Part shown: in pieces, positions 1-64,000 of the stretch
How the letters are laid out: the number at the start of each line of letters is the position of its first letter
Numbering within the stretch: the stretch's first letter is position 1
Assembly (NCBI GenBank): GCA_048886685.1
Contig: JBHLKM010000003.1
Span: 261,548 to 325,547, forward strand
Length of the DNA: 64,000 nucleotides
Direction: 5' to 3'
Source: Candidatus Hodarchaeota archaeon
GTDB taxonomy: Archaea > Asgardarchaeota > Lokiarchaeia > Sigyniarchaeales > SOKP01
Notes under the pieces: model-generated
What the model was told of the DNA's origin: nothing
What the model saw: the letters and a program-made list of their open reading frames with translations, nothing else
The model's database searches: none
Program-made: the position numbers and the translations under genes

Positions 1-3000
1 GGTGAACCTGGTGAAGATAAGGAAACATATTTTGAGTGGTATAAAGAAGTAAAAATCTTTGAAGATACCTGCGATTTAGAAATTGATGCGATCACAAGCA
101 TTTATGCAGATTTAGATGAGATTCTGCCGCTGGTGGATGGAATCATTTACTTTTTAAATCCTTTAGTTAAGGAAGAATATGAACTCCTCGAAATGGTGCT
201 ACCAGATATTTTTTCAGTTAAACGAGATATTCCAACAATAGTTATAGTTTATGATCAGAATGGAATTCTTCCAATATCTGTAAATGAGCTCTTAACAAAT
301 GTATGGGTTAATTATCCTAGTCTCGAAGCCTTTGCTAATCTAAATCCTGAAGAATTTCATCAAGCTCTTCAATCATTATGTTTGGCGATGATTAATGGAG
401 AAACCCCGTTGAATATTGAGAATGCTTGGATGAGATTTCCAATATTTATTCAAATGGCAAATGTATATTTTGAAAATAAAAATTATTATTATGCGGCTCA
501 AGCTGTAAGAAAAGCTGCTATGATTGCTGAAATTTACAATAAAGAGGAATATTTCATAATTACTGAGCAAGCTGCATATTTGTATTCAAAGATTAACTTA
601 TATCTGGAAGCAAGTCAAATTTTAGAAAATATCGATAAATCGAAGTCGCTTAATTTTAAGAAACTATATGTAGATGCAATGAAAAGAGAAGGAAATCTGT
701 ATTTTAATAAAAACGAGTATGAAACTGCTGCGAAACAATATGAACGAGCGGGACAATGGGCTAGTATTGAGTTATTAGAGAAAAAAATTATTGAAGAGGC
801 ATTCAGATTAGCAATAACCTCGTGGATATCGGCATGTAAAGTTGAGAACGCATTTAGAATTCTTGAAAATCTGTCGCATCAAGAATCTCAGACAATTCTA
901 AAGGAGGTTGTCGATAAAATTGGTAACGCAGCAGAATTTTTAGTTGAAACTAATAGATTCGAGTTAGCAAAAGAACAATTATATACTGCAATATATAAAT
1001 ATCAAAGAGAAGCACTTTCAGACGAATTAGAAGGCCTCACCATCAAATTAACGAAAATTTTAATCGATATCTTTAAACATCAAATTGAAGTTAAGGAATT
1101 TCACGCTGCGAGGTATACTTATGACGAAATTGAAAACATGTGGGATTCGTATAATGTTAAAAAAACTAATTTAGATGCAACTTTAAAAATCCTAATTAAC
1201 CTTTTCTTAGAAAAAAATAACTTTGGGATGGCAACAACGCTTATTAATAAATTAAATTCTTTGAAGTTAAAACAAGAATTAACCAAATTAAGTGGTGAAA
1301 TTGAGGATACTTATAAAACCTCATTGAAAAAGGAATTAGAGGAAATGATTAAAAAAGGAGTAGAATTCATAACTGAATTTGTTAATGCTGAGTTAGATAT
1401 TATTGCCGAAATGAATAAAAAAAAAATTGAGGTAGCCGAAGAGTTCATTAATCATGGTAAATATCTTAAAGCATCGAGATATTTAGTAGATCAGGCGGAC
1501 TATTTAAAAAAAATAGGAAAGGAGGGTATAAGAGATCAAATTCTTACAAAGGCTTTAGATATTCTCCTGGAGGGTGATATTTTTGAAGAATTTTTCATTA
1601 CTTTCAACCTTTTGTCAGTAGAAATGAAAAATAATTATTTGATTAGAGTTTTTCCAAAATTTCTTGGAAATCTAAAAGATATTGAAAAATTGGAGAATTT
1701 TGAAATAATTGCAAGAATTATGGAAGATTCCAACAGAATTTATCGTGATCACTTATTATATGACGAATCCAAAAAGATTAGTTTGGTTTATATAAAAACA
1801 ATTAAACATGAAGCTTTAAATCTACTTCAAAGAGAAGAAAATCGTACAGGAATTATAAGGGTAAATGAACTTGTAAAAAAAGCTAATAATGTCTCTTCTG
1901 CTTATTTAGAAAAAGAAGAAAGCTTAAAAATAAATTATGACAAAATTTTTAAAAAAATTGCTGAAATATATATTAAACTAGATGATTTGCCGAATGCTCA
2001 TGCTTATAATGATAGAATTGAGAATAAACAATATAAAAAAGAGATTCATGATATAATCGATAAACTTGAAGCAGAAAAGAGTGCTATTCGCTCTAAGAAA
2101 GCAAAAGAAACTCGGGAAGAAAAGCTTTTGGAAGAAATACGCTCAATTATTCAAAACAAAGCAAGAGAGTATAAGGGTTTAGATCGCGAAAAAGAAATTA
2201 GGGAAAGAAATGCTAGAAAAACAAGATATTTTAGAAAAGCGTTAGCTTATATAGCTGATAAAGAGTATGACAAAGCAATTGACTTGTATAAGGAAACTAT
2301 AGTCGAATTAAATAGAATTAAAAAATATAATTTAGCGGGTGTTTCATTAGTAATCGTGAGTTTATTACTACTTAAAGAACAGAGAATGGAAGAAGTCAGA
2401 CAAATATTAGAGGAGACAAAACGTAGTTTGACAGGATTAGGAAAATTATTTTCTGATACTTTCCCAGTTACCTTAGTCGAATACATCCTTCAAGCAAAAA
2501 AGTTTAATGACGAAGCTAAGTTTAATGAAGCTTTATATCTTATGGAATATCTACCATTATTTGATGAAGAATTGAAAATTCTCCATGATTTCTTTAGTGA
2601 GGATTATAAAGACAAAGAAAAACATAAAGAACAAAAGACAGAGACTATTCAAGTTGAAGAGGTCAAAGAATTATCAAAAGAGCAAGCTATAGAAATTGAT
2701 CAAAGATATGGGAAAATAGAATCAAAATTAGGAGATACTAGAAGAGAGAAAGAAGAATTGCTAAATAAACGAAAAGCTACAAAAAGAATTTTCTATAATC
2801 AAATTTTTAAATTATTAGAAGCACATAATTTCACAGAAGCAGCTACTAAATATTATGAATTAGCTGAAACCATGGCTTCTAAAAGAAAAGATCTTAAAAC
2901 GAGTTCGCTCCTTATCCTTTTACATGGACTATGTTTATTAAAATCAAAAGAACCATTTCCTCTCATTAAAGAAAGCATTTATCAATTTTTAAATAAACGG

Positions 3001-3168
3001 GGTGTTAAAAAATTGGTAGAAGATATATATGATATTATGTTAATCCTTTTTATTATTGATGTCAAAAAATATAACTTAGAAAATTATTTACCTAAAATTA
3101 AGGGTATGTTAGAAATTCTACCTTTATTTGAAGAAGAAATAGAGTTAGTAGAGGATATTCAAAATTAA
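1..3168 (+). CDS. Large alpha-solenoid (TPR/SNAP-like) protein with degenerate small-GTPase-like N-terminus; 5'-truncated by window edge
   Basis: Frame is open from base 1 (GEPGEDKETYFEWYKEV...), in frame with the 133 ORF. The N-terminal DGIIYFLN and IPTIVIVYDQ segments resemble GTPase beta-strands; the remainder is helical repeats (YETAAKQYERAG, YDKAIDLYKE, FTEAATKYYELA). Confidence 0.6.
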   Translation, partial: GEPGEDKETYFEWYKEVKIFEDTCDLEIDAITSIYADLDEILPLVDGIIYFLNPLVKEEYELLEMVLPDIFSVKRDIPTIVIVYDQNGILPISVNELLTNVWVNYPSLEAFANLNPEEFHQALQSLCLAMINGETPLNIENAWMRFPIFIQMANVYFENKNYYYAAQAVRKAAMIAEIYNKEEYFIITEQAAYLYSKINLYLEASQILENIDKSKSLNFKKLYVDAMKREGNLYFNKNEYETAAKQYERAGQWASIELLEKKIIEEAFRLAITSWISACKVENAFRILENLSHQESQTILKEVVDKIGNAAEFLVETNRFELAKEQLYTAIYKYQREALSDELEGLTIKLTKILIDIFKHQIEVKEFHAARYTYDEIENMWDSYNVKKTNLDATLKILINLFLEKNNFGMATTLINKLNSLKLKQELTKLSGEIEDTYKTSLKKELEEMIKKGVEFITEFVNAELDIIAEMNKKKIEVAEEFINHGKYLKASRYLVDQADYLKKIGKEGIRDQILTKALDILLEGDIFEEFFITFNLLSVEMKNNYLIRVFPKFLGNLKDIEKLENFEIIARIMEDSNRIYRDHLLYDESKKISLVYIKTIKHEALNLLQREENRTGIIRVNELVKKANNVSSAYLEKEESLKINYDKIFKKIAEIYIKLDDLPNAHAYNDRIENKQYKKEIHDIIDKLEAEKSAIRSKKAKETREEKLLEEIRSIIQNKAREYKGLDREKEIRERNARKTRYFRKALAYIADKEYDKAIDLYKETIVELNRIKKYNLAGVSLVIVSLLLLKEQRMEEVRQILEETKRSLTGLGKLFSDTFPVTLVEYILQAKKFNDEAKFNEALYLMEYLPLFDEELKILHDFFSEDYKDKEKHKEQKTETIQVEEVKELSKEQAIEIDQRYGKIESKLGDTRREKEELLNKRKATKRIFYNQIFKLLEAHNFTEAATKYYELAETMASKRKDLKTSSLLILLHGLCLLKSKEPFPLIKESIYQFLNKRGVKKLVEDIYDIMLILFIIDVKKYNLENYLPKIKGMLEILPLFEEEIELVEDIQN

Positions 3169-4088
3169 TCTACAATATTTGCATATTTTTGAAGGTCTTT
3201 CACACGCATGCGAAGTGTAACCTCTGTAACTTTCGCGAGCTGGGAAATTTCTTTCTGCGTTCTATTTTCATTACATATCTTTGATGCTATATAGATAGCA
3301 GCAGCAGCAATTCCTTTAGGGTCTTTACCTGCCGAGTTGAATCCACTATCTCTTGCCTTTTCAATTAATTTTACAGCTATATTTCTACACTGCATTGAGA
3401 GCTTAAGTTCTTCATTAAATTTATCGACATATCTATCAGCTGAAAAATGTTGTACCTTCATCCCGAGTTTTGGCAGAACTTCCATGAGAATTAAACGGTA
3501 ACTTTTGATTACTTTCTTTTTAGGAATTTGTGCAATTTTTGTTATTTCTTCAGCAGTTCTTGGTATTCCATGAACTCTTAAAGCAGCAAATATAGATGCT
3601 GACAATAATGTATCTATACTTCTTCCCATAGTTAATTTCTTTTTTACTGTTTGGGTATATATCCTAAGTGCATCCTCAGCTACGGCATCTGGAATCCCTA
3701 ATCTTTTTTGTAAACGCTGTAAATTAGGTAGAGCAATCCATAAGTTTCTCTCATAACTAGTTGTTAAAGATCTATGAATTTTAGCCAATCTATTAAATTT
3801 AGATTTGTATTTTGGGCTTAGTAAAGTACCTCTGGCGTCTCTTGATCCTCTGATAATCGTTCTGGGACCTATAGGGCTATAAACTCTTTCACTACTTTTT
3901 CTCTTCTGAATTTCTTCTTGAGTAAAAGCTCTACGAGGACTATCATCAAGTATTCTAGAATATACAAAACCACAGTTTAAGCAGACATAAAATCCATCTT
4001 CCTCACTAACTTTAGGGCTATCGCAGCAGGGTGTACTTTCTTCACCCATATCTTCAAAAAAATCATTATCTTCAAAGTGAGATGGCAT
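3165..4088 (-). CDS. tfb: Transcription initiation factor IIB (TFB) family
   Basis: N-terminal Zn ribbon (CC...CLNCG), RAFT B-reader-like segment, two cyclin repeats (GRSIDTLLSASIF, GKDPKGIAAAAIY), C-terminal TQKEIS...VTEVTLR. Confidence 0.93.
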   Translation of the reverse strand: MPSHFEDNDFFEDMGEESTPCCDSPKVSEEDGFYVCLNCGFVYSRILDDSPRRAFTQEEIQKRKSSERVYSPIGPRTIIRGSRDARGTLLSPKYKSKFNRLAKIHRSLTTSYERNLWIALPNLQRLQKRLGIPDAVAEDALRIYTQTVKKKLTMGRSIDTLLSASIFAALRVHGIPRTAEEITKIAQIPKKKVIKSYRLILMEVLPKLGMKVQHFSADRYVDKFNEELKLSMQCRNIAVKLIEKARDSGFNSAGKDPKGIAAAAIYIASKICNENRTQKEISQLAKVTEVTLRMRVKDLQKYANIVD

Positions 4089-4285
4089 AATAGCTGATGT
4101 TCAGTAAAAAATGAATTAGGGCAATTTCATTTTTAGTATAAAATACATACTCTATAAAATATTTAAGTTTAATCTATTTAAAATTAAGTTGTGAAAATTT
4201 AAATCTTAGACTTTTTAACTAGTATCATATAAGTTTAATAAATAATAATAAAAACAAAATTAACCTATTAATACTAAAAGAATCA

Positions 4286-5533
4286 ATGTTTACTATGTCC
4301 TCTGAAAGTTCCGATATTATAAAGGTCATTTCCAAATTTTTAGACCCCAAATCTGTTAAAATTGAAAAATTAGAAAAGATAGATGAGATTTTAAAATTAC
4401 CAATTCAATCCTACAAATTTATAGATAAAGAAGAATCAACTATAATAAAAAATCTATTTGAAATTACTAAAATCAAAGAAATTCTAAAACTGAGCAAAGA
4501 GGATCCTTTCGAAAGTCTATCCATATTAGAAGAATCTGAAGAATCTCTTGAATTAACAGAAAATTTAAAGGAAAAAATTGAGGAACTAAAAAATAAATAT
4601 CCCGCCTTAGAAAATAAATTACGAAAAGCAGTTACTATTAGCACACTCATAAATAGCCTTACTGAGGAAAAAGAAGGTATTGAACCCGAAGCTCAAAAAG
4701 TTTTAGTAGCTGGTCTCGATGCTGCAGGTAAAACATCTTTATTATCGAAATTTGGGGGACGCTTAGGGATAAGTGATATGATTGCTACTCATCCAACTAA
4801 GGGAGTAGTTAGGATGAAATTCGGTACTTCCAATCTTTCACTATTTATCTGGGATCTTGGTGGTCAAGAGGAGTATAGAGAACGATATTTAAACAATCCC
4901 GAACAATATTTTATTCAATTAGATTTATTAATATATGTTATAGATGTACAAGATCCAGATAGATTTGAAGAATCTTTAGACTATCTTGATAAAATACTTG
5001 ACTCACTTGTAATGTTAGAAGAAACTCCTTATGTATTACTATTCATTCATAAATTTGACCCTGATTTAAAAGGAGACCCTAAAATACTCCTTAACATTGA
5101 ACTTTTAAAAGACAATATAAGGGAGCTCCTTAGAACTAAGAAATATGATTTTGAAATTGAAATTTATTTAACCTCCATTTATTCTTTAATTTCTCACGAA
5201 CCTCAATTTGCGAAATATATAAAAAATTTAATGAGTGCAACATATTCTCTTACTGATCCAACAGTAAAGAAGGTAGAGGGTCTCGGTAAAACATTGGAAG
5301 AAACTCTTAATGCTGTTATTCGTCTTTCTGAGAGCATTTCTACACAAATAAATGATCTTGATAGTCGTCTCCGGGCTATAGAATCAGGTGCATTTCAAGC
5401 CGCACAAAGCGGACAACCTCTTGAAATCGCAAACCCCTCCTTAAGTTCCCATAGAGCTGGAGAGAATTCACGATTAACCGTTCTAAATGAGTTAAAAGAC
5501 TTATTTAGTAAAAGAAAGAGCTTAGATCTTTAA
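4286..5533 (+). CDS. Arf/Rag-like small GTPase with N-terminal extension and C-terminal coiled coil
   Basis: G1 GLDAAGKTS, G2 PTKG, G3 WDLGGQ, G4 HKFD, G5 TSI. Confidence 0.85.
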   Translation: MFTMSSESSDIIKVISKFLDPKSVKIEKLEKIDEILKLPIQSYKFIDKEESTIIKNLFEITKIKEILKLSKEDPFESLSILEESEESLELTENLKEKIEELKNKYPALENKLRKAVTISTLINSLTEEKEGIEPEAQKVLVAGLDAAGKTSLLSKFGGRLGISDMIATHPTKGVVRMKFGTSNLSLFIWDLGGQEEYRERYLNNPEQYFIQLDLLIYVIDVQDPDRFEESLDYLDKILDSLVMLEETPYVLLFIHKFDPDLKGDPKILLNIELLKDNIRELLRTKKYDFEIEIYLTSIYSLISHEPQFAKYIKNLMSATYSLTDPTVKKVEGLGKTLEETLNAVIRLSESISTQINDLDSRLRAIESGAFQAAQSGQPLEIANPSLSSHRAGENSRLTVLNELKDLFSKRKSLDL

Positions 5534-6258
5534 ATTTTTTTTTTCCCCGTAGAGTTATCTTTAATGTTTTTATAGGTAGCAGACAAAAAAATTACTACAC
5601 AAATTACGATCCATAAGATAAGATACCACACATTTTCATATATCATTGAATTTAATTGGCGATATTCAATCGTATACACAACAAATTGCTCAAAATATTT
5701 AAAAATTATTTCAAATACAGGAGCAACAATAAAAACTGAAACGAAGAATCCTACTATACCAATTAAACAACCAAATATTACATCAGAGGGATAATGGACA
5801 CCCAACTGAATTCTTGAAAAGGAGATTATAATTGCTAGTATTGACATTAAAATTATCATCATGGGTGATTTTAGAAAGAAACCACCCACCAATAATCCGT
5901 ATGCGACAATATTATATGAGTGCCAAGAAGGAAAACTCTTTGATCGTGGTTTTGTTTCTAGCACCTTTAGTTTATCTTTTTCTATCTTATCAAATGGTCT
6001 TGATCTATTAACAAATTGTTTAATTGCAGCAATTAATAATAAACCAGTTAAAAATATACCAGCTAAGTTGGCAAGCAAAAAGGGGTCATACCAGATAAAT
6101 AAATAAAAAGCGATTAAAAAAATCCATATTGTTTCCCTTCCAAAGAATGAAAAAAACTTCAGAATGTAAGTAGCAGGCTTCCCTCCAATACCATTATATT
6201 TTATTATAACCTTTTGGTCCCATTCATCGATTTTGTTAGAAAAGGCTTTAAACTCCAT
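5530..6258 (-). CDS. PAP2-family membrane phosphatase
   Basis: KxxxxRxRP, SFPSWH and SRIQLGVHYPSD motifs; multiple TM segments. Confidence 0.9.
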   Translation of the reverse strand: MEFKAFSNKIDEWDQKVIIKYNGIGGKPATYILKFFSFFGRETIWIFLIAFYLFIWYDPFLLANLAGIFLTGLLLIAAIKQFVNRSRPFDKIEKDKLKVLETKPRSKSFPSWHSYNIVAYGLLVGGFFLKSPMMIILMSILAIIISFSRIQLGVHYPSDVIFGCLIGIVGFFVSVFIVAPVFEIIFKYFEQFVVYTIEYRQLNSMIYENVWYLILWIVICVVIFLSATYKNIKDNSTGKKKI

Positions 6259-6281
6259 AATAACTTGCGTTAATGATAAAT

Positions 6282-7076
6282 TTAAAATGAATCTATATAC
6301 CTATAGGCTCCTTTCACGTTATTAATCTGACTTTCAAAATAATCTAATGAATGTGAATCAGAGCCAACAAAAAATTTTCCTCCTTCCTTCATTAAAAGAG
6401 ATATTACCGATTTTGAAGGGAAAGAACGTCCAATTGAAAATTTCTTCCCAGATAAATTATATTCAATACGTATATTGTTTTTTATGCAAAGTCGACCTAA
6501 TTCCAACACTCGTTCTTCTGAGACGTCACAGTCCTCCTCAGGTTTTATGTCATTTTCATTAATATATCGGAATATCGTATCGATATGACAAATATTTTTG
6601 AAAATTTTAGAATTTATCATCATTTCTGATGTTTCAAAATATTCATCAATAATCTCTTTCATTTTTTTCTTTTCGAGAAATTTGATTAATTTCTCTTTGG
6701 ACGTTATAGGATACCCAAAAATCCATTCATGGATGGTACCCCCAATGAAATCTAATTCTTTTTCATAATCATCCATAAATTCCAATAGCTCTATTTCTCT
6801 ATCTTTATAATACTCAACTTCAAGTCCACTATAAATGAAATCATATGTTTCCTTTATCTCATCGAGTTCCTCTAAGTAGTTATCAATATTCCCATTATAG
6901 AATGGATTGCTCTTATCTTTTTCAATATAGTACAGCTCATAATGTTCTAAAAAACAGACATTTATTTCATTTTTCTCCGCTATTTTTATATAATCCTCGA
7001 ATATGGGACCATTTTCTTCGATATCAGCACTCCATTTAGCAGTGTGAACATGATAATCAGTATATTTAAACTTCAT
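6282..7076 (-). CDS. PHP-domain phosphatase (histidinol-phosphatase HisK-like)
   Basis: DYHVHT, GLEVEY, CHID and GSDSH motifs. Confidence 0.8.
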   Translation of the reverse strand: MKFKYTDYHVHTAKWSADIEENGPIFEDYIKIAEKNEINVCFLEHYELYYIEKDKSNPFYNGNIDNYLEELDEIKETYDFIYSGLEVEYYKDREIELLEFMDDYEKELDFIGGTIHEWIFGYPITSKEKLIKFLEKKKMKEIIDEYFETSEMMINSKIFKNICHIDTIFRYINENDIKPEEDCDVSEERVLELGRLCIKNNIRIEYNLSGKKFSIGRSFPSKSVISLLMKEGGKFFVGSDSHSLDYFESQINNVKGAYRYIDSF

Positions 7077-7124
7077 AATTTATAAGGTTTATAATTAAAG
7101 AAGAATAATAAAAATACTTATTAA

Positions 7125-9032
7125 CTATTCAATTGAATCTTCTTTATCAAAAAATACTTCATAAAATAGCTCTTTTTCTCCTTCTTCAGGCGGAGTTATT
7201 TTTGTATAACCACCTTGTTGTATTATACGGATAGTACTCTTATTTTGAATATGAATATTCCCATAAAATCCTTTTATACCTTTTTCCTTTGCTACAATAA
7301 TTAAATGTTGGTAAAGAAAAGTCCCGACTCCTTTCCCTCGATAGTCTTCTCTTACTAGAAAGCTGTATTCAGCAGTATTCAGTTTAGGATTTAAATAATA
7401 AGTAGCATTTCCCACCATATCTTCTTTTCCTATTTCTCCCACAAAAGCTCCTATAGAAAAAACCTTATCGTAATCAATATTCACTTCACTTTGAGTTTTT
7501 GAATGTGTAAATTCTTTCTTCATCCCAAAAAATCTCAAATATCGGTCTCTCTCATTCAAAGAATAATATAGTTCTTTAAGTAATGATTCATCTGTAGTTT
7601 TAACTGGTCTTATTCTAATCTTTTCGTTATTAAAAGCTGTATAAATCGTTTCATACTCAGAAGGGTATAAACATATGTGCCCATTTTCATCACACGGAAG
7701 TAGTTGATCTGAATAAACATAATTCAGTTTTTTTGCTTCCTCCAAGAGTGATTGTCGGAAGTTCGGGTGAGCAACACATATCAATTCAAGCACTCTTTCT
7801 CGAATCGTTTTACCATGAAGATATGCAACACCCCATTCAGTTACAACATAATGTACATCTCCCCGAGACAACATTATTCCAGCACCCTCATCTAAATGAG
7901 GAACTATTCTAGACTTTTTACCATCTCGAGATGTGGATGGAATAATTATAATTGGTTTCCCTCTTTTTGAAAATGCAGCACCTCTCATAAAATCTATAGT
8001 TTCTCCCAATCCTGAATAGAATTGGTAACCTTCTGTTGCGGCATTTACCTGTCCAGTAAGATCTATTTGTCGAGCAGAGTTAATTGATATCAAATTCTTA
8101 TTCCTTCCAATATATCTTGGATTACAAACATAATCAGAAGGGAAAAATTCAATATATGGATTATTATGTACAAAATCATATAGTTTTTTCGTTCCTAGAG
8201 CAAAGCTTGTAATAATTTTTTCAGGATGGAAACTTTTCTTTCTACAAGTAAGGATACCGCCTTCTATAAGTGGAATTATATTGTCCGTAATATAATGTGA
8301 ATGCATTCCTAAATCTTTTTTATCAAATAAATATTTTAGAGTAGCATTTGGTAGATCCCCAAATCCTATATGGATTGTGGATTTATTATCAACTAAGTTA
8401 GCTAAATTCTGTCCTATTCTTTCAGCAATATCATCCGGTTCATCAAAATTAAACTCTAGCAAAGGTGTATCATTATATACAAAAAAATCAATTTCTTTCA
8501 TATGAATAAAACTATTCCCTAAAGTACGAGGCATTTGGGGATTAATTTCAGCAATCGTAATGAATGATGATTGAGCTATTGGCTTTGCGATATCGACATT
8601 TATTCCTAATGAACAAAAGCCATAAGGATCAGGAGGAGAGACTTGTACGAGTGCCACATCAATATGTTTTCGACCTGATATAAATAAAGAAGGAATCTCA
8701 CTAGCATAAATTGGAGTATAATCTGCTTGGCCCTTATTAATTTCCTCGCGAAGTGTTTTACCGATAAAAAATGCATTGTGACGAAAAAGATCTTCTGCTT
8801 TATCCTTGAAATACTTTTCAGGTCCAATTGTTAAAAAATGAAGGATTTCTGTGTCAATCAGCTTTTCTGAATTTTTTATTAATTCTGATGTTAACAATTG
8901 TGGCTCTGAACACCCAGAGTCAATAAAAACTCTATTCCCCGGAATAATTTTTTTAATGGCTTCCTCAGCACTAATTTCTTTTTCTTTCCATTTTTCCCTC
9001 CAAGTTTCATCAATCAAACTATAACTTACCAT
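7125..9032 (-). CDS. Acetyl-CoA hydrolase/transferase-like domain fused to C-terminal GNAT acetyltransferase
   Basis: DVALVQVSPPD, INSARQIDLTGQV, VVTEWGVAYLHGK...ER...HP; C-terminal IRPV...VREDYRGKGVGT GNAT motif A. Confidence 0.88.
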   Translation of the reverse strand: MVSYSLIDETWREKWKEKEISAEEAIKKIIPGNRVFIDSGCSEPQLLTSELIKNSEKLIDTEILHFLTIGPEKYFKDKAEDLFRHNAFFIGKTLREEINKGQADYTPIYASEIPSLFISGRKHIDVALVQVSPPDPYGFCSLGINVDIAKPIAQSSFITIAEINPQMPRTLGNSFIHMKEIDFFVYNDTPLLEFNFDEPDDIAERIGQNLANLVDNKSTIHIGFGDLPNATLKYLFDKKDLGMHSHYITDNIIPLIEGGILTCRKKSFHPEKIITSFALGTKKLYDFVHNNPYIEFFPSDYVCNPRYIGRNKNLISINSARQIDLTGQVNAATEGYQFYSGLGETIDFMRGAAFSKRGKPIIIIPSTSRDGKKSRIVPHLDEGAGIMLSRGDVHYVVTEWGVAYLHGKTIRERVLELICVAHPNFRQSLLEEAKKLNYVYSDQLLPCDENGHICLYPSEYETIYTAFNNEKIRIRPVKTTDESLLKELYYSLNERDRYLRFFGMKKEFTHSKTQSEVNIDYDKVFSIGAFVGEIGKEDMVGNATYYLNPKLNTAEYSFLVREDYRGKGVGTFLYQHLIIVAKEKGIKGFYGNIHIQNKSTIRIIQQGGYTKITPPEEGEKELFYEVFFDKEDSIE

Positions 9033-9261
9033 TGCTGACGTTTAAACTAAATCCTTTAATTTTTTAATTTATAAAAATTAACTCCAGTCCTTTTATTATT
9101 TGTATTTTCATCAATATAATGTTTTTGAAATTATAAATAAAATGTTTAAATTCCATTCAATTCTTTTTTGAATTAGAAGTATCCTAATTTAATATGAAAT
9201 AAATAATATTTTAATCTAGCAATAAAAAACTATAATTTGAAATTCAAAAGTGTAAATAATA

Positions 9262-11241
9262 ATGTCAAAAGAAGAAAGAATGAAAAGCATTCTCACTGAA
9301 AATCGTATATTTAATCCTGTTGACCTCAATCCAGATTATACTAAAACAGGCATGTCGATGGAAGAATATAAAAAACTCTATAAACAATCAATTGAAGATA
9401 TGGAAGGATTTTGGGGTGAACAAGCAAAATCACTTGATTGGTTTAAACCCTATGAAAAAGTCTGGGAGAAGACAGACTTATTTCCAGGGAAATGGTTTGT
9501 AGGAGGAAAACTTAATGTTGCTTATAATTGTTTAGATAGACATGTCAATGCAGGAAACGGGGACAGAATTGCTCTAATTTGGGAAGCAGATGAACCTGGG
9601 CAAGTGAGAAAATTTTCTTACAGTGAACTTCTAAAAGAAGTCAGTAAAGTTGCGAATGCTATGAAAGATCTTGGACTTAAAAAGGGTGATTGTGTTACTC
9701 TGTGGCTTCCAATGGTCCCTGAACTTGCAATCATTACGTTAGCATGTGCGAGGATTGGTGTTATTCATTCGATTGTTTTTGGTGGATTTTCGAAGGAAGC
9801 TGTAAAAGATAGAATAGAAGATTCTGACTCTCGTCTCCTTTTCACTAGTGACGAAACATTAAGGGCTGGTAAATTTTATCCTAAGATGGCTGATATGGTT
9901 CAAATAATTGATGAGGTTCCTACTATTGAACATGTAATTGTTGTCCAGCGTTCTGGAAGAGAGGTTCCTCACACAAAAAAAGATATCTGGTATCATGATT
10001 TCATTGATGGCATGAGTGAAGAATGCGAACCTGTAATAATGGATTCTGAGGATACCTTATTTATTTTATATACAAGTGGAACAACTGGTAAACCAAAAGG
10101 AGTAAAGCATACCACTGCGGGATATATTTTATATACTTCGTTTACACATAAAGTTGTTTTTAATTATCAAGAGGGAGATATATGGTATTGTACAGCCGAT
10201 ATTGGATGGATTACTGGACATTCATACATTGTTTACGGACCATTAGCAAATGGTGCTACAAGCTTAATGTTTGAAGGGGTTCCAACTTATCCTGATGTTG
10301 ATCGCTTCTGGGACATCGTAGAGCGACACAAAGTTACTCATTTTTATACAGCCCCAACAGCTATTAGAGCTTTAATGAGATATGGAGAAGATCCTGTTGA
10401 AAAACATGATATAAGTTCATTAAAGGTCTTAGGAACTGTTGGCGAACCGATAAATCCAGAAGCTTGGACATGGTATCATAGAGTCATAGGGAAAAGTCGT
10501 TGTCCAATCGTTGATACATACTGGCAAACTGAAACTGGAGGTTTTATTATGACTCCTATAGCAACTGCAACTCCTACAAAACCAGGATCTTGCTGCATGC
10601 CATTTTTAGGTATTAAACCTATTATCTTCGACCTTGAAGGCGATGAAGTTACTGAACCAGATGAAGGTGGATATTTTGCTATGGGGCAACCTTGGCCTGG
10701 TATGTTGAGGGATGTTTGGGGCAATACTGAGCGATTTATCTCAACATATCTAGAAAAATACCCTGGTTATTATTATACTGGGGATGGGGCACGTAGAGAC
10801 GAAGATGGTTATTATTGGATTTTAGGACGATTAGATGATGTAATAAAGGTATCAGGACATCGAATAGGAACAATGGAAGTAGAGTCTGCTCTTGTAAGTC
10901 ATCCAAGTGTTGCAGAAGCAGCCGTTGCTCCCTTTCCTCATAAAATTAAAGGTCAAGCAATCTGGGCATATGTAACCCTTATGCAAGGAGTTGAAAAGTC
11001 AGCGAAACTATCAAAAGAGATAAGAATGCATGTAAGGCAAGAGATTGGTCCAGTCTTCCAACCTGATGTAATTCAATTTGCTGATGCTTTACCAAAAACT
11101 AGAAGTGGCAAAATAATGCGCAGAATTCTGAAAGCTATTGCAGCTGGAACTGATATTGGAAATGTAACAACTTTAGCTGATCCTACTGTAGTTGATGCCC
11201 TATTAGAAGAACGTAAGAAAATGGAAATTGAAATAGGTTAA
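9262..11241 (+). CDS. acs: Acetate--CoA ligase (AMP-forming)
   Basis: YTSGTTGKPKG, TADIGWITGHSY, GTVGEPINP, DTYWQTETGG, PKTRSGKIMRR. Confidence 0.96.
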   Translation: MSKEERMKSILTENRIFNPVDLNPDYTKTGMSMEEYKKLYKQSIEDMEGFWGEQAKSLDWFKPYEKVWEKTDLFPGKWFVGGKLNVAYNCLDRHVNAGNGDRIALIWEADEPGQVRKFSYSELLKEVSKVANAMKDLGLKKGDCVTLWLPMVPELAIITLACARIGVIHSIVFGGFSKEAVKDRIEDSDSRLLFTSDETLRAGKFYPKMADMVQIIDEVPTIEHVIVVQRSGREVPHTKKDIWYHDFIDGMSEECEPVIMDSEDTLFILYTSGTTGKPKGVKHTTAGYILYTSFTHKVVFNYQEGDIWYCTADIGWITGHSYIVYGPLANGATSLMFEGVPTYPDVDRFWDIVERHKVTHFYTAPTAIRALMRYGEDPVEKHDISSLKVLGTVGEPINPEAWTWYHRVIGKSRCPIVDTYWQTETGGFIMTPIATATPTKPGSCCMPFLGIKPIIFDLEGDEVTEPDEGGYFAMGQPWPGMLRDVWGNTERFISTYLEKYPGYYYTGDGARRDEDGYYWILGRLDDVIKVSGHRIGTMEVESALVSHPSVAEAAVAPFPHKIKGQAIWAYVTLMQGVEKSAKLSKEIRMHVRQEIGPVFQPDVIQFADALPKTRSGKIMRRILKAIAAGTDIGNVTTLADPTVVDALLEERKKMEIEIG

Positions 11242-11242
11242 T

Positions 11243-11264
11243 TATTTTTTTAAATTTTTTTTTT
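11243..11264 (+). terminator. Oligo-T tract after acs, probable archaeal terminator
   Basis: Two long T runs immediately after the acs stop codon. Confidence 0.45.
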
Positions 11265-11421
11265 CAATTAATGTTACTATTCATCTTAAAAAGGCGGTCT
11301 ATAAACATCTGAATAATTTAAAGAAATTTGCATAAAAGGAAATAAAATGGTTTTATTTTAGAGATAGTAAGCAAAAATAGAGCAAAACGCTTAAATAATT
11401 GAAAATGAAATATTAATAAAT

Positions 11422-12807
11422 ATGAAATTAATAACAAAACAATCTCTAATAATTCTCTTTTCAATATTTATACCTATCTCTTTCTTACTAACTTTTACGT
11501 CACCTTGTAACGCTGCTACAAATCCAGGTGTATTATTTGCATATAAAGAGACAGAGGGAAGAACTTGGGGGGCTTGGGTTATGGATGATATTAATGGTGA
11601 TGGATGGCGAGAAATAGGTATATGTGGTGCTATTTATACGAAAGCTCTTGATGTAAATCCTGCTCATGGTGGTCCGAAAGAGATCTGGGATCAGTGGGGA
11701 TTACATCATGAAGTACTTTGGGGTTGTGATTCTAGATTAGATGCAAATGGGGATGGTATTACGGAACAGTTAGTATTTGAAGCCGTTTGGAATAATCACT
11801 ATCTACTTAATGGGCAGAATGGGGTTGCTTTAGATAGTCCCGATGAAGAAAATAGGAGAGGTGGGTTTTATTGGCCTATTATTGATTGCGGTTTCGGTTT
11901 AGTCCATGATGTAAATGGGAATGGTTTTAACGACTATGTCATTACAGGTATAAATTATAGTCCAAAAGCTATAATTCAATGTATTGAAAGCACAAATGCA
12001 TCGGTGATATGGGAATTTGAGCTTTCACATGTTTCTAATGGATTACGACCAATATACATAAATTCAACACAGCATATTTTAATAATTCCAGGAGGATTTT
12101 TACAAGTATTCTCACACAATGGTATTGAAGTATGGAATCGGTCGGGATTTGGAGGAGGACTTGATATCATTCCAAATGGTGCCGGATTTGGCTCAGATGC
12201 AATTATAACTAGCACAGGAGCAGGATTTACCTTGATAAATGCATCAGACAACACTATTATATGGTCGAATATAATGTATATGCATTCATTGCATTATGTG
12301 GGTGATATAAATAATGATGGATTTGGTGATTTTGGTGGTTTATACCCTACCGGTGATAAAGTTGGTGTTTGTTCAGGAAAGGATGGAACATTAATCCGCA
12401 ATCATACTGCGCAAACCCTTTTAAATTACATGCATGGGGTAACATATTGCGGTGATGTGAATGGTGATGGATATGACGATTATGGAATTTTTGGGGATTT
12501 TTACCCTCATGAAGTTTTTTCAGGAAATAACGGTTCTCAATTAATTTCGATTGGTGGACCTGATTTTAAGGGTGCTGAAGAGATGTATATTGTTCCAGAT
12601 ATCAATGGAAATGGTACTCCTGATATAATGTTATTTGATGGGGGCATTGCTGCGGTTGAGGGAAGTTTTCAAGGTAATGCTAATTTATATTATGAAGAAG
12701 AAGGAGGAGGAATTAAAATAAATGGATTTTCAGTTATAATAATAACTTTAGTACTTGTGGTGGGTACAATTCCTATTTCATATAAAATCATTAAAACTAT
12801 GAAATAA
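11422..12807 (+). CDS. Secreted, membrane-anchored FG-GAP/integrin-alpha-like beta-propeller protein
   Basis: Signal peptide; repeated DxNG(D/N)G Ca-binding motifs (DINGDG, DANGDG, DVNGNG, DINNDG, DVNGDG, DINGNG); C-terminal TM helix with basic tail. Confidence 0.75.
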   Translation: MKLITKQSLIILFSIFIPISFLLTFTSPCNAATNPGVLFAYKETEGRTWGAWVMDDINGDGWREIGICGAIYTKALDVNPAHGGPKEIWDQWGLHHEVLWGCDSRLDANGDGITEQLVFEAVWNNHYLLNGQNGVALDSPDEENRRGGFYWPIIDCGFGLVHDVNGNGFNDYVITGINYSPKAIIQCIESTNASVIWEFELSHVSNGLRPIYINSTQHILIIPGGFLQVFSHNGIEVWNRSGFGGGLDIIPNGAGFGSDAIITSTGAGFTLINASDNTIIWSNIMYMHSLHYVGDINNDGFGDFGGLYPTGDKVGVCSGKDGTLIRNHTAQTLLNYMHGVTYCGDVNGDGYDDYGIFGDFYPHEVFSGNNGSQLISIGGPDFKGAEEMYIVPDINGNGTPDIMLFDGGIAAVEGSFQGNANLYYEEEGGGIKINGFSVIIITLVLVVGTIPISYKIIKTMK

Positions 12808-12862
12808 GAGGAATTAATTTCAAAATCAATTTTTCTAATTTTTTTTGCTTAATTCACTAGTA

Positions 12863-13315
12863 TTATGATTTTAAAAGTTTTTTTATATGATTTTTTAACT
12901 GTATTTCTAATTTTGGATCAGTGGGATATCCTACTTTTATTCCTTTTGATATTTTATTACTTAAATATTGTTCAAGATCAAGAAAATCATCTAATTTGTC
13001 TCTCAAATTCTTAGTTTGCGCATCACTTTTCAATATTTGGGAAAGGTAAACATATTTAATAATACTAATAGCTTCCTCAGATTTACTTGAGCCTATCACG
13101 AGAATGGAATGATTATCAAATAAACTACCTAAATAGCTGAAAATGTTTGTATTACTCCATTTCTGAAGTTTATATTTTAAAAAATCTAAAACCCCGAGGA
13201 TTTCTGAAGGATCTTTATCCTTCTCGAGTTTAAAGAATATTCCAGATTTTTCCTCATTCTCATACTTATTTATTAAATGTTCTATGTGTTTGAGAAATTG
13301 TGTATCAGAAGACAT
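12863..13315 (-). CDS. Hypothetical protein
   Basis: 150-aa ORF with normal composition, divergent from the HEAT gene. Confidence 0.6.
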   Translation of the reverse strand: MSSDTQFLKHIEHLINKYENEEKSGIFFKLEKDKDPSEILGVLDFLKYKLQKWSNTNIFSYLGSLFDNHSILVIGSSKSEEAISIIKYVYLSQILKSDAQTKNLRDKLDDFLDLEQYLSNKISKGIKVGYPTDPKLEIQLKNHIKKLLKS

Positions 13316-13478
13316 AGATTTATTTCAATGTAGTTAATTTACCATTATCTATAATACAAATTATTTTTTACGATTTTTTAGATCAATAAACATAAATAAA
13401 TCTATTTTTTTGTATAAATTCAAAGGTTAACTATTTTCAATTATTTGAATAGAATTTGTAAATGTTGAGGTTATAGAA

Positions 13479-15149
13479 TTGAAACCTAATAATAAACAAG
13501 TCCTCAAAGAAATTGATTCTATGAATCCAGAAGAAGCTATTGAATCGCTCCTCTCAATTTTAAAATCTTCAGAAACCTGGGATCATAAAGTAAAAGTGGT
13601 TGATTTATTACTACAATTTCAAGATGATCAGAAAATCCCTTTTCAAGAAATTAAAAGGGTATTTCTAGAAGACAAACATCCTCAATTACGTATTGCTTTA
13701 ATCGAATTATTAGCTACATGTTACAAAAATGAGGGAATTGAGTTTTTAAAAAGCCAATATAAAAACTGTAGTGATGGAACCGTCAGAAAAAGTTTGATTG
13801 AAGTAGTTGGTGCATTCGACTTAAATAGGTCAACATCTTTTTTCATTGAAGCTTTAGGTGATGCTAATATTGAATCCAAAAAGTTAGCGATTAATTATTT
13901 AGGTAAAACTGGAAACGAAGAAGCTTTAGTTCCCTTAATGGAGTTATTACATTTTAGGAATATGGAGATATATAATCTTTTGATAAATTCTATCATAAGA
14001 CTAGGAAGAAAAGGACACATACATATTATTAATGAATATATTAATACAGAAGATCCAAATATCAGAAGAGAAATACCCGTTATTTTAGGCAAAATTGGGA
14101 TCAAGGAGAGTGAGAATTTATTAATTTCGCTTTTAAAAGATGAAAATCCTTCTGTAAGAAAGAATTCTGTAAAAGCACTAGAAAAAATCATAGAATTAAA
14201 AAATATAAAAAATATTTTAGACACTCTTAATGATACAGACATGGAAGTAAGAAAAGAAACTATACGAGTTCTTGGAAATGTAGGTAGTAAAAGAGCTATT
14301 AAACCCTTATTAGAAATTTTGAAAGAAAAAAATATCAAGATTAGAAATCTTGCTCGAAATGCTCTATATAAAATTCTTTCTAAATCAAAAAACTATGAAG
14401 TTCTTTACGAAGTTATTAAGGGGAGAAATCTTGAAGCTAGAAAAGAGGCAATTAGATTAGTAGGAATGTTAAAAAATAATAATTCAATTGATCTATTAAT
14501 AAAAACATTCAATAGTAAAGTTGCAAGTTTAAGAAGATCTGCTTATAAAGCAATCCTAGTAATTCTAGACAAAAATGTTGATAATTTAATTATAGACGGG
14601 TTAACGGATAAGTCATGGCAAATTCGAATGTATTGTACAAAAATTTTAGGAGAAATAGCAGATCCTACAACGATTAAACCTATTTTTGATTTAATAGAGG
14701 ATGAAAATGGGAGTGTCAGAAAAGCTGCAATTGATGGCTTGACCCATTTTAATCCTGATAAAGTTCTTGGTTTAGCAAAGGAAGCAGTTAATAGTTCAAA
14801 TTGGAAAATTAGGAGAGCAGGAGTAAAGTTACTCATAATGTTAGGAGATAACGAGTCAATAAATGTATTAATTTCATGTTTAAACGACGATGATATTTAT
14901 ATTAAAAGTTGGGCTGCTATGGCTCTAGGGAAACTTAAAAATGTTGATTCAATTGAACCATTTATTTCATTATTAAATGAATCTGATGAGAAAACTCGAA
15001 TGTCAGCAGTTAAAGCACTGGGTGAAATTGGGAATAGAGACGCTATAAAACCTCTTATTGCAATATTAGGGGATGATAATTGGGATTTTAGGAAAGAAGT
15101 AGAGAATGCATTAAACAAAATCAATCCAGATTGGATGAATGAATTATAA
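13479..15149 (+). CDS. HEAT (PBS-lyase-like) repeat protein
   Basis: ~31-aa repeats of the LxDxxxxVRxxAxxALGxIG type throughout. Confidence 0.9.
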   Translation: MKPNNKQVLKEIDSMNPEEAIESLLSILKSSETWDHKVKVVDLLLQFQDDQKIPFQEIKRVFLEDKHPQLRIALIELLATCYKNEGIEFLKSQYKNCSDGTVRKSLIEVVGAFDLNRSTSFFIEALGDANIESKKLAINYLGKTGNEEALVPLMELLHFRNMEIYNLLINSIIRLGRKGHIHIINEYINTEDPNIRREIPVILGKIGIKESENLLISLLKDENPSVRKNSVKALEKIIELKNIKNILDTLNDTDMEVRKETIRVLGNVGSKRAIKPLLEILKEKNIKIRNLARNALYKILSKSKNYEVLYEVIKGRNLEARKEAIRLVGMLKNNNSIDLLIKTFNSKVASLRRSAYKAILVILDKNVDNLIIDGLTDKSWQIRMYCTKILGEIADPTTIKPIFDLIEDENGSVRKAAIDGLTHFNPDKVLGLAKEAVNSSNWKIRRAGVKLLIMLGDNESINVLISCLNDDDIYIKSWAAMALGKLKNVDSIEPFISLLNESDEKTRMSAVKALGEIGNRDAIKPLIAILGDDNWDFRKEVENALNKINPDWMNEL

Positions 15150-15161
15150 CAAAAAGCCTAT

Positions 15162-15551
15162 TCAATTTGATAAACTAAGAATTTTGTGAATATATTTTTC
15201 TAAATCATCCAATATTATGCTAGAATTTGATTGTGTATTTAATATACATGTCAAAAATGAATTTTTATCAATCTCAACAATAATAATGGTTTCACCCTTT
15301 AATTCCGCTATTATTTTATTTATTTTTTGACTTCCCATTGTTTTACTAAGGCCTGTAGCTCCTTCTAAAACAGAGGCACACATTGAAACAAATTCTTTGC
15401 TATTAATAGATTTCTCACTATTTTCATTAATGAGTTCCCCATTTCGTTTAGCAAAAAAAATCCCTGTAAAGTTTCCTTTATTCTTTATTTCATTTAAAAT
15501 TCGAATTAATTCGGTAATATCTTCTGTTTCTTCCTTTTCAATCTCTTTCAT
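15162..15551 (-). CDS. Roadblock/LC7 domain protein
   Basis: GIFFAKRNGELI, FVSMCASV and IIAEL...IIIV pattern; 129 aa. Confidence 0.75.
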   Translation of the reverse strand: MKEIEKEETEDITELIRILNEIKNKGNFTGIFFAKRNGELINENSEKSINSKEFVSMCASVLEGATGLSKTMGSQKINKIIAELKGETIIIVEIDKNSFLTCILNTQSNSSIILDDLEKYIHKILSLSN

Positions 15552-15617
15552 AATGATAATTGCTTAAAATTAAGATAATTAAATTAATTAATTACCTAAT
15601 TTAACTATTGAATATAT

Positions 15618-17024
15618 ATGAAACCAATTAACAAAATTGAAAACGATCTAAAAAATAGGAATAAGAATTTCATTGATAATGAACTACGACCATTCCTAAG
15701 AATCCCCAGTAATACAACAAATAAAGAAGGCATTCAAAAAACAAAAGACTATATCATCTCCTACGTTAGTTCTTTTTCAGATGACATAACAGAATATCAA
15801 GGGACACACAATCCACTGTTTTTGGCTAAGGTTAGTGGTAAAATAAAGGATGATCTGTTAATTTATATGATGTATGATACCCAACCCATTAGTGAACCTA
15901 AAGATTGGATAAGTGATCCATTTGGTGCTGAAATCCATAAACTTGATTATCCCCTAGACGTTTTAGGAGATTGTATTATAGCGAGAGGTGCATATAATTC
16001 GAAAACTCCGTTGATTTGCTTTTTAAATGTAGTGAGAGAATTAAAAAGAACTAATGAATTACCAATATCTCTACTGTTACTATTTGATGGTGAGGAAGAA
16101 ATAGGGTCTCCAACTTTATTAAAATTCATTCTCAAAAAAAAAGAATTATTTAAAGATTGTATTGATGCATACTATCCGGCAACAAAGCAATCCCTTAACG
16201 GAGACTCCATTTTAAAGCTCGGATATAAAGGTATCTTATCTCTGACTATAGAAGTGTCATCAAAGAACAAGGAACCACATTCAGCTTATAGTGCAATGAT
16301 TCCTAATCCTACAATTGATTTAATTTCGATACTTAACTTAATATATTCAAATGGAGAGTTCCAAATCAATTCACTAAAGGAACCTTATGATTTGACTAAA
16401 GAAGAAGAATCAATTCTCAATGAATTATTAAACAAAATAGATATTAAAAATATAAAAAAAAAAGCAGGAATCCTACAGACTATTGAAACTGATACAAGAC
16501 TGGATTTTGTAAATTATTTATTTAAGCCAACATTTAATATTTCCACATTAAAATCTGGATTTTTAGGGGAAGGATTTAAAAATTACGTACCTAATAATGC
16601 GGAATGCAATATAGATATTAGATTTGCCCATAATATTCCTGTAGACGTTATTTTTCGTGAAATTAAAGAAGAGATTGATAAATTCTCTATAACTTCAAAT
16701 TCTGAAATTAAATTAACTAAAAATCTTAGTTATGAGAGTTCTAGAGTCAAAAAAGACACTCCTTTAGTAAAAAGCCTCATTGAAAGTGCAAAAATGTTAG
16801 GAGTAACAACTGAAATATGGCCAATAAGTGCCGCTGCTGCTCCTTTAAGTAAAATTCAAAAAGATTTGAACTTAAATTTTATTACAGGTGGTTTAGGAAT
16901 AGGAGGATCAGCCCATTCTGCGAATGAGTTTATTCAATATAAATCAGTAATTAATACAAGATTATCATATTATAATTTTCTAAAAATTTATTCTCAATTA
17001 GTACAAGAACAAGATAAGAATTAA
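15618..17024 (+). CDS. M20-family metallopeptidase/amidohydrolase (atypical metal ligands)
   Basis: YDTQP, W.SDPF, ARGA, DGEEEIGSP, AHSANE. Confidence 0.8.
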   Translation: MKPINKIENDLKNRNKNFIDNELRPFLRIPSNTTNKEGIQKTKDYIISYVSSFSDDITEYQGTHNPLFLAKVSGKIKDDLLIYMMYDTQPISEPKDWISDPFGAEIHKLDYPLDVLGDCIIARGAYNSKTPLICFLNVVRELKRTNELPISLLLLFDGEEEIGSPTLLKFILKKKELFKDCIDAYYPATKQSLNGDSILKLGYKGILSLTIEVSSKNKEPHSAYSAMIPNPTIDLISILNLIYSNGEFQINSLKEPYDLTKEEESILNELLNKIDIKNIKKKAGILQTIETDTRLDFVNYLFKPTFNISTLKSGFLGEGFKNYVPNNAECNIDIRFAHNIPVDVIFREIKEEIDKFSITSNSEIKLTKNLSYESSRVKKDTPLVKSLIESAKMLGVTTEIWPISAAAAPLSKIQKDLNLNFITGGLGIGGSAHSANEFIQYKSVINTRLSYYNFLKIYSQLVQEQDKN

Positions 17025-18181
17025 TTTTTACTAAATAATCCCCCTATACCTCTGGTTTTTGCTTTAATGGCACTTTCGTTACACAATTCAGCACAACAAA
17101 AACATGAAATGCATTTGCTTCGTAAGAATGTAGGGAAACTATTCGTTTCAAACTCGATAGCTTCAGCAGGGCAATTTAGAGCACAATCTCCGCATTGTAT
17201 ACATTTAGATTTTATTAGTTTAGGAATCTTTTTAATTATTTTATATCCAATATGTCCTGACATATAACCAATAAAATTAGTAAATCTTGTTCCTGGTACT
17301 TTAAATTTAGGAGTTCGTTCCTTAGCTTCCTCAAGAGGTAAGCCTAGAATTTCTATATTTTCTATTTTTCCTATCCCTAAGTTTCGCTCTATCCCATTTT
17401 TAATATGAGGTACACTTTTTGATTTTATCTTACCAATTTCTAAAGCAACAATATCTAAAGCTAATTCGTCTGTTCCAGCAAGAATTAAATCCCATTGTTT
17501 CATTTTACCCCCTCCAGGTCCCATTCTCCCTTCCATAATCTCTTGTAAATCATATACCGTTAATCTATTTGGTTTATTCTTTACCACCCATGAAAAATTA
17601 TCTGCAAGAACTTCCCCAAATTGTTCAGCTGTTTTTCCATATAAATGATAATGAGCTTTTAGACCTCCAGGAATAATACCCCAATAATTCTTTATGGCTC
17701 CTGTCATTGTTGCCTCTAAATGGGATTTCAAGCGTGGTAAATTTATTAATATATCACAATCTTTAACAGTTTTAGCAACACGAATTTCTTTTAATCTTAA
17801 AGCACCTTCGATTGTTTCAATTATTGGTATATCACTTTCAAAATCTACAAAATTTAATCCGTGAGTTTCACATATTTCATAAATTCCAATTTCTTTGGCA
17901 ACATCAGAACCTAATTTCTGAGATTGGCCTGGGGAGTCTCCTAAATAAACATTATCCATAGAAACTCCAATCGCCTTCAGATAAGAAACAATACCTTCAA
18001 TAAAACCGGGTTGAGTACAAGCCTCTTTTTTTGCTGTTAACAAATTTGGCTTTAAAAGAACATTTTTAGATTTAATAAAATCAAAATGAATATCTTTTTC
18101 GATTAATTTGATTGCACCGACGACAGCATCAGGAATGTCATCAAAATCATTAACATTTACGATACTTATCTTAGTCAACAT
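17021..18181 (-). CDS. DUF362 protein with C-terminal 2x[4Fe-4S] ferredoxin domain
   Basis: LLKPNL, NLPRLKSH, TGAIKN; CIQCGDCALNCP and CISCFCCAELC. Confidence 0.88.
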   Translation of the reverse strand: MLTKISIVNVNDFDDIPDAVVGAIKLIEKDIHFDFIKSKNVLLKPNLLTAKKEACTQPGFIEGIVSYLKAIGVSMDNVYLGDSPGQSQKLGSDVAKEIGIYEICETHGLNFVDFESDIPIIETIEGALRLKEIRVAKTVKDCDILINLPRLKSHLEATMTGAIKNYWGIIPGGLKAHYHLYGKTAEQFGEVLADNFSWVVKNKPNRLTVYDLQEIMEGRMGPGGGKMKQWDLILAGTDELALDIVALEIGKIKSKSVPHIKNGIERNLGIGKIENIEILGLPLEEAKERTPKFKVPGTRFTNFIGYMSGHIGYKIIKKIPKLIKSKCIQCGDCALNCPAEAIEFETNSFPTFLRSKCISCFCCAELCNESAIKAKTRGIGGLFSKN

Positions 18182-18685
18182 ATCTAATCAATTTTGGAAA
18201 TTTTGAAAGAAATTAAAATATCATTATATCTCTCAATAAATTTTTCAGAAAATATAAAATCTTCTTATTCAAAAAGGAATAAATGTTTATACTTATCTAA
18301 TATTTTACTACAGTCGAATCCTCTTAATTTCCGAAGATCCATGTTTAAATTCTTTTTCTGATTCGTGAAATTTAGATTGAAATAGTCTAAAGATAAATGC
18401 ATATCATCATTAGTATTCAACCTTAAAGAATTCTTTAAAAGATTGTAATCTTGAAAGAAAAGTCTCTCACTCCTCTTTAATTTTTATTTTTTCTTTAATT
18501 ATAAAATAGTGGATTGTCTGATTATATGATGCATTTATTATAATTTATAGCTTGAAATAATTATTTTTCCTGTTTCACTCAACTGGTTTTCCAACTCTAT
18601 CACTTATAATTTTTTTTCTAATAAAACTATAAAGATTTATCAAGGTGTTTTAAGATCATTTTAACATAAAACTTCAACAATAAAA

Positions 18686-19723
18686 ATGGAAAGCTTAGAC
18701 TTACTACTAGGATTAATCTTTTCATCAGAAGATAATGTTATATATGAAAATATCAAACTATCAAAAAAATTACCAGAAGAAAATATCCAATACTTAAGCC
18801 AATTACCTATACGGTTTCTTGGACCTTTATTCATGACTTTAGCTTATGATATAGAAAAAAAATGGAATATTGATTTTATTGAATCAACATTATCATCATA
18901 TCAGGAACATATTATTGAAGAAACTTTTATGCAATCATTCCTATGCCTAAATTCTTCAGTTGAAGCAGAAAATAACATGACTTATCTCTTTGCATTTATT
19001 GGATCTCCATATACAGAAGATCCTAAGATGTTATATGAAAAAATGAATAAATATATTCATCAAAGTATCATTCAAGGGAGATATGTAGCCCAAAAGACTC
19101 ATGGGGTTGAGTTTAGTTATAGCAAATTCGTAAATGGAGAGTTAAGAAGAGGTATAAATTTGATAAAACATTCATTAGGATCTTCAAGAAAGATGTACTG
19201 GGAAGAAAAAAAAAAATATTATTCTGTGGGACTAATAGAAAGACAAAAAAATGGAGATTCTGTTGAATCTAACTTATACACATTTGATACTAATGATACT
19301 TTAAGAAAAAGGTCTTTAAAAGCTATTCCTTCCTACTATTTGATGGCAATATTACCTGATTACTTTGAAAGTCGTATCATCGAAACCTTAAAGCTATTTG
19401 AAAAAACAGAAATTTATCCTAACATTAGAAAGATAAAATTAAGTAGTTTTAATAATGAGGTTTTGTATATAGAGGAATTTTCAATTGAGAATCAAATCAG
19501 AAGAAGCATTGGTTTGATATTAATTCCAACAAATGAAGATTTACCAGAGAGTTATGACATTTCATTTTTTAAGAAAAAATTAAGGTTCATATTAGACAAG
19601 AAGAAGAATTTTGAAGAAATTATAATTGAGATAAATTCAAGAATTAACCCGTTCGATAAATGGAGAACAGATTCTCAAGAAAGCCTTAATAATATTAAAG
19701 AATTACTTGATAACAAAAATTAA
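18686..19723 (+). CDS. Hypothetical protein
   Basis: 345-aa ORF; no clear motif. Confidence 0.6.
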   Translation: MESLDLLLGLIFSSEDNVIYENIKLSKKLPEENIQYLSQLPIRFLGPLFMTLAYDIEKKWNIDFIESTLSSYQEHIIEETFMQSFLCLNSSVEAENNMTYLFAFIGSPYTEDPKMLYEKMNKYIHQSIIQGRYVAQKTHGVEFSYSKFVNGELRRGINLIKHSLGSSRKMYWEEKKKYYSVGLIERQKNGDSVESNLYTFDTNDTLRKRSLKAIPSYYLMAILPDYFESRIIETLKLFEKTEIYPNIRKIKLSSFNNEVLYIEEFSIENQIRRSIGLILIPTNEDLPESYDISFFKKKLRFILDKKKNFEEIIIEINSRINPFDKWRTDSQESLNNIKELLDNKN

Positions 19724-19749
19724 GATAACAGGGAAATGGGGTAAGTTTA

Positions 19750-20751
19750 TTGGAAAGGATTGAATTCAACAAATTGTTTAAGATTGAAAAAGAAAGATTA
19801 TTGTCGAATTACCAGAGAATAAATCGTATGTTTAAAAATCTAAACCCAACAGATATCATCGCTAAATTCTTAATAAATCAATCAGTAGGCTTTTCCCCCA
19901 ATAGCATTATAGAAATCCTCAATTATTACAAACCTAAAATTAGGGAAGGTAAGACCTTATTAGATCTTGCAATTGAATGGATTCGAGCGAATAGAATTCG
20001 AGTTGATTATAAGAAATTTATCAATTTAGGAACGTATGAAGACCAAAAAAGTGCCATCGATGATATTATTTTTCTTTTCTTTTTGGATTATGATAAACAT
20101 ATTAGAGAATTACTAATAAAAAAAATAAGTGAACGTGAAATCTGCGCATTATACGAGATATTTTTTAATCCTAATCAAGTAGATTATACAAATATCGATA
20201 CCTTTTTAAGAAAAAAGGAATATAGAGTACACACTATTTTTAAAGGAGAAGAAAAAGTAAATACTAATATTTTTACATTACGAGAGGGTTTATCAGCGAT
20301 GATCAAGAAAGATTATAGTGAACTGAACTCATCGAAAGTCGAAATTAAAAGTGATCAGCAAAAACTAGAAAATGATCCTTTATCACCTATAAATGAATTC
20401 GATGGATCAATGTTAGAAAGATTAATTAAATCTTACCGTTATACCAAACAAAAAATAATTGAGAGGGAGCTTGAAAACTCAATTTCTAGGTTTTTATCTT
20501 CTTTTTTCAAATTTGGTCAATTTTATAACTATGAAGATTTTAAAGATGAATTGACTCAAAATTTAATAGATAGTTGGTATTCAGGAATAGAAAAAATTCC
20601 TAATGATAGTTCATTAAATATTTTCATTTCTGATAACTTACTTAATTTTGAAAACACGATTGAAAAGCAAAAATTAGATGGTTTGGCTTGGATTAAGGAT
20701 TTAACTCCTGTGTTAAAAGATATTATTATAAGAATCATTGATATGTTATAA
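19750..20751 (+). CDS. Hypothetical helical protein
   Basis: 333-aa ORF, TTG start, 26 nt after the previous gene. Confidence 0.6.
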   Translation: MERIEFNKLFKIEKERLLSNYQRINRMFKNLNPTDIIAKFLINQSVGFSPNSIIEILNYYKPKIREGKTLLDLAIEWIRANRIRVDYKKFINLGTYEDQKSAIDDIIFLFFLDYDKHIRELLIKKISEREICALYEIFFNPNQVDYTNIDTFLRKKEYRVHTIFKGEEKVNTNIFTLREGLSAMIKKDYSELNSSKVEIKSDQQKLENDPLSPINEFDGSMLERLIKSYRYTKQKIIERELENSISRFLSSFFKFGQFYNYEDFKDELTQNLIDSWYSGIEKIPNDSSLNIFISDNLLNFENTIEKQKLDGLAWIKDLTPVLKDIIIRIIDML

Positions 20752-21021
20752 ATTTCACGTAAACGTGAATCGTAATCATTTTCAGCCCAAACCTGGAGGT
20801 TAGTAATGTTTTATAGAAGTAATTAGTAGAGACTTGTTATAGAATAGATATAAAATATATATCGATCTTAAATTGTTTTAAATATTGAAAGCAATTATTT
20901 TTAAAAATATAATTTATTATATTATAAAAAATCACTAAAACATTAAGTTCAATAAAAATTTAGAAATTGAATTCTTTTGATTAAAATAAGCTTAAAATAA
21001 TATCGAATATCAACCAATTGG

Positions 21022-21579
21022 GTGAAAAGAACTATTCCACAGAGTGAAGCATTGTTTAAGGTTTGTCTATTCGGAGATGGCGGAGTTGGGAAGACCACAT
21101 TAATTAATCGTTACCTTACAGGTGTTTTTCAGGGTGGTTCAGATATTACTATCGGCGTTGATTTTCACATAAAAAAGCTTTTAATTGAAGACACGCGAAT
21201 CAGCTTGCAAATTTGGGATTTTGCTGGTGAAGAGCGATTTCGATTCCTTTTACCTAGTTATGTTTTAGGTGCTTCTGGTGGAATCTTCATGTATGATATT
21301 ACTCGATATTCAAGCTTGAAAAATTTTCAAGATTGGTTAGATATTTTCAAGCATGGGTATAAAGGGCCTTCAAATCAGATACCCGTTATTATGGTTGGAA
21401 GTAAATTAGATCTCGAACACAAAAGAACTGTTTCTAGAACTGAAGCATATGAATTAGCAAAAGTCAATGATTTATACGGTTATATTGAGTGTTCTTCTAA
21501 AGATGGTCAAAATGTAGAAGAAATATTTTTAGAAATAGGAAGATTAATGCTGAGACAAGCCAAAATGGCTAGTACTTAG
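21022..21579 (+). CDS. Rab-like small GTPase
   Basis: GDGGVGKTT, TIGVDF, WDFAGEERF, SKLD, CSSK; no C-terminal prenylation Cys. Confidence 0.93.
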   Translation: MKRTIPQSEALFKVCLFGDGGVGKTTLINRYLTGVFQGGSDITIGVDFHIKKLLIEDTRISLQIWDFAGEERFRFLLPSYVLGASGGIFMYDITRYSSLKNFQDWLDIFKHGYKGPSNQIPVIMVGSKLDLEHKRTVSRTEAYELAKVNDLYGYIECSSKDGQNVEEIFLEIGRLMLRQAKMAST

Positions 21580-21609
21580 ATTAATTATAATAAAGAAATT
21601 TATTCTAAA

Positions 21610-22455
21610 TTAATTTTTAAAAATATCTGCTAATTTTTCAATAACTAAATCAGGGATTAGATTTTTATCGAAATCATTTGATTTTATTGACTTTTCTTTT
21701 AAAATTTCAATCATATATCTTGTAGTAACTCCGGTTAAAACTGCTATCGATGTAATTCCGGCTCTATTGCCTGCTAATATATCAGTATTTAGGCGATCTC
21801 CCAAAATACATGCTTTTTTGGGAGGAATATTTGTATCATTCAAAATTAATTTAATGCCAAAAGGTTCAGGTTTTCCAAAAATTCTAATCGGTTCTCTCCC
21901 TGTGCAAGTAATTAAGGCATTAACCATTACACCAGCTCCTGGTTTAAAACCCCTAGCAACTGGTAAAGTAGAATCTGTATTTGTGGCATAAAATTGTGCA
22001 TTTCCTTCTAATATGCATTTTTGGGCAATTGCTAGCTTATCATATTTGAAATCCCTATCAAGGCCTACTATCACAAAATCAATTTCTTTATAATTTTTAG
22101 GGTTTGTTTCAATATTGTGTCCTACTGATCTCAATTCTTGTCTAAGTCCCATTTCTCCTATTACATAGATATTTGAATCTTCCTTAATCTTTGTGATCTC
22201 GGTAGCGGTTATAGATGCACTTGTATAAAAATCTGTTATTTTACTTTTTATATTGAAGTTTTTTAATCTCTCAACATATGTTTTCCTTGTTGCGGTTGAA
22301 TTATTAGAATTATAAACTACTTTAATTGACAGATCCTTAAGTTTACTTATAACTTTATCTGCATTTTGGATTAATTTTTCCCCACGATAAATAACTCCGT
22401 CAAGGTCAAATATCGCAAGTTGAATATCTTTCAAATTATCAATTAATTCGCTCAT
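21610..22455 (-). CDS. HAD-IIA (NagD-like) phosphatase
   Basis: FDLDGV, SNNS, GKP, GDRLNTDI. Confidence 0.92.
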   Translation of the reverse strand: MSELIDNLKDIQLAIFDLDGVIYRGEKLIQNADKVISKLKDLSIKVVYNSNNSTATRKTYVERLKNFNIKSKITDFYTSASITATEITKIKEDSNIYVIGEMGLRQELRSVGHNIETNPKNYKEIDFVIVGLDRDFKYDKLAIAQKCILEGNAQFYATNTDSTLPVARGFKPGAGVMVNALITCTGREPIRIFGKPEPFGIKLILNDTNIPPKKACILGDRLNTDILAGNRAGITSIAVLTGVTTRYMIEILKEKSIKSNDFDKNLIPDLVIEKLADIFKN

Positions 22456-22488
22456 TTCTCAAAATAACTGGATATTTTATAATTATTT

Positions 22489-23643
22489 TTAAAACCAACC
22501 GACTGGTAACCCTAATATAGCTATAAAAATCTGAATTCCTATTGGTATAAATATCGGATTTAATAAATTATCGGCAGTATATATCGGGAAATAATCTGTG
22601 ATAAAAAATATAACAGCTCCGATAATAGCATAAATTGGACCTACGATAATTAATCCAATAAAGTATGCTACGATAGTACCGGCTAAAAAACCTTCAATAG
22701 ATTTTTTGTCTTTACTTCTAACTTGGATTTTATGTTTTCCATATTTTCTTCCAATTAAAGCTGCTGCAGCATCTGAAAGGCAAGCAATAAGTATTCCTGA
22801 GAAAACTGCTAATATATCGAGTATCCCTGCCATAAATAACATATATGAGAAAACAAATCCTGTAATAATATAAATCTGTGGTCCTGCTGCATTTCTTTCT
22901 TTATTTCTTAACATTGATTTTGTTAAAAAATTAAAAACTGAGTACTCTGGACCCCAAATTATACGAATTAAATCAGAAATTAAGGCAAACATTAAAGCAC
23001 CTATAAGTGCCATCATAGTTAAACCAATTAATGCTTGAGGATCATTTATAGTATATGAAAAGAGTGATAAATCACCCCATATAAGATTATATGCTGGTTC
23101 TATGTTATTTATTAATACTATCACACTATCACTTATTATTAATGTTACTGGGTTAAGAAGCGAGAAAAATCCAAAATATGCTAATATTAACAATAATCCA
23201 GTTAAATGAAAACTTTTTCTTATTAATTCCATTTTAAACGTAATTTCTGACCTATAAGGATTTTCCTTGGTCATTCTTTCTACATATCTTCTTAGAATCG
23301 GTTTTTTTTTACCCTCCAAAGAACCTTCTAGGTTCTCCCTATTGATTTTCTTTTCTTCCCTTTTAATTATTATAGAAAAAATAAAATTGACCAAAATTAT
23401 AATCCCTATCCACCACACCATAAATCCATTATAAGGATAAGGAAAAAATCTTACAATAGAATTATAATATCCAAAAATCAAAAAACAAACACCACAAATT
23501 ATGGTAGATACACCACCATACCGATTATCTGCTTTAAATCCCTTTCTTCCTATATAAAACATAAGAAACATAATTACGAAAAACGAGAAAGATAATGTAA
23601 GGTTATAAACCTCATCTACTCCAGTCCAATAGTCCATAATCAC
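22489..23643 (-). CDS. CTP-dependent polyprenol/diacylglycerol kinase family (dolichol/phytol kinase-like) membrane protein
   Basis: ELIRKSFH, SDAAAALIGRKYGK, KKSIEG, ADNL; many TM helices. Confidence 0.8.
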   Translation of the reverse strand: MIMDYWTGVDEVYNLTLSFSFFVIMFLMFYIGRKGFKADNRYGGVSTIICGVCFLIFGYYNSIVRFFPYPYNGFMVWWIGIIILVNFIFSIIIKREEKKINRENLEGSLEGKKKPILRRYVERMTKENPYRSEITFKMELIRKSFHLTGLLLILAYFGFFSLLNPVTLIISDSVIVLINNIEPAYNLIWGDLSLFSYTINDPQALIGLTMMALIGALMFALISDLIRIIWGPEYSVFNFLTKSMLRNKERNAAGPQIYIITGFVFSYMLFMAGILDILAVFSGILIACLSDAAAALIGRKYGKHKIQVRSKDKKSIEGFLAGTIVAYFIGLIIVGPIYAIIGAVIFFITDYFPIYTADNLLNPIFIPIGIQIFIAILGLPVGWF

Positions 23644-23773
23644 TCAGAAATATAATTGTATTAATTAAATAATTAATAACCTAATAAGTAATTTTTCCAA
23701 AAATTTTTAATTTCTTTAATAAAACAACAAAATTATAAGTTCAACATAAATAATAAGAGGATCATATTGGAAG

Positions 23774-24715
23774 ATGGGGTTAAAGGAGCTTCTTTCGGAA
23801 AATCCATTAATATTGGCTGAAGGTGCTGTAATCGAAAGGATCAAGCGAGAGTTTAAGTATAAATTAGATCCATACATTCAAAATGCTGCTATGGTGTATG
23901 ATTCTGTGGGTAAGTATATCCTTAATAAAATTTATAATCAGTATATTTCTGTGGCTATTGAATTTGATCTTCCAATGCTCAATTTAGCACCTACATGGCG
24001 TACAAATCCAGAATATATTGAGTTGGCGGGATATAAAAATTATAACGTTAATGCCGACTGTATAAAGTTTTTAAATCAAATTAGAACTTATTATAGCCAT
24101 AAAGCGACAAAAATCTTAATAGGCGGACTGGTGGGATGTAAAGGTGATGCGTATGATCCTAATGAGGCTTTATCAAGCGAAGAAGCATATAGCTTTCATA
24201 AGATTCAAGTAAAAGAGCTAAATGAAGCAGGTGTGGATTTTCTTTTAGCTAGTACTCTACCTGCATCTTCAGAAGCACTTGGAATAGCCAAAGCAATGGC
24301 AGAATCAGATTGTGAATATATAATAAGTTTTGTTATTCGCCCAGATGGAAATATACTGGACGGAACTTCCCTTTATAAAGCTATATCGACTATAGATAAT
24401 TCAGTCTCACCAAAACCTGCTTTTTATATGTTAAATTGTGTTCATCCAACTAATTGTAAAAGGGCGATCAATACTAAACCTAATAATACAGGATTAGTTA
24501 GAACTCGACTTAAAGGATTGCAAGCAAATGGTTCTTCGAAGAGTACTGAAGAATTAGAATTACTTGATAAAGTTGATTCCGAAAATCCAAAAACATGGAG
24601 CAAGAAAATGATTGATTTATACCTAAACTCAGAAATACAAATCCTTGGCGGTTGTTGTGGCACAAATCACCATCATATCAGGAGTATAGCTAAAAATTAC
24701 AAAAAAATTAAATGA
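23774..24715 (+). CDS. Homocysteine S-methyltransferase family
   Basis: PTWR, GVDFL, LNCVHP, GGCCGT Zn ligands. Confidence 0.88.
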   Translation: MGLKELLSENPLILAEGAVIERIKREFKYKLDPYIQNAAMVYDSVGKYILNKIYNQYISVAIEFDLPMLNLAPTWRTNPEYIELAGYKNYNVNADCIKFLNQIRTYYSHKATKILIGGLVGCKGDAYDPNEALSSEEAYSFHKIQVKELNEAGVDFLLASTLPASSEALGIAKAMAESDCEYIISFVIRPDGNILDGTSLYKAISTIDNSVSPKPAFYMLNCVHPTNCKRAINTKPNNTGLVRTRLKGLQANGSSKSTEELELLDKVDSENPKTWSKKMIDLYLNSEIQILGGCCGTNHHHIRSIAKNYKKIK

Positions 24716-25001
24716 AAATAAGTTGAATTTAAAGCATATTGTCAAGTTACCTTTCGAATTCGACAAAAAATTAAAAGGGATGACTAATATAAAATTGTAT
24801 ATAATAAGATTCTAAAAGATATATCATCTTCTAAATCTTCATATTACAAAAATTTCAAACCTAAATTAATAAAGAAATAATAATATAATTTATTAGAGAA
24901 TAAGTAATACAAAAAAATAAATAAAATTAAAATAAGTAAATTATATCTATATTATTAATAGGTATAATAATAAATCATAATCAATAAACACATCCGAGAA
25001 C

Positions 25002-25382
25002 ATGACTACCATGGGTGAACCAACTACTGAGTCGTTAGATGACATCTTGAAAAAGCTTTTATCTGCAATTCCAGAAGTGAAAGCTGCAGCGATAGTTTCA
25101 GCCGAAGGTCTCCCAATTGCATCTGCACTGCCGCAGGGAGTCGATGAGACTAGGATTGCTGCCATGACTGCTGCGTTGCTCTCCTTGGCTGAAAGATCAA
25201 TTGTGGAGATGGAAAAGGGAGACTTTGATACTCTGTACGTTAAGGGAAGTGATGGGTATCTATTAGTTTTCCAGGCTGGCCCCAATGCGGTATTAACTGT
25301 TTCTACGACTTCCGATGTAAGATTAGGGTTAATATTTTTGGATTGTAAACGAACTTGCGATAAGATTGCGCAGTTAATATAA
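25002..25382 (+). CDS. Roadblock/LC7 (MglB-like) protein
   Basis: AAAIVSAEGLPIAS, RIAAMTAALL, VKGSDGY, LGLIFLD. Confidence 0.92.
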   Translation: MTTMGEPTTESLDDILKKLLSAIPEVKAAAIVSAEGLPIASALPQGVDETRIAAMTAALLSLAERSIVEMEKGDFDTLYVKGSDGYLLVFQAGPNAVLTVSTTSDVRLGLIFLDCKRTCDKIAQLI

Positions 25383-25591
25383 TTCTAATTACGATCAACT
25401 TCTTTCTCTATTGATTCTAAAAAAGATCTATTAAATCATATAGGTTTCCACATTAGAGTATTGATATTTATTATTTTTTAAACTTTTAAAGAAATTTAAA
25501 ATTCTGTGAAATAAAGTCTTATAATTCGGATTAACGAAATTTATATCAATTAATTCTTTCATAGAAATAATAATATCAATAACTATCAATT

Positions 25592-26857
25592 TTGATTCAA
25601 ATGACTGATGTGAACTTAAATGACTATATGTATAATTTCATAGAAAAAGTTTGTACTGAGGTTGGTCCAAGGGAATCTGGAACTGAGCAAGAGATCCTCG
25701 CAGGGAACATGATTGAAGAAGAATTAAAAAAATTTTGCGATGAGGCTCATCAGGAAGAGTTTATTAGTAGTCCTCATGCATTTCTTGGAGGTATAAGGTA
25801 TGGAGCCTTTTTGGTTCTCGTATCAATAATATTATATTGGCTCTCATTGTTGATTGACCTTGGGGTATTACAGATTGAAAGTTTCTATAGTTTAATCTTT
25901 ATGAACATAGTTGTAATTCTTATTGTAATAAGTGTAAGTTACTTTCTCTTGGAAACAATGAAATATCATGAGATATATGATTTCCTTTTTCCTAAGAAAA
26001 AGTCAAACAATATTATTGGCACTATAAATCCTTCAAGTGATATTAATCACTCTATTATTTTTTCAGCACATCACGATTCTGCTTTTGAATTCAATACATT
26101 TTATTATTTGAAAAGATTCGGTCAAATTATAATAAATGTTGGTTATCTTGGTGTGATGATTATATTCATAGTAGTTGTTTTAAAAATAATTCTACAATTA
26201 TTATCAATTGAACTTGATATTTTATTTATTTCATTTGGTTTCTTCTTTTTTATTTTTATTCCAATTATTCTAGTGTACATGTTATTTCATACATACCATC
26301 CAGTTCAAGGTGCTTTTGATAACTTATCAGGGGTGTCAGTTGTTTTAGGAATAGGTAAATTTCTAGCAGAGAATAAAAACAATGTTGAAATTTACCCCAA
26401 AAATACAAAGATTTATCTAATTTCTTTTGCGGGAGAAGAAGCAGGCCTAAGAGGTGCAAAACGTTATATTGAGGCTCATTATAATCAATTGAAGGAAGAG
26501 GGAACAATAATAGTCAATATGGATGGGATTGGAAAAAAAGATCTCATTATTATCCATGATAACGAACCGGGGATCGGAGCGAAGCACGATCCAAGAATAT
26601 ATAAACCTATATTAGAGATATCTAAAAAAATAAATCCTAATGCAAAATTATCTCCTTTACCATTTGGAGCCACGGATGGTGCAGCATTTAGTAAAAAAGG
26701 GATCTCTGCAGCCTCGATAGGAGGACTTAACTTGAAAGATGAGCTTCCTCCTTATTATCATACAAGACTAGACACCCCCGAAACTGTTGATAAAGAAGCA
26801 CTAGGACAATTTGTTAAAATATGTTTGGAATATCTAAAATATATAGATTCGCAATAA
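25592..26857 (+). CDS. M28-family membrane-embedded metallopeptidase
   Basis: SAHHDS, GAFDNLSG, GEEAGLRG, NMDG, YYHT; four internal TM helices. Confidence 0.87.
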   Translation: MIQMTDVNLNDYMYNFIEKVCTEVGPRESGTEQEILAGNMIEEELKKFCDEAHQEEFISSPHAFLGGIRYGAFLVLVSIILYWLSLLIDLGVLQIESFYSLIFMNIVVILIVISVSYFLLETMKYHEIYDFLFPKKKSNNIIGTINPSSDINHSIIFSAHHDSAFEFNTFYYLKRFGQIIINVGYLGVMIIFIVVVLKIILQLLSIELDILFISFGFFFFIFIPIILVYMLFHTYHPVQGAFDNLSGVSVVLGIGKFLAENKNNVEIYPKNTKIYLISFAGEEAGLRGAKRYIEAHYNQLKEEGTIIVNMDGIGKKDLIIIHDNEPGIGAKHDPRIYKPILEISKKINPNAKLSPLPFGATDGAAFSKKGISAASIGGLNLKDELPPYYHTRLDTPETVDKEALGQFVKICLEYLKYIDSQ

Positions 26858-26860
26858 AAA

Positions 26861-27259
26861 TTGGAGAGGATTAAAATAAAAAGAAAAAAAATTTCATTTT
26901 TTTTAGATGTTGAAAAAGCACCTAAATTTATGCAAATGGAAGGATTAGAAACAACTATTCTCACGGGATTAAATAATGAAAAAATGATGATGGCACTCAA
27001 TGCTACTTTACCAGGCTATACAGTTCCAATACATTCACATAAACATGAACAAGTAGGTATGGTCTATGCTGGTGAAGCAAAGCTTAAAATTGGAGATGAA
27101 GAACATATTGTAAAACAAGGAGATTTTTTTTGTATTCCCTCAAATACTCCTCACTCAGATACATGTATAGGAAATGAGCCTTTTGTTATGTTAGACATTT
27201 TTTACCCCTCAAGAAAGGATTTTTTGAAGAAGTTAAGAGAAAATAAAAATATAAAATGA
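26861..27259 (+). CDS. Cupin domain protein
   Basis: HSHKHEQ...G and IPSNTPH motifs. Confidence 0.88.
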   Translation: MERIKIKRKKISFFLDVEKAPKFMQMEGLETTILTGLNNEKMMMALNATLPGYTVPIHSHKHEQVGMVYAGEAKLKIGDEEHIVKQGDFFCIPSNTPHSDTCIGNEPFVMLDIFYPSRKDFLKKLRENKNIK

Positions 27260-27280
27260 TATTTTTTTAATTTGCTTTAA

Positions 27281-28267
27281 TTACACTAATCTTTTAACAT
27301 TTTCTTGAATTGATTTTGCATTTGGAATGAGCGCTTTTTCTAGTTTATCAGCATAAGGAATTGGAACATCCGGAGTATTAAGCCTAATTACATTTTTCTT
27401 TAAAAATTGAAAACCCTCTTCTGCAACAAGCGCAGCAATTTCCGAACTCACAGAACAAGTTTTACAGCCCTCGTCAACAATAAGTAATCTTCCTGTTTTT
27501 TCAACTGAATTTAAAATAGATTTTTTATCCAAAGGCACTAGAGTTCTTGGATCTAATACTTCACAATGAATATTCTCTGTTTCTAGTTTTTTCGCAGCAT
27601 TAATACTTTCAGTTACCATAGCTCCTATAGCGACTATAGTCACATCATCACCCTCAGTAAATTTTCTTGCTTGCCCAAATGGTATTGTGAAATCTTTATC
27701 CAATGGTACCTCACCAGTAAGGAAATATGCCCTTTTATTTTCAAAGAAAATTACAGGATCATCATCTCTTATTGCTGTCTTAAGTAATCCTTTAAAGTCA
27801 CGACCATCAGAGGGTAAAACAACTTTTAAACCTGGCACGTGCATGAACCATGATTCAAAAGACTGGGAATGTTGCGCAGCTCCCATTATACCAGTTCCAA
27901 AAGGGACTCTAATAGTAACTGGAACAGAAATTTGACCTCCATACATATATCTTGCTTTTGCAGCTTGATTTACTATCATCTCCATACATACACACAAAAA
28001 GTCCGCAAACATAATTTCAGCAATGGGACGCATTCCAGCCATAGCGGCCCCAACAGCACACCCTAAAATCGCATTTTCACTAATTGGAGTATCACGAACC
28101 CTTTCAGGGCCAAATTTTTCAAGTAAACCCTCAGTGACAAAAAAGGGACCTCCAAATTTCCCAATATCTTCTCCCATTATGAACACCGCTTCATCACGTT
28201 CCATTTCTTCTTCAATAGCTAACCGTATTGCATCCAAACCTCTCATTATTTTAGTTTCTTCCGCCAT
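27281..28267 (-). CDS. TPP-dependent 2-oxoacid/acetoin dehydrogenase E1 beta subunit
   Basis: GEDIG, DTPISE, EIMFADF, AAQHSQ, DPVIFFE. Confidence 0.93.
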   Translation of the reverse strand: MAEETKIMRGLDAIRLAIEEEMERDEAVFIMGEDIGKFGGPFFVTEGLLEKFGPERVRDTPISENAILGCAVGAAMAGMRPIAEIMFADFLCVCMEMIVNQAAKARYMYGGQISVPVTIRVPFGTGIMGAAQHSQSFESWFMHVPGLKVVLPSDGRDFKGLLKTAIRDDDPVIFFENKRAYFLTGEVPLDKDFTIPFGQARKFTEGDDVTIVAIGAMVTESINAAKKLETENIHCEVLDPRTLVPLDKKSILNSVEKTGRLLIVDEGCKTCSVSSEIAALVAEEGFQFLKKNVIRLNTPDVPIPYADKLEKALIPNAKSIQENVKRLV

Positions 28268-28268
28268 T

Positions 28269-29270
28269 TCAATTCCCTCTCAAATTGCTTGGACTTTTAT
28301 ATATATTATCTAAAACTGTATTTACATCTGGCTTTGGACTTTTTTTACTAAATTTAACGCTAAGTTCGATCTGTGTTGCTGTATCTTCCTCAATTTCTTT
28401 AATAATCGCTTGATCAATAACTTCACCTCTTATAAGCCTTATCTTATAGGCTTCAATTGGACATTTTTTTTTCCATTCTTCCTTTTCTTCATTGGATCGA
28501 TATTTATCAGCATCCATCGTAGTTTGACCTTGCCACCTATAAGTTTTGCATTCAATTAATATAGGACCGCCTCCTTTTCTTGCGAGATCAACTGCCTCTT
28601 TAATAGTCCTATATACTTCGATAACATCGTTACCGTTAATAGTAATACCTTTCATCCCATACCCTTGAGCCCGAAGTGAAAGATCTTCAACAGGGGATGC
28701 ATAATTAGTAGGGGTACTCCATCCATACATGTTATTCTCTAAAACAAAAATTACAGGGAGCTTCCATATTGCAGCAAGATTCATTGATTCATGTAACATT
28801 CCTTGATTTGCTGCTCCATCCCCAAAGAAAGTAAGGACCACCTTACCTTCATCTCTCATCTTTGAAGCTAAGGCAACTCCAAGTGCTAAAGGAGGGCCTG
28901 CTCCTACAATACCATTTGCTCCTAGCATATTTTTAGAAAAATCAGCAACATGCATCGAACCACCACGACCTTTACAAATTCCTCCCTCCTTTCCGTAAAT
29001 TTCTGCCATAAGTGAATTTATATCTCCACCTTTGGCAATAAAATGACCATGTCCCCTGTGTGTAGAAGTAATATAATCATCATCATTAATGGCAGCACAA
29101 GCACCAACAGCTATAGCTTCTTCACCGGTATACGTATGAACTAAAGCTGATTTGATTTTGCCGGCATCATTCGTAATCCTTTGCTCAAATTCACGAATTA
29201 TTAACATCTTTTTGTAAAGATTAATTAATTCTTCATGACTCAAATCTTTAGGTAATTCATCTTTACTCAT
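28269..29270 (-). CDS. TPP-dependent 2-oxoacid/acetoin dehydrogenase E1 alpha subunit
   Basis: STHRGHGH, GRGGSMH, GDGA...ENN TPP motif. Confidence 0.93.
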   Translation of the reverse strand: MSKDELPKDLSHEELINLYKKMLIIREFEQRITNDAGKIKSALVHTYTGEEAIAVGACAAINDDDYITSTHRGHGHFIAKGGDINSLMAEIYGKEGGICKGRGGSMHVADFSKNMLGANGIVGAGPPLALGVALASKMRDEGKVVLTFFGDGAANQGMLHESMNLAAIWKLPVIFVLENNMYGWSTPTNYASPVEDLSLRAQGYGMKGITINGNDVIEVYRTIKEAVDLARKGGGPILIECKTYRWQGQTTMDADKYRSNEEKEEWKKKCPIEAYKIRLIRGEVIDQAIIKEIEEDTATQIELSVKFSKKSPKPDVNTVLDNIYKSPSNLRGN

Positions 29271-29436
29271 TTTTAACCGCTCTACATTTTAATAAAAATA
29301 GTTAATTTTATCACTTTATATTATTAAAACCTTATTAATTAAAATTTAATCCAGAACATTTAATTAATTCTTATCTTTGATTAATATATCGCAACGGTAT
29401 TGGTAATTTCAAAAATATAAAGAATTCTTACTTATA

Positions 29437-29745
29437 ATGAGCAAATTAAACCACTATTACGCAATTATAAAACCTTATCGTCAAGACTTTATTACAAATC
29501 CGAAGGAAAATGAAAATAAAATAATGGAACATCATTTTAATTATTTAAAATCATTACTGAAACAGAAAAAATTGTTTTTCGCAGGTCCAACATTGATCCC
29601 CGAAGATCCATTTGGAATTATAATTTTAGAAACAAAAACTGAGGAGGAAGCAAAATATCTGCTTGAAAATGATCCTTCAATAAAAGCTGGAATTCAAAAA
29701 ATTAAAGATCTAAGACCAATTCGACTATCTTTGACTAGAAAATAA
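29437..29745 (+). CDS. YciI-like protein
   Basis: HFNYL, AGPT, ENDPSIKAG. Confidence 0.8.
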   Translation: MSKLNHYYAIIKPYRQDFITNPKENENKIMEHHFNYLKSLLKQKKLFFAGPTLIPEDPFGIIILETKTEEEAKYLLENDPSIKAGIQKIKDLRPIRLSLTRK

Positions 29746-29757
29746 TATTTCTATGAT

Positions 29758-30567
29758 CTATAGACTTGATTCTTTAATTGCTTCATCTACATCATAATTT
29801 TTATGCACAATCAAATATAGAGCTCTTACAAACTTAGTAGGATCATCTGCTTGGAAAACATTCCTTCCAAATGCTACACCCGCACCACCCACTTCAACTG
29901 ACTGCTTAGTGATTTCTAAAATATCCCTTATCCCTGCCCGCTCTCCCCCTGCGATTATAACAGGCGCCATACAACCATCAACAACTTCTTTAAAGGAATC
30001 AGAATCCCCCGTCCAATTAGTTTTTACTATATCTGCACCCAACTCAGCTGCAACTCTAGCAGCTATCTTAACTACTTCAACGTCTTGCTCATCTTCTATA
30101 TTTTCACCTCTAGGGTACATCATCGCGATGAGAGGCATTCCAAGGTCTCTACATTCTCTTGACACACTTCCTAAAGTTTCTAACATTTCAGGATCTGACT
30201 CAGTACCAATATTGATATGAATAGAAACTCCATCTGCCCCAAATTTTACAGCCTCTAATACATTATTTACAAGAACTTTATAATTTGAATTTGGACTTAA
30301 CGAGGTTGAGCCTGATAAATGTAAAATTAATCCTATATCTGGACCATACCCCCTGTGGGCATATAAAGGGATACCAACATGTCCGATAACAGCATTAGCA
30401 CCTCCAAGAGCAATTTTATTTACAACTTCTCCTAAATCTTTTTCGATCCCTTTAATTGGTCCTACAGTTAATCCATGATCCATTGGTATAATAATAGTTC
30501 GTTTTGTCTCTCTATTAATGATTCTTTCCAATCTAATCTTCTTACCAATATAACCAGACATATTCAA
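29758..30567 (-). CDS. aroA': 2-amino-3,7-dideoxy-D-threo-hept-6-ulosonate synthase (DhnA-type class I aldolase)
   Basis: IPMDHG, HRGYG.DIGLILHLSGST, AMMYPRG, GADIVKT, GRNVFQ. Confidence 0.82.
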   Translation of the reverse strand: MNMSGYIGKKIRLERIINRETKRTIIIPMDHGLTVGPIKGIEKDLGEVVNKIALGGANAVIGHVGIPLYAHRGYGPDIGLILHLSGSTSLSPNSNYKVLVNNVLEAVKFGADGVSIHINIGTESDPEMLETLGSVSRECRDLGMPLIAMMYPRGENIEDEQDVEVVKIAARVAAELGADIVKTNWTGDSDSFKEVVDGCMAPVIIAGGERAGIRDILEITKQSVEVGGAGVAFGRNVFQADDPTKFVRALYLIVHKNYDVDEAIKESSL

Positions 30568-30765
30568 ATTTCCCTCATTTTATCATTTAATCTATAAAGA
30601 ATATTAAAAAAAATCAAAGTAGCTTTAATAATTCTATCTTTTAGTTGATACTTAATCTTAAATCACTATTTTTAAAATAAGAAAATCATAAACTATTAAT
30701 TTTTTTGTTCATTCTATAACATACAAGACTTCATTAAACTTCATTTAATTAACTGGTATATTTTT

Positions 30766-31371
30766 ATGTTTAAGCTTTTTACTATTGAGGGAAAAATCGA
30801 AATACCACCTTTTCTCTTTGGTCAAGAAAAAACTGTGAGTGCACGAATAATCTTAAGTGAAGATTATGAGGGGATTATTACTCGCGATTATGGATTTATT
30901 ATAGCTGTCGTTGATGTTCTTAATGTAGGGAAAGGAATAATAATACCTGGTAACGCTAACACGTTCCATGAAGTAGAATTTACAATTCTTACGTTTAAAC
31001 CAACAGTTTCAGAGGTTGTTGAGGGCACTGTAGTAGAAATTGTTGATTTTGGCTCTTTTATACGACTAGGGCCATTAGATGGATTAGTTCACGTATCTCA
31101 AATCTGTGACGATTATATCTCTTATGAACAAGTTGGAAACCGATTTATCGGTAAGGAAACTGGAAAAATCCTTGAAGTAAATGATCAGGTGAGAGCTAAA
31201 ATAATAGCTGTATCCTTAGGTACTGGAAGAAGTGGAAAACTTGGTTTAACAATGAGACAGAAATTCTTGGGTAAGCAAGAATGGATTGAAAACGATATTG
31301 AGGAAGATTTCTCTGAAAAGCAGACAGAAAAAACAGAAGTAAGTGAAGAAGAAGAAGGTTCTTCAGATTAA
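30766..31371 (+). CDS. rpo7: RNA polymerase subunit Rpo7 (E')
   Basis: EVVEG.V...FG.F.RLGPLDGLVHVSQI S1 domain, LTMRQ; precedes spt4. Confidence 0.95.
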   Translation: MFKLFTIEGKIEIPPFLFGQEKTVSARIILSEDYEGIITRDYGFIIAVVDVLNVGKGIIIPGNANTFHEVEFTILTFKPTVSEVVEGTVVEIVDFGSFIRLGPLDGLVHVSQICDDYISYEQVGNRFIGKETGKILEVNDQVRAKIIAVSLGTGRSGKLGLTMRQKFLGKQEWIENDIEEDFSEKQTEKTEVSEEEEGSSD

Positions 31372-31399
31372 ATAAAATAAAAAAACTTCAGGTGATTAA

Positions 31400-31588
31400 G
31401 TGAAAGAAAAAGCATGTAAAAATTGCCATCTAATAACTAAAAACGAAACGATATGTCCTAAATGCAAAACACACACTTTGAGTGAAGATTTTACAGGAGA
31501 AGTTATAATCATAAATCCTAAAGAATCTAAATTTGCTCAACATTTAAAGGTCGTCTATCCTGGAAAATATGCTTTAAGAGTTCGGTAA
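31400..31588 (+). CDS. spt4: Transcription elongation factor Spt4 (RpoE'')
   Basis: KACKNC...CPKC, PGKYALRV; GGTGA SD upstream. Confidence 0.95.
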   Translation: MKEKACKNCHLITKNETICPKCKTHTLSEDFTGEVIIINPKESKFAQHLKVVYPGKYALRVR

Positions 31589-31707
31589 ATCAATCAATCT
31601 AAAAGACATAAACTCAAAAATCAAGTAATTTATTATATATCGATATATTTTCTAACTTAATTTTATAACATTTTTTATATTTATTATTCTTAAATTACTT
31701 GATATAG

Positions 31708-32295
31708 ATGGATTATAATTTAAAAATTCCTCAAAATAAAAGACATCTATTTACCGAACCTCTCGATATCTTAATTGCAGGTGCACGAGAAGAGACAATA
31801 AGTCAGGTTGAAAATCTCTTCAGAGATTATTTAAAATCTAATATAACCTTAAATTTTTACATTGTAGGAGACATAGTTGCTAAGGATTTCTTCTCTAATT
31901 CTTTTTTAAAATCATTCATAAAAATCTGTGTTATTGATGAGAAAACTCAAAGGAATCATTTCAAAATAAATTTTGAGGACTTTTTTGAAGATGTTATTGA
32001 ATTTCAAAATCAAGCTGGCACAATTCATAAGGATTGTTGGGAACTATTTAAGAAAGTTATTAATTCTGGTAAGAAAACCTTGATTAAAATAACTCAGGGG
32101 GAAGAGGATCTACTTATTCTCCCTCTTATTTTAGAATTTCCTATTGAACAACAAAAAGGTCATTTTGCATTTTATGGTCAACCCCCTATAACAGATTCAA
32201 AATTTGTAATTCCAGAAGGAATTGTCATTGTGAATATTGATAAGCATATCCAAAAAAAAGTAAGTAAACTTATATCAATAATGGAAAAATTCTAG
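31708..32295 (+). CDS. DUF359 / GTP-dependent dephospho-CoA kinase
   Basis: VGDIV, IDEKTQR, GEEDL, YGQP; conserved position between spt4 and rps24e. Confidence 0.88.
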   Translation: MDYNLKIPQNKRHLFTEPLDILIAGAREETISQVENLFRDYLKSNITLNFYIVGDIVAKDFFSNSFLKSFIKICVIDEKTQRNHFKINFEDFFEDVIEFQNQAGTIHKDCWELFKKVINSGKKTLIKITQGEEDLLILPLILEFPIEQQKGHFAFYGQPPITDSKFVIPEGIVIVNIDKHIQKKVSKLISIMEKF

Positions 32296-32426
32296 CTCTT
32301 CTTCTTGTTCTTTTTACATTTATATTAGTAAAAAGCAAAATTTTATTTTCTATCTATTCTTTAGATTTCTATAAATCTTATTATATCATATAGGATTTAA
32401 GCATAATAAGAAAAAAAAGGTTCAAA

Positions 32427-32777
32427 ATGTCATTTGAAATTGAAATTACAGAAGAAAAGAAAAACCCATTAATTGACAGAACGGAGTTAACATTCAGAGT
32501 TGATCATTTTGGGGTTAGTTCCCCAAATCGATTAGAGGTAAAAAAGAAAATTGCAGCATTACAAGGCTCTGATGAGAGTTTAACTATAGTAAAAAAGCTT
32601 GATACTCATTTTGGAGCATCGTACTCTCTGGGAAAGGTATATATCTATGATAATGCTAAGGAACTGCAATTTTTTGAACCATTTCATATAAAAGTTCGTA
32701 ATCTTGAAAAAGAAAAACGAGTTGAAATATATCAGCTAAAAAGGAGAAAAGAACCTTACAAGCATTTGTTTAAATAA
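32427..32777 (+). CDS. rps24e: Ribosomal protein S24e
   Basis: NPLIDRTEL, PNR, THFG, IYD; synteny. Confidence 0.93.
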   Translation: MSFEIEITEEKKNPLIDRTELTFRVDHFGVSSPNRLEVKKKIAALQGSDESLTIVKKLDTHFGASYSLGKVYIYDNAKELQFFEPFHIKVRNLEKEKRVEIYQLKRRKEPYKHLFK

Positions 32778-32805
32778 TTATAATTATTTGAAAGTAATAT
32801 AAAAA

Positions 32806-33021
32806 ATGGACGCGTCAAAATATTATAAACTCGAAGGAGATAAGTTAGTTAGAACTCATAGGTCATGTCCTAAATGTGGCCCTAGTTATTTTTTAGCAAA
32901 TCATTATGATAGATGGAGTTGTGGAAAATGTGGTTATGCTGTATTCAAAAGAAAGGGTGCAGCTAAAGGAAAGGCCGCTAGAAGATCTCCTCGTAAACGA
33001 GTAAAATCTTTCGAGAGTTAG
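32806..33021 (+). CDS. rps27ae: Ribosomal protein S27ae
   Basis: CPKCG...HYDRWSCGKCG. Confidence 0.95.
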   Translation: MDASKYYKLEGDKLVRTHRSCPKCGPSYFLANHYDRWSCGKCGYAVFKRKGAAKGKAARRSPRKRVKSFES

Positions 33022-33117
33022 ATTAATCCCTCAATTGGAGATACTTTAACTCGTGAGTGAAATTCTTTTTAAACAGTTCTTTTTCAATTTCAGGATTTTA
33101 TATTTTATTAGTAAATT

Positions 33118-34146
33118 TTGGCGGAATTAATGAAAAAATTCTGTTTAGGTATTGAAAGTACTGCACACACTTGGGGTGTGGGAATAGTTGACTTTGAAGG
33201 AGAAGTGCACGCCCTAATAAATGACACTTTTATACCTGAAAAAGGTGGACTGCATCCTGCTCTAGTACGAGAACATCACTTAAATAATTTTATGGAAGTG
33301 ATTAGTAAAGCTCTTTTAGATGCACATCTAACAATATACGATATTGACCTTGTTGCATTTAGTCAAAGTCCTGGTTTAGGACCTGTCTTAAAAATAGGGG
33401 CTTTAGTCGCCCGTATGTTGAGTCAAATTTTAAAAATTCCTGTTGTAGGTGTGAATCATTGCATTGCCCATGTAGAGATCGGACGTTTAAAGTGTAAAAT
33501 CGAAGATCCTTTAACTTTATACGTTTCTGGAGGTAATACTATTATTAGTGCTTATGAATCAAATAGATATCAGATTTTTGGAGAGACTCTTGATTTGGCA
33601 GTAGGCAATATGATTGATTCTTTTGCTCGAGATGCTGGATTGAGCCATCCTGGAGGACCTAAAATAGAAAAATTAGCATCAAAATCAAAAAAGTACCTTC
33701 CATTGCCTTATATTGTTAAAGGAATGGATTTATCCTTTTCAGGACTTTATACATCTGCTAAACGATTATTAGAATCTCCAGATTTTAATAATAAATATGA
33801 TTTAAATGATATTGCTAATTCACTTCAAGAAACTGCATTTGCTATGTTAACTGAAGTAACTGAAAGAGCGCTTGCTCATACAGATATAAAGGAAGTATTA
33901 CTAACAGGGGGAGTAGCAGCAAATAAAAGATTACAGCAAATGATTCAATATATTAGTAATGAACATGACGCCCGATTTGAAGTAGTTCCTTTAAGGTACG
34001 CAGGAGATAATGGTGCGATGATCGCATGGACAGGGATCTTAAGATATCTATCTGATGGTGGGCATGAAATAACAGAAACTATAGTCAAACCCAAAGAAAG
34101 AATGGATAACATTACAGTTCCATGGAGGGCTGAAAAGAAAACATGA
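33118..34146 (+). CDS. kae1: tRNA threonylcarbamoyltransferase Kae1 (ATG at 33130 is an alternative start)
   Basis: LGIESTAHT, NHCIAHVEIG, YVSGGNT, GDNGAMIAW. Confidence 0.96.
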   Translation: MAELMKKFCLGIESTAHTWGVGIVDFEGEVHALINDTFIPEKGGLHPALVREHHLNNFMEVISKALLDAHLTIYDIDLVAFSQSPGLGPVLKIGALVARMLSQILKIPVVGVNHCIAHVEIGRLKCKIEDPLTLYVSGGNTIISAYESNRYQIFGETLDLAVGNMIDSFARDAGLSHPGGPKIEKLASKSKKYLPLPYIVKGMDLSFSGLYTSAKRLLESPDFNNKYDLNDIANSLQETAFAMLTEVTERALAHTDIKEVLLTGGVAANKRLQQMIQYISNEHDARFEVVPLRYAGDNGAMIAWTGILRYLSDGGHEITETIVKPKERMDNITVPWRAEKKT

Positions 34147-34817
34147 GTTCTGAGATATATAAAGAGAAATTGATTTATAAAGGTGCGGAAGCTAGTCTTT
34201 GGCTTGGCTATTGGTTTGGAAAAAAGGTAATTTTCAAGTATCGTATTCCCAAAAAATATCGTTTAGAAGAAATCGATAAAAGAATTAGAACTGAACGGAC
34301 TATAAATGAAGCAAAAGCATTAATCAAGGTTAAATCTTATGGTTTAAATGTCCCTCAAGTTTATGAAATTGATATTCAAAACCCAACTATAATAATGAAA
34401 TATATTGAGGGAGAAAAACTAAAAAATCTTTTAAAAAGGTTAAATGATAACAAGAAAGAGAGTTATTTTAAACAAATTGGCATTTATGTTGCAAAGTTAC
34501 ATAAAAACGGGCACATCCATGGTGATATCACTACAAGCAATTTAATAATTACGAAAGGAGAAGAAATTTTCCTTATCGATTTTGGATTACATGATTATTC
34601 TGATACAATAGAAGATAAGAGCGTAGACCTTCATCTCTTTAAGAGAGTGTTAATATCATCCCATGGATATGACTATGAGTTCTGTTTTAAAGCATTTCTT
34701 GAAGGTTATAGATCTGGATATAGGAAAACAAACAAAATTGAATGCAATCAGATTATTAAAAATATTAATGCCATCGAGACGCGTGGAAGATATGTAAAAT
34801 CAGAAGATAGATTATAA
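34143..34817 (+). CDS. bud32: KEOPS kinase Bud32
   Basis: KGAEA, HGDITTSN, IDFGL, RGRY; ATGA overlap with kae1. Confidence 0.95.
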   Translation: MSSEIYKEKLIYKGAEASLWLGYWFGKKVIFKYRIPKKYRLEEIDKRIRTERTINEAKALIKVKSYGLNVPQVYEIDIQNPTIIMKYIEGEKLKNLLKRLNDNKKESYFKQIGIYVAKLHKNGHIHGDITTSNLIITKGEEIFLIDFGLHDYSDTIEDKSVDLHLFKRVLISSHGYDYEFCFKAFLEGYRSGYRKTNKIECNQIIKNINAIETRGRYVKSEDRL

Positions 34818-35137
34818 TACTCATATTTCATCTAAAAAGAGAATTATTAAAGATTGGTTGGATTTTTAATAAGAATAAAATATTTTCAATCATACTCTTA
34901 TTTATACATATAATTTGTTCACCTAAATAATTAAACAATCAAAATAATTTATATCTGATATTGGAATCTTTAGATACTTTAAATAGGGATAAATAAATTT
35001 ATATTGATATTTTACTTACTATATAATATTAGAAAAGAGTGAAAAGAGTAGGGACAAGAATATATCTGCGTTTCTAATTCACTTTTTCATCTGTTAGCAA
35101 CAGCAGTTTAAAGTCCATATAGCTTGGAGTTAAATAA

Positions 35138-35347
35138 ATGATGAGTAGTGAGAAAAAGAAAACTAAACCTAAAATGGTCAATATTACAATCAATTTACCT
35201 GAAATATATGATCAAAATATTCAGAAGCTCATAAAAATGAAGTTAGTCCCTAGTCGATCTGAAGCAATTCGTGTTGCGCTACGAGAATTTTTACATAACG
35301 AGTATAAAAATCTGAAATTGTTAGGTTTTTTCGAAGAAAATGTTTAA
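35138..35347 (+). CDS. Ribbon-helix-helix (CopG/CdrS-like) regulator
   Basis: NITINLP...PSRSEAIRVALREFL. Confidence 0.85.
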   Translation: MMSSEKKKTKPKMVNITINLPEIYDQNIQKLIKMKLVPSRSEAIRVALREFLHNEYKNLKLLGFFEENV

Positions 35348-35499
35348 GGTTTTTGCAAAATCAATAATCGCTCTAAATTTTTCTGATATGGTTAAATCAA
35401 AATATTTCTTCATTTTGCTATAGTTAAAATTTAAAACCTTCTTTTACTTAGTAAAACTAAGGGTTTACAATATTTTTAAAAATTGAAAATTTAACCGCA

Positions 35500-36105
35500 T
35501 TGATAATATATAGTGTTTTTGAGAATGGAGTTTTAAGAAAGATAAGTAAAGTTGATTTCAGCAATACTAAAGTTTATCTAATTGATGACTTTAAAACGAT
35601 ATATTTATGGTATGGTTCAAAATCATCCAAAAGAAAGAGAGAATTTGGTAAAAAAAAAGCAAACAGTTTAAATAATAAGCGGAAAGCTCCTGCTAAAATC
35701 CAAATTATTAATCAGGATAAGGAATTTGGTGCCTTCCTTGCTATTATGGATCTTCTAAAGAAGGGTTCGGGCGAACAAGAATCTTTCGAAAAGAGGGAGG
35801 AATTAGAGTTAGAAATTGAAAACACTTTAGAACTTATTGATGCAGGATTAGAAATGGATCTAGAAGCTGAAATAACTCTTGCTGCCCATAAACTTTCAAA
35901 CAAAAAAGTTTCATATGAGGATTTATCAAGACGATTAGCTGAATTACAATTGACTCTTTTAAAAGCTAATAAAAAACCTTCAGAAGCGGAAATTAACAAA
36001 AAAACTAAAGAAATTCTTAAATCCTCCTCCACTTATGAAGAACTATGTTGGCTTGTATCGGAGCTTGAAATTTTAATAGAGAAAAAGCATTTGGTGGATA
36101 AATAA
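35500..36105 (+). CDS. Gelsolin-like domain protein with helical C-terminal domain
   Basis: KVYLIDDFKTIYLWYGSKSS...INQDKE gelsolin core pattern. Confidence 0.75.
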   Translation: MIIYSVFENGVLRKISKVDFSNTKVYLIDDFKTIYLWYGSKSSKRKREFGKKKANSLNNKRKAPAKIQIINQDKEFGAFLAIMDLLKKGSGEQESFEKREELELEIENTLELIDAGLEMDLEAEITLAAHKLSNKKVSYEDLSRRLAELQLTLLKANKKPSEAEINKKTKEILKSSSTYEELCWLVSELEILIEKKHLVDK

Positions 36106-36113
36106 TTGTATAA

Positions 36114-37808
36114 TTAATTAATTATTAAGCTTATCCCAACCGCGTTAGAGATTACAGCAGCAAAAAAGATTTGTATTATACTGAAAGAAACTATTACCAC
36201 AAGATAAAAACTATTTATTTTCTCAAATATTTTCGTGTTCTGTATTATAACTAGTACAAAAATAAGAAAAGTAAATAATAAAGACGGAAAATAAGATAAT
36301 CGCTTAGTTAAAAACATTAAGCTAATTAAAACTAAAATTGTTGTTATCATAACTACTTTGTTTTTTGAACCTTTTGACTTTAAGAACTTTAGTTGTGGAT
36401 ATATCACCTTCCTGAGAAGTAATTCTATGGACAAAAACACTGGAAAAGCAAAATATCCTAGAATAATATGAACAGCAAAATTAGATGGCCAAATGAAACT
36501 AAAGGGATAATAAAATGAGAACATCATATAGATCGTTAAAAGATAAACTGTGCTTAGTATAGTAAAGATTAGGTATTTCAATTTAAATTGAGCTTTTACT
36601 TTTTTGGTAAAATTAAGCTTCACACCAATTTTCTTAGGCTTTTTCAAGAAAATTATTAGTTTTATTAGATAATATATTAAAATCATATTCAGAGAAGCAA
36701 ATAATACCCCTGGTAAACCAAAAATTCTTTCCAATATCACCCAATTCAGTAAAAATGCTCCAATCGAGAGAACTACTTTCAAAATTTGTCTTTTTTTATA
36801 TGAATTTGAAAATAATATTTCATAATTAATTGAGTTTAAATCTTCAATCCCCTCCTCTTTTCTAAAAAATAATCTACTTGATATTGATATAAGATATATA
36901 ACATTAATAAATAGTAAAGCCAAATTGATAATAATTAGGACGTAATTCCAGTAAAATGTTATATATATAGGGCCATTTATCACTTCAGAATTAAAGAAAT
37001 GATATTCAAACCAATTTATTGAAATCTTAAGAACTTTGTCTGAAAATAATTGATGTGCTCCTCCAATCATAAAGCCCTTCATTGTCATTAAAGAACAATT
37101 TGTTAATTGTTGAGCTTTTAAGGCGTTTTCTGTATAGTCTAAAATTTCATCATTAATATGATGGATTATTAAGAGATTTTCAGTATTTTCTTTATTTAAT
37201 AGGTTTACAGGGATATATTTAAGAAATTCTTCATTGTAGATAAAACCAAATCTAGGTGGTTCAAAATTTACTAATGGAGCTAATACAACAGTCACTTTGA
37301 ATCGAGAATCTAAAGCTTGATTCATTAATACAACCATCCCCCCAAGAGAATGACCAATTAAACCAATTTGCGAAATGTTAACATCTCTATAAAATGGCAA
37401 AGTTTCTAACTTATCCAATAATTTAGAACAATCTTGTGCTAATGCGGGAATACTGGTTATAGGATCAATATTATTAATGTTTCCTTCGCTCTCACCGTGC
37501 CCTTGATAATCTAAAGCAACAACATAAAAACCCCTTTTTGTAAATTCAATTGGTATCCTTAAGTCAAAATCTCTTTTTGACCCGATCCCATGACAATAAA
37601 TGACTAATGGCTTAGTTTCTTGAAAATTTAAAGATTTTGAAGGATAGTACAAATTCGCATACAATTTTGCTCCAGATGATTCAAATTGAATCCTTTCATA
37701 TCTATTGTAACTAATCTCTTTATTTAGTTGCAAAATAGAAAGAGAAATGATGAGTAATATGATAAAAATTAATAAAATCTTCAAATTTTTGTGATCTTTA
37801 GGAGTCAT
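36114..37808 (-). CDS. Alpha/beta hydrolase with C-terminal multi-TM domain (start possibly ATT at 37868)
   Basis: HGIG, DYQGHGES, GHSLGG; about seven TM helices in the C-terminal half. Confidence 0.85.
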   Translation of the reverse strand: MTPKDHKNLKILLIFIILLIISLSILQLNKEISYNRYERIQFESSGAKLYANLYYPSKSLNFQETKPLVIYCHGIGSKRDFDLRIPIEFTKRGFYVVALDYQGHGESEGNINNIDPITSIPALAQDCSKLLDKLETLPFYRDVNISQIGLIGHSLGGMVVLMNQALDSRFKVTVVLAPLVNFEPPRFGFIYNEEFLKYIPVNLLNKENTENLLIIHHINDEILDYTENALKAQQLTNCSLMTMKGFMIGGAHQLFSDKVLKISINWFEYHFFNSEVINGPIYITFYWNYVLIIINLALLFINVIYLISISSRLFFRKEEGIEDLNSINYEILFSNSYKKRQILKVVLSIGAFLLNWVILERIFGLPGVLFASLNMILIYYLIKLIIFLKKPKKIGVKLNFTKKVKAQFKLKYLIFTILSTVYLLTIYMMFSFYYPFSFIWPSNFAVHIILGYFAFPVFLSIELLLRKVIYPQLKFLKSKGSKNKVVMITTILVLISLMFLTKRLSYFPSLLFTFLIFVLVIIQNTKIFEKINSFYLVVIVSFSIIQIFFAAVISNAVGISLIIN

Positions 37809-38156
37809 CTCACCAACAATAATGTATTCTGTTTCTTCTATAACAGTTGATTGGTTGTTTGAGATAATTCTTTCTCACCTATTTTTCATTTTTCAAACTT
37901 CGTGAAACCACAATTTATATATAATAAACATACTATTTAAATGTTTTCACAAAGTTTGAAATTTAGGAAAAATAAAGATCAATTTAAATTAGAATAAAAA
38001 TAAGGATTATACAAGATACAATAATGCATTCATAATATTTTATCTAAACATGGAAATATGGGTTAAAGGTATATTGAAATTTAATAAAGCTAAAAGGAAT
38101 TCTAAAAATTCTTATAAAGGTAATAATTTCTACATTAATAAATACAAAAGGAAAAG

Positions 38157-38402
38157 TTATCTACGTCCTCTTATTTTACGTGCTTCTCTTTCTACTTCTC
38201 GTAGAATCACTATATCGTCCATTCTGATAGGACCCTTCACATTACGGGTTAAAATACGATTTTTATCTGGGCCTTCCAAAATTCTTACTTTTATTTGAGT
38301 TATTTCACCTGTGAGTCCAGTTCGTCCTATTACTTGAATTACTTGAGCAGGGATTGATTGATCTTGAACACTAACTCCCTTAGATTTATCTAATTTAACC
38401 AT
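38157..38402 (-). CDS. rps28e: Ribosomal protein S28e
   Basis: IGRTG..GEITQ.KVRILEG...RNVKGP...EREAR. Confidence 0.96.
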
Positions 38403-38421
38403 ATAATTTCACCAGGTTTAT

Positions 38422-38793
38422 TTACTTTTTAATTTCTTCCAATTTTTTAATAACGTCATCTAAAACGCCTTCATTTCCTGTTCCAACGTTTTCTATAGCT
38501 ATAGCACTTGCTGATACATTAATTCTCGCTGTATTTCCTAATTCTTTTTTAGTTGATAAATATCCATAAGGAATTCCTTTCTCTTCACATAAAAGTGGAA
38601 TGTGGAATAGAATTTCTGGAGGACTAACATCTTCAGCCATAATAATTAGTTTTGCAAGCTGTCTTTCAATAGATTTGGTAACCTCGTTCATTCCTTTTCG
38701 GATTTTAGAATCCCGAGTTTCTGCAATTTTGCTTAACGCGTTCTTTAATGAAGATTTTAATTTGTCTGGAACTTGATATTTAACATATGAAAT
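38422..38793 (-). CDS. rpl7ae: Ribosomal protein L7Ae, extended to an in-frame ATT
   Basis: KGMNEVTK, AEDVSPPEI; the frame continues upstream of the called ATG as SYVKYQVPDKLK...KIRKG (typical L7Ae N-terminus) up to a TAA at 38797-38799. Confidence 0.9.
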   Translation of the reverse strand: MSYVKYQVPDKLKSSLKNALSKIAETRDSKIRKGMNEVTKSIERQLAKLIIMAEDVSPPEILFHIPLLCEEKGIPYGYLSTKKELGNTARINVSASAIAIENVGTGNEGVLDDVIKKLEEIKK

Positions 38794-38946
38794 TTTTTAT
38801 CATCTCCTTCAAATATACATAAAAATTAATATATTTTCATAATTCATCGATATTTGATACAGTATTTAATACAAGATTAAAAATAAAATTTGTCATTTAG
38901 AAGGCAAAATCTAAAAATTTTTTTATCATGTTTCTTTGTAAAAATT

Positions 38947-39147
38947 ATGATTATACCAATCCGTTGTTTTTCATGTGGCAAGCTCATTGCTCATATATAC
39001 AAACCTTATTTAGAATATCTGGAAAAAGGGGAAAGTTCTGAGAAGGCTTTTAAGGAGCTAGGAATTGAGAGATGGTGCTGTAAGAGAATGATTGTTGGGC
39101 ACGTTGACTTAATAGATGAGCTACTTAAATTTCCTCGATTACAATAA
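38947..39147 (+). CDS. rpo10: RNA polymerase subunit Rpo10 (N)
   Basis: MIIPIRCFSCGK...RWCCKRM; start reassigned to ATG 38947. Confidence 0.95.
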   Translation: MIIPIRCFSCGKLIAHIYKPYLEYLEKGESSEKAFKELGIERWCCKRMIVGHVDLIDELLKFPRLQ

Positions 39148-39205
39148 GGAAAACCTTCTACTCTTAGACCATTTCTAATAACTCTAAAAAAAACTAGATT
39201 TTTAT

Positions 39206-39388
39206 TTACTGCTTTCCGTAGTGAGCAGTCCATCTTGTTTTTCTTGCTTTTTTATTATAATCAAGCATCGATTTTCTGCACTTATTAGTACAAAAGTGTA
39301 AGATTGTCCCGTCTCTCCTAATGAACATCACCCCTCTACCTATAGGAATATCAAAACCGCAGAAACTGCATTTTTTAACTTTAACCAT
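39206..39388 (-). CDS. rpl24e: Ribosomal protein L24e
   Basis: CSFCG.DI..GRG.MF...DG...FC..KC, RWT. Confidence 0.95.
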   Translation of the reverse strand: MVKVKKCSFCGFDIPIGRGVMFIRRDGTILHFCTNKCRKSMLDYNKKARKTRWTAHYGKQ

Positions 39389-39410
39389 GATTATTCATCT
39401 TGTAAATTAT

Positions 39411-39815
39411 CTATTCTTTTTCTTTCTTGAAAAGTTCGGCTTCTCCGTATTTAACAACTTTCAAATTGATCAGAGTCATGTCATAGGTTACTTCATTACC
39501 TCTTACCGTTTTTCTTTTCTTCTCACCTTTCCTTCTGGGTTTGTAACCTATACCTCGTTTGGAGACAAGAATCTTTTTCTTTACGGGTCCATGTACGTCT
39601 TTTCTCATTGGAAATCCACTTGAATCGCTCCCACCCGTAATTTCAAACTCATAGTTCGGAAATCCTACAAGCCCTCCTTTGATATTATCCCCGATTTTCA
39701 TTCCTTCAAATCTAAACTTTTTTTCATCAATTTCAATTAGTTTAGACATCCCTTTTCCAGGACCTTTATTCCCACCGCTTATATTTAATTTATAGACAAT
39801 TTTCTCAGAGGACAC
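39411..39815 (-). CDS. rps6e: Ribosomal protein S6e
   Basis: ITGGSDSSGFPMR, KRKTVRG. Confidence 0.95.
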   Translation of the reverse strand: MSSEKIVYKLNISGGNKGPGKGMSKLIEIDEKKFRFEGMKIGDNIKGGLVGFPNYEFEITGGSDSSGFPMRKDVHGPVKKKILVSKRGIGYKPRRKGEKKRKTVRGNEVTYDMTLINLKVVKYGEAELFKKEKE

Positions 39816-39989
39816 GATTCATCATAATAGAACTTGAATAAACAAGATTAACATCAAAAATGTATATATTCATAAAAATTTTATGAATTTAGGGTTTAGA
39901 TTTATTTTCTGTATATCTTTATTTACTGCAATTTATTTTAACTATAATAACCTATAAAAATTATATAGGAATTTCATGTATCACCTATT

Positions 39990-40841
39990 ATGCAGATATT
40001 TGAAGTAATTGAACGAGTAGAATTTCCTTTCATGGAAACAAAAGAACTGATAGATGGAGTATTAGTTAGTGACATAATAAGTGATAATAGCGATGGTAAG
40101 GTATTTTTATTAGTAGATCACGATACCAAAAGAATTTGGACTTATAATGGACATCAGAGTTCACTTAAACTTCAAATTTATGGTGGGATTCTAGCGGGTA
40201 TGCTACGACAACAATTAAAATTATTTTACAGAGTGTATCCCTTGAATATGTACTCTCAAGCAGATAAAGAATTTCAAGAAATAATGAAAAAGCAATTAGG
40301 TCCTGGACGTGCGAAATCCATTGAAGAAAAAGATTTCTCGAAGAAAGCCCCAGACAAATATATTGTAGATGCATCAATCCAAAACCCTCATTCAACAAAA
40401 GCAATTGAATATATTAACCAGTTTCCAAAGCCAGAAAATTTAATTCGAAGATTTATGATAATAGGAGGGAAAATTTTCACAGATGAAGAAATTACCGAAG
40501 CATTTTTGAAAGAAGAAATAAAGTCAACGAAGCCTGTAAAATTAGGGCAGTTAAATAATGGGTTTACTTTTTTTCAAGATCGTAATTATTCGACAAGATT
40601 AATTATCAGAGATAGAAAAATTCAAGGATTAGAATTGTATACTAAAAAAGAAGATAAGTCTATTCCATTGGAATTACAAATCCCCATAATTTATGAAGAT
40701 AAATTTAATAAACCAGGTTCTATTGAAGATATATTGAAAGCTTTTAAAATTCCAGACCAAGTACCTGAAGATAATAATGGACAAGATTTAACAAACAAAG
40801 AACTTAACTCAATTAATAATGATTCTTCTGATCAATCCTAA
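39990..40841 (+). CDS. Hypothetical protein with divergent gelsolin-like N-terminal domain
   Basis: KVFLLVDHDTKRIWTYNGHQSS resembles the gelsolin hhhhD...hW.G..S core. Confidence 0.55.
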   Translation: MQIFEVIERVEFPFMETKELIDGVLVSDIISDNSDGKVFLLVDHDTKRIWTYNGHQSSLKLQIYGGILAGMLRQQLKLFYRVYPLNMYSQADKEFQEIMKKQLGPGRAKSIEEKDFSKKAPDKYIVDASIQNPHSTKAIEYINQFPKPENLIRRFMIIGGKIFTDEEITEAFLKEEIKSTKPVKLGQLNNGFTFFQDRNYSTRLIIRDRKIQGLELYTKKEDKSIPLELQIPIIYEDKFNKPGSIEDILKAFKIPDQVPEDNNGQDLTNKELNSINNDSSDQS

Positions 40842-42153
40842 AACTTCAAAATCTTCAGAAATTCAAAGAAAATTTTTTAGAGAGCCTAATTTAGGCATTT
40901 TGTATTTAGCAGCAGTCCTAGATTCAAATAATATTCCTGTTGATATACTAGATCTCGAACAATACTTAGATTTAGATGAAATAGAGTTAAAAAAATTAAT
41001 AAAAGAAAAAATTCCCTTATATAAAATCTTTGGAATTACATCTCTCACCAATACTTTCCATATCGCTCTTGATATCGCTAGAATTATAAAGGAACAAGAT
41101 AAAAAGAATTTTGTGGTTCTTGGTGGGCCTCATGTTACCTTTATGTATAAAGAAATATTAGAAAATGATTTTAAAACTGAAAAATTAATAGATTTTATTT
41201 GTATTGGGGAGGCTGAAAATTCATTTCTCAAATTGGCAAAATTTTTAATCTTTCATCTATCAAATATTAAAAATTTAAAGGAAATTGAAAATAATTTATC
41301 TTCTATTCAAGGAATTGCTTTTAATAACTCAAAAGGAAATCTTATAGTGAATAAAGCAGTTATTTCAACTGACTTAAAGCGTTTACCTTTACCAGCACGT
41401 TATAAATTATCTCATGAATATTATTACTACACAGTTGCTAACGTGATTGTTAATAGGGGATGTCCTAATCAATGTTCTTTTTGTTCAAGGCAGAAACTTT
41501 TCAAAAAAACTGAAATTAGGAGCATCGAGTCAATTCAATCTGAGATCAGAGATATTATGTCCATGCAAACTTATAATTACATTAATTTCTATGATAATAT
41601 TAATATCAATAGGGAATTTTTCAGAGAATTTTGTAGAATGTTTATAAGAAACAAATTAGATATTCCATGGGGATGTGAGCTTCGAGTAGATGTGATTTCC
41701 GATGACGATGCTCGTTTATTAAAAAAGGCAGGATGTAGATTAATAGCTACAGGAATAGAATCTGCAAGTATAGATGTTTTACAAAAAAATTTGAAATATC
41801 AAGATCCTTCCTCAGTAAAGAATGGAATATTAAACTTAAAAAATTATGATATTCCTATTCAAGCCTATTTTGTATTAGGTTTACCAGGAGAAACAGAATA
41901 TACATTTAATAAAACAATTGATTATATTAAGAAATTACAATTAGGAAAAGAGGATACAGTTAATTACTTTGTAGCTACACCTTATCCAGGTTCTCAATTA
42001 TGGGATCAAAAGGATTATTTCGCTATTAAAATAATCGAAAATAATTTCACAAAATATGATTGTAATCATATAATATACGAAACACCAGATTTAAATTATA
42101 AAAAATTAGAGAAATTATATACTATTGCTAAAAAAATTGAATCTGAGTATTGA
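40819..42153 (+). CDS. Cobalamin-binding radical SAM protein
   Basis: PNLGILYLAA, GGPHVT, GEAE, RGCPNQCSFC, GIES, GLPGET, TPYPGS. Confidence 0.92.
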   Translation: MILLINPKTSKSSEIQRKFFREPNLGILYLAAVLDSNNIPVDILDLEQYLDLDEIELKKLIKEKIPLYKIFGITSLTNTFHIALDIARIIKEQDKKNFVVLGGPHVTFMYKEILENDFKTEKLIDFICIGEAENSFLKLAKFLIFHLSNIKNLKEIENNLSSIQGIAFNNSKGNLIVNKAVISTDLKRLPLPARYKLSHEYYYYTVANVIVNRGCPNQCSFCSRQKLFKKTEIRSIESIQSEIRDIMSMQTYNYINFYDNININREFFREFCRMFIRNKLDIPWGCELRVDVISDDDARLLKKAGCRLIATGIESASIDVLQKNLKYQDPSSVKNGILNLKNYDIPIQAYFVLGLPGETEYTFNKTIDYIKKLQLGKEDTVNYFVATPYPGSQLWDQKDYFAIKIIENNFTKYDCNHIIYETPDLNYKKLEKLYTIAKKIESEY

Positions 42154-42494
42154 GAAGGTGTACAGTAATCCCTAGTGCTTTTACTGAAAATATCATATAT
42201 GTTATTAAAAATATCCCTAAAGGGAAAGTTTTAACTTATGGATCCATAGCTAAATTAGCAGGAAATCCTAGAGCTGCGAGACAAGTCTCTTGGATTCTGC
42301 ATTCTTCTAGTAAGAAATATAACTTACCATGGCACCGTGTCATAAGTTCAAATGGTAAATTATTAATGACTTCAATTGAAGATAAACAATACCATAAAAA
42401 ACTTTTAGAATTAGAAGGTATTGAATTTTCAGATGAATTTAAAATTGATTTGAAGAAATATCTTTGGGATATCAAATCAATCGAAAATATATAA
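42150..42494 (+). CDS. Alkyltransferase-like protein (ATL, YbaZ/Atl1 type)
   Basis: IPKGKVLTYG.IA, ARQV, PWHRV (Trp in place of the MGMT Cys). Confidence 0.88.
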   Translation: MRRCTVIPSAFTENIIYVIKNIPKGKVLTYGSIAKLAGNPRAARQVSWILHSSSKKYNLPWHRVISSNGKLLMTSIEDKQYHKKLLELEGIEFSDEFKIDLKKYLWDIKSIENI

Positions 42495-42504
42495 ATTGGA
42501 TATT

Positions 42505-42804
42505 TTAAAGCCTGGATTTATGTGGTAAACATGTTGGAAATGTTCTAAAAAATAATGAAAATGCAATATCTTCCTTTCCTTCTCTAATTAGTCTCTTTAC
42601 TTCTTCCATATTATCTTTCTGATTATTAATTAATTCAGTATCCATACCTAATTCAGCAAATTGAAGGAATCTTTTCTCTAAGAGTTCATAAATCTTATTT
42701 CCATTATCTTTCTTAAAATTCCTAAAATCTTTTCTGCACACTTTCAATATATTTTCATATCCTGATTTTTTAGGGAACTTTCCCTCAGTTATTGTATATA
42801 CGAT
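42505..42804 (-). CDS. Small hypothetical protein (start ATC 42804 or TTG 42747)
   Basis: Frame is open up to a TGA inside a GGTGA motif; in-frame ATC lies 6 nt after GGTGA. Confidence 0.5.
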   Translation of the reverse strand: MVYTITEGKFPKKSGYENILKVCRKDFRNFKKDNGNKIYELLEKRFLQFAELGMDTELINNQKDNMEEVKRLIREGKEDIAFSLFFRTFPTCLPHKSRL

Positions 42805-43014
42805 CCTCTTTCACCGTTTCAGTTAATAAACTCAAATTTGATTCTTTGATATAATTGTCAATTTTGATTTAAATAATTTGCTAGGTATAAAAGTATTGTT
42901 AGTATCAAAAATAATAATGAGTTCCTAAATAATCAAGCATAATTGCATTTAAGACAAACCAATGGAAATATATTTTATACTCCTTTCTATTATTTCAAAA
43001 CAAAAAAAAAGAAA

Positions 43015-44142
43015 ATGCCAAAATTTCAACCTTTTCTTATGGAACGTTGGATGTCCAAATATGAGCAAGAAGTTGATTTCAACTTATCTGAAAGTGGTGT
43101 TCATCCAATTTTACTCAGTGAATTATTATCAGATGATCCTAATTACATCAACAAGTTACTTGCTACTGAACTTAATTACCCTCATGTAAATGGTATTCCT
43201 GAATTAAGGCAAAACATTGCAGCATTATATGAGGGGGCCACAGCAGAAAATATTTTAGTCACTACTGGTGCTGTTGAGGCTAATTATAATATCCTTCATA
43301 CAGTACTCAATAAAGGTGATGAAATTGTAATGATGTTACCTAATTACATGCAAATTTGGGGTATCGCTAAGAACTCTGGTTTTAAATTAAAATCTTTCTA
43401 TCTACGCGAAGAAAATGGTTGGGCACCTGATTTGGATGAGTTAAAAAAAAGTGTAACAAAAAATACAAAACTTATTGCCATTTGTAATCCTAATAATCCT
43501 ACTGGTTACATTCTATCAGAGAATGAAATGGATGCAATTGTAGAAGTTGCAGAACTAGTTGACTCGTGGATTTTAGCTGATGAAGTGTACACGGGTGCAG
43601 AACGTATAAGAGATGATGAAACACCCTCCTTTTTTGGGCGTTATAACAAAGTTTTAGCTGTAGGTAGTATGAGCAAAGCTTATGGATTACCTGGGTTACG
43701 TATAGGTTGGGTAATTGCTCCTATTGACACTATAAATAAAATTTGGGCACGACATGAATACACTACTATCAGTGCCACGATGTTATCAAACAAACTGGCT
43801 GCCTTAGCTCTGTCTCCTGAAGTGCGGCCACGTCTTATAAAACGAACTCGCAAATTCATCGAAAATGGGTATCAAATCTTACAAAATTGGATGGATAGTC
43901 ATGAAAATACATTCACAGTTGTTCCTCCCCAAGCAGCCGCAATTGCGTTCGTTCGATATCATTTAAATATCAACTCTACTGAATTTGCAGAGCGTTTACG
44001 TAAGGAAAAAAATGTTTTTATAGTACCAGGAGACCATTTTGGTATGGATAAATTTTTTAGAATTAGTTTTGGATTACCCCCAGATTACCTTACTTCAGGT
44101 CTTAATCGTATACATGATTTAATTATGGAAATTAGGCGATAA
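43015..44142 (+). CDS. PLP-dependent aminotransferase class I/II
   Basis: CNPNNPTG, DEVY, SMSKAYGLPGLRIGW; start reassigned to MPKFQPF. Confidence 0.92.
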   Translation: MPKFQPFLMERWMSKYEQEVDFNLSESGVHPILLSELLSDDPNYINKLLATELNYPHVNGIPELRQNIAALYEGATAENILVTTGAVEANYNILHTVLNKGDEIVMMLPNYMQIWGIAKNSGFKLKSFYLREENGWAPDLDELKKSVTKNTKLIAICNPNNPTGYILSENEMDAIVEVAELVDSWILADEVYTGAERIRDDETPSFFGRYNKVLAVGSMSKAYGLPGLRIGWVIAPIDTINKIWARHEYTTISATMLSNKLAALALSPEVRPRLIKRTRKFIENGYQILQNWMDSHENTFTVVPPQAAAIAFVRYHLNINSTEFAERLRKEKNVFIVPGDHFGMDKFFRISFGLPPDYLTSGLNRIHDLIMEIRR

Positions 44143-44308
44143 ATTTTAAGCTCTTTTTTATTATATAAGAGATAAATCAATCAATAATTTTATAACTCTT
44201 TTATAACTCTAGATAATTGTAGTGTTATCTCAAAAATACACTATTATAAATAATTAATCTCCGAAAAATTATAAAAAGAAATTTAAAAAATTATAAAAGG
44301 AAAATTGT

Positions 44309-45595
44309 ATGCCAAAACCGGACTATTTTATCGGAGAAGCATTAATAGGAGAGGGCGATGATTTAGCTCATGTAGATTTGATAATTGGTTCAAAAGATGG
44401 TCCTGTAGGGATTTCATTCGCAAATGCATTAAGTACACCTTCAAAAGGTCACGGTGGTCTTCTCGGAGCAATTCGTCCCAATTTATTGTCTAAACCTGTA
44501 TCACTTGTCGTACCTAAAGTAACGGTTTCCGATTTGGAAGATGCTAATAAGATTTTTGGCCCTGCCCAAGCGGCAGTAGCCAAAGGGATTGCAGATTCCG
44601 TTGAAGAAGGCTTAATTCCCTTGAATAAAGTAGATGATTGGGTAATAATTGCAAGTGTATTTATCCATCCAGCAGCTAAAGATTATCGAAAAATTTATCA
44701 ATACAATTATGGGGCAACAAAATTAGCAATTCAGAGAGCTCTAAGAGGATATCCTCCAATCGAAAAGATTTTTTATGATAAAGATCGTGCAAAACACCCT
44801 ATTGCTGGAATTAGAGTTCCCAGATTATGGAGACCTCCTTATATTCAAGTTGCATTGGATCATCCTGCTTTGGAGAAACAAATAAAGGTCGTTAAAGAAT
44901 TACCAAAGAGTGATCGAATTATATTAGAAGTTGGTACACCATTTCTTAAGAAATATGGCGTAGAATCGATTAAACAAATTCGGGAAGTCGCTAGAGAAAA
45001 GTTTATTGTAGCTGATTTAAAGACCTTAGATGTTGGAAAATTAGAAGTTGACTTTGCTTTTGATGCAACCGCCGATGGAGTTGTAGCAAGTGGTTTAGCT
45101 GCTACAGCCTCACTTGATAAATTTATTTTAGAAGCACAAAGACTCGGAATTCATGCTTTTGTTGATACTATGGAAGTTCAAAATCCTATTGAGAAGTTAA
45201 GCTCATTAAAACAAATCCCTGATGTGGTTATTATACATAGAGGAATTGATGTAGAACAATCTGCAGAAGGAGATAAATCCCCAGATGCCCAACAAAAACA
45301 GAGATGGGCATTAGCTCCAAAAATTAAAGATTTGTATGCAAGTAAAAAGAAAGCTTCTGGAAAAGATAGAGTACTTGTTGCTGTTGCTGGTGGAATTGAA
45401 CCAAGTTCTGCGACTTATGCCTTAGATGCAGGAGCGGATATTCTGATTGTAGGAAGATTTATAGCCTCTGCAAAAGATGTAAAGTTTGCAATGAGGAGGA
45501 TGCTTGGCGTTCTTCCGGGTTATCAAGATATCGACTTGAAGAGAATACACACAGAAGATGATGATAACTCAATAAAAAAAGCTACATGGGATTAG
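44309..45595 (+). CDS. fae-hps: Bifunctional formaldehyde-activating enzyme / 3-hexulose-6-phosphate synthase
   Basis: Fae part GEALIG...AHVDL...FGPAQAAVAK...YNYGATK; Hps part QVALD, EVGTP, DLKTLD, HRGID, VAGG, VGR. Confidence 0.93.
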   Translation: MPKPDYFIGEALIGEGDDLAHVDLIIGSKDGPVGISFANALSTPSKGHGGLLGAIRPNLLSKPVSLVVPKVTVSDLEDANKIFGPAQAAVAKGIADSVEEGLIPLNKVDDWVIIASVFIHPAAKDYRKIYQYNYGATKLAIQRALRGYPPIEKIFYDKDRAKHPIAGIRVPRLWRPPYIQVALDHPALEKQIKVVKELPKSDRIILEVGTPFLKKYGVESIKQIREVAREKFIVADLKTLDVGKLEVDFAFDATADGVVASGLAATASLDKFILEAQRLGIHAFVDTMEVQNPIEKLSSLKQIPDVVIIHRGIDVEQSAEGDKSPDAQQKQRWALAPKIKDLYASKKKASGKDRVLVAVAGGIEPSSATYALDAGADILIVGRFIASAKDVKFAMRRMLGVLPGYQDIDLKRIHTEDDDNSIKKATWD

Positions 45596-45733
45596 GCATT
45601 TAAAAAGGCTATAAGAAATTAATTTTTTTTAGACCTCACATTTTCCTTACTTAATTAATCACTAACAAATATAGAAATTTAAATTTTCTTTAGTATTTTC
45701 AAATTAGTAAATTGATGTGATAGAGAGCGACTT

Positions 45734-46300
45734 ATGAGTAATAGTCAAAATAAAATTTGTGAAGAATTATTACCAAGACCTGGTTCAGCGCTTTATAATA
45801 TGAATCATCCAGATGAAAAAATTAGGGAAAAAACACTAAAGAAGTATAAAAGGCTAAACAAATACCTTGTTATTCCTTTATATAGATCAAGGATTCTACC
45901 ACTTCTAGGATTTGGAAGAATTTTCCTTATTTTAATAACAATAGGTCGAAAAACAGGAAAAGAAAGGAGGACACCATTAGAATATCATTGGATAGATGGT
46001 ATTATAACTATTTTTTCGGGAAGAGGAGAAGATTCAGGATGGTTGAAAAACATACGAGCAAATCCAGATTCAGTTTATGTTAGACATGGATTTCATAAAT
46101 TCCCTGCAAGAATAAAATTTATGTCGAATGAAAATGATATTTTAAAAATTATAAGATGGTATGTTGTAAAACATAGTAAATCAGCAAAAATGCTTTTTGG
46201 TTGGAATAAAAAGATCGATGATCCTAAAACTACCGATTTCTCTAAATTAATGGATATTGTTTTAATTATCCAACTTTTTGATAAAGAAAAAGAAACCTAA
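45734..46300 (+). CDS. Deazaflavin (F420)-dependent oxidoreductase, Ddn-like
   Basis: TIGRKTGKERRTPL, WLKNIRANP. Confidence 0.8.
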   Translation: MSNSQNKICEELLPRPGSALYNMNHPDEKIREKTLKKYKRLNKYLVIPLYRSRILPLLGFGRIFLILITIGRKTGKERRTPLEYHWIDGIITIFSGRGEDSGWLKNIRANPDSVYVRHGFHKFPARIKFMSNENDILKIIRWYVVKHSKSAKMLFGWNKKIDDPKTTDFSKLMDIVLIIQLFDKEKET

Positions 46301-46475
46301 ATTTTAGAATTAACAGCATCAAAAATACTGTTCATTTTACTATTTTATATTAAAATACAATGAATGAATTAATTTTTTGACATTATTTTTAAAAAAAGTT
46401 TATATCCATTAACAAATTAAATACAACCATTAAAGTCTTACTTTAATATATACTAAAAAAAGGAGATTGTTAAAA

Positions 46476-46709
46476 ATGCCAGATAAATATAATGTTGATA
46501 TGACACTTGGGGATCTTTTAGCTGATCCAGTTTCTGAAAAATTCTTAAAGAGTCTTCCAGGAATGGCACAGCTTATTGAAAGCCCTCAAGCTCAAATGGC
46601 TATGGGCTTCTCACTACGCCAAATTCAAGAATATTCTGAATCGATGGCTCCCGGACAGTTTACTAAGGAGCAGCTTGAACAAATTGACGAAGGCTTAAAG
46701 GCATTATAA
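46476..46709 (+). CDS. Small helical hypothetical protein
   Basis: MPDKYNVDMTLGDLLADP...; GGAG upstream, T-tract downstream. Confidence 0.65.
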   Translation: MPDKYNVDMTLGDLLADPVSEKFLKSLPGMAQLIESPQAQMAMGFSLRQIQEYSESMAPGQFTKEQLEQIDEGLKAL

Positions 46710-46971
46710 AAATATATCAATTACTAAAACAAATTTATAATTTTTTTTTTATTATATCTCTATTAGTATTAAAAAGAGAGAAATAAAATTAGGATTTTGA
46801 CATTTCCCAGTACATATAGGGTATCAGCTTATAATCTCTTATCTTTCAATTAAATAAAAAATAAGAATATAGAATTACTTAAATTTTTAGGGTTTACTTT
46901 TTTACATGTTCACTATTCTCTTGTCAATTTTCTCTGATTTCTTGTTTTCTATCAGTCTCCTCTTCCCAAAT

Positions 46972-49227
46972 TTATTTAATTGGTCGTGAGTTAGCTTGGA
47001 ATATAGGACCTATAAACTGACTGTAGAGTACGGAATACGCTGCTTGATTAGAAACAACGGCAATCATTTCTGATTCTTTGTCTGAATGAGGGCAGAGTAT
47101 TACCTCTTCTGCATCACGGGTTACGGCATAAAAATCAGAAGGAGTTTGTAATTGTCGAAATTGTATGTTTCCAAGCTGCTTCATCTTATTTATGATTCCA
47201 GAGTATGCTGATAGATCAAAATGACTAGTGAGCATGAATCGGACAGCTTTTTTCTGAAAAGCATATTCGGAAACTACTTGAAGTATCTCCGGGACTACTA
47301 CTGGCATTACAATAATAATAGAGGATTTAACCCGATAAATCGCATCTTTCATTACGGCGATCATAGCATCTCTTCCTATTACTTGCCATGTGGTAACCTT
47401 TGATATTTCTGGAATTGAACTCGAAGCATAATGAATATCCTTAAGTTTATCTTCATTATTTTCACCAAGTTCAGTAGCATCATCAATGGAATTCATGAAT
47501 TGCAGTGTAAAATCAGCGACTACATCTTTAAGATTTTGGATAGTATCTCGAGTCGTATTTGATAAGCTATTTTGAAGAGTTTTAGCGTTTTGCTCATATT
47601 TGGTTTTATGATCCGCTAGCATATTAGTTAAATTGTTATCCATATCCTTTGCTTCAGCATCCCATAATCTGATTTCACTATCAATTTTTTCTGAGCTGGC
47701 ACGTTTTCCTTCAGTAAATTTAGTGTCTACTTCTCTCACCCAGTTTTCTTTTATACTTTTAACCTCAGAGTCAAAGTTTGTATAATGTCGTAAACTATTA
47801 TCTCTATGGATATTAATTGCATCCTCATATTGTCTATGATGCTGTTTTAATGAACTTTCTAAAGAATCCTTTAACTTTATATTGGTATCAGAACAATCTT
47901 TTATACCAGTTTGTAATGTGTCGTCCACTTCACCAGCTAAATCGGTAGCTAAGTTTTCCAATTGAGCATCTATAGTTTCCTGAGCTTTAAAATCAAGATC
48001 ATTGGTTTCTCCAGCTAAAGCATCATTTTCATTTACCATAATATCAGTTACATCCGATTTAATTTGGTCTGTAGTTATTCGTGTATTAACAATGTAATCA
48101 TCGCTTGTTTTAGAAAAATCTTCTTTCATGGGTTTTGTGTATTTAAGGATATTTTGAATGGTAGTTTCATGTCGCGCTTTGTATTTTTTCTTCTTTCCCA
48201 TCCAGAAAAATCCTTTTTTGGCCATATCTTCAGAAAAATCGGTGAATCTGTTTGCGTGTTCGAGTAAATTATCAATCAAAGTCAGAGTCATACTTTTGAA
48301 GTTAATTGTTTGATCAGTTAATGTTCGATGTCTATCATCAACAGTTGCTTTTAAGCTGGTTTGCAGTGTATCTGTTGTATTTTTTAAGTGATTAGTATGT
48401 TCTTTTAATATATTTGAAATTCTTTCTTTTATATCAGAAACCACTTTATCCATGCGTTCAAGGTACTTTTCTAATATTTGTTCCATTCTTGGTTTAAGCT
48501 GATTAGCAGTAGTTTCATGTCTTTCTACGTGTTCATTTAATTCCATCTTTAATTCTTTATCTAATTCATCAACTCTCGTTGAAAAATCTTTTAACAAATT
48601 TTCAATAAGAGTAGTTAAATTTTCTTTAGTATTATTTATTTCAGTTTCATACTTATCAATGTGAGTGCTTGAGATATTTTGTAAATTTGTGTTTAGAGTA
48701 TCTAATATCGAATGAAGATTACTTTCAAGAGTTTTACTTGTTTCAGTAAAACGATTTGTGGCATTATCTATTCTATTTCTTTTGGTAGAGTTTTTAGAAT
48801 CAGAATCTTCAAAAAAGTTCTTAATCTGAGAGTCAACTGCGTGTTCTACTTCTCTTATACTTTTGTTCTGAATATCTTCCAGTTTCTCAAAGCGATTAGA
48901 TTGATCGGCTAAAATTGTATCTTTAATTTTAGCAATTTCACTTCTAAAGAGTTCTGATTCATTAGTGAATAACTCGAAAAAAGGTTCTAATGGAATAAAC
49001 CTTGGTACTATTCCCTCAATCCTTTTTAAAAAATTCTTCTCCACTAACCAATCAGTAATTTCTATAACCGTTTCATATTGCAGTCCCTCATCTTCTGCTG
49101 CTAATGTCATAAATACCTCTGATGTTGTAGCACGTGGAACTCTTAAGTATGCTAAATAGATATTTATATGCTCTTCGCTAAATCCATATCGAGTAAATAC
49201 TTCTTTACTGAATTCTTTTAATGACAT
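46972..49227 (-). CDS. TrmB-like protein: N-terminal wHTH, ~520-aa helical insert, C-terminal TrmB effector-like domain
   Basis: YGFSEEHINIYLAYL...LVEKNFL...PRFIPLEP (TrmB HTH); WQVIGRDAM...IYRVKSSIII...RDAEEVIL (TrmB C-domain). Confidence 0.7.
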   Translation of the reverse strand: MSLKEFSKEVFTRYGFSEEHINIYLAYLRVPRATTSEVFMTLAAEDEGLQYETVIEITDWLVEKNFLKRIEGIVPRFIPLEPFFELFTNESELFRSEIAKIKDTILADQSNRFEKLEDIQNKSIREVEHAVDSQIKNFFEDSDSKNSTKRNRIDNATNRFTETSKTLESNLHSILDTLNTNLQNISSTHIDKYETEINNTKENLTTLIENLLKDFSTRVDELDKELKMELNEHVERHETTANQLKPRMEQILEKYLERMDKVVSDIKERISNILKEHTNHLKNTTDTLQTSLKATVDDRHRTLTDQTINFKSMTLTLIDNLLEHANRFTDFSEDMAKKGFFWMGKKKKYKARHETTIQNILKYTKPMKEDFSKTSDDYIVNTRITTDQIKSDVTDIMVNENDALAGETNDLDFKAQETIDAQLENLATDLAGEVDDTLQTGIKDCSDTNIKLKDSLESSLKQHHRQYEDAINIHRDNSLRHYTNFDSEVKSIKENWVREVDTKFTEGKRASSEKIDSEIRLWDAEAKDMDNNLTNMLADHKTKYEQNAKTLQNSLSNTTRDTIQNLKDVVADFTLQFMNSIDDATELGENNEDKLKDIHYASSSIPEISKVTTWQVIGRDAMIAVMKDAIYRVKSSIIIVMPVVVPEILQVVSEYAFQKKAVRFMLTSHFDLSAYSGIINKMKQLGNIQFRQLQTPSDFYAVTRDAEEVILCPHSDKESEMIAVVSNQAAYSVLYSQFIGPIFQANSRPIK

Positions 49228-49442
49228 AAATTTATCTCCATAATTGGTATAAAATTCAAATTAAAATAATTTTAAGATGAATTCCATATAAATATTTTAA
49301 TTTGATTATCTTTAATAATATTTTCAAAATTATAATATAAAAACTTAGACTTCGATATCTTAAATTTAATCTTCTAAAAATTTCAGAAAACTAAGTAATT
49401 CTGCTATTATAAGCAAAAGGAATAAAATTGACTTAAAGCTTT

Positions 49443-49943
49443 TTAGGTATTCTTCAAAATTATACGCCTAGCATAATTAATCAAGCCGTCATTAGAGACA
49501 ATCTCTTCTATAAAGGTAGGAATTTTCTTCACATGTATTTTTAAATTTGTAGAGATATTCTTAATAACTCCTTCTGTAAATCTAATTTCTATTTCATCAC
49601 CAGTGCTTATAGCTTCAATGTCTTTACATTCAATTATCGGCAATCCTATATTTATTGCATTCCTAAAAAATATCCGTGCAAATGATAATGCTATAATACA
49701 TTTAATTCCCACAGATTTTAGAGCAATAGGCGCTTGTTCTCTGCTTGAACCACATCCAAAATTCGATCCCGCAACTAATAATGTATAACCAAATTTGTTT
49801 TTTTTTTCAATAAATTTAGCATCTAGATCTTCCATACAATGTTTAGCCAAATATTCAGCATCAGATGTAGTTAAATATCTTGCGGGAATGATCAAATCTG
49901 TATTAATATCTTTCATATCATATTTTATAACTTTACCAATCAC
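49443..49943 (-). CDS. leuD: 3-isopropylmalate dehydratase small subunit
   Basis: DINTDLIIPARYL, NFGCGSSREQAP, FARIFFRNAINIG; start reassigned to GTG 49943 after AGGAG. Confidence 0.88.
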   Translation of the reverse strand: MIGKVIKYDMKDINTDLIIPARYLTTSDAEYLAKHCMEDLDAKFIEKKNKFGYTLLVAGSNFGCGSSREQAPIALKSVGIKCIIALSFARIFFRNAINIGLPIIECKDIEAISTGDEIEIRFTEGVIKNISTNLKIHVKKIPTFIEEIVSNDGLINYARRIILKNT

Positions 49944-49953
49944 TTTTTTCTCC

Positions 49954-51228
49954 TTAAATAAATTCTGGTGAAGTAATATATCCCTTAATAGCCGAGGCAG
50001 CAGCAACAGCGGGACTTGATAAATACACTTCACTTTCTATATGTCCCATCCTGCCAGTAAAATTCCTATTTGTTGTAGAGATTGCTTTTTCTCCTGCAGC
50101 AAGAATCCCCATATGACCTCCCAAACAAGGACCACAAGTAGGTGTCGAGACTATCGCACCAGCATTAATGAAAATCTCTATTAATCCTTCTTTTAATGCT
50201 TGAAGATATATATTTTGAGTACCTGGGATGATAATACACCTTACATTACAATGAATTTTTTGGTTTTTTAAAATATTCGCAGCAATTTTCAAATCTTCCA
50301 TGCGACCATTAGTACAAGAACCTATTATCGATTGATCTATTTCTACTCTCATATTATTTACTTCTGAGATTGGTTTAGAATTTTCTGGAAGAGGAGGTAG
50401 AGCGACTTGCGGTTCTATTTTTTTACATTCAATTTCAATAGTATCAATATATTCAGCATTTTTATCACTTTCATAGATCTTATATATTGAATTTCCCGTC
50501 TTTTCCAAATAATCTAACGTAATCTTATCAGGTACTATGATTCCGTTTTTAGCACCGGCTTCAATTACCATATTACACATTGTAAATCTATTATCCATAG
50601 ATAAATTTCTAATAGAATCTCCTGCAAACTCCATTGCTTTATATGTTGCCCCATCAACTCCTATTTTTCCAATAGTATACAAAATTAAATCTTTACCAGA
50701 AACCCATTTATTTAGCTTTCCAGAAAAATCAAAAAGTATAGATTCAGGTATTTTAAGCCAACATTTTCCTAAGGTCATCGCGACACCTAAATCTGTAGAC
50801 CCTACGCCTGTTGAGAAAGCACCAAGAGCACCATATGTGCAAGTATGGGAATCAGCACCTATAAAAAGCTCCCCTGGTGCAACTAATCCTTGTTCTGGGA
50901 TAAGACAATGCTCAATTCCACCATGACCAACTTCAAAATAATTTAAAACATCATATTTATGAGCAAATTCTCTGAGTATTTCACACTGTATTGCTGAGGC
51001 AACATCTTTATTCGGTGTAAAATGATCAGGAGTTAAAATTATTTTATTTTTATCAAAAAGACCTTTATCTGATCCTTCAATAACCTTTTTAAAAACTTCT
51101 ATTGCTATAGGTGCAGTAATATCGTTAGCTAAACATCGATCAATTTCAGCTAAAATGAAATCTCCAGCAACCACTGATTTATCATGAGCATGCTCTCTTA
51201 AGATTTTCTCTGTTATTGTTAACCCCAT
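49954..51228 (-). CDS. leuC: 3-isopropylmalate dehydratase large subunit
   Basis: [29 protein letters not shown]. Confidence 0.88.
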
Positions 51229-51296
51229 ATTTGCTTTACCTTATCTTGGCTTCAAAATCATAGATAGATTAACTTATGTGAATATTAAAGGTTTTT

Positions 51297-52919
51297 TTAA
51301 TCGCTGGATGAATTCTTTTTCTTAACTATAAGGTTAAGTCCTTTTAGTAGTGACAAAACGGAACTCATTACGATATCTTCATGAGTAGCACTTGCTTTTA
51401 CTATATGATTACTATCGATATCCATAATTTCAATAGTAGTGTGTCCTAGTGCTTCAGTTCCCCCTGTTATTGCATCAATTTGATAATTTAATAGCTTTAT
51501 TTTACTCATTGGTTTAAAGCATTTAATAATTGCATTAACTGATGCATCTACAGGTCCAACTCCAACTGAAGAGGCTACTTTCTCAATACTATTTCCATTA
51601 TCATCAATTTTTAAGCGTACAGTCGAAGTGGGAGTAACAGAGCCAGTTAATACAGTTAATTCTTCGAGTTTTACGAATTGATCTTCTTCAGGTAGGTCTT
51701 CAAAAACATCTTTTAAAATAGCAAAGAAATCTTCTTCGGTTACTTCATGTCCTTTATCTCCAAAAGCTTTAACATGGTTCATAATATTAGAAAACTGAAC
51801 GTCTGTAGTATGAATACCTAAGTCTTCTAATTTTGCTTTAAGTGCATGTCCTCCTGTATGCTTTCCCAATTTTATTGATTGTTTAATTATTTCTTCTACA
51901 TTGTCAGATCGTTTAATGCCTATTAACTCTGGTGTTATAGGTTCATATGCACGAGCATGTTGAATCATTGCATGAGCATGAATACCTGATTCATGGGCAA
52001 ATGCATTCTGACCAATTAATGGCGTCAATCGACCAATAGTTACTTTTCCCCCGCATAAGCTTTCAACTAATTTTGCAGTTGGAAATATCAATCTTGTGTG
52101 TATCTGCATTGGGATTTGATATAAGGCATAAAGAGACATAGCAGTTTCTTCAAATGCCGCATTTCCTGCTCTCTCACCCAACCCTAATATTGTTGTTTGA
52201 GCTTCGGAAGCACCATTTTCAAATCCAGCTATTGTATTTGCCACGGCTAAGCCAAAATCATTATGACAGTGCACCGCAATCCTCACACTTTTAGGTAATG
52301 AGTCATAATTTTTCCTAACAATATATCCATATGCAGTTGGAGATATCGTACCAACAGTATCAGGTATATTAATTCGAGTTGCTCCACTTTCGACGGCAAC
52401 TTGATTAACCTTGATCAGATAATCTAAATCTGACCTTGTAGCATCTTCGGCTGAAAATTCAATCTTAGAATAATGATCTTTAGCATAAGATATTAATTCT
52501 CCAACGATATCAATAACGTCCTCTCTCGTCATTTTTAGTTTTTCTTTCAAATGTAAGTCTGAAGTTGCGATAAATACATGAATTGAATCCATATCTGCTT
52601 CAATAACCTTATCTATATCAATCTTCTTAATACGAGCTAAACCAATTACTTCTGAATCCAAACCAAGTTTCGAAATTTCTTTGCATGCATCAAAATCGCC
52701 TTGGGATATGACTGGAAATCCTGCCTCAATTACATCTATACCCAGCTCATTTAATGATTGGGCAATAGATATTTTTTCCTTTAGTGTAAAGCTAATTCCT
52801 GGTGTTTGTTCTCCATCACGTAGAGTGGTGTCGAAGAAATATGCTTTTTTGGGTAAGACTAATGTCCCACGAATTTTTTCCATCATATCAGAAACCATAA
52901 TATCGCTTTTTTCGTTCAT
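51297..52919 (-). CDS. leuA: 2-isopropylmalate/citramalate synthase with C-terminal regulatory domain
   Basis: DTTLRDGEQ, HCHNDFG, GERAGNA, HESGIH, GVGPVDA. Confidence 0.85.
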   Translation of the reverse strand: MNEKSDIMVSDMMEKIRGTLVLPKKAYFFDTTLRDGEQTPGISFTLKEKISIAQSLNELGIDVIEAGFPVISQGDFDACKEISKLGLDSEVIGLARIKKIDIDKVIEADMDSIHVFIATSDLHLKEKLKMTREDVIDIVGELISYAKDHYSKIEFSAEDATRSDLDYLIKVNQVAVESGATRINIPDTVGTISPTAYGYIVRKNYDSLPKSVRIAVHCHNDFGLAVANTIAGFENGASEAQTTILGLGERAGNAAFEETAMSLYALYQIPMQIHTRLIFPTAKLVESLCGGKVTIGRLTPLIGQNAFAHESGIHAHAMIQHARAYEPITPELIGIKRSDNVEEIIKQSIKLGKHTGGHALKAKLEDLGIHTTDVQFSNIMNHVKAFGDKGHEVTEEDFFAILKDVFEDLPEEDQFVKLEELTVLTGSVTPTSTVRLKIDDNGNSIEKVASSVGVGPVDASVNAIIKCFKPMSKIKLLNYQIDAITGGTEALGHTTIEIMDIDSNHIVKASATHEDIVMSSVLSLLKGLNLIVKKKNSSSD

Positions 52920-53005
52920 TTCCTTTAACCTTTTTAAAATTCTTTAGTTTTTACCAGCCCTCTTATTACTATGAGAGAAGAACTTCCATAGATAAAGAAG
53001 GTTTA
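52920..53005 (-). promoter_or_regulatory. Candidate attenuator: alternative pairing segments between leader stop and leuA start
   Basis: In the mRNA, segment A (AACCUUCUUUAU) can pair with AUAAGAGGG or with AAGGUU next to the leuA start; segment B (UUCUCUCAU) also pairs with AUAAGAGGG. Confidence 0.45.
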
Positions 53006-53116
53006 TTATAATAATAATAAATCTAAATCTAATTCAGTTAAACACAACCCTAATGAAAAAAAACGCTTCAAATAATTTTTAAGTTTAGATTTATATGATA
53101 GTGGAAGCATTTTCAT
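53006..53116 (-). CDS. Candidate leucine-rich leader peptide (36 aa) of the leu operon
   Basis: MKMLPLSYKSKLKNYLKRFFSLGLCLTELDLDLLLL*; 13 Leu, ending TTA TTA TTA TTA TAA, 86 nt upstream of leuA. Confidence 0.6.
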   Translation of the reverse strand: MKMLPLSYKSKLKNYLKRFFSLGLCLTELDLDLLLL

Positions 53117-53140
53117 TTCTCTTAATCCAATAGAATTGTA

Positions 53141-53150
53141 TTTTATAAAA
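53141..53150 (-). promoter_or_regulatory. TATA-box candidate for the leader-leuACD transcript
   Basis: TTTTATAAAA located 25-34 nt upstream of the leader ATG (53116). Confidence 0.45.
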
Positions 53151-53309
53151 TAAATTGCTTGTAGTTTTAAAAATATTTCGATAAATTCAACTTATATGTT
53201 TGATTAAAATGTATTATTTATTGAGATTCAAAATGGGGATAAATGTTCCTTAATCCTTTTTATATCAAACATATTTTTTTTATTTAGAAAAACTTTGGCT
53301 TAAAAAATA

Positions 53310-53990
53310 ATGAAAAAAATTAATAAAATATTGATTGGAACCTTTGCTTTAGCGATTCTTTTTACAATATTAAGCACTAGTACTGTATTAGCCGCAGAAG
53401 CTTCTATAGATATTAATGATGATACTTATCAAACAAGAATACAAGCAAACAATCGTGTAATGTTTACGTTTCGACAGAGGACAAGACTAACATTTGATAC
53501 TAATGTTAATATTGATGTAGATATTAACTGTGATTCTTTGAGGATTGGTATTAAGTCATTCGAAATTGAAATTGACTGTAATCAAGATCTTCAAATGAAT
53601 ATGACATGTACTGAAGAGCAAGCTGAATTAGGATTGTTGATGGGAAACAGATACACTGTACGAAACCGACATAGATATCAATACCAAGAAGGTTTTTGTT
53701 TTTTACTTCAGTGTAATAATTCAGGTGAAATTCAAGCTAAATTAAAAATACAAGCGAATAATCAAAATCATAATGGAAACTGGGCTTATTATGATGAAAA
53801 TTCTGAAGAATGGGTTACAGTTCCAACAACGATAGAAGATGGATATTTAGTTACTGAGACTGATCACTTCTCATACTGGACTGTACTAATTCCCGAATCT
53901 GAAAATAACATCTTAATTTATATCGGTCTCATAAGTGCTGTTGGCATCATCGCTGTGGTTTCATTTATTATTCTTAGAAAAAGAAAATAG
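53310..53990 (+). CDS. Secreted single-pass membrane protein with juxtamembrane HFS motif
   Basis: Signal peptide, WAYYD...WVTVPT...TDHFSYW, C-terminal TM followed by RKRK. Confidence 0.75.
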   Translation: MKKINKILIGTFALAILFTILSTSTVLAAEASIDINDDTYQTRIQANNRVMFTFRQRTRLTFDTNVNIDVDINCDSLRIGIKSFEIEIDCNQDLQMNMTCTEEQAELGLLMGNRYTVRNRHRYQYQEGFCFLLQCNNSGEIQAKLKIQANNQNHNGNWAYYDENSEEWVTVPTTIEDGYLVTETDHFSYWTVLIPESENNILIYIGLISAVGIIAVVSFIILRKRK

Positions 53991-54071
53991 TACTAAGCAA
54001 AGAATTATAAAAAAATTATTTTTTTATTTTAATAATAAATTTATAGAAGAATATTAGAATTTTGAAGATAA

Positions 54072-55337
54072 TTGGCCTATAAAAAAATACTTAATAGGAA
54101 AAAACACGGATTTAACCTTATAATATTAATTCTAATTCTTCTTGAAATAAATGTAATTATATCTGATACATTTGCGAGAACTGAAAACATTTCGGAGTTT
54201 TGGACGGTTGATATAGTTGAAGCCGATGAATACGTTTATTACCATTTTCCAAATAACATTAATTTTGAAATTACAACAAATTCAAGGATAAATCTCTACT
54301 TAGAATATGAAAATAAGATAGCTAATCGTCAGTGTTCATTTTCTTTTTATAATAATGAATCAATTTCTTTAAATATAACATCAAAAACAACTATGAGAAA
54401 TTTTGGGATATCACAACCCCCTAATTCACCTAAAAAAGGAAACTTTCACCTACGATATCAATATAACTGCATTTTCAAGATTCAGTCAAATTCATCAATT
54501 CAAAATTTTTCAATTAGCTATCGCAAAATAAATCAATATGGATTAAATCATGAAGTAAATTATTCATTAGCGCTCTTCAAAATTAATCAAGAATCATGGG
54601 AATTAGTTGAAACCGAAGAAAACTTTAATGAATCTAACTCAGAATTATATTTAGAAAGCACTTTATATGATATTGAAAGTGATACAGAATATTATATAAC
54701 ACTTTTCGAGTTTGCCAGAGAACCTTATGATTGGACTTGGTTAATTTTTACTATTACTATTGTAGCAGTAGGTATACTTTCAATCGCGTTTTTAATATCA
54801 AAAAAGGAATATTTCCACTATTTAAGAAAAAGGACTGTTCCTATTGAGAAAGGGGCTCATAGATTATCTTTAGATGAGGTATTGGAAAATGAAAATCGAA
54901 ATATAATTATTGATCTCATATTGAATGAACCAGGAATCCATTTTAACGAATTATTAAGAAAAACTGGGCTTGCGGCAGGAAATTTAGTTTGGCATCTCGA
55001 TATTCTGCAGACATATAAAATTATAGGGAAAAAGAGAGTAGGTAATTTTATCGCATATTTTCCATATTACCAGAAAAATCCACTTTCTAATGTAGATTTA
55101 AAACTACAAAAAAGTAAACTTACTTTGGAAATTTTAGAAATGATTGAGCAAGAACCAGGCATTTGGAATAATTTAATTACAAAAAAATTCAAGTTGGATC
55201 ATAAAACAATTCACTACCATTTACAGAAATTACATGAACTCGGGTTAATTAAATTAGAAAAAGAAGGAAGAAAAAAGAAAATCTTTCCAAATTTTGAATC
55301 AGATTATTATAAATTCAAAAATAATAATAGCTCATAA
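54072..55337 (+). CDS. Membrane-tethered transcription factor: ectodomain, TM helix, tandem wHTH
   Basis: N-terminal hydrophobic signal, TM WLIFTITIVAVGILSIAFLI, then VLENENR..I...PGIHFNEL...WHL and PGI...IHYHLQKL. Confidence 0.8.
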   Translation: MAYKKILNRKKHGFNLIILILILLEINVIISDTFARTENISEFWTVDIVEADEYVYYHFPNNINFEITTNSRINLYLEYENKIANRQCSFSFYNNESISLNITSKTTMRNFGISQPPNSPKKGNFHLRYQYNCIFKIQSNSSIQNFSISYRKINQYGLNHEVNYSLALFKINQESWELVETEENFNESNSELYLESTLYDIESDTEYYITLFEFAREPYDWTWLIFTITIVAVGILSIAFLISKKEYFHYLRKRTVPIEKGAHRLSLDEVLENENRNIIIDLILNEPGIHFNELLRKTGLAAGNLVWHLDILQTYKIIGKKRVGNFIAYFPYYQKNPLSNVDLKLQKSKLTLEILEMIEQEPGIWNNLITKKFKLDHKTIHYHLQKLHELGLIKLEKEGRKKKIFPNFESDYYKFKNNNSS

Positions 55338-55485
55338 AAATCTACTACTTTTAATCTGTAATAATCCAATTATATCCAATTATTAAAGTGAACAATAACT
55401 TATAGGTTATAACTTATATAAAAAGTATTTTTAATACTTTTCAGATATAAAAAGATTAAGTTATGAATTTAATGGTATAATTATC

Positions 55486-55989
55486 ATGATTGATCCAAAG
55501 ATTTTATTAGATTTCATTAAAGCAAGAAGAAGCATAAGGGCATTTCAAGATAAGCCAATTCCAGAAAAAGAAATAGAAATGATATTGGAAGCAGGACGGT
55601 GGGCACCAAGTGCTTCAAATCGTCAACCCTGGCAATTTATTGTCGTTAAAAGCAAGGATATATTAAAAAAAATAGCTAGAGTAACTGGTTATGGTTGGTT
55701 TATTGCTGAAGCTTCATTTGCTATAGCTATTATGGGAAAACCAAGGGTAAGTGGCAAGTGGTATGTAATTGATACTTCCCTAGTCTCAATGAACATGATG
55801 TTAATGGCTTGGTCTTTAGGAATAGGCAGTTGTTGGATAGGTTCAATGAATAAAGAGAAAGTAAAACAAATTCTAGGTCTAAATGCAGATGATTATTTAT
55901 TAACTGTACTCCCCTTTGGATATATTCAAGGAAATATTCCAAAACCCACCGATAGAAAACCCTTAAATAAAATTATTAAAGAAATGTAA
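55486..55989 (+). CDS. Nitroreductase family protein
   Basis: RRSIR, WAPSASNRQPW, LGIGSCWIG. Confidence 0.92.
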   Translation: MIDPKILLDFIKARRSIRAFQDKPIPEKEIEMILEAGRWAPSASNRQPWQFIVVKSKDILKKIARVTGYGWFIAEASFAIAIMGKPRVSGKWYVIDTSLVSMNMMLMAWSLGIGSCWIGSMNKEKVKQILGLNADDYLLTVLPFGYIQGNIPKPTDRKPLNKIIKEM

Positions 55990-56095
55990 TTCTCAACAGT
56001 TTCAACATTATGTATATAATATAATTATATATGAGCTAATCATTAGAAATATTCTTTTTTCACCTGTATACTAATTTCATCAGGAATTTATTATT

Positions 56096-56608
56096 ATGAC
56101 AGTAAAAATTGCAATTTTGGGAGATACTCACATAAGGAGTTTTAAAGATTTACCAAGGGATATGATGGAAGAAATTGAAGATTCAGATTGGATTATTCAT
56201 GTTGGAGATTATGTTTCTTTAGACGTTCTAGATGGTTTGATCCAACTTAAAGGAGATAATTTTAAAGGTGTTTATGGTAATGCTGATCCTAAATATATTT
56301 TAGATAAAGTTCCATCAAAAGAGATTTTTGAGATTTCAGGGAAAAAGATAGGTATTACTCATCCAGCGAGTGGGGGGCCTACTGAACTTATTAAATCTAA
56401 AGTATTAGATTTATTTAAGGATGATAATGTTGATATTGTCGCTTATGGACATACACATGAGCCGGAAATAATATATAATGAAAAAATATTACTTATCAAT
56501 CCAGGAAAAGGGTATTTAGAGACAGAATATTTTGGACCATCCACTACTATTGCAATTCTTACATTGAACCAAGAAATTAATTATAAAATAAAAGAAATTA
56601 ATAAGTAA
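56096..56608 (+). CDS. YfcE/MJ0936-like metallophosphoesterase
   Basis: DTH, HVGD, GNAD, GHTH, NPG. Confidence 0.9.
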   Translation: MTVKIAILGDTHIRSFKDLPRDMMEEIEDSDWIIHVGDYVSLDVLDGLIQLKGDNFKGVYGNADPKYILDKVPSKEIFEISGKKIGITHPASGGPTELIKSKVLDLFKDDNVDIVAYGHTHEPEIIYNEKILLINPGKGYLETEYFGPSTTIAILTLNQEINYKIKEINK

Positions 56609-56615
56609 GTAAAGT

Positions 56616-57164
56616 TCAAAGAATAAAAATTGCTGCAGCTATTACAGATGCCCATTCATTTTCCTCTCTGACAGTTGCAAATTCAGTAATACTTTTAGTT
56701 TCAACTATTTTTCCTCCCATTTTATATACTTCTCTCTTCTCATCATAATTAGCATCTGGATCAAATGGAATCCCTAAAGTGGAAGCTAACATTTCTGCTG
56801 CTAAGTCTTCAGCCATATCTCCTGTATTTTCTGGTTTTATACCAAATGTATGGTGTTCAGACAAATATCCGTATTGACTCTTTTCTGCTGGTTTTGCAAC
56901 TCCTATTGATGCACAAATTAATCGATTATATTCATTAGATTCTGCCCTAGCTAAAACAGCATATATAATCTGACCTGGTCGGAGTTGTTTTAAGCCATCG
57001 TCTTGATTTATTTCGATACAATAAGGAGGGAGTATTGAGGAAACATTTACAATATTATATTTTTCAATTCCCGCCCTCCTTAGTGCTTGTTCAAAAGCAG
57101 CTAGCTTAGATTTATGAAATCCTTTACCTTTAACAAAGAATACCTTCTTTGGGACTAATGACAT
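56616..57164 (-). CDS. pdaD: Pyruvoyl-dependent arginine decarboxylase
   Basis: FEQAL..AGI..YNIVNVSSILPP (SS cleavage site), YGYLSEH. Confidence 0.9.
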   Translation of the reverse strand: MSLVPKKVFFVKGKGFHKSKLAAFEQALRRAGIEKYNIVNVSSILPPYCIEINQDDGLKQLRPGQIIYAVLARAESNEYNRLICASIGVAKPAEKSQYGYLSEHHTFGIKPENTGDMAEDLAAEMLASTLGIPFDPDANYDEKREVYKMGGKIVETKSITEFATVREENEWASVIAAAIFIL

Positions 57165-57497
57165 AGCTTAATCGTAAGTTATTTATAACATATAGTTAAG
57201 ATTTTAGTATAAAAGATTATATTTAAATTTATTTTAATAACTAATGATATATTCTAGCTTTTAACTCCTAAACTATCAAAATTCTGCTTATTTGATGAAC
57301 TCACTGTCCTTATTAAATTTTATTATAAATAAGGGTACCATTTAGGATTAAATTAGTAAAATAAAAGTAATTTTAATGATTCATATCTAAAATATATTAT
57401 CTAAGGAAATTATTCAGACAAAATAACATAATTTCAAGGCTTTTTAAAAAAATTAAAATACATCAATTTAAAACTGTTAAAGCATTTAACTTTATTT

Positions 57498-58487
57498 ATG
57501 AATACCCGTCAAAAAGAAGATTATTTAATAAGGAAGGTAAAACCATTTGATGCTACAAAAGTAAAAAATACAGATGATCTTTTAATAGCTCTTAAAAACT
57601 GTGGTTTCCAAGGAAGAAATCTTGGTATAGCTCTTGATATCTTGGAAAAAATGGTAAGTGATAACAACATTTTAACAGTTCTTACAATTTCAGGAGCACT
57701 TGTGCCCGCAGGGATGGGTGAATTGATAATCTCATTAATAGAATTAAATTTAATTGACGTTTTAATTAGTACTGGTGCAAATATTACACACGATTTAGTA
57801 GATGCAACATGCAATATAGGTCATTATCTCGGAAGTTCTAACGTTGATGATGATGAATTATTTAAATTCAGGATAAATCGAATTTATGATATTTTCCTCC
57901 CAGAGGATAGTTATTCAAATGCAGATAAAAGGTTATTTGAAATTATTCAATCTGTTTACAGCACAAAAAATATTCACACTACACCATCTGAATTTTTGAA
58001 AAAAATCGGAAGTAATGTAAAGCAACGATCTATCTTATCGATGGCTGCTGAAAAGGATATTCCCGTTTTTGTTCCCGCTTTTTCCGATTCTGAATTAAGT
58101 TTAAAATTACTAAAATATGCATATTATTCAGAATATAACTTTCAATTTGATATTTTAGAGGATGTAAAGAAGTTTGCAGATATAATAAGAAAATCAAATG
58201 AATATGGCACTCTAATAGTTGGAGGAGGTGTTCCAAGGAACTGGGCTCAACAGATTTTTCCGATGCTTGATGAATTGGATAAAATTGAGAGAATGGGTTA
58301 TAATTATTCAGTTCGTATACACACTGCTACTGAATATGATGGAGGGCTTTCAGGGAGCACTTTTTCTGAAGCAAAATCATGGGGAAAATATGATCTGGAA
58401 TCTAAACATGTGAGTGTATGGTGTGATGCAACAATCGCCTTGCCAATTTTAATTTCTGGGTTATACCATCGATTAAATATTATATAA
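57498..58487 (+). CDS. Deoxyhypusine synthase family protein
   Basis: GFQGRNL, STGANITHD, PAFSDS, GGGVPRN, GGLSG...EAKSWGK, DATI. Confidence 0.9.
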   Translation: MNTRQKEDYLIRKVKPFDATKVKNTDDLLIALKNCGFQGRNLGIALDILEKMVSDNNILTVLTISGALVPAGMGELIISLIELNLIDVLISTGANITHDLVDATCNIGHYLGSSNVDDDELFKFRINRIYDIFLPEDSYSNADKRLFEIIQSVYSTKNIHTTPSEFLKKIGSNVKQRSILSMAAEKDIPVFVPAFSDSELSLKLLKYAYYSEYNFQFDILEDVKKFADIIRKSNEYGTLIVGGGVPRNWAQQIFPMLDELDKIERMGYNYSVRIHTATEYDGGLSGSTFSEAKSWGKYDLESKHVSVWCDATIALPILISGLYHRLNII

Positions 58488-58493
58488 AATAAT

Positions 58494-59807
58494 TTAGGCA
58501 TCCTCTAATTCTATCACATTATTAAGGGTTATGAAAGCTTTTTTTTTTTCGTTTTCATCAAGTAGACATTTTGTTACTTTCCAAAATCTATATTCATGAT
58601 TTAAATAAGCAGAACATTTACTTCTAAACTCTTCAGGGCAATCAGTAATTTGCCAACATTGAAATATCTTACTTTCAAAGAATCTATGAAATTTGTTTGG
58701 CAGGTTTTTATAAGTACAACCTTGTTTTTTAAGATAATCATCTAAGATGTTTGAATTGTAAGTATTCCAAAATAATACCTTTTTAGATTTATTCCCACTT
58801 TCTTTAAGAAAATCTAACATTCCTGCCATAGCTTTACCAGTGTACGTAGTTTCTAATTTAAAGTTTCTTTTTTTTCCCTCCAAATGATAAACTGTATCAA
58901 CCGCATTCTGACTCTTTATCGTCTTAATACCATATCCAGAACCTAAATACCCGGTGATAAACTCAAAATCATCTTTGGAAACTTTTATATTAGGAATAGA
59001 ATTATCACATTTATGTAAGTATTTAAGGGCCTTATTGGCATTTCTCATTACAGCGGAAGGATTTGACATAAAATCATCATACACTGCCACAACATGAACT
59101 TTAGTTTTTAATCCAAGAAGTTTACAACCAGCAACTAATCCCCCACTTGTACCATTAGTTCCTCCTGCAACAAATATTGCATCTGGTTCTGGTATTATAT
59201 TTTCTTCAATTTGTTTTTTCAGTTCACATATGGCATTTATAAAACCCACCGTCCCTATAGAACTTCCAAAACCAAAAAGTGGAGATCCTCCGGGAAATAT
59301 GAAATAAAATTTTGGATGATTTAATTGGAAAAATAACGCTTTTATAAATGTACTTATAACTCCCTTACTAAGATGCAATTTTGCTCCAAAATAATCAAAA
59401 AGTATTAAAGATCTCTGTACATGCCATGTAAGTGGTTGAGGAAATAGAAATAACTCACATTTTAATGGTGGATCTAAGTTGCTACATACAATAGTACAAG
59501 CTAAACCATGGTTAGTGCCGATACCGCCTGTGGTTATAATTCCTTTTTTCTTTTTTTTTATAATATCCCCAAAAATGAATTCAAACTTTCTAAGTTTGTT
59601 TCCGCCATAAATAGGATGATTTTTATCATCACGTTTAATATATATTTCTCCACCATTTAAATCACATCTTTTTTCCAATTCAAAAAGCCTTTCAATAGGA
59701 GTAGGAATTTTCGTAAGCAAAGGAATCCAAGGGATTATCTTCTTTAAATTAGGAAATCTTTTAAATAGAATAGGCTCTTCTCGTTCCATGAATAATAGAA
59801 TATCCAA
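58494..59807 (-). CDS. PLP-dependent D-cysteine desulfhydrase/ACC deaminase family protein with Cys-rich C-terminal extension
   Basis: PTPIE, IKRDD, GGNKLRK, TNHG, LETTYTGK. Confidence 0.85.
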   Translation of the reverse strand: MDILLFMEREEPILFKRFPNLKKIIPWIPLLTKIPTPIERLFELEKRCDLNGGEIYIKRDDKNHPIYGGNKLRKFEFIFGDIIKKKKKGIITTGGIGTNHGLACTIVCSNLDPPLKCELFLFPQPLTWHVQRSLILFDYFGAKLHLSKGVISTFIKALFFQLNHPKFYFIFPGGSPLFGFGSSIGTVGFINAICELKKQIEENIIPEPDAIFVAGGTNGTSGGLVAGCKLLGLKTKVHVVAVYDDFMSNPSAVMRNANKALKYLHKCDNSIPNIKVSKDDFEFITGYLGSGYGIKTIKSQNAVDTVYHLEGKKRNFKLETTYTGKAMAGMLDFLKESGNKSKKVLFWNTYNSNILDDYLKKQGCTYKNLPNKFHRFFESKIFQCWQITDCPEEFRSKCSAYLNHEYRFWKVTKCLLDENEKKKAFITLNNVIELEDA

Positions 59808-59884
59808 TTGATAAAAAAATTATATATTACTCAATCTCTTATAAATCCTAATAAAAGTACAATCTTTATGAAAACTATTTTAAA

Positions 59885-61087
59885 ATGAATTTTGATATTA
59901 GAGATTATAATTTATTTGATGAATTTGGACCAGAAAAGATAATATTTTTGAATAATCCAACTGTTGATATGAATGCGGTATTAATTATTGATAATACTGT
60001 CTATGGACCTACAGGTGGTGGCGTGAGATTCGCTCCAGACATTACAGTTGATGAAATGATTAGACTAGCTCGTGCTATGACTCTAAAATTTTCTACCTAT
60101 AATATCCCAGTAGGTGGGGCAAAGTCAGGAATCTGGGGAGATCCTCTTGATTTACAGAAAAAAGATATTTTACTTTCTAGCTTTGCAGACTCAATTGAAC
60201 TATTTGTTAAGAGTGATATATATTACCCGGGACCTGATATGGGTACGGATGATAATGATCTTATTAAAATTTTTAAAACTCTCAAATTACCAAATCGAGC
60301 ACCTAAAAAAATCAAATTAATTAAAATGGGGATACCCGTAGAAGAACTATTCACCGGATATGGAGTGGTATATTGTTTAACGACAATCTATGATAATATT
60401 GAAAAAATCATAATAAAACACATTCATAAAAATCACAAACCTCGTGTAATCATGGAAGGATTTGGTAAAGTTGGGACCGCTTTAGCAATGAGTTTAAATG
60501 AGATTGGTTATAAATTAACAGGTGTTTCTACGATAAATGGTGCTATTTTCGATGAAGATGGTCTTAATGTGGAAGATCTAATTAAATTAAAATTAACCTA
60601 TGGTGACCAATTGGTTAATCAATACGAGAGTAAGAATCTAGTCAGAGTTCCTAAAGAAAAATTGTTTGAATTATCTTCTGAGTATCCTACCGAGTTTATA
60701 ATTCCAGGTGCCCGTCCTGATGCAATTAATAAAGAAAACGTCGGTAAAATTCAAGCATTATCAATTGTTCCAGCAGCTAATATTCCTTATGAGAAAGGAG
60801 TGACAGAAACATTAAAAGATATGAATATCATAGCATTTCCAGACTTTGTGGTAAACGCTGGAGAGGTTTTGGCACTCAATTTTAGTTTTAATAGAGCCGT
60901 CCAGAATGCAGACGAGATTTTTGAATATATCAAATCAAAAATCACTGAAAAAACAATGGAAGTAATTCAAGGTGCTGCTGAAGAAAGAATCTCACCCTAT
61001 AATTATGCTGTTGAAAATGCTCTAAAAGAAATTAAGAAAAGGCTTCAAAAAAAGAAAAAATCAATTGAAAAACTTACTAAAAGATAA
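59885..61087 (+). CDS. Glu/Leu/Phe/Val dehydrogenase
   Basis: GGGVRF, MTLK, GGAKSG, PDMGT, GFGKVG, PDFVVNAG. Confidence 0.9.
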   Translation: MNFDIRDYNLFDEFGPEKIIFLNNPTVDMNAVLIIDNTVYGPTGGGVRFAPDITVDEMIRLARAMTLKFSTYNIPVGGAKSGIWGDPLDLQKKDILLSSFADSIELFVKSDIYYPGPDMGTDDNDLIKIFKTLKLPNRAPKKIKLIKMGIPVEELFTGYGVVYCLTTIYDNIEKIIIKHIHKNHKPRVIMEGFGKVGTALAMSLNEIGYKLTGVSTINGAIFDEDGLNVEDLIKLKLTYGDQLVNQYESKNLVRVPKEKLFELSSEYPTEFIIPGARPDAINKENVGKIQALSIVPAANIPYEKGVTETLKDMNIIAFPDFVVNAGEVLALNFSFNRAVQNADEIFEYIKSKITEKTMEVIQGAAEERISPYNYAVENALKEIKKRLQKKKKSIEKLTKR

Positions 61088-61105
61088 TAAATTCAATTAT
61101 TTAAT

Positions 61106-62008
61106 TTAACTAAGAACAAATCCATCTTCTTTTTGTTCAATTATATTTTGAGAAACAAATTTATCAAAATGCTTCTCAATCATTACCATTTCTGATAATA
61201 CTTCAAAATTTTTGAAGGTATATCTTCTGTAAATTAGATTCTTACCTTTAAGATCTATTAAACGAGTAGATTTGCTTTCAGATAAACTTGCCAGTATTCT
61301 TTCATCCCTTTTATATATAACTGATTGGAAATTATCTAGTTCTTGTTTTATATTACTTCTACCAAAAATTGGATCCCTATGTCCTAAAATAGCAACTTCA
61401 ATGTCAATACGCTTGAGCTTCTCAATTGACCGTTCAAAATCCATTAAATTTGAGTCAATCGTTGCATAATAGGGAAACCGAGTAAGATCCATATCACCAA
61501 AAAATGCGATTCTTGAATTCATTTCATAAAATCCGCAATGTCCTGCCGTATGACCTGGTGTAAAAATAGTTTTCAACCTTAAATCGTCTCCAATATTAAT
61601 AATTTCCTCATCTTCAATAGTTTTATGGATTTTTACATTCTTCAATCTATAAAAATCTAAAATGGTCTGGAATTCATTAGCAGCTACTGTATTTTCAACA
61701 TTATAATAAGGGATAATCAAGTCTACATTTTCGATAGGATTTTTATCCTTGATGTGGCATAAAAATTTTGATTTTTCCAAGAGGCCATTTCCAGAAATAT
61801 GATCCTCATGCCAATGGCTTAAAAGTACAAAGTTAATCGGAAATTGTTTTTGAACTTTTATTAAATAATTAGCAGAAATTCCTGTGTCTATTAAATGATC
61901 TCCAATGAGTAAAGAGTGAGAGAACGGATAATTCCCATTTCTATCTCCGTTAACAAAATATATATTTTTAAATTCTTCAGAAAGTGGTTTTATAAAGTCA
62001 TACATCAC
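61106..62008 (-). CDS. Metallo-beta-lactamase fold hydrolase
   Basis: LIDTG, SHWHEDH, TPGHTAGH, GD, GH. Confidence 0.9.
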   Translation of the reverse strand: MMYDFIKPLSEEFKNIYFVNGDRNGNYPFSHSLLIGDHLIDTGISANYLIKVQKQFPINFVLLSHWHEDHISGNGLLEKSKFLCHIKDKNPIENVDLIIPYYNVENTVAANEFQTILDFYRLKNVKIHKTIEDEEIINIGDDLRLKTIFTPGHTAGHCGFYEMNSRIAFFGDMDLTRFPYYATIDSNLMDFERSIEKLKRIDIEVAILGHRDPIFGRSNIKQELDNFQSVIYKRDERILASLSESKSTRLIDLKGKNLIYRRYTFKNFEVLSEMVMIEKHFDKFVSQNIIEQKEDGFVLS

Positions 62009-62205
62009 AATACAATTTTAAAAAAGTTTGAGAAACTTAAAGGATGTAATTTTCATAAAGTTTTGTATTAAATTTACCTAATAAATAAAATTATAGGAGT
62101 TTTTATGGTTTTTTATAAATAAACACTTAAGATATATCTAATGAAAACAAATAAATAAGAGTTTAAAAATTTATAACTAAAAACCAAACTGTAGGTCTTA
62201 AGAAT

Positions 62206-62370
62206 ATGTATTATTCTTGCCCGAAATGCTCTTCGAAAAAAACCGAAACTTATAAATTATTTTCTCCAATAACTGCGAAGCGTTTAGAATGCGGATACAT
62301 AAACATAGAAAAAAAAATTATTAACGAAGAAGAGCGTTCTTCAAATACACTACTCAATTATTCTCATTGA
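62206..62370 (+). CDS. Small Zn-ribbon-like ORF (54 aa), possibly degenerate
   Basis: Read from sequence: MYYSCPKCSSKKTETYKLFSPITAKRLECGY...; below ORF-track cutoff. Confidence 0.4.
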   Translation: MYYSCPKCSSKKTETYKLFSPITAKRLECGYINIEKKIINEEERSSNTLLNYSH

Positions 62371-62480
62371 GTTATTATAATTCTATCTTTTTTTTAAAAA
62401 AAGGCTTCAAGCGGTATCTACAATAGTATATTATAACATAAAAAAATGAAAAAAAAAGATTTTTATTTTCTATTACTGAA

Positions 62481-62657
62481 TCATTTTAAAGCATAATAGC
62501 ATCGTTTAGGAGAAAATACTTTTCCTTCTTCTCTTAACTCTTTTATAAATTTAGAAACCTTCTTAGATTCAATCCCGAGTTCTTTTGCTATATCACCCGG
62601 ACGAAGTGGCTTATCAGTGTTCTTAAAAATTCCTAAAACAGCATCTTTATCCGACAT
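62481..62657 (-). CDS. Small winged-HTH protein (58 aa)
   Basis: Read from sequence: MSDKDAVLGIFKNTDKPLRPGDIAKELGIESKKVSKFIKELREEGKVFSPKRCYYALK. Confidence 0.8.
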   Translation of the reverse strand: MSDKDAVLGIFKNTDKPLRPGDIAKELGIESKKVSKFIKELREEGKVFSPKRCYYALK

Positions 62658-62885
62658 GTTTTTTCAGAATTGATAGTTTGAATTAATCTATAAAATTATT
62701 GTTGTTATTAAAATTAAAAATAATTTATTCTATTAATACAAAAATGGTCTAAATTAAGATTTAGTAAATATTAATATACGAATTTAACCCTTCTTAAATT
62801 AACAAAGAATATTAACCTTTTATTTAAAAACACAAATTTATAAAAAACTTCTTGTATAATATAAGAAAATTTAGTCGATTTTATA

Positions 62886-64000
62886 ATGAAAAAAATCCTA
62901 AAGGCAAATTTAACCAAAACTATTTCAATACTTTTAATTTTTCTGATAACTTTTCCATTAATCTCGCAATTTATAGTGATCCCTAGTAATCATAAAGATA
63001 AAGATAAAAGTTTAGAACCTAAGCTAAATGCTCCAACAATTATAATATATGAACCAACAAACAATTCTCTTTTTAGTGACACTTCTCCTAATTATAACCT
63101 AACAACAACAGATCCACAAGGAATAAATACAACTTGGTATCAATTAAATAACAGTACGGATTGGTCAGGAAATTTCACTTTTAGTGGATCAACAGGTCAA
63201 ATAGATCAAAATGCTTGGGACTTGTTCGGAAATGGAACTGTTACTATTCTGTTTTACGCTAACAATACATTAGGGGAGGAATCTTTTAACTGGATTACAG
63301 TAAGAAAGGATATAATAGCACCAGTTATTACGATCAATTCACCAACTCCCAACCAGTTATTTGGAACCATTTCTCCTGATTACGATGTAACAATTACAGA
63401 TCCCTCGGGGCTAAATACAACTTGGTACCAACTACATAATGGTACTGATTGGTCAGGAAATTTCACTTTCAGCGGATCAACTGGACAAATAGATCAAGGA
63501 GCGTGGGACTTATTCGGAAACGGGACAGTTACAATTCGGTTTTATGCCAATGATAGTGCGGGAAATCTTATATGGGAGGAAGTAGTTGTGAGAAAAGATA
63601 TTGAACTTCCAACAATTACGATCAATTCACCAACTCCCAACCAGTTATTTGGAACCATTTCTCCTGATTTCGATGTAACAATTACAGATCCCTCGGGGCT
63701 GAATACAACTTGGTATCAATTACATAATGGTACCGATTGGTCAGGAAATTTCACTTTTAGCGGATCAACTGGACAGATAGATCAAGGAGCGTGGGACTTG
63801 TTCGGAAACGGGACGGTAACAATTCGGTTTTATGCCAATGATAGTGCGGGAAATCTTATATGGGATGAAGTAGTCACGAGAAAAGATATTGAAGTTCCAT
63901 CAATTACAATTGATTTACCAACTCCTAACCAATTATTTGGAACCACTGCTCCTGATTTCGATGTAACAATTACGGATCCCTCGGGACTAAATACAACTTG
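62886..64000 (+). CDS. Secreted surface glycoprotein with tandem Ig-like repeats; 3'-truncated
   Basis: MKKILKANLTKTISILLIFL signal, then repeats P.ITINSPTPNQLFG...TWYQL...AWDLFGNGTVTIRFYAND.AGN...RKD; absent from the ORF track because there is no stop in the window. Confidence 0.85.
   Translation, partial: MKKILKANLTKTISILLIFLITFPLISQFIVIPSNHKDKDKSLEPKLNAPTIIIYEPTNNSLFSDTSPNYNLTTTDPQGINTTWYQLNNSTDWSGNFTFSGSTGQIDQNAWDLFGNGTVTILFYANNTLGEESFNWITVRKDIIAPVITINSPTPNQLFGTISPDYDVTITDPSGLNTTWYQLHNGTDWSGNFTFSGSTGQIDQGAWDLFGNGTVTIRFYANDSAGNLIWEEVVVRKDIELPTITINSPTPNQLFGTISPDFDVTITDPSGLNTTWYQLHNGTDWSGNFTFSGSTGQIDQGAWDLFGNGTVTIRFYANDSAGNLIWDEVVTRKDIEVPSITIDLPTPNQLFGTTAPDFDVTITDPSGLNTT
63030..64000 (+). 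repeat. 288-bp (96-aa) intragenic tandem repeat, more than 3 copies
   Basis: AATACAAC recurs at 63126, 63414, 63702 and 63990; copies 2-4 are nearly identical at the DNA level. Confidence 0.9.

Follow-up and report, generated by a model that had tools for sequence, protein, structure and literature searches.

A conserved leucine-codon leader upstream of leuACD in Lokiarchaeia and its possible role in an archaeal form of attenuation

Leader-peptide attenuation is a textbook bacterial mechanism, exemplified by leuL-leuABCD, trpL and pheM-pheST. In archaea, the second codon of trpY has reportedly been proposed as a sensor of charged tRNA-Trp in Methanothermobacter, and a literature search, with most subscription journals outside its reach, returned no published case of a leader-peptide attenuator. 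In the window analysed here (a stretch of 64,000 nucleotides), an earlier note described a leucine-rich upstream open reading frame (uORF) before leuA, leuC and leuD and interpreted it as a candidate attenuator of the leuL type. The locus raises two questions: whether this uORF is a leucine sensor at all, and, if so, how a ribosome reading it could govern the genes behind it.

The uORF was re-found as described (minus strand, 53116-53006; 36 amino acids, 13 of them leucine; four tandem Leu codons; 86 nt from leuA), as were leuA, leuC and leuD downstream, each above its NCBIfam cut-off. The coding features of the locus and the ribosome-binding site (Shine-Dalgarno sequence, SD) of leuA are:

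53006-53116, minus strand: leader uORF, 36 amino acids including 13 Leu; an open frame with an ATG spacing of 18-45 codons in homologues
53009-53020, minus strand: the four terminal Leu codons, the candidate sensor; Leu at a frequency of 0.87-0.97 at the last four codons in 70 non-redundant loci
52928-52931, minus strand: SD of leuA, AGGU at -12; at -13 to -11 in most loci, with nearly invariant alignment columns
51297-52919, minus strand: leuA, 2-isopropylmalate synthase (NF002085, 569 bits against a cut-off of 517)
49954-51228, minus strand: leuC, isopropylmalate dehydratase large subunit (TIGR02083, above cut-off)
49443-49943, minus strand: leuD, small subunit (TIGR02087 subfamily, above cut-off; start inferred from the orthologue L115)

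Nine of the last 15 uORF residues are Leu, and the frame closes with four TTA codons followed by two TAA stops, ahead of the leuA ATG at 52919; the peptide tail contains three acidic residues in this copy. The peptide has no Pfam match and no usable match in the ESM Atlas, its exact sequence is a singleton in the protein collection (source Logan), and an Rfam search of the leader gave only two sub-threshold, unrelated matches (E above 1). Close relatives carry the labels Promethearchaeota or Promethearchaeia (that is, Lokiarchaeia), and a quick tree, built with no bacterial rows, places this LeuA among Asgard LeuA sequences. A leuB-like gene lies on a separate contig (G000 C27:23528-24595) and has no Leu leader, and in some relatives (L141, L144, L162) leuA, leuC, leuD and a leuB-like gene are consecutive. 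Elsewhere in the window, positions 53310-55337 on the plus strand hold a divergent pair of genes, encoding a secreted or membrane protein of 226 aa that matches no family with confidence and a membrane protein of 421 aa that contains ArsR-like HTH domains, and 44309-45595 on the plus strand encodes what we take, by eye, to resemble a formaldehyde-activating enzyme fused to hexulose-phosphate synthase.

Runs of Leu codons might be expected by chance in such DNA, and the genome itself provides the null. In whole-genome uORF sets built on crude gene calls, the leuA uORF ranks first of 1,101 intergenic uORFs for Leu in the last 8 codons, and it alone of 2,855 ends in four Leu, so the tandem codons that the earlier note had singled out are indeed exceptional here. 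Only two of the 2,855, that of leuA included, combine at least 5 Leu in the last 8 codons with a post-stop fold of -15 kcal/mol or better.

Conservation was assessed on leuA orthologues from three collections, which gave 107 distinct upstream regions at 55% protein identity or more; a leader was scored where a stop codon lies 76-132 nt upstream and is preceded by at least 4 Leu within 8 codons. A Leu-run uORF about 90 nt before leuA, which the earlier note would lead one to expect at orthologous loci, occurs in 101 of the 107 Lokiarchaeia loci (one, L069, is doubtful), these being loci that share kinship, with counts that are not independent. One negative locus, L009, has an intact Leu leader at 1000-1500, with an N gap and a second copy of the gene start between it and leuA, probably an assembly artefact; the five true negatives fall outside the leader-bearing group in a quick LeuA tree. 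In 98 of 100 loci the frame has an ATG 18-45 codons ahead of its stop, and the alternative frames over the same span contain 330 and 211 stops in those 100 loci. The leader stays beside leuA while the upstream neighbour gene differs between genomes, and it is also present in a single-contig genome of 6,035,313 bases (L357). In 20 LeuA-family loci from other Asgard orders and classes, at 59% identity or less, no Leu leader was found within 330 nt, though some of these genes may be operon-internal.

The pattern of substitution within the run indicates what is being conserved. Single-step departures from TTA at codons -4 to -2 comprise 14 synonymous and 3 missense changes in a set of 70 non-redundant loci, where a further 20 codons are two-step Leu codons and the last 12 residues include 589 Leu against 33 Ile, Val, Phe and Met taken together. 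From the synonymous excess, the two-step Leu codons and this residue count it follows that Leu itself, neither a repeat nor hydrophobicity, is under selection, and the synonymous variation that a codon sensor should display is thus present; outside the Leu residues the peptide is not conserved, and its N-terminal sequence drifts. Could the run still be a TTA microsatellite or an ORF that arose by chance where the DNA is AT-rich, or could the uORF encode a small membrane peptide and have a terminator of its own? TTA is the genome's commonest Leu codon (48%) and makes up 72% of the run across homologues, and many of the homologous peptide tails are hydrophobic, all of which such an origin would explain. 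It would not explain why synonymous changes exceed missense ones, why all six Leu codons are used, why two-step codons occur, why Ile, Val and Phe almost never substitute for Leu, or why this tail has three acidic residues; nor why the leader remains with leuA as its upstream neighbours change, why the leader residue switches with the downstream pathway in six leaders, or why the runs in Altiarchaeota are mostly TTG, CTG and CTT. We regard a non-sensor origin as extremely unlikely. On this comparative evidence the Leu-run uORF upstream of leuA is a real, conserved regulatory leader and not a product of chance, and it very probably serves ribosome-mediated sensing of leucine.

A similar arrangement is found in a second archaeal group. 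Among 28 usable Altiarchaeota loci, 16 have a Leu-run uORF before leuA (L372-L376, L385-L392, L396, L397, L404); these uORFs are mostly 30-35 codons long, lie about 70-230 nt upstream of the leuA match, and have their Leu runs near the ORF end, written mainly as TTG, CTG and CTT. In 15 of the 16 leaders a hairpin follows the run closely, its arm beginning about 4-5 nt further on and still within the ORF. In five of the leader-bearing Altiarchaeota genomes a second leuA-family gene has no such leader. Strongly supported branches of the quick LeuA tree force at least two gains or losses of the leader.

How the leader is transcribed and translated determines what a ribosome on it could do. The relevant signals are:

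53165-53180, minus strand: putative promoter, a BRE-like purine stretch (53180-53174) followed by a TATA box (53173-53165)
53141-53150, minus strand: AT-rich box, 25-34 nt before the uORF ATG; a TATA-like hexamer in 31/67 loci and a BRE-like motif in 1/67
53126-53128, minus strand: SD-like GGA of the uORF, at -12 to -10; a G-rich peak at -13 to -11 across loci

The earlier note had taken the box at 53150-53141 for the TATA element of a near-leaderless transcript. The box is there, but its reading as TATA is not supported, given a BRE-like motif in a single locus; it more probably overlaps the transcription start. A BRE-plus-TATA pattern is instead found at about -62 to -50 from the uORF ATG in 53 of 67 non-redundant loci. 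By the general archaeal TATA-to-start spacing, the transcript likely starts near 53144, about 28 nt before the uORF ATG. An SD-like motif at -16 to -8 is present in 56/67 loci against 20/201 background windows, and the genome has a 16S anti-SD. The distal promoter is supported independently by the first of two helices, H1, whose 5' arm starts at -27. In view of these three observations (distal promoter, SD-like motif and a conserved helix from -27 onward) a near-leaderless transcript is not supported; more probably the uORF has a 5' leader, and H1 takes up the ribosome-binding site that serves it. The two helices of the leader RNA are:

53040-53143, minus strand: helix H1, pairing the 5' end, uORF SD and AUG region with the middle of the uORF (z -2.2 here)
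52958-53001, minus strand: helix H2, a stop-proximal hairpin with a pyrimidine-rich 5' arm, a purine-rich 3' arm and no U tail (z -2.0 here)

Support for both helices comes from per-sequence z-scores, arm swaps and, for H2, a covariance model, in place of RNAalifold, which gave no consensus on two sequence-only MAFFT alignments, probably due to shifts in bulge and loop length between loci. The signal appears only when H1 and H2 are folded separately (the whole 216-nt leader folded at once has z -0.5). For H1, 50 of 67 homologues have z below -1, 30 of them also below -2, and a sequence's own arms pair better than swapped ones in 54/67; H1 probably shuts down re-initiation on the leader.

H2 starts 1-6 nt past the stop, which is 4-9 nt past the last Leu codon. 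It folds with z below -2 in 80 of 100 homologues (4 of 100 for equal stretches within the uORF), its own arms pair better in 87/100 swap tests, and just 2.4% of ordinary gene ends have a fold as good. On the structure named by the analyst, 71% of cells pair, a value reached by none of 500 shuffles, although one slid control came close on covariation. The covariance model has 15 matches, 14 of them outside the training set, with 77% of cells pairing; in these matches 13 of 19 pairs change on both sides, in an alignment that was itself fitted to the model. The 5' arm is 87% C+U at +7 to +12, and an 8-nt pyrimidine run is found at 63% of leuA loci and 21% of ordinary gene ends. The hairpin also appears to be tied to the codon run: Leu frequency is maximal at the four codons adjoining H2, and in nine related loci the first paired C lies at +5 if the ORF ends in Leu and at +2 otherwise (p 0.04).

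Other elements of a classical attenuator were not found at leuA. Only 13 of 100 loci have a U4 tail after H2, there are 0 terminator-like sites between leader and leuA, and neither masked folding nor swap tests gave an alternative conserved helix that could act as a competing antiterminator. Pairing of the Leu codons with the H2 3' arm is not specific, and no pseudoknot is evident by eye (the folding tools used do not model pseudoknots). Of the parts of a leuL-type attenuator, the conserved Leu-run leader is present here, and no U-tailed terminator or antiterminator was found.

Taken together, we judge it on balance probable that the leuA leader is a ribosome-read leucine sensor which decides, during transcription, whether RNA polymerase enters leuACD. 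In the mechanism that we propose, a first ribosome would load on the nascent RNA before H1 forms, and H1 would then block further loading, leaving one decision per transcript, made co-transcriptionally. When Leu-tRNA is scarce, this ribosome would dwell on the terminal Leu run with its leading edge overlapping the base of H2, and the polymerase would read through; with ample leucine the ribosome would finish and leave, H2 would fold, and the untranslated RNA would be terminated or cut before leuA. Because there is no U-tailed intrinsic terminator, we propose that the executor of this off-step would most plausibly be the archaeal termination nuclease aCPSF1/FttA, which the genome encodes (TIGR03675, over cut-off). 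A Lokiarchaeota aCPSF1 orthologue terminates at U-tracts in the heterologous host M. maripaludis (PMC8716108).

That the sensor acts on transcription is likely in our assessment, as H1 sequesters the uORF start and the initiation region of leuA is about as accessible as control regions are. Translational attenuation, in which the free Leu-codon region would pair with the leuA ribosome-binding site until a stalled ribosome released it, has precedents in the mycobacterial poly-Cys leaders (10.1101/834739) and the actinobacterial LEU element (PMC1262725). With the uORF masked, the leuA SD does become more open (mean unpaired probability 0.5-0.6, up from about 0.3), and the Leu run pairs weakly, on a diagonal, with the post-hairpin spacer. 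The gain in opening energy (2.1 kcal/mol), however, is larger than at unrelated initiation regions in just 33 of 65 loci, swapping SDs between loci shows no preference of the H2 arm for its own (41/100), and H1 would limit the repeated leader translation that this model requires; we consider it quite improbable. Similarly small is the probability we give to a stalled ribosome that governs cleavage or decay of the finished mRNA, either because a nuclease would cut at H2 or because the ribosome would protect the RNA. The absence of a terminator motif at the leuA leader would suit it, and aCPSF1 is itself a ribonuclease (PMC13675443), but H2 shows no conserved motif for cleavage, its loop and bulges varying without constraint, and H1 favours a decision made one time only.

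The polarity of the switch is held more tentatively. We lean, at slightly under even confidence, to the folded H2 as the off state, since the Leu peak adjoins H2, the stem keeps its spacing to the last Leu more than to the stop, and the corresponding arms in Trp, Cys, Phe and Altiarchaeota leaders contain or closely follow sensor codons inside the ORF. Folding with a ribosome footprint (9-nt reach) leans the other way: when the ribosome stalls at the last Leu, the H2 arm is half open (unpaired probability 0.51), when it stalls two or four codons further upstream the arm stays paired (0.13-0.15), and with the ribosome at the stop the arm is open (0.88), so that only the last-Leu and stop positions open the arm. 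The same sensor could then work with opposite polarity, H2 being an antiterminator that masks its own pyrimidine-rich arm from aCPSF1/FttA. Under starvation the ribosome would stall upstream, H2 would fold and the genes would be on; in replete cells a ribosome at the stop would hold the arm open and, on leaving, expose a termination signal, turning them off. This geometry is that of the 2:3 antiterminator of classical attenuators. It agrees with the footprint model, in which the arm is closed when the stall is two or four codons short of the stop and open at the stop, with the arm's C+U content and its excess of 8-nt pyrimidine runs over gene ends, and with the reading of U-tracts by aCPSF1 (PMC8716108). 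H2 would, however, be free to refold after the ribosome's departure; a stall must break the helix in the Trp and Cys leaders, where the arm holds the sensor codons; and where the stem lies depends more on the last Leu codon than on the stop. We regard the opposite polarity as unlikely, if less so than the translational and decay readings.

The leuA leader works like a bacterial leader-peptide attenuator, but of two elements that define the leuL class, an intrinsic terminator and a competing antiterminator, neither was found at leuA. It shares with that class a short upstream ORF that has a run of end-product codons and is conserved with its operon. It differs from enterobacterial leuL in that the sensor codons stand at the very end of the ORF and are mostly the commonest Leu codon, a single hairpin has neither U tail nor competing antiterminator, the promoter is an archaeal BRE-TATA, and there is no Rfam match. 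A second model is offered by tnaC-tnaAB of E. coli, where TnaC senses free tryptophan via a conserved nascent peptide and induces catabolism. As in tnaC, a pyrimidine-rich stretch adjoins the leader stop, a termination factor is encoded and there is no intrinsic terminator, and a ribosome dwelling at the leader end may bar the factor from that stretch; unlike in tnaC, only Leu codons are conserved, with no arrest peptide, and the factor would be aCPSF1/FttA rather than Rho. Termination by aCPSF1/FttA is described as acting at transcription-unit ends, and the accessible parts of two sources do not mention a conditional, leader-based use (PMC8716108; PMC13675443); the word "attenuation" is absent from the latter, a 2026 termination review.

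Closer parallels are found among actinobacteria, in which cys leaders without an intrinsic terminator have been described and factor-dependent termination proposed (Seliverstov et al. 2005, PMC1262725), and where mutation tests of a similar Leu leader in Streptomyces gave results unlike those of a classical attenuator (PMC1262725). Like these LEU and cys leaders, the leuA leader has its run beside the stop, upstream of leuA (or of cys genes), and no intrinsic terminator; unlike the LEU element, whose Leu run pairs with the leuA SD and forms a pseudoknot, it shows such pairing no better than controls, and it belongs to another domain with another termination factor. The mycobacterial poly-Cys sORFs (10.1101/834739) are alike in having the cognate run at the C-terminal end, in occurring several times per genome, and in a stalled ribosome that excludes an RNA duplex, but they are leaderless and act translationally via SD pairing, whereas the leuA uORF appears leadered and its SD is not specifically sequestered.

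If the leuA leader is a sensor, other amino-acid genes might be preceded by leaders matched to their own residue, and this expectation, also raised by the earlier note, was borne out. An unbiased genome scan of uORFs placed Trp and Cys leaders in the top three and returned Leu and Ile leaders too; the genes behind them are trpB2, a cysteine-synthase-family gene (cysK), an archaeal-type leuS, and ileS. A Phe leader precedes pheS-pheT-pheA, and an Ile/Leu/Val-rich leader precedes a gene for an FrhB-family protein fused to a TrmB HTH domain (L274:3110-3350; G000 C21, before 57349). These leaders are conserved to varying degrees: that of leuS in 20/20 loci of its family (and 0/4 usable loci of the next), ileS in 7/7, trpB2 in 24/30, cysK in 8/10 and pheS in at least 16/29, and that of the FrhB fusion in 11 loci (including L309-L316, L332 and L333), with a paralogous group lacking it. 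No cognate uORF was found before the second, bacterial-type LeuRS, the second IleRS, ValRS or three leuA paralogues, and no cognate ATG-started leader was seen directly before hisG, aspartokinase-like, thiamine-diphosphate-enzyme, leuB-like and the other synthetase genes checked. Several candidates were dropped: Pro-run and Gln-run uORFs (broken or overlapping ORFs), a Lys-ending uORF before a homocitrate-synthase-like gene (K4 ends are common, 11/1,101, and there is no hairpin), and a Leu-run uORF before a mutS-like gene (weak fold, non-cognate).

The RNA architecture of these leaders varies around a common theme of codon run and adjoining helix. The leuS-type leaders, and with them that of the FrhB fusion, have two mutually exclusive helices, one beginning at the first post-stop base and the other burying a conserved U-tract; in the Trp and Cys leaders the sensor codons themselves form the 5' arm, and in the Phe leader the arm begins within the ORF, about 4-5 nt past the run. 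The ileS leaders (L227-L233) have in the loop of a post-stop hairpin a 9-nt stretch that is complementary to the uORF ribosome-binding site in 7/7 loci and nearly invariant, and by this complementarity it is probably the counterpart of helix H1. In this genome the leuS, cysK and FrhB-fusion leaders have a TATA-like box at about -35 to -28, and these leaders may be near-leaderless. In three trpB2 leaders (L242, L245 and L249) the alternating Trp codons are kept, with the frame shifted and running past the usual stop.

We tentatively suggest, with rather less confidence than for leuA itself, that archaea possess their own family of ribosome-mediated amino-acid attenuators, the leuA type of which would dispense with an intrinsic terminator, set a hairpin against a pioneer ribosome and have aCPSF1/FttA execute the decision. 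The proposed family would span Lokiarchaeia (Leu, Ile, Trp, Cys, Phe and branched-chain leaders) and Altiarchaeota (Leu). Conserved, residue-matched leaders in the closest prokaryotic relatives of eukaryotes offer short, defined elements on which coupling and regulated termination can be tested, and aCPSF1/FttA, which would execute attenuation if the proposal is true, is the archaeal homologue of the eukaryotic 3'-end nuclease CPSF73.

The leaders also serve as flags of gene function. The branched-chain-rich leader marks the otherwise unexplained FrhB-TrmB fusion and, as a matter of residue content, suggests that this protein has an unrecognised role in branched-chain amino-acid metabolism. 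In addition, leaders single out one of two gene copies for each of two synthetases: of the LeuRS genes, the archaeal type has a leader (G000 C9:157651-160539) and the bacterial type has none (C1:296332-299121), and likewise one IleRS gene has a leader (G000 C12:85741-88629) and the other does not (C13:126717-129863); the leader-bearing copies may be inducible back-ups. Two further uORFs were observed in passing. A tryptophanase/tyrosine phenol-lyase look-alike, recognised by eye (G000 C2:279933-281303, minus strand; L277), is preceded at a distance of 291 nt by a uORF of 19 aa with a single Trp late in its sequence, and serA (G000 C38:4378-6138, minus strand; L276) has, 119 nt upstream, a 9-aa uORF with a Phe-rich, non-cognate end that is probably due to chance.
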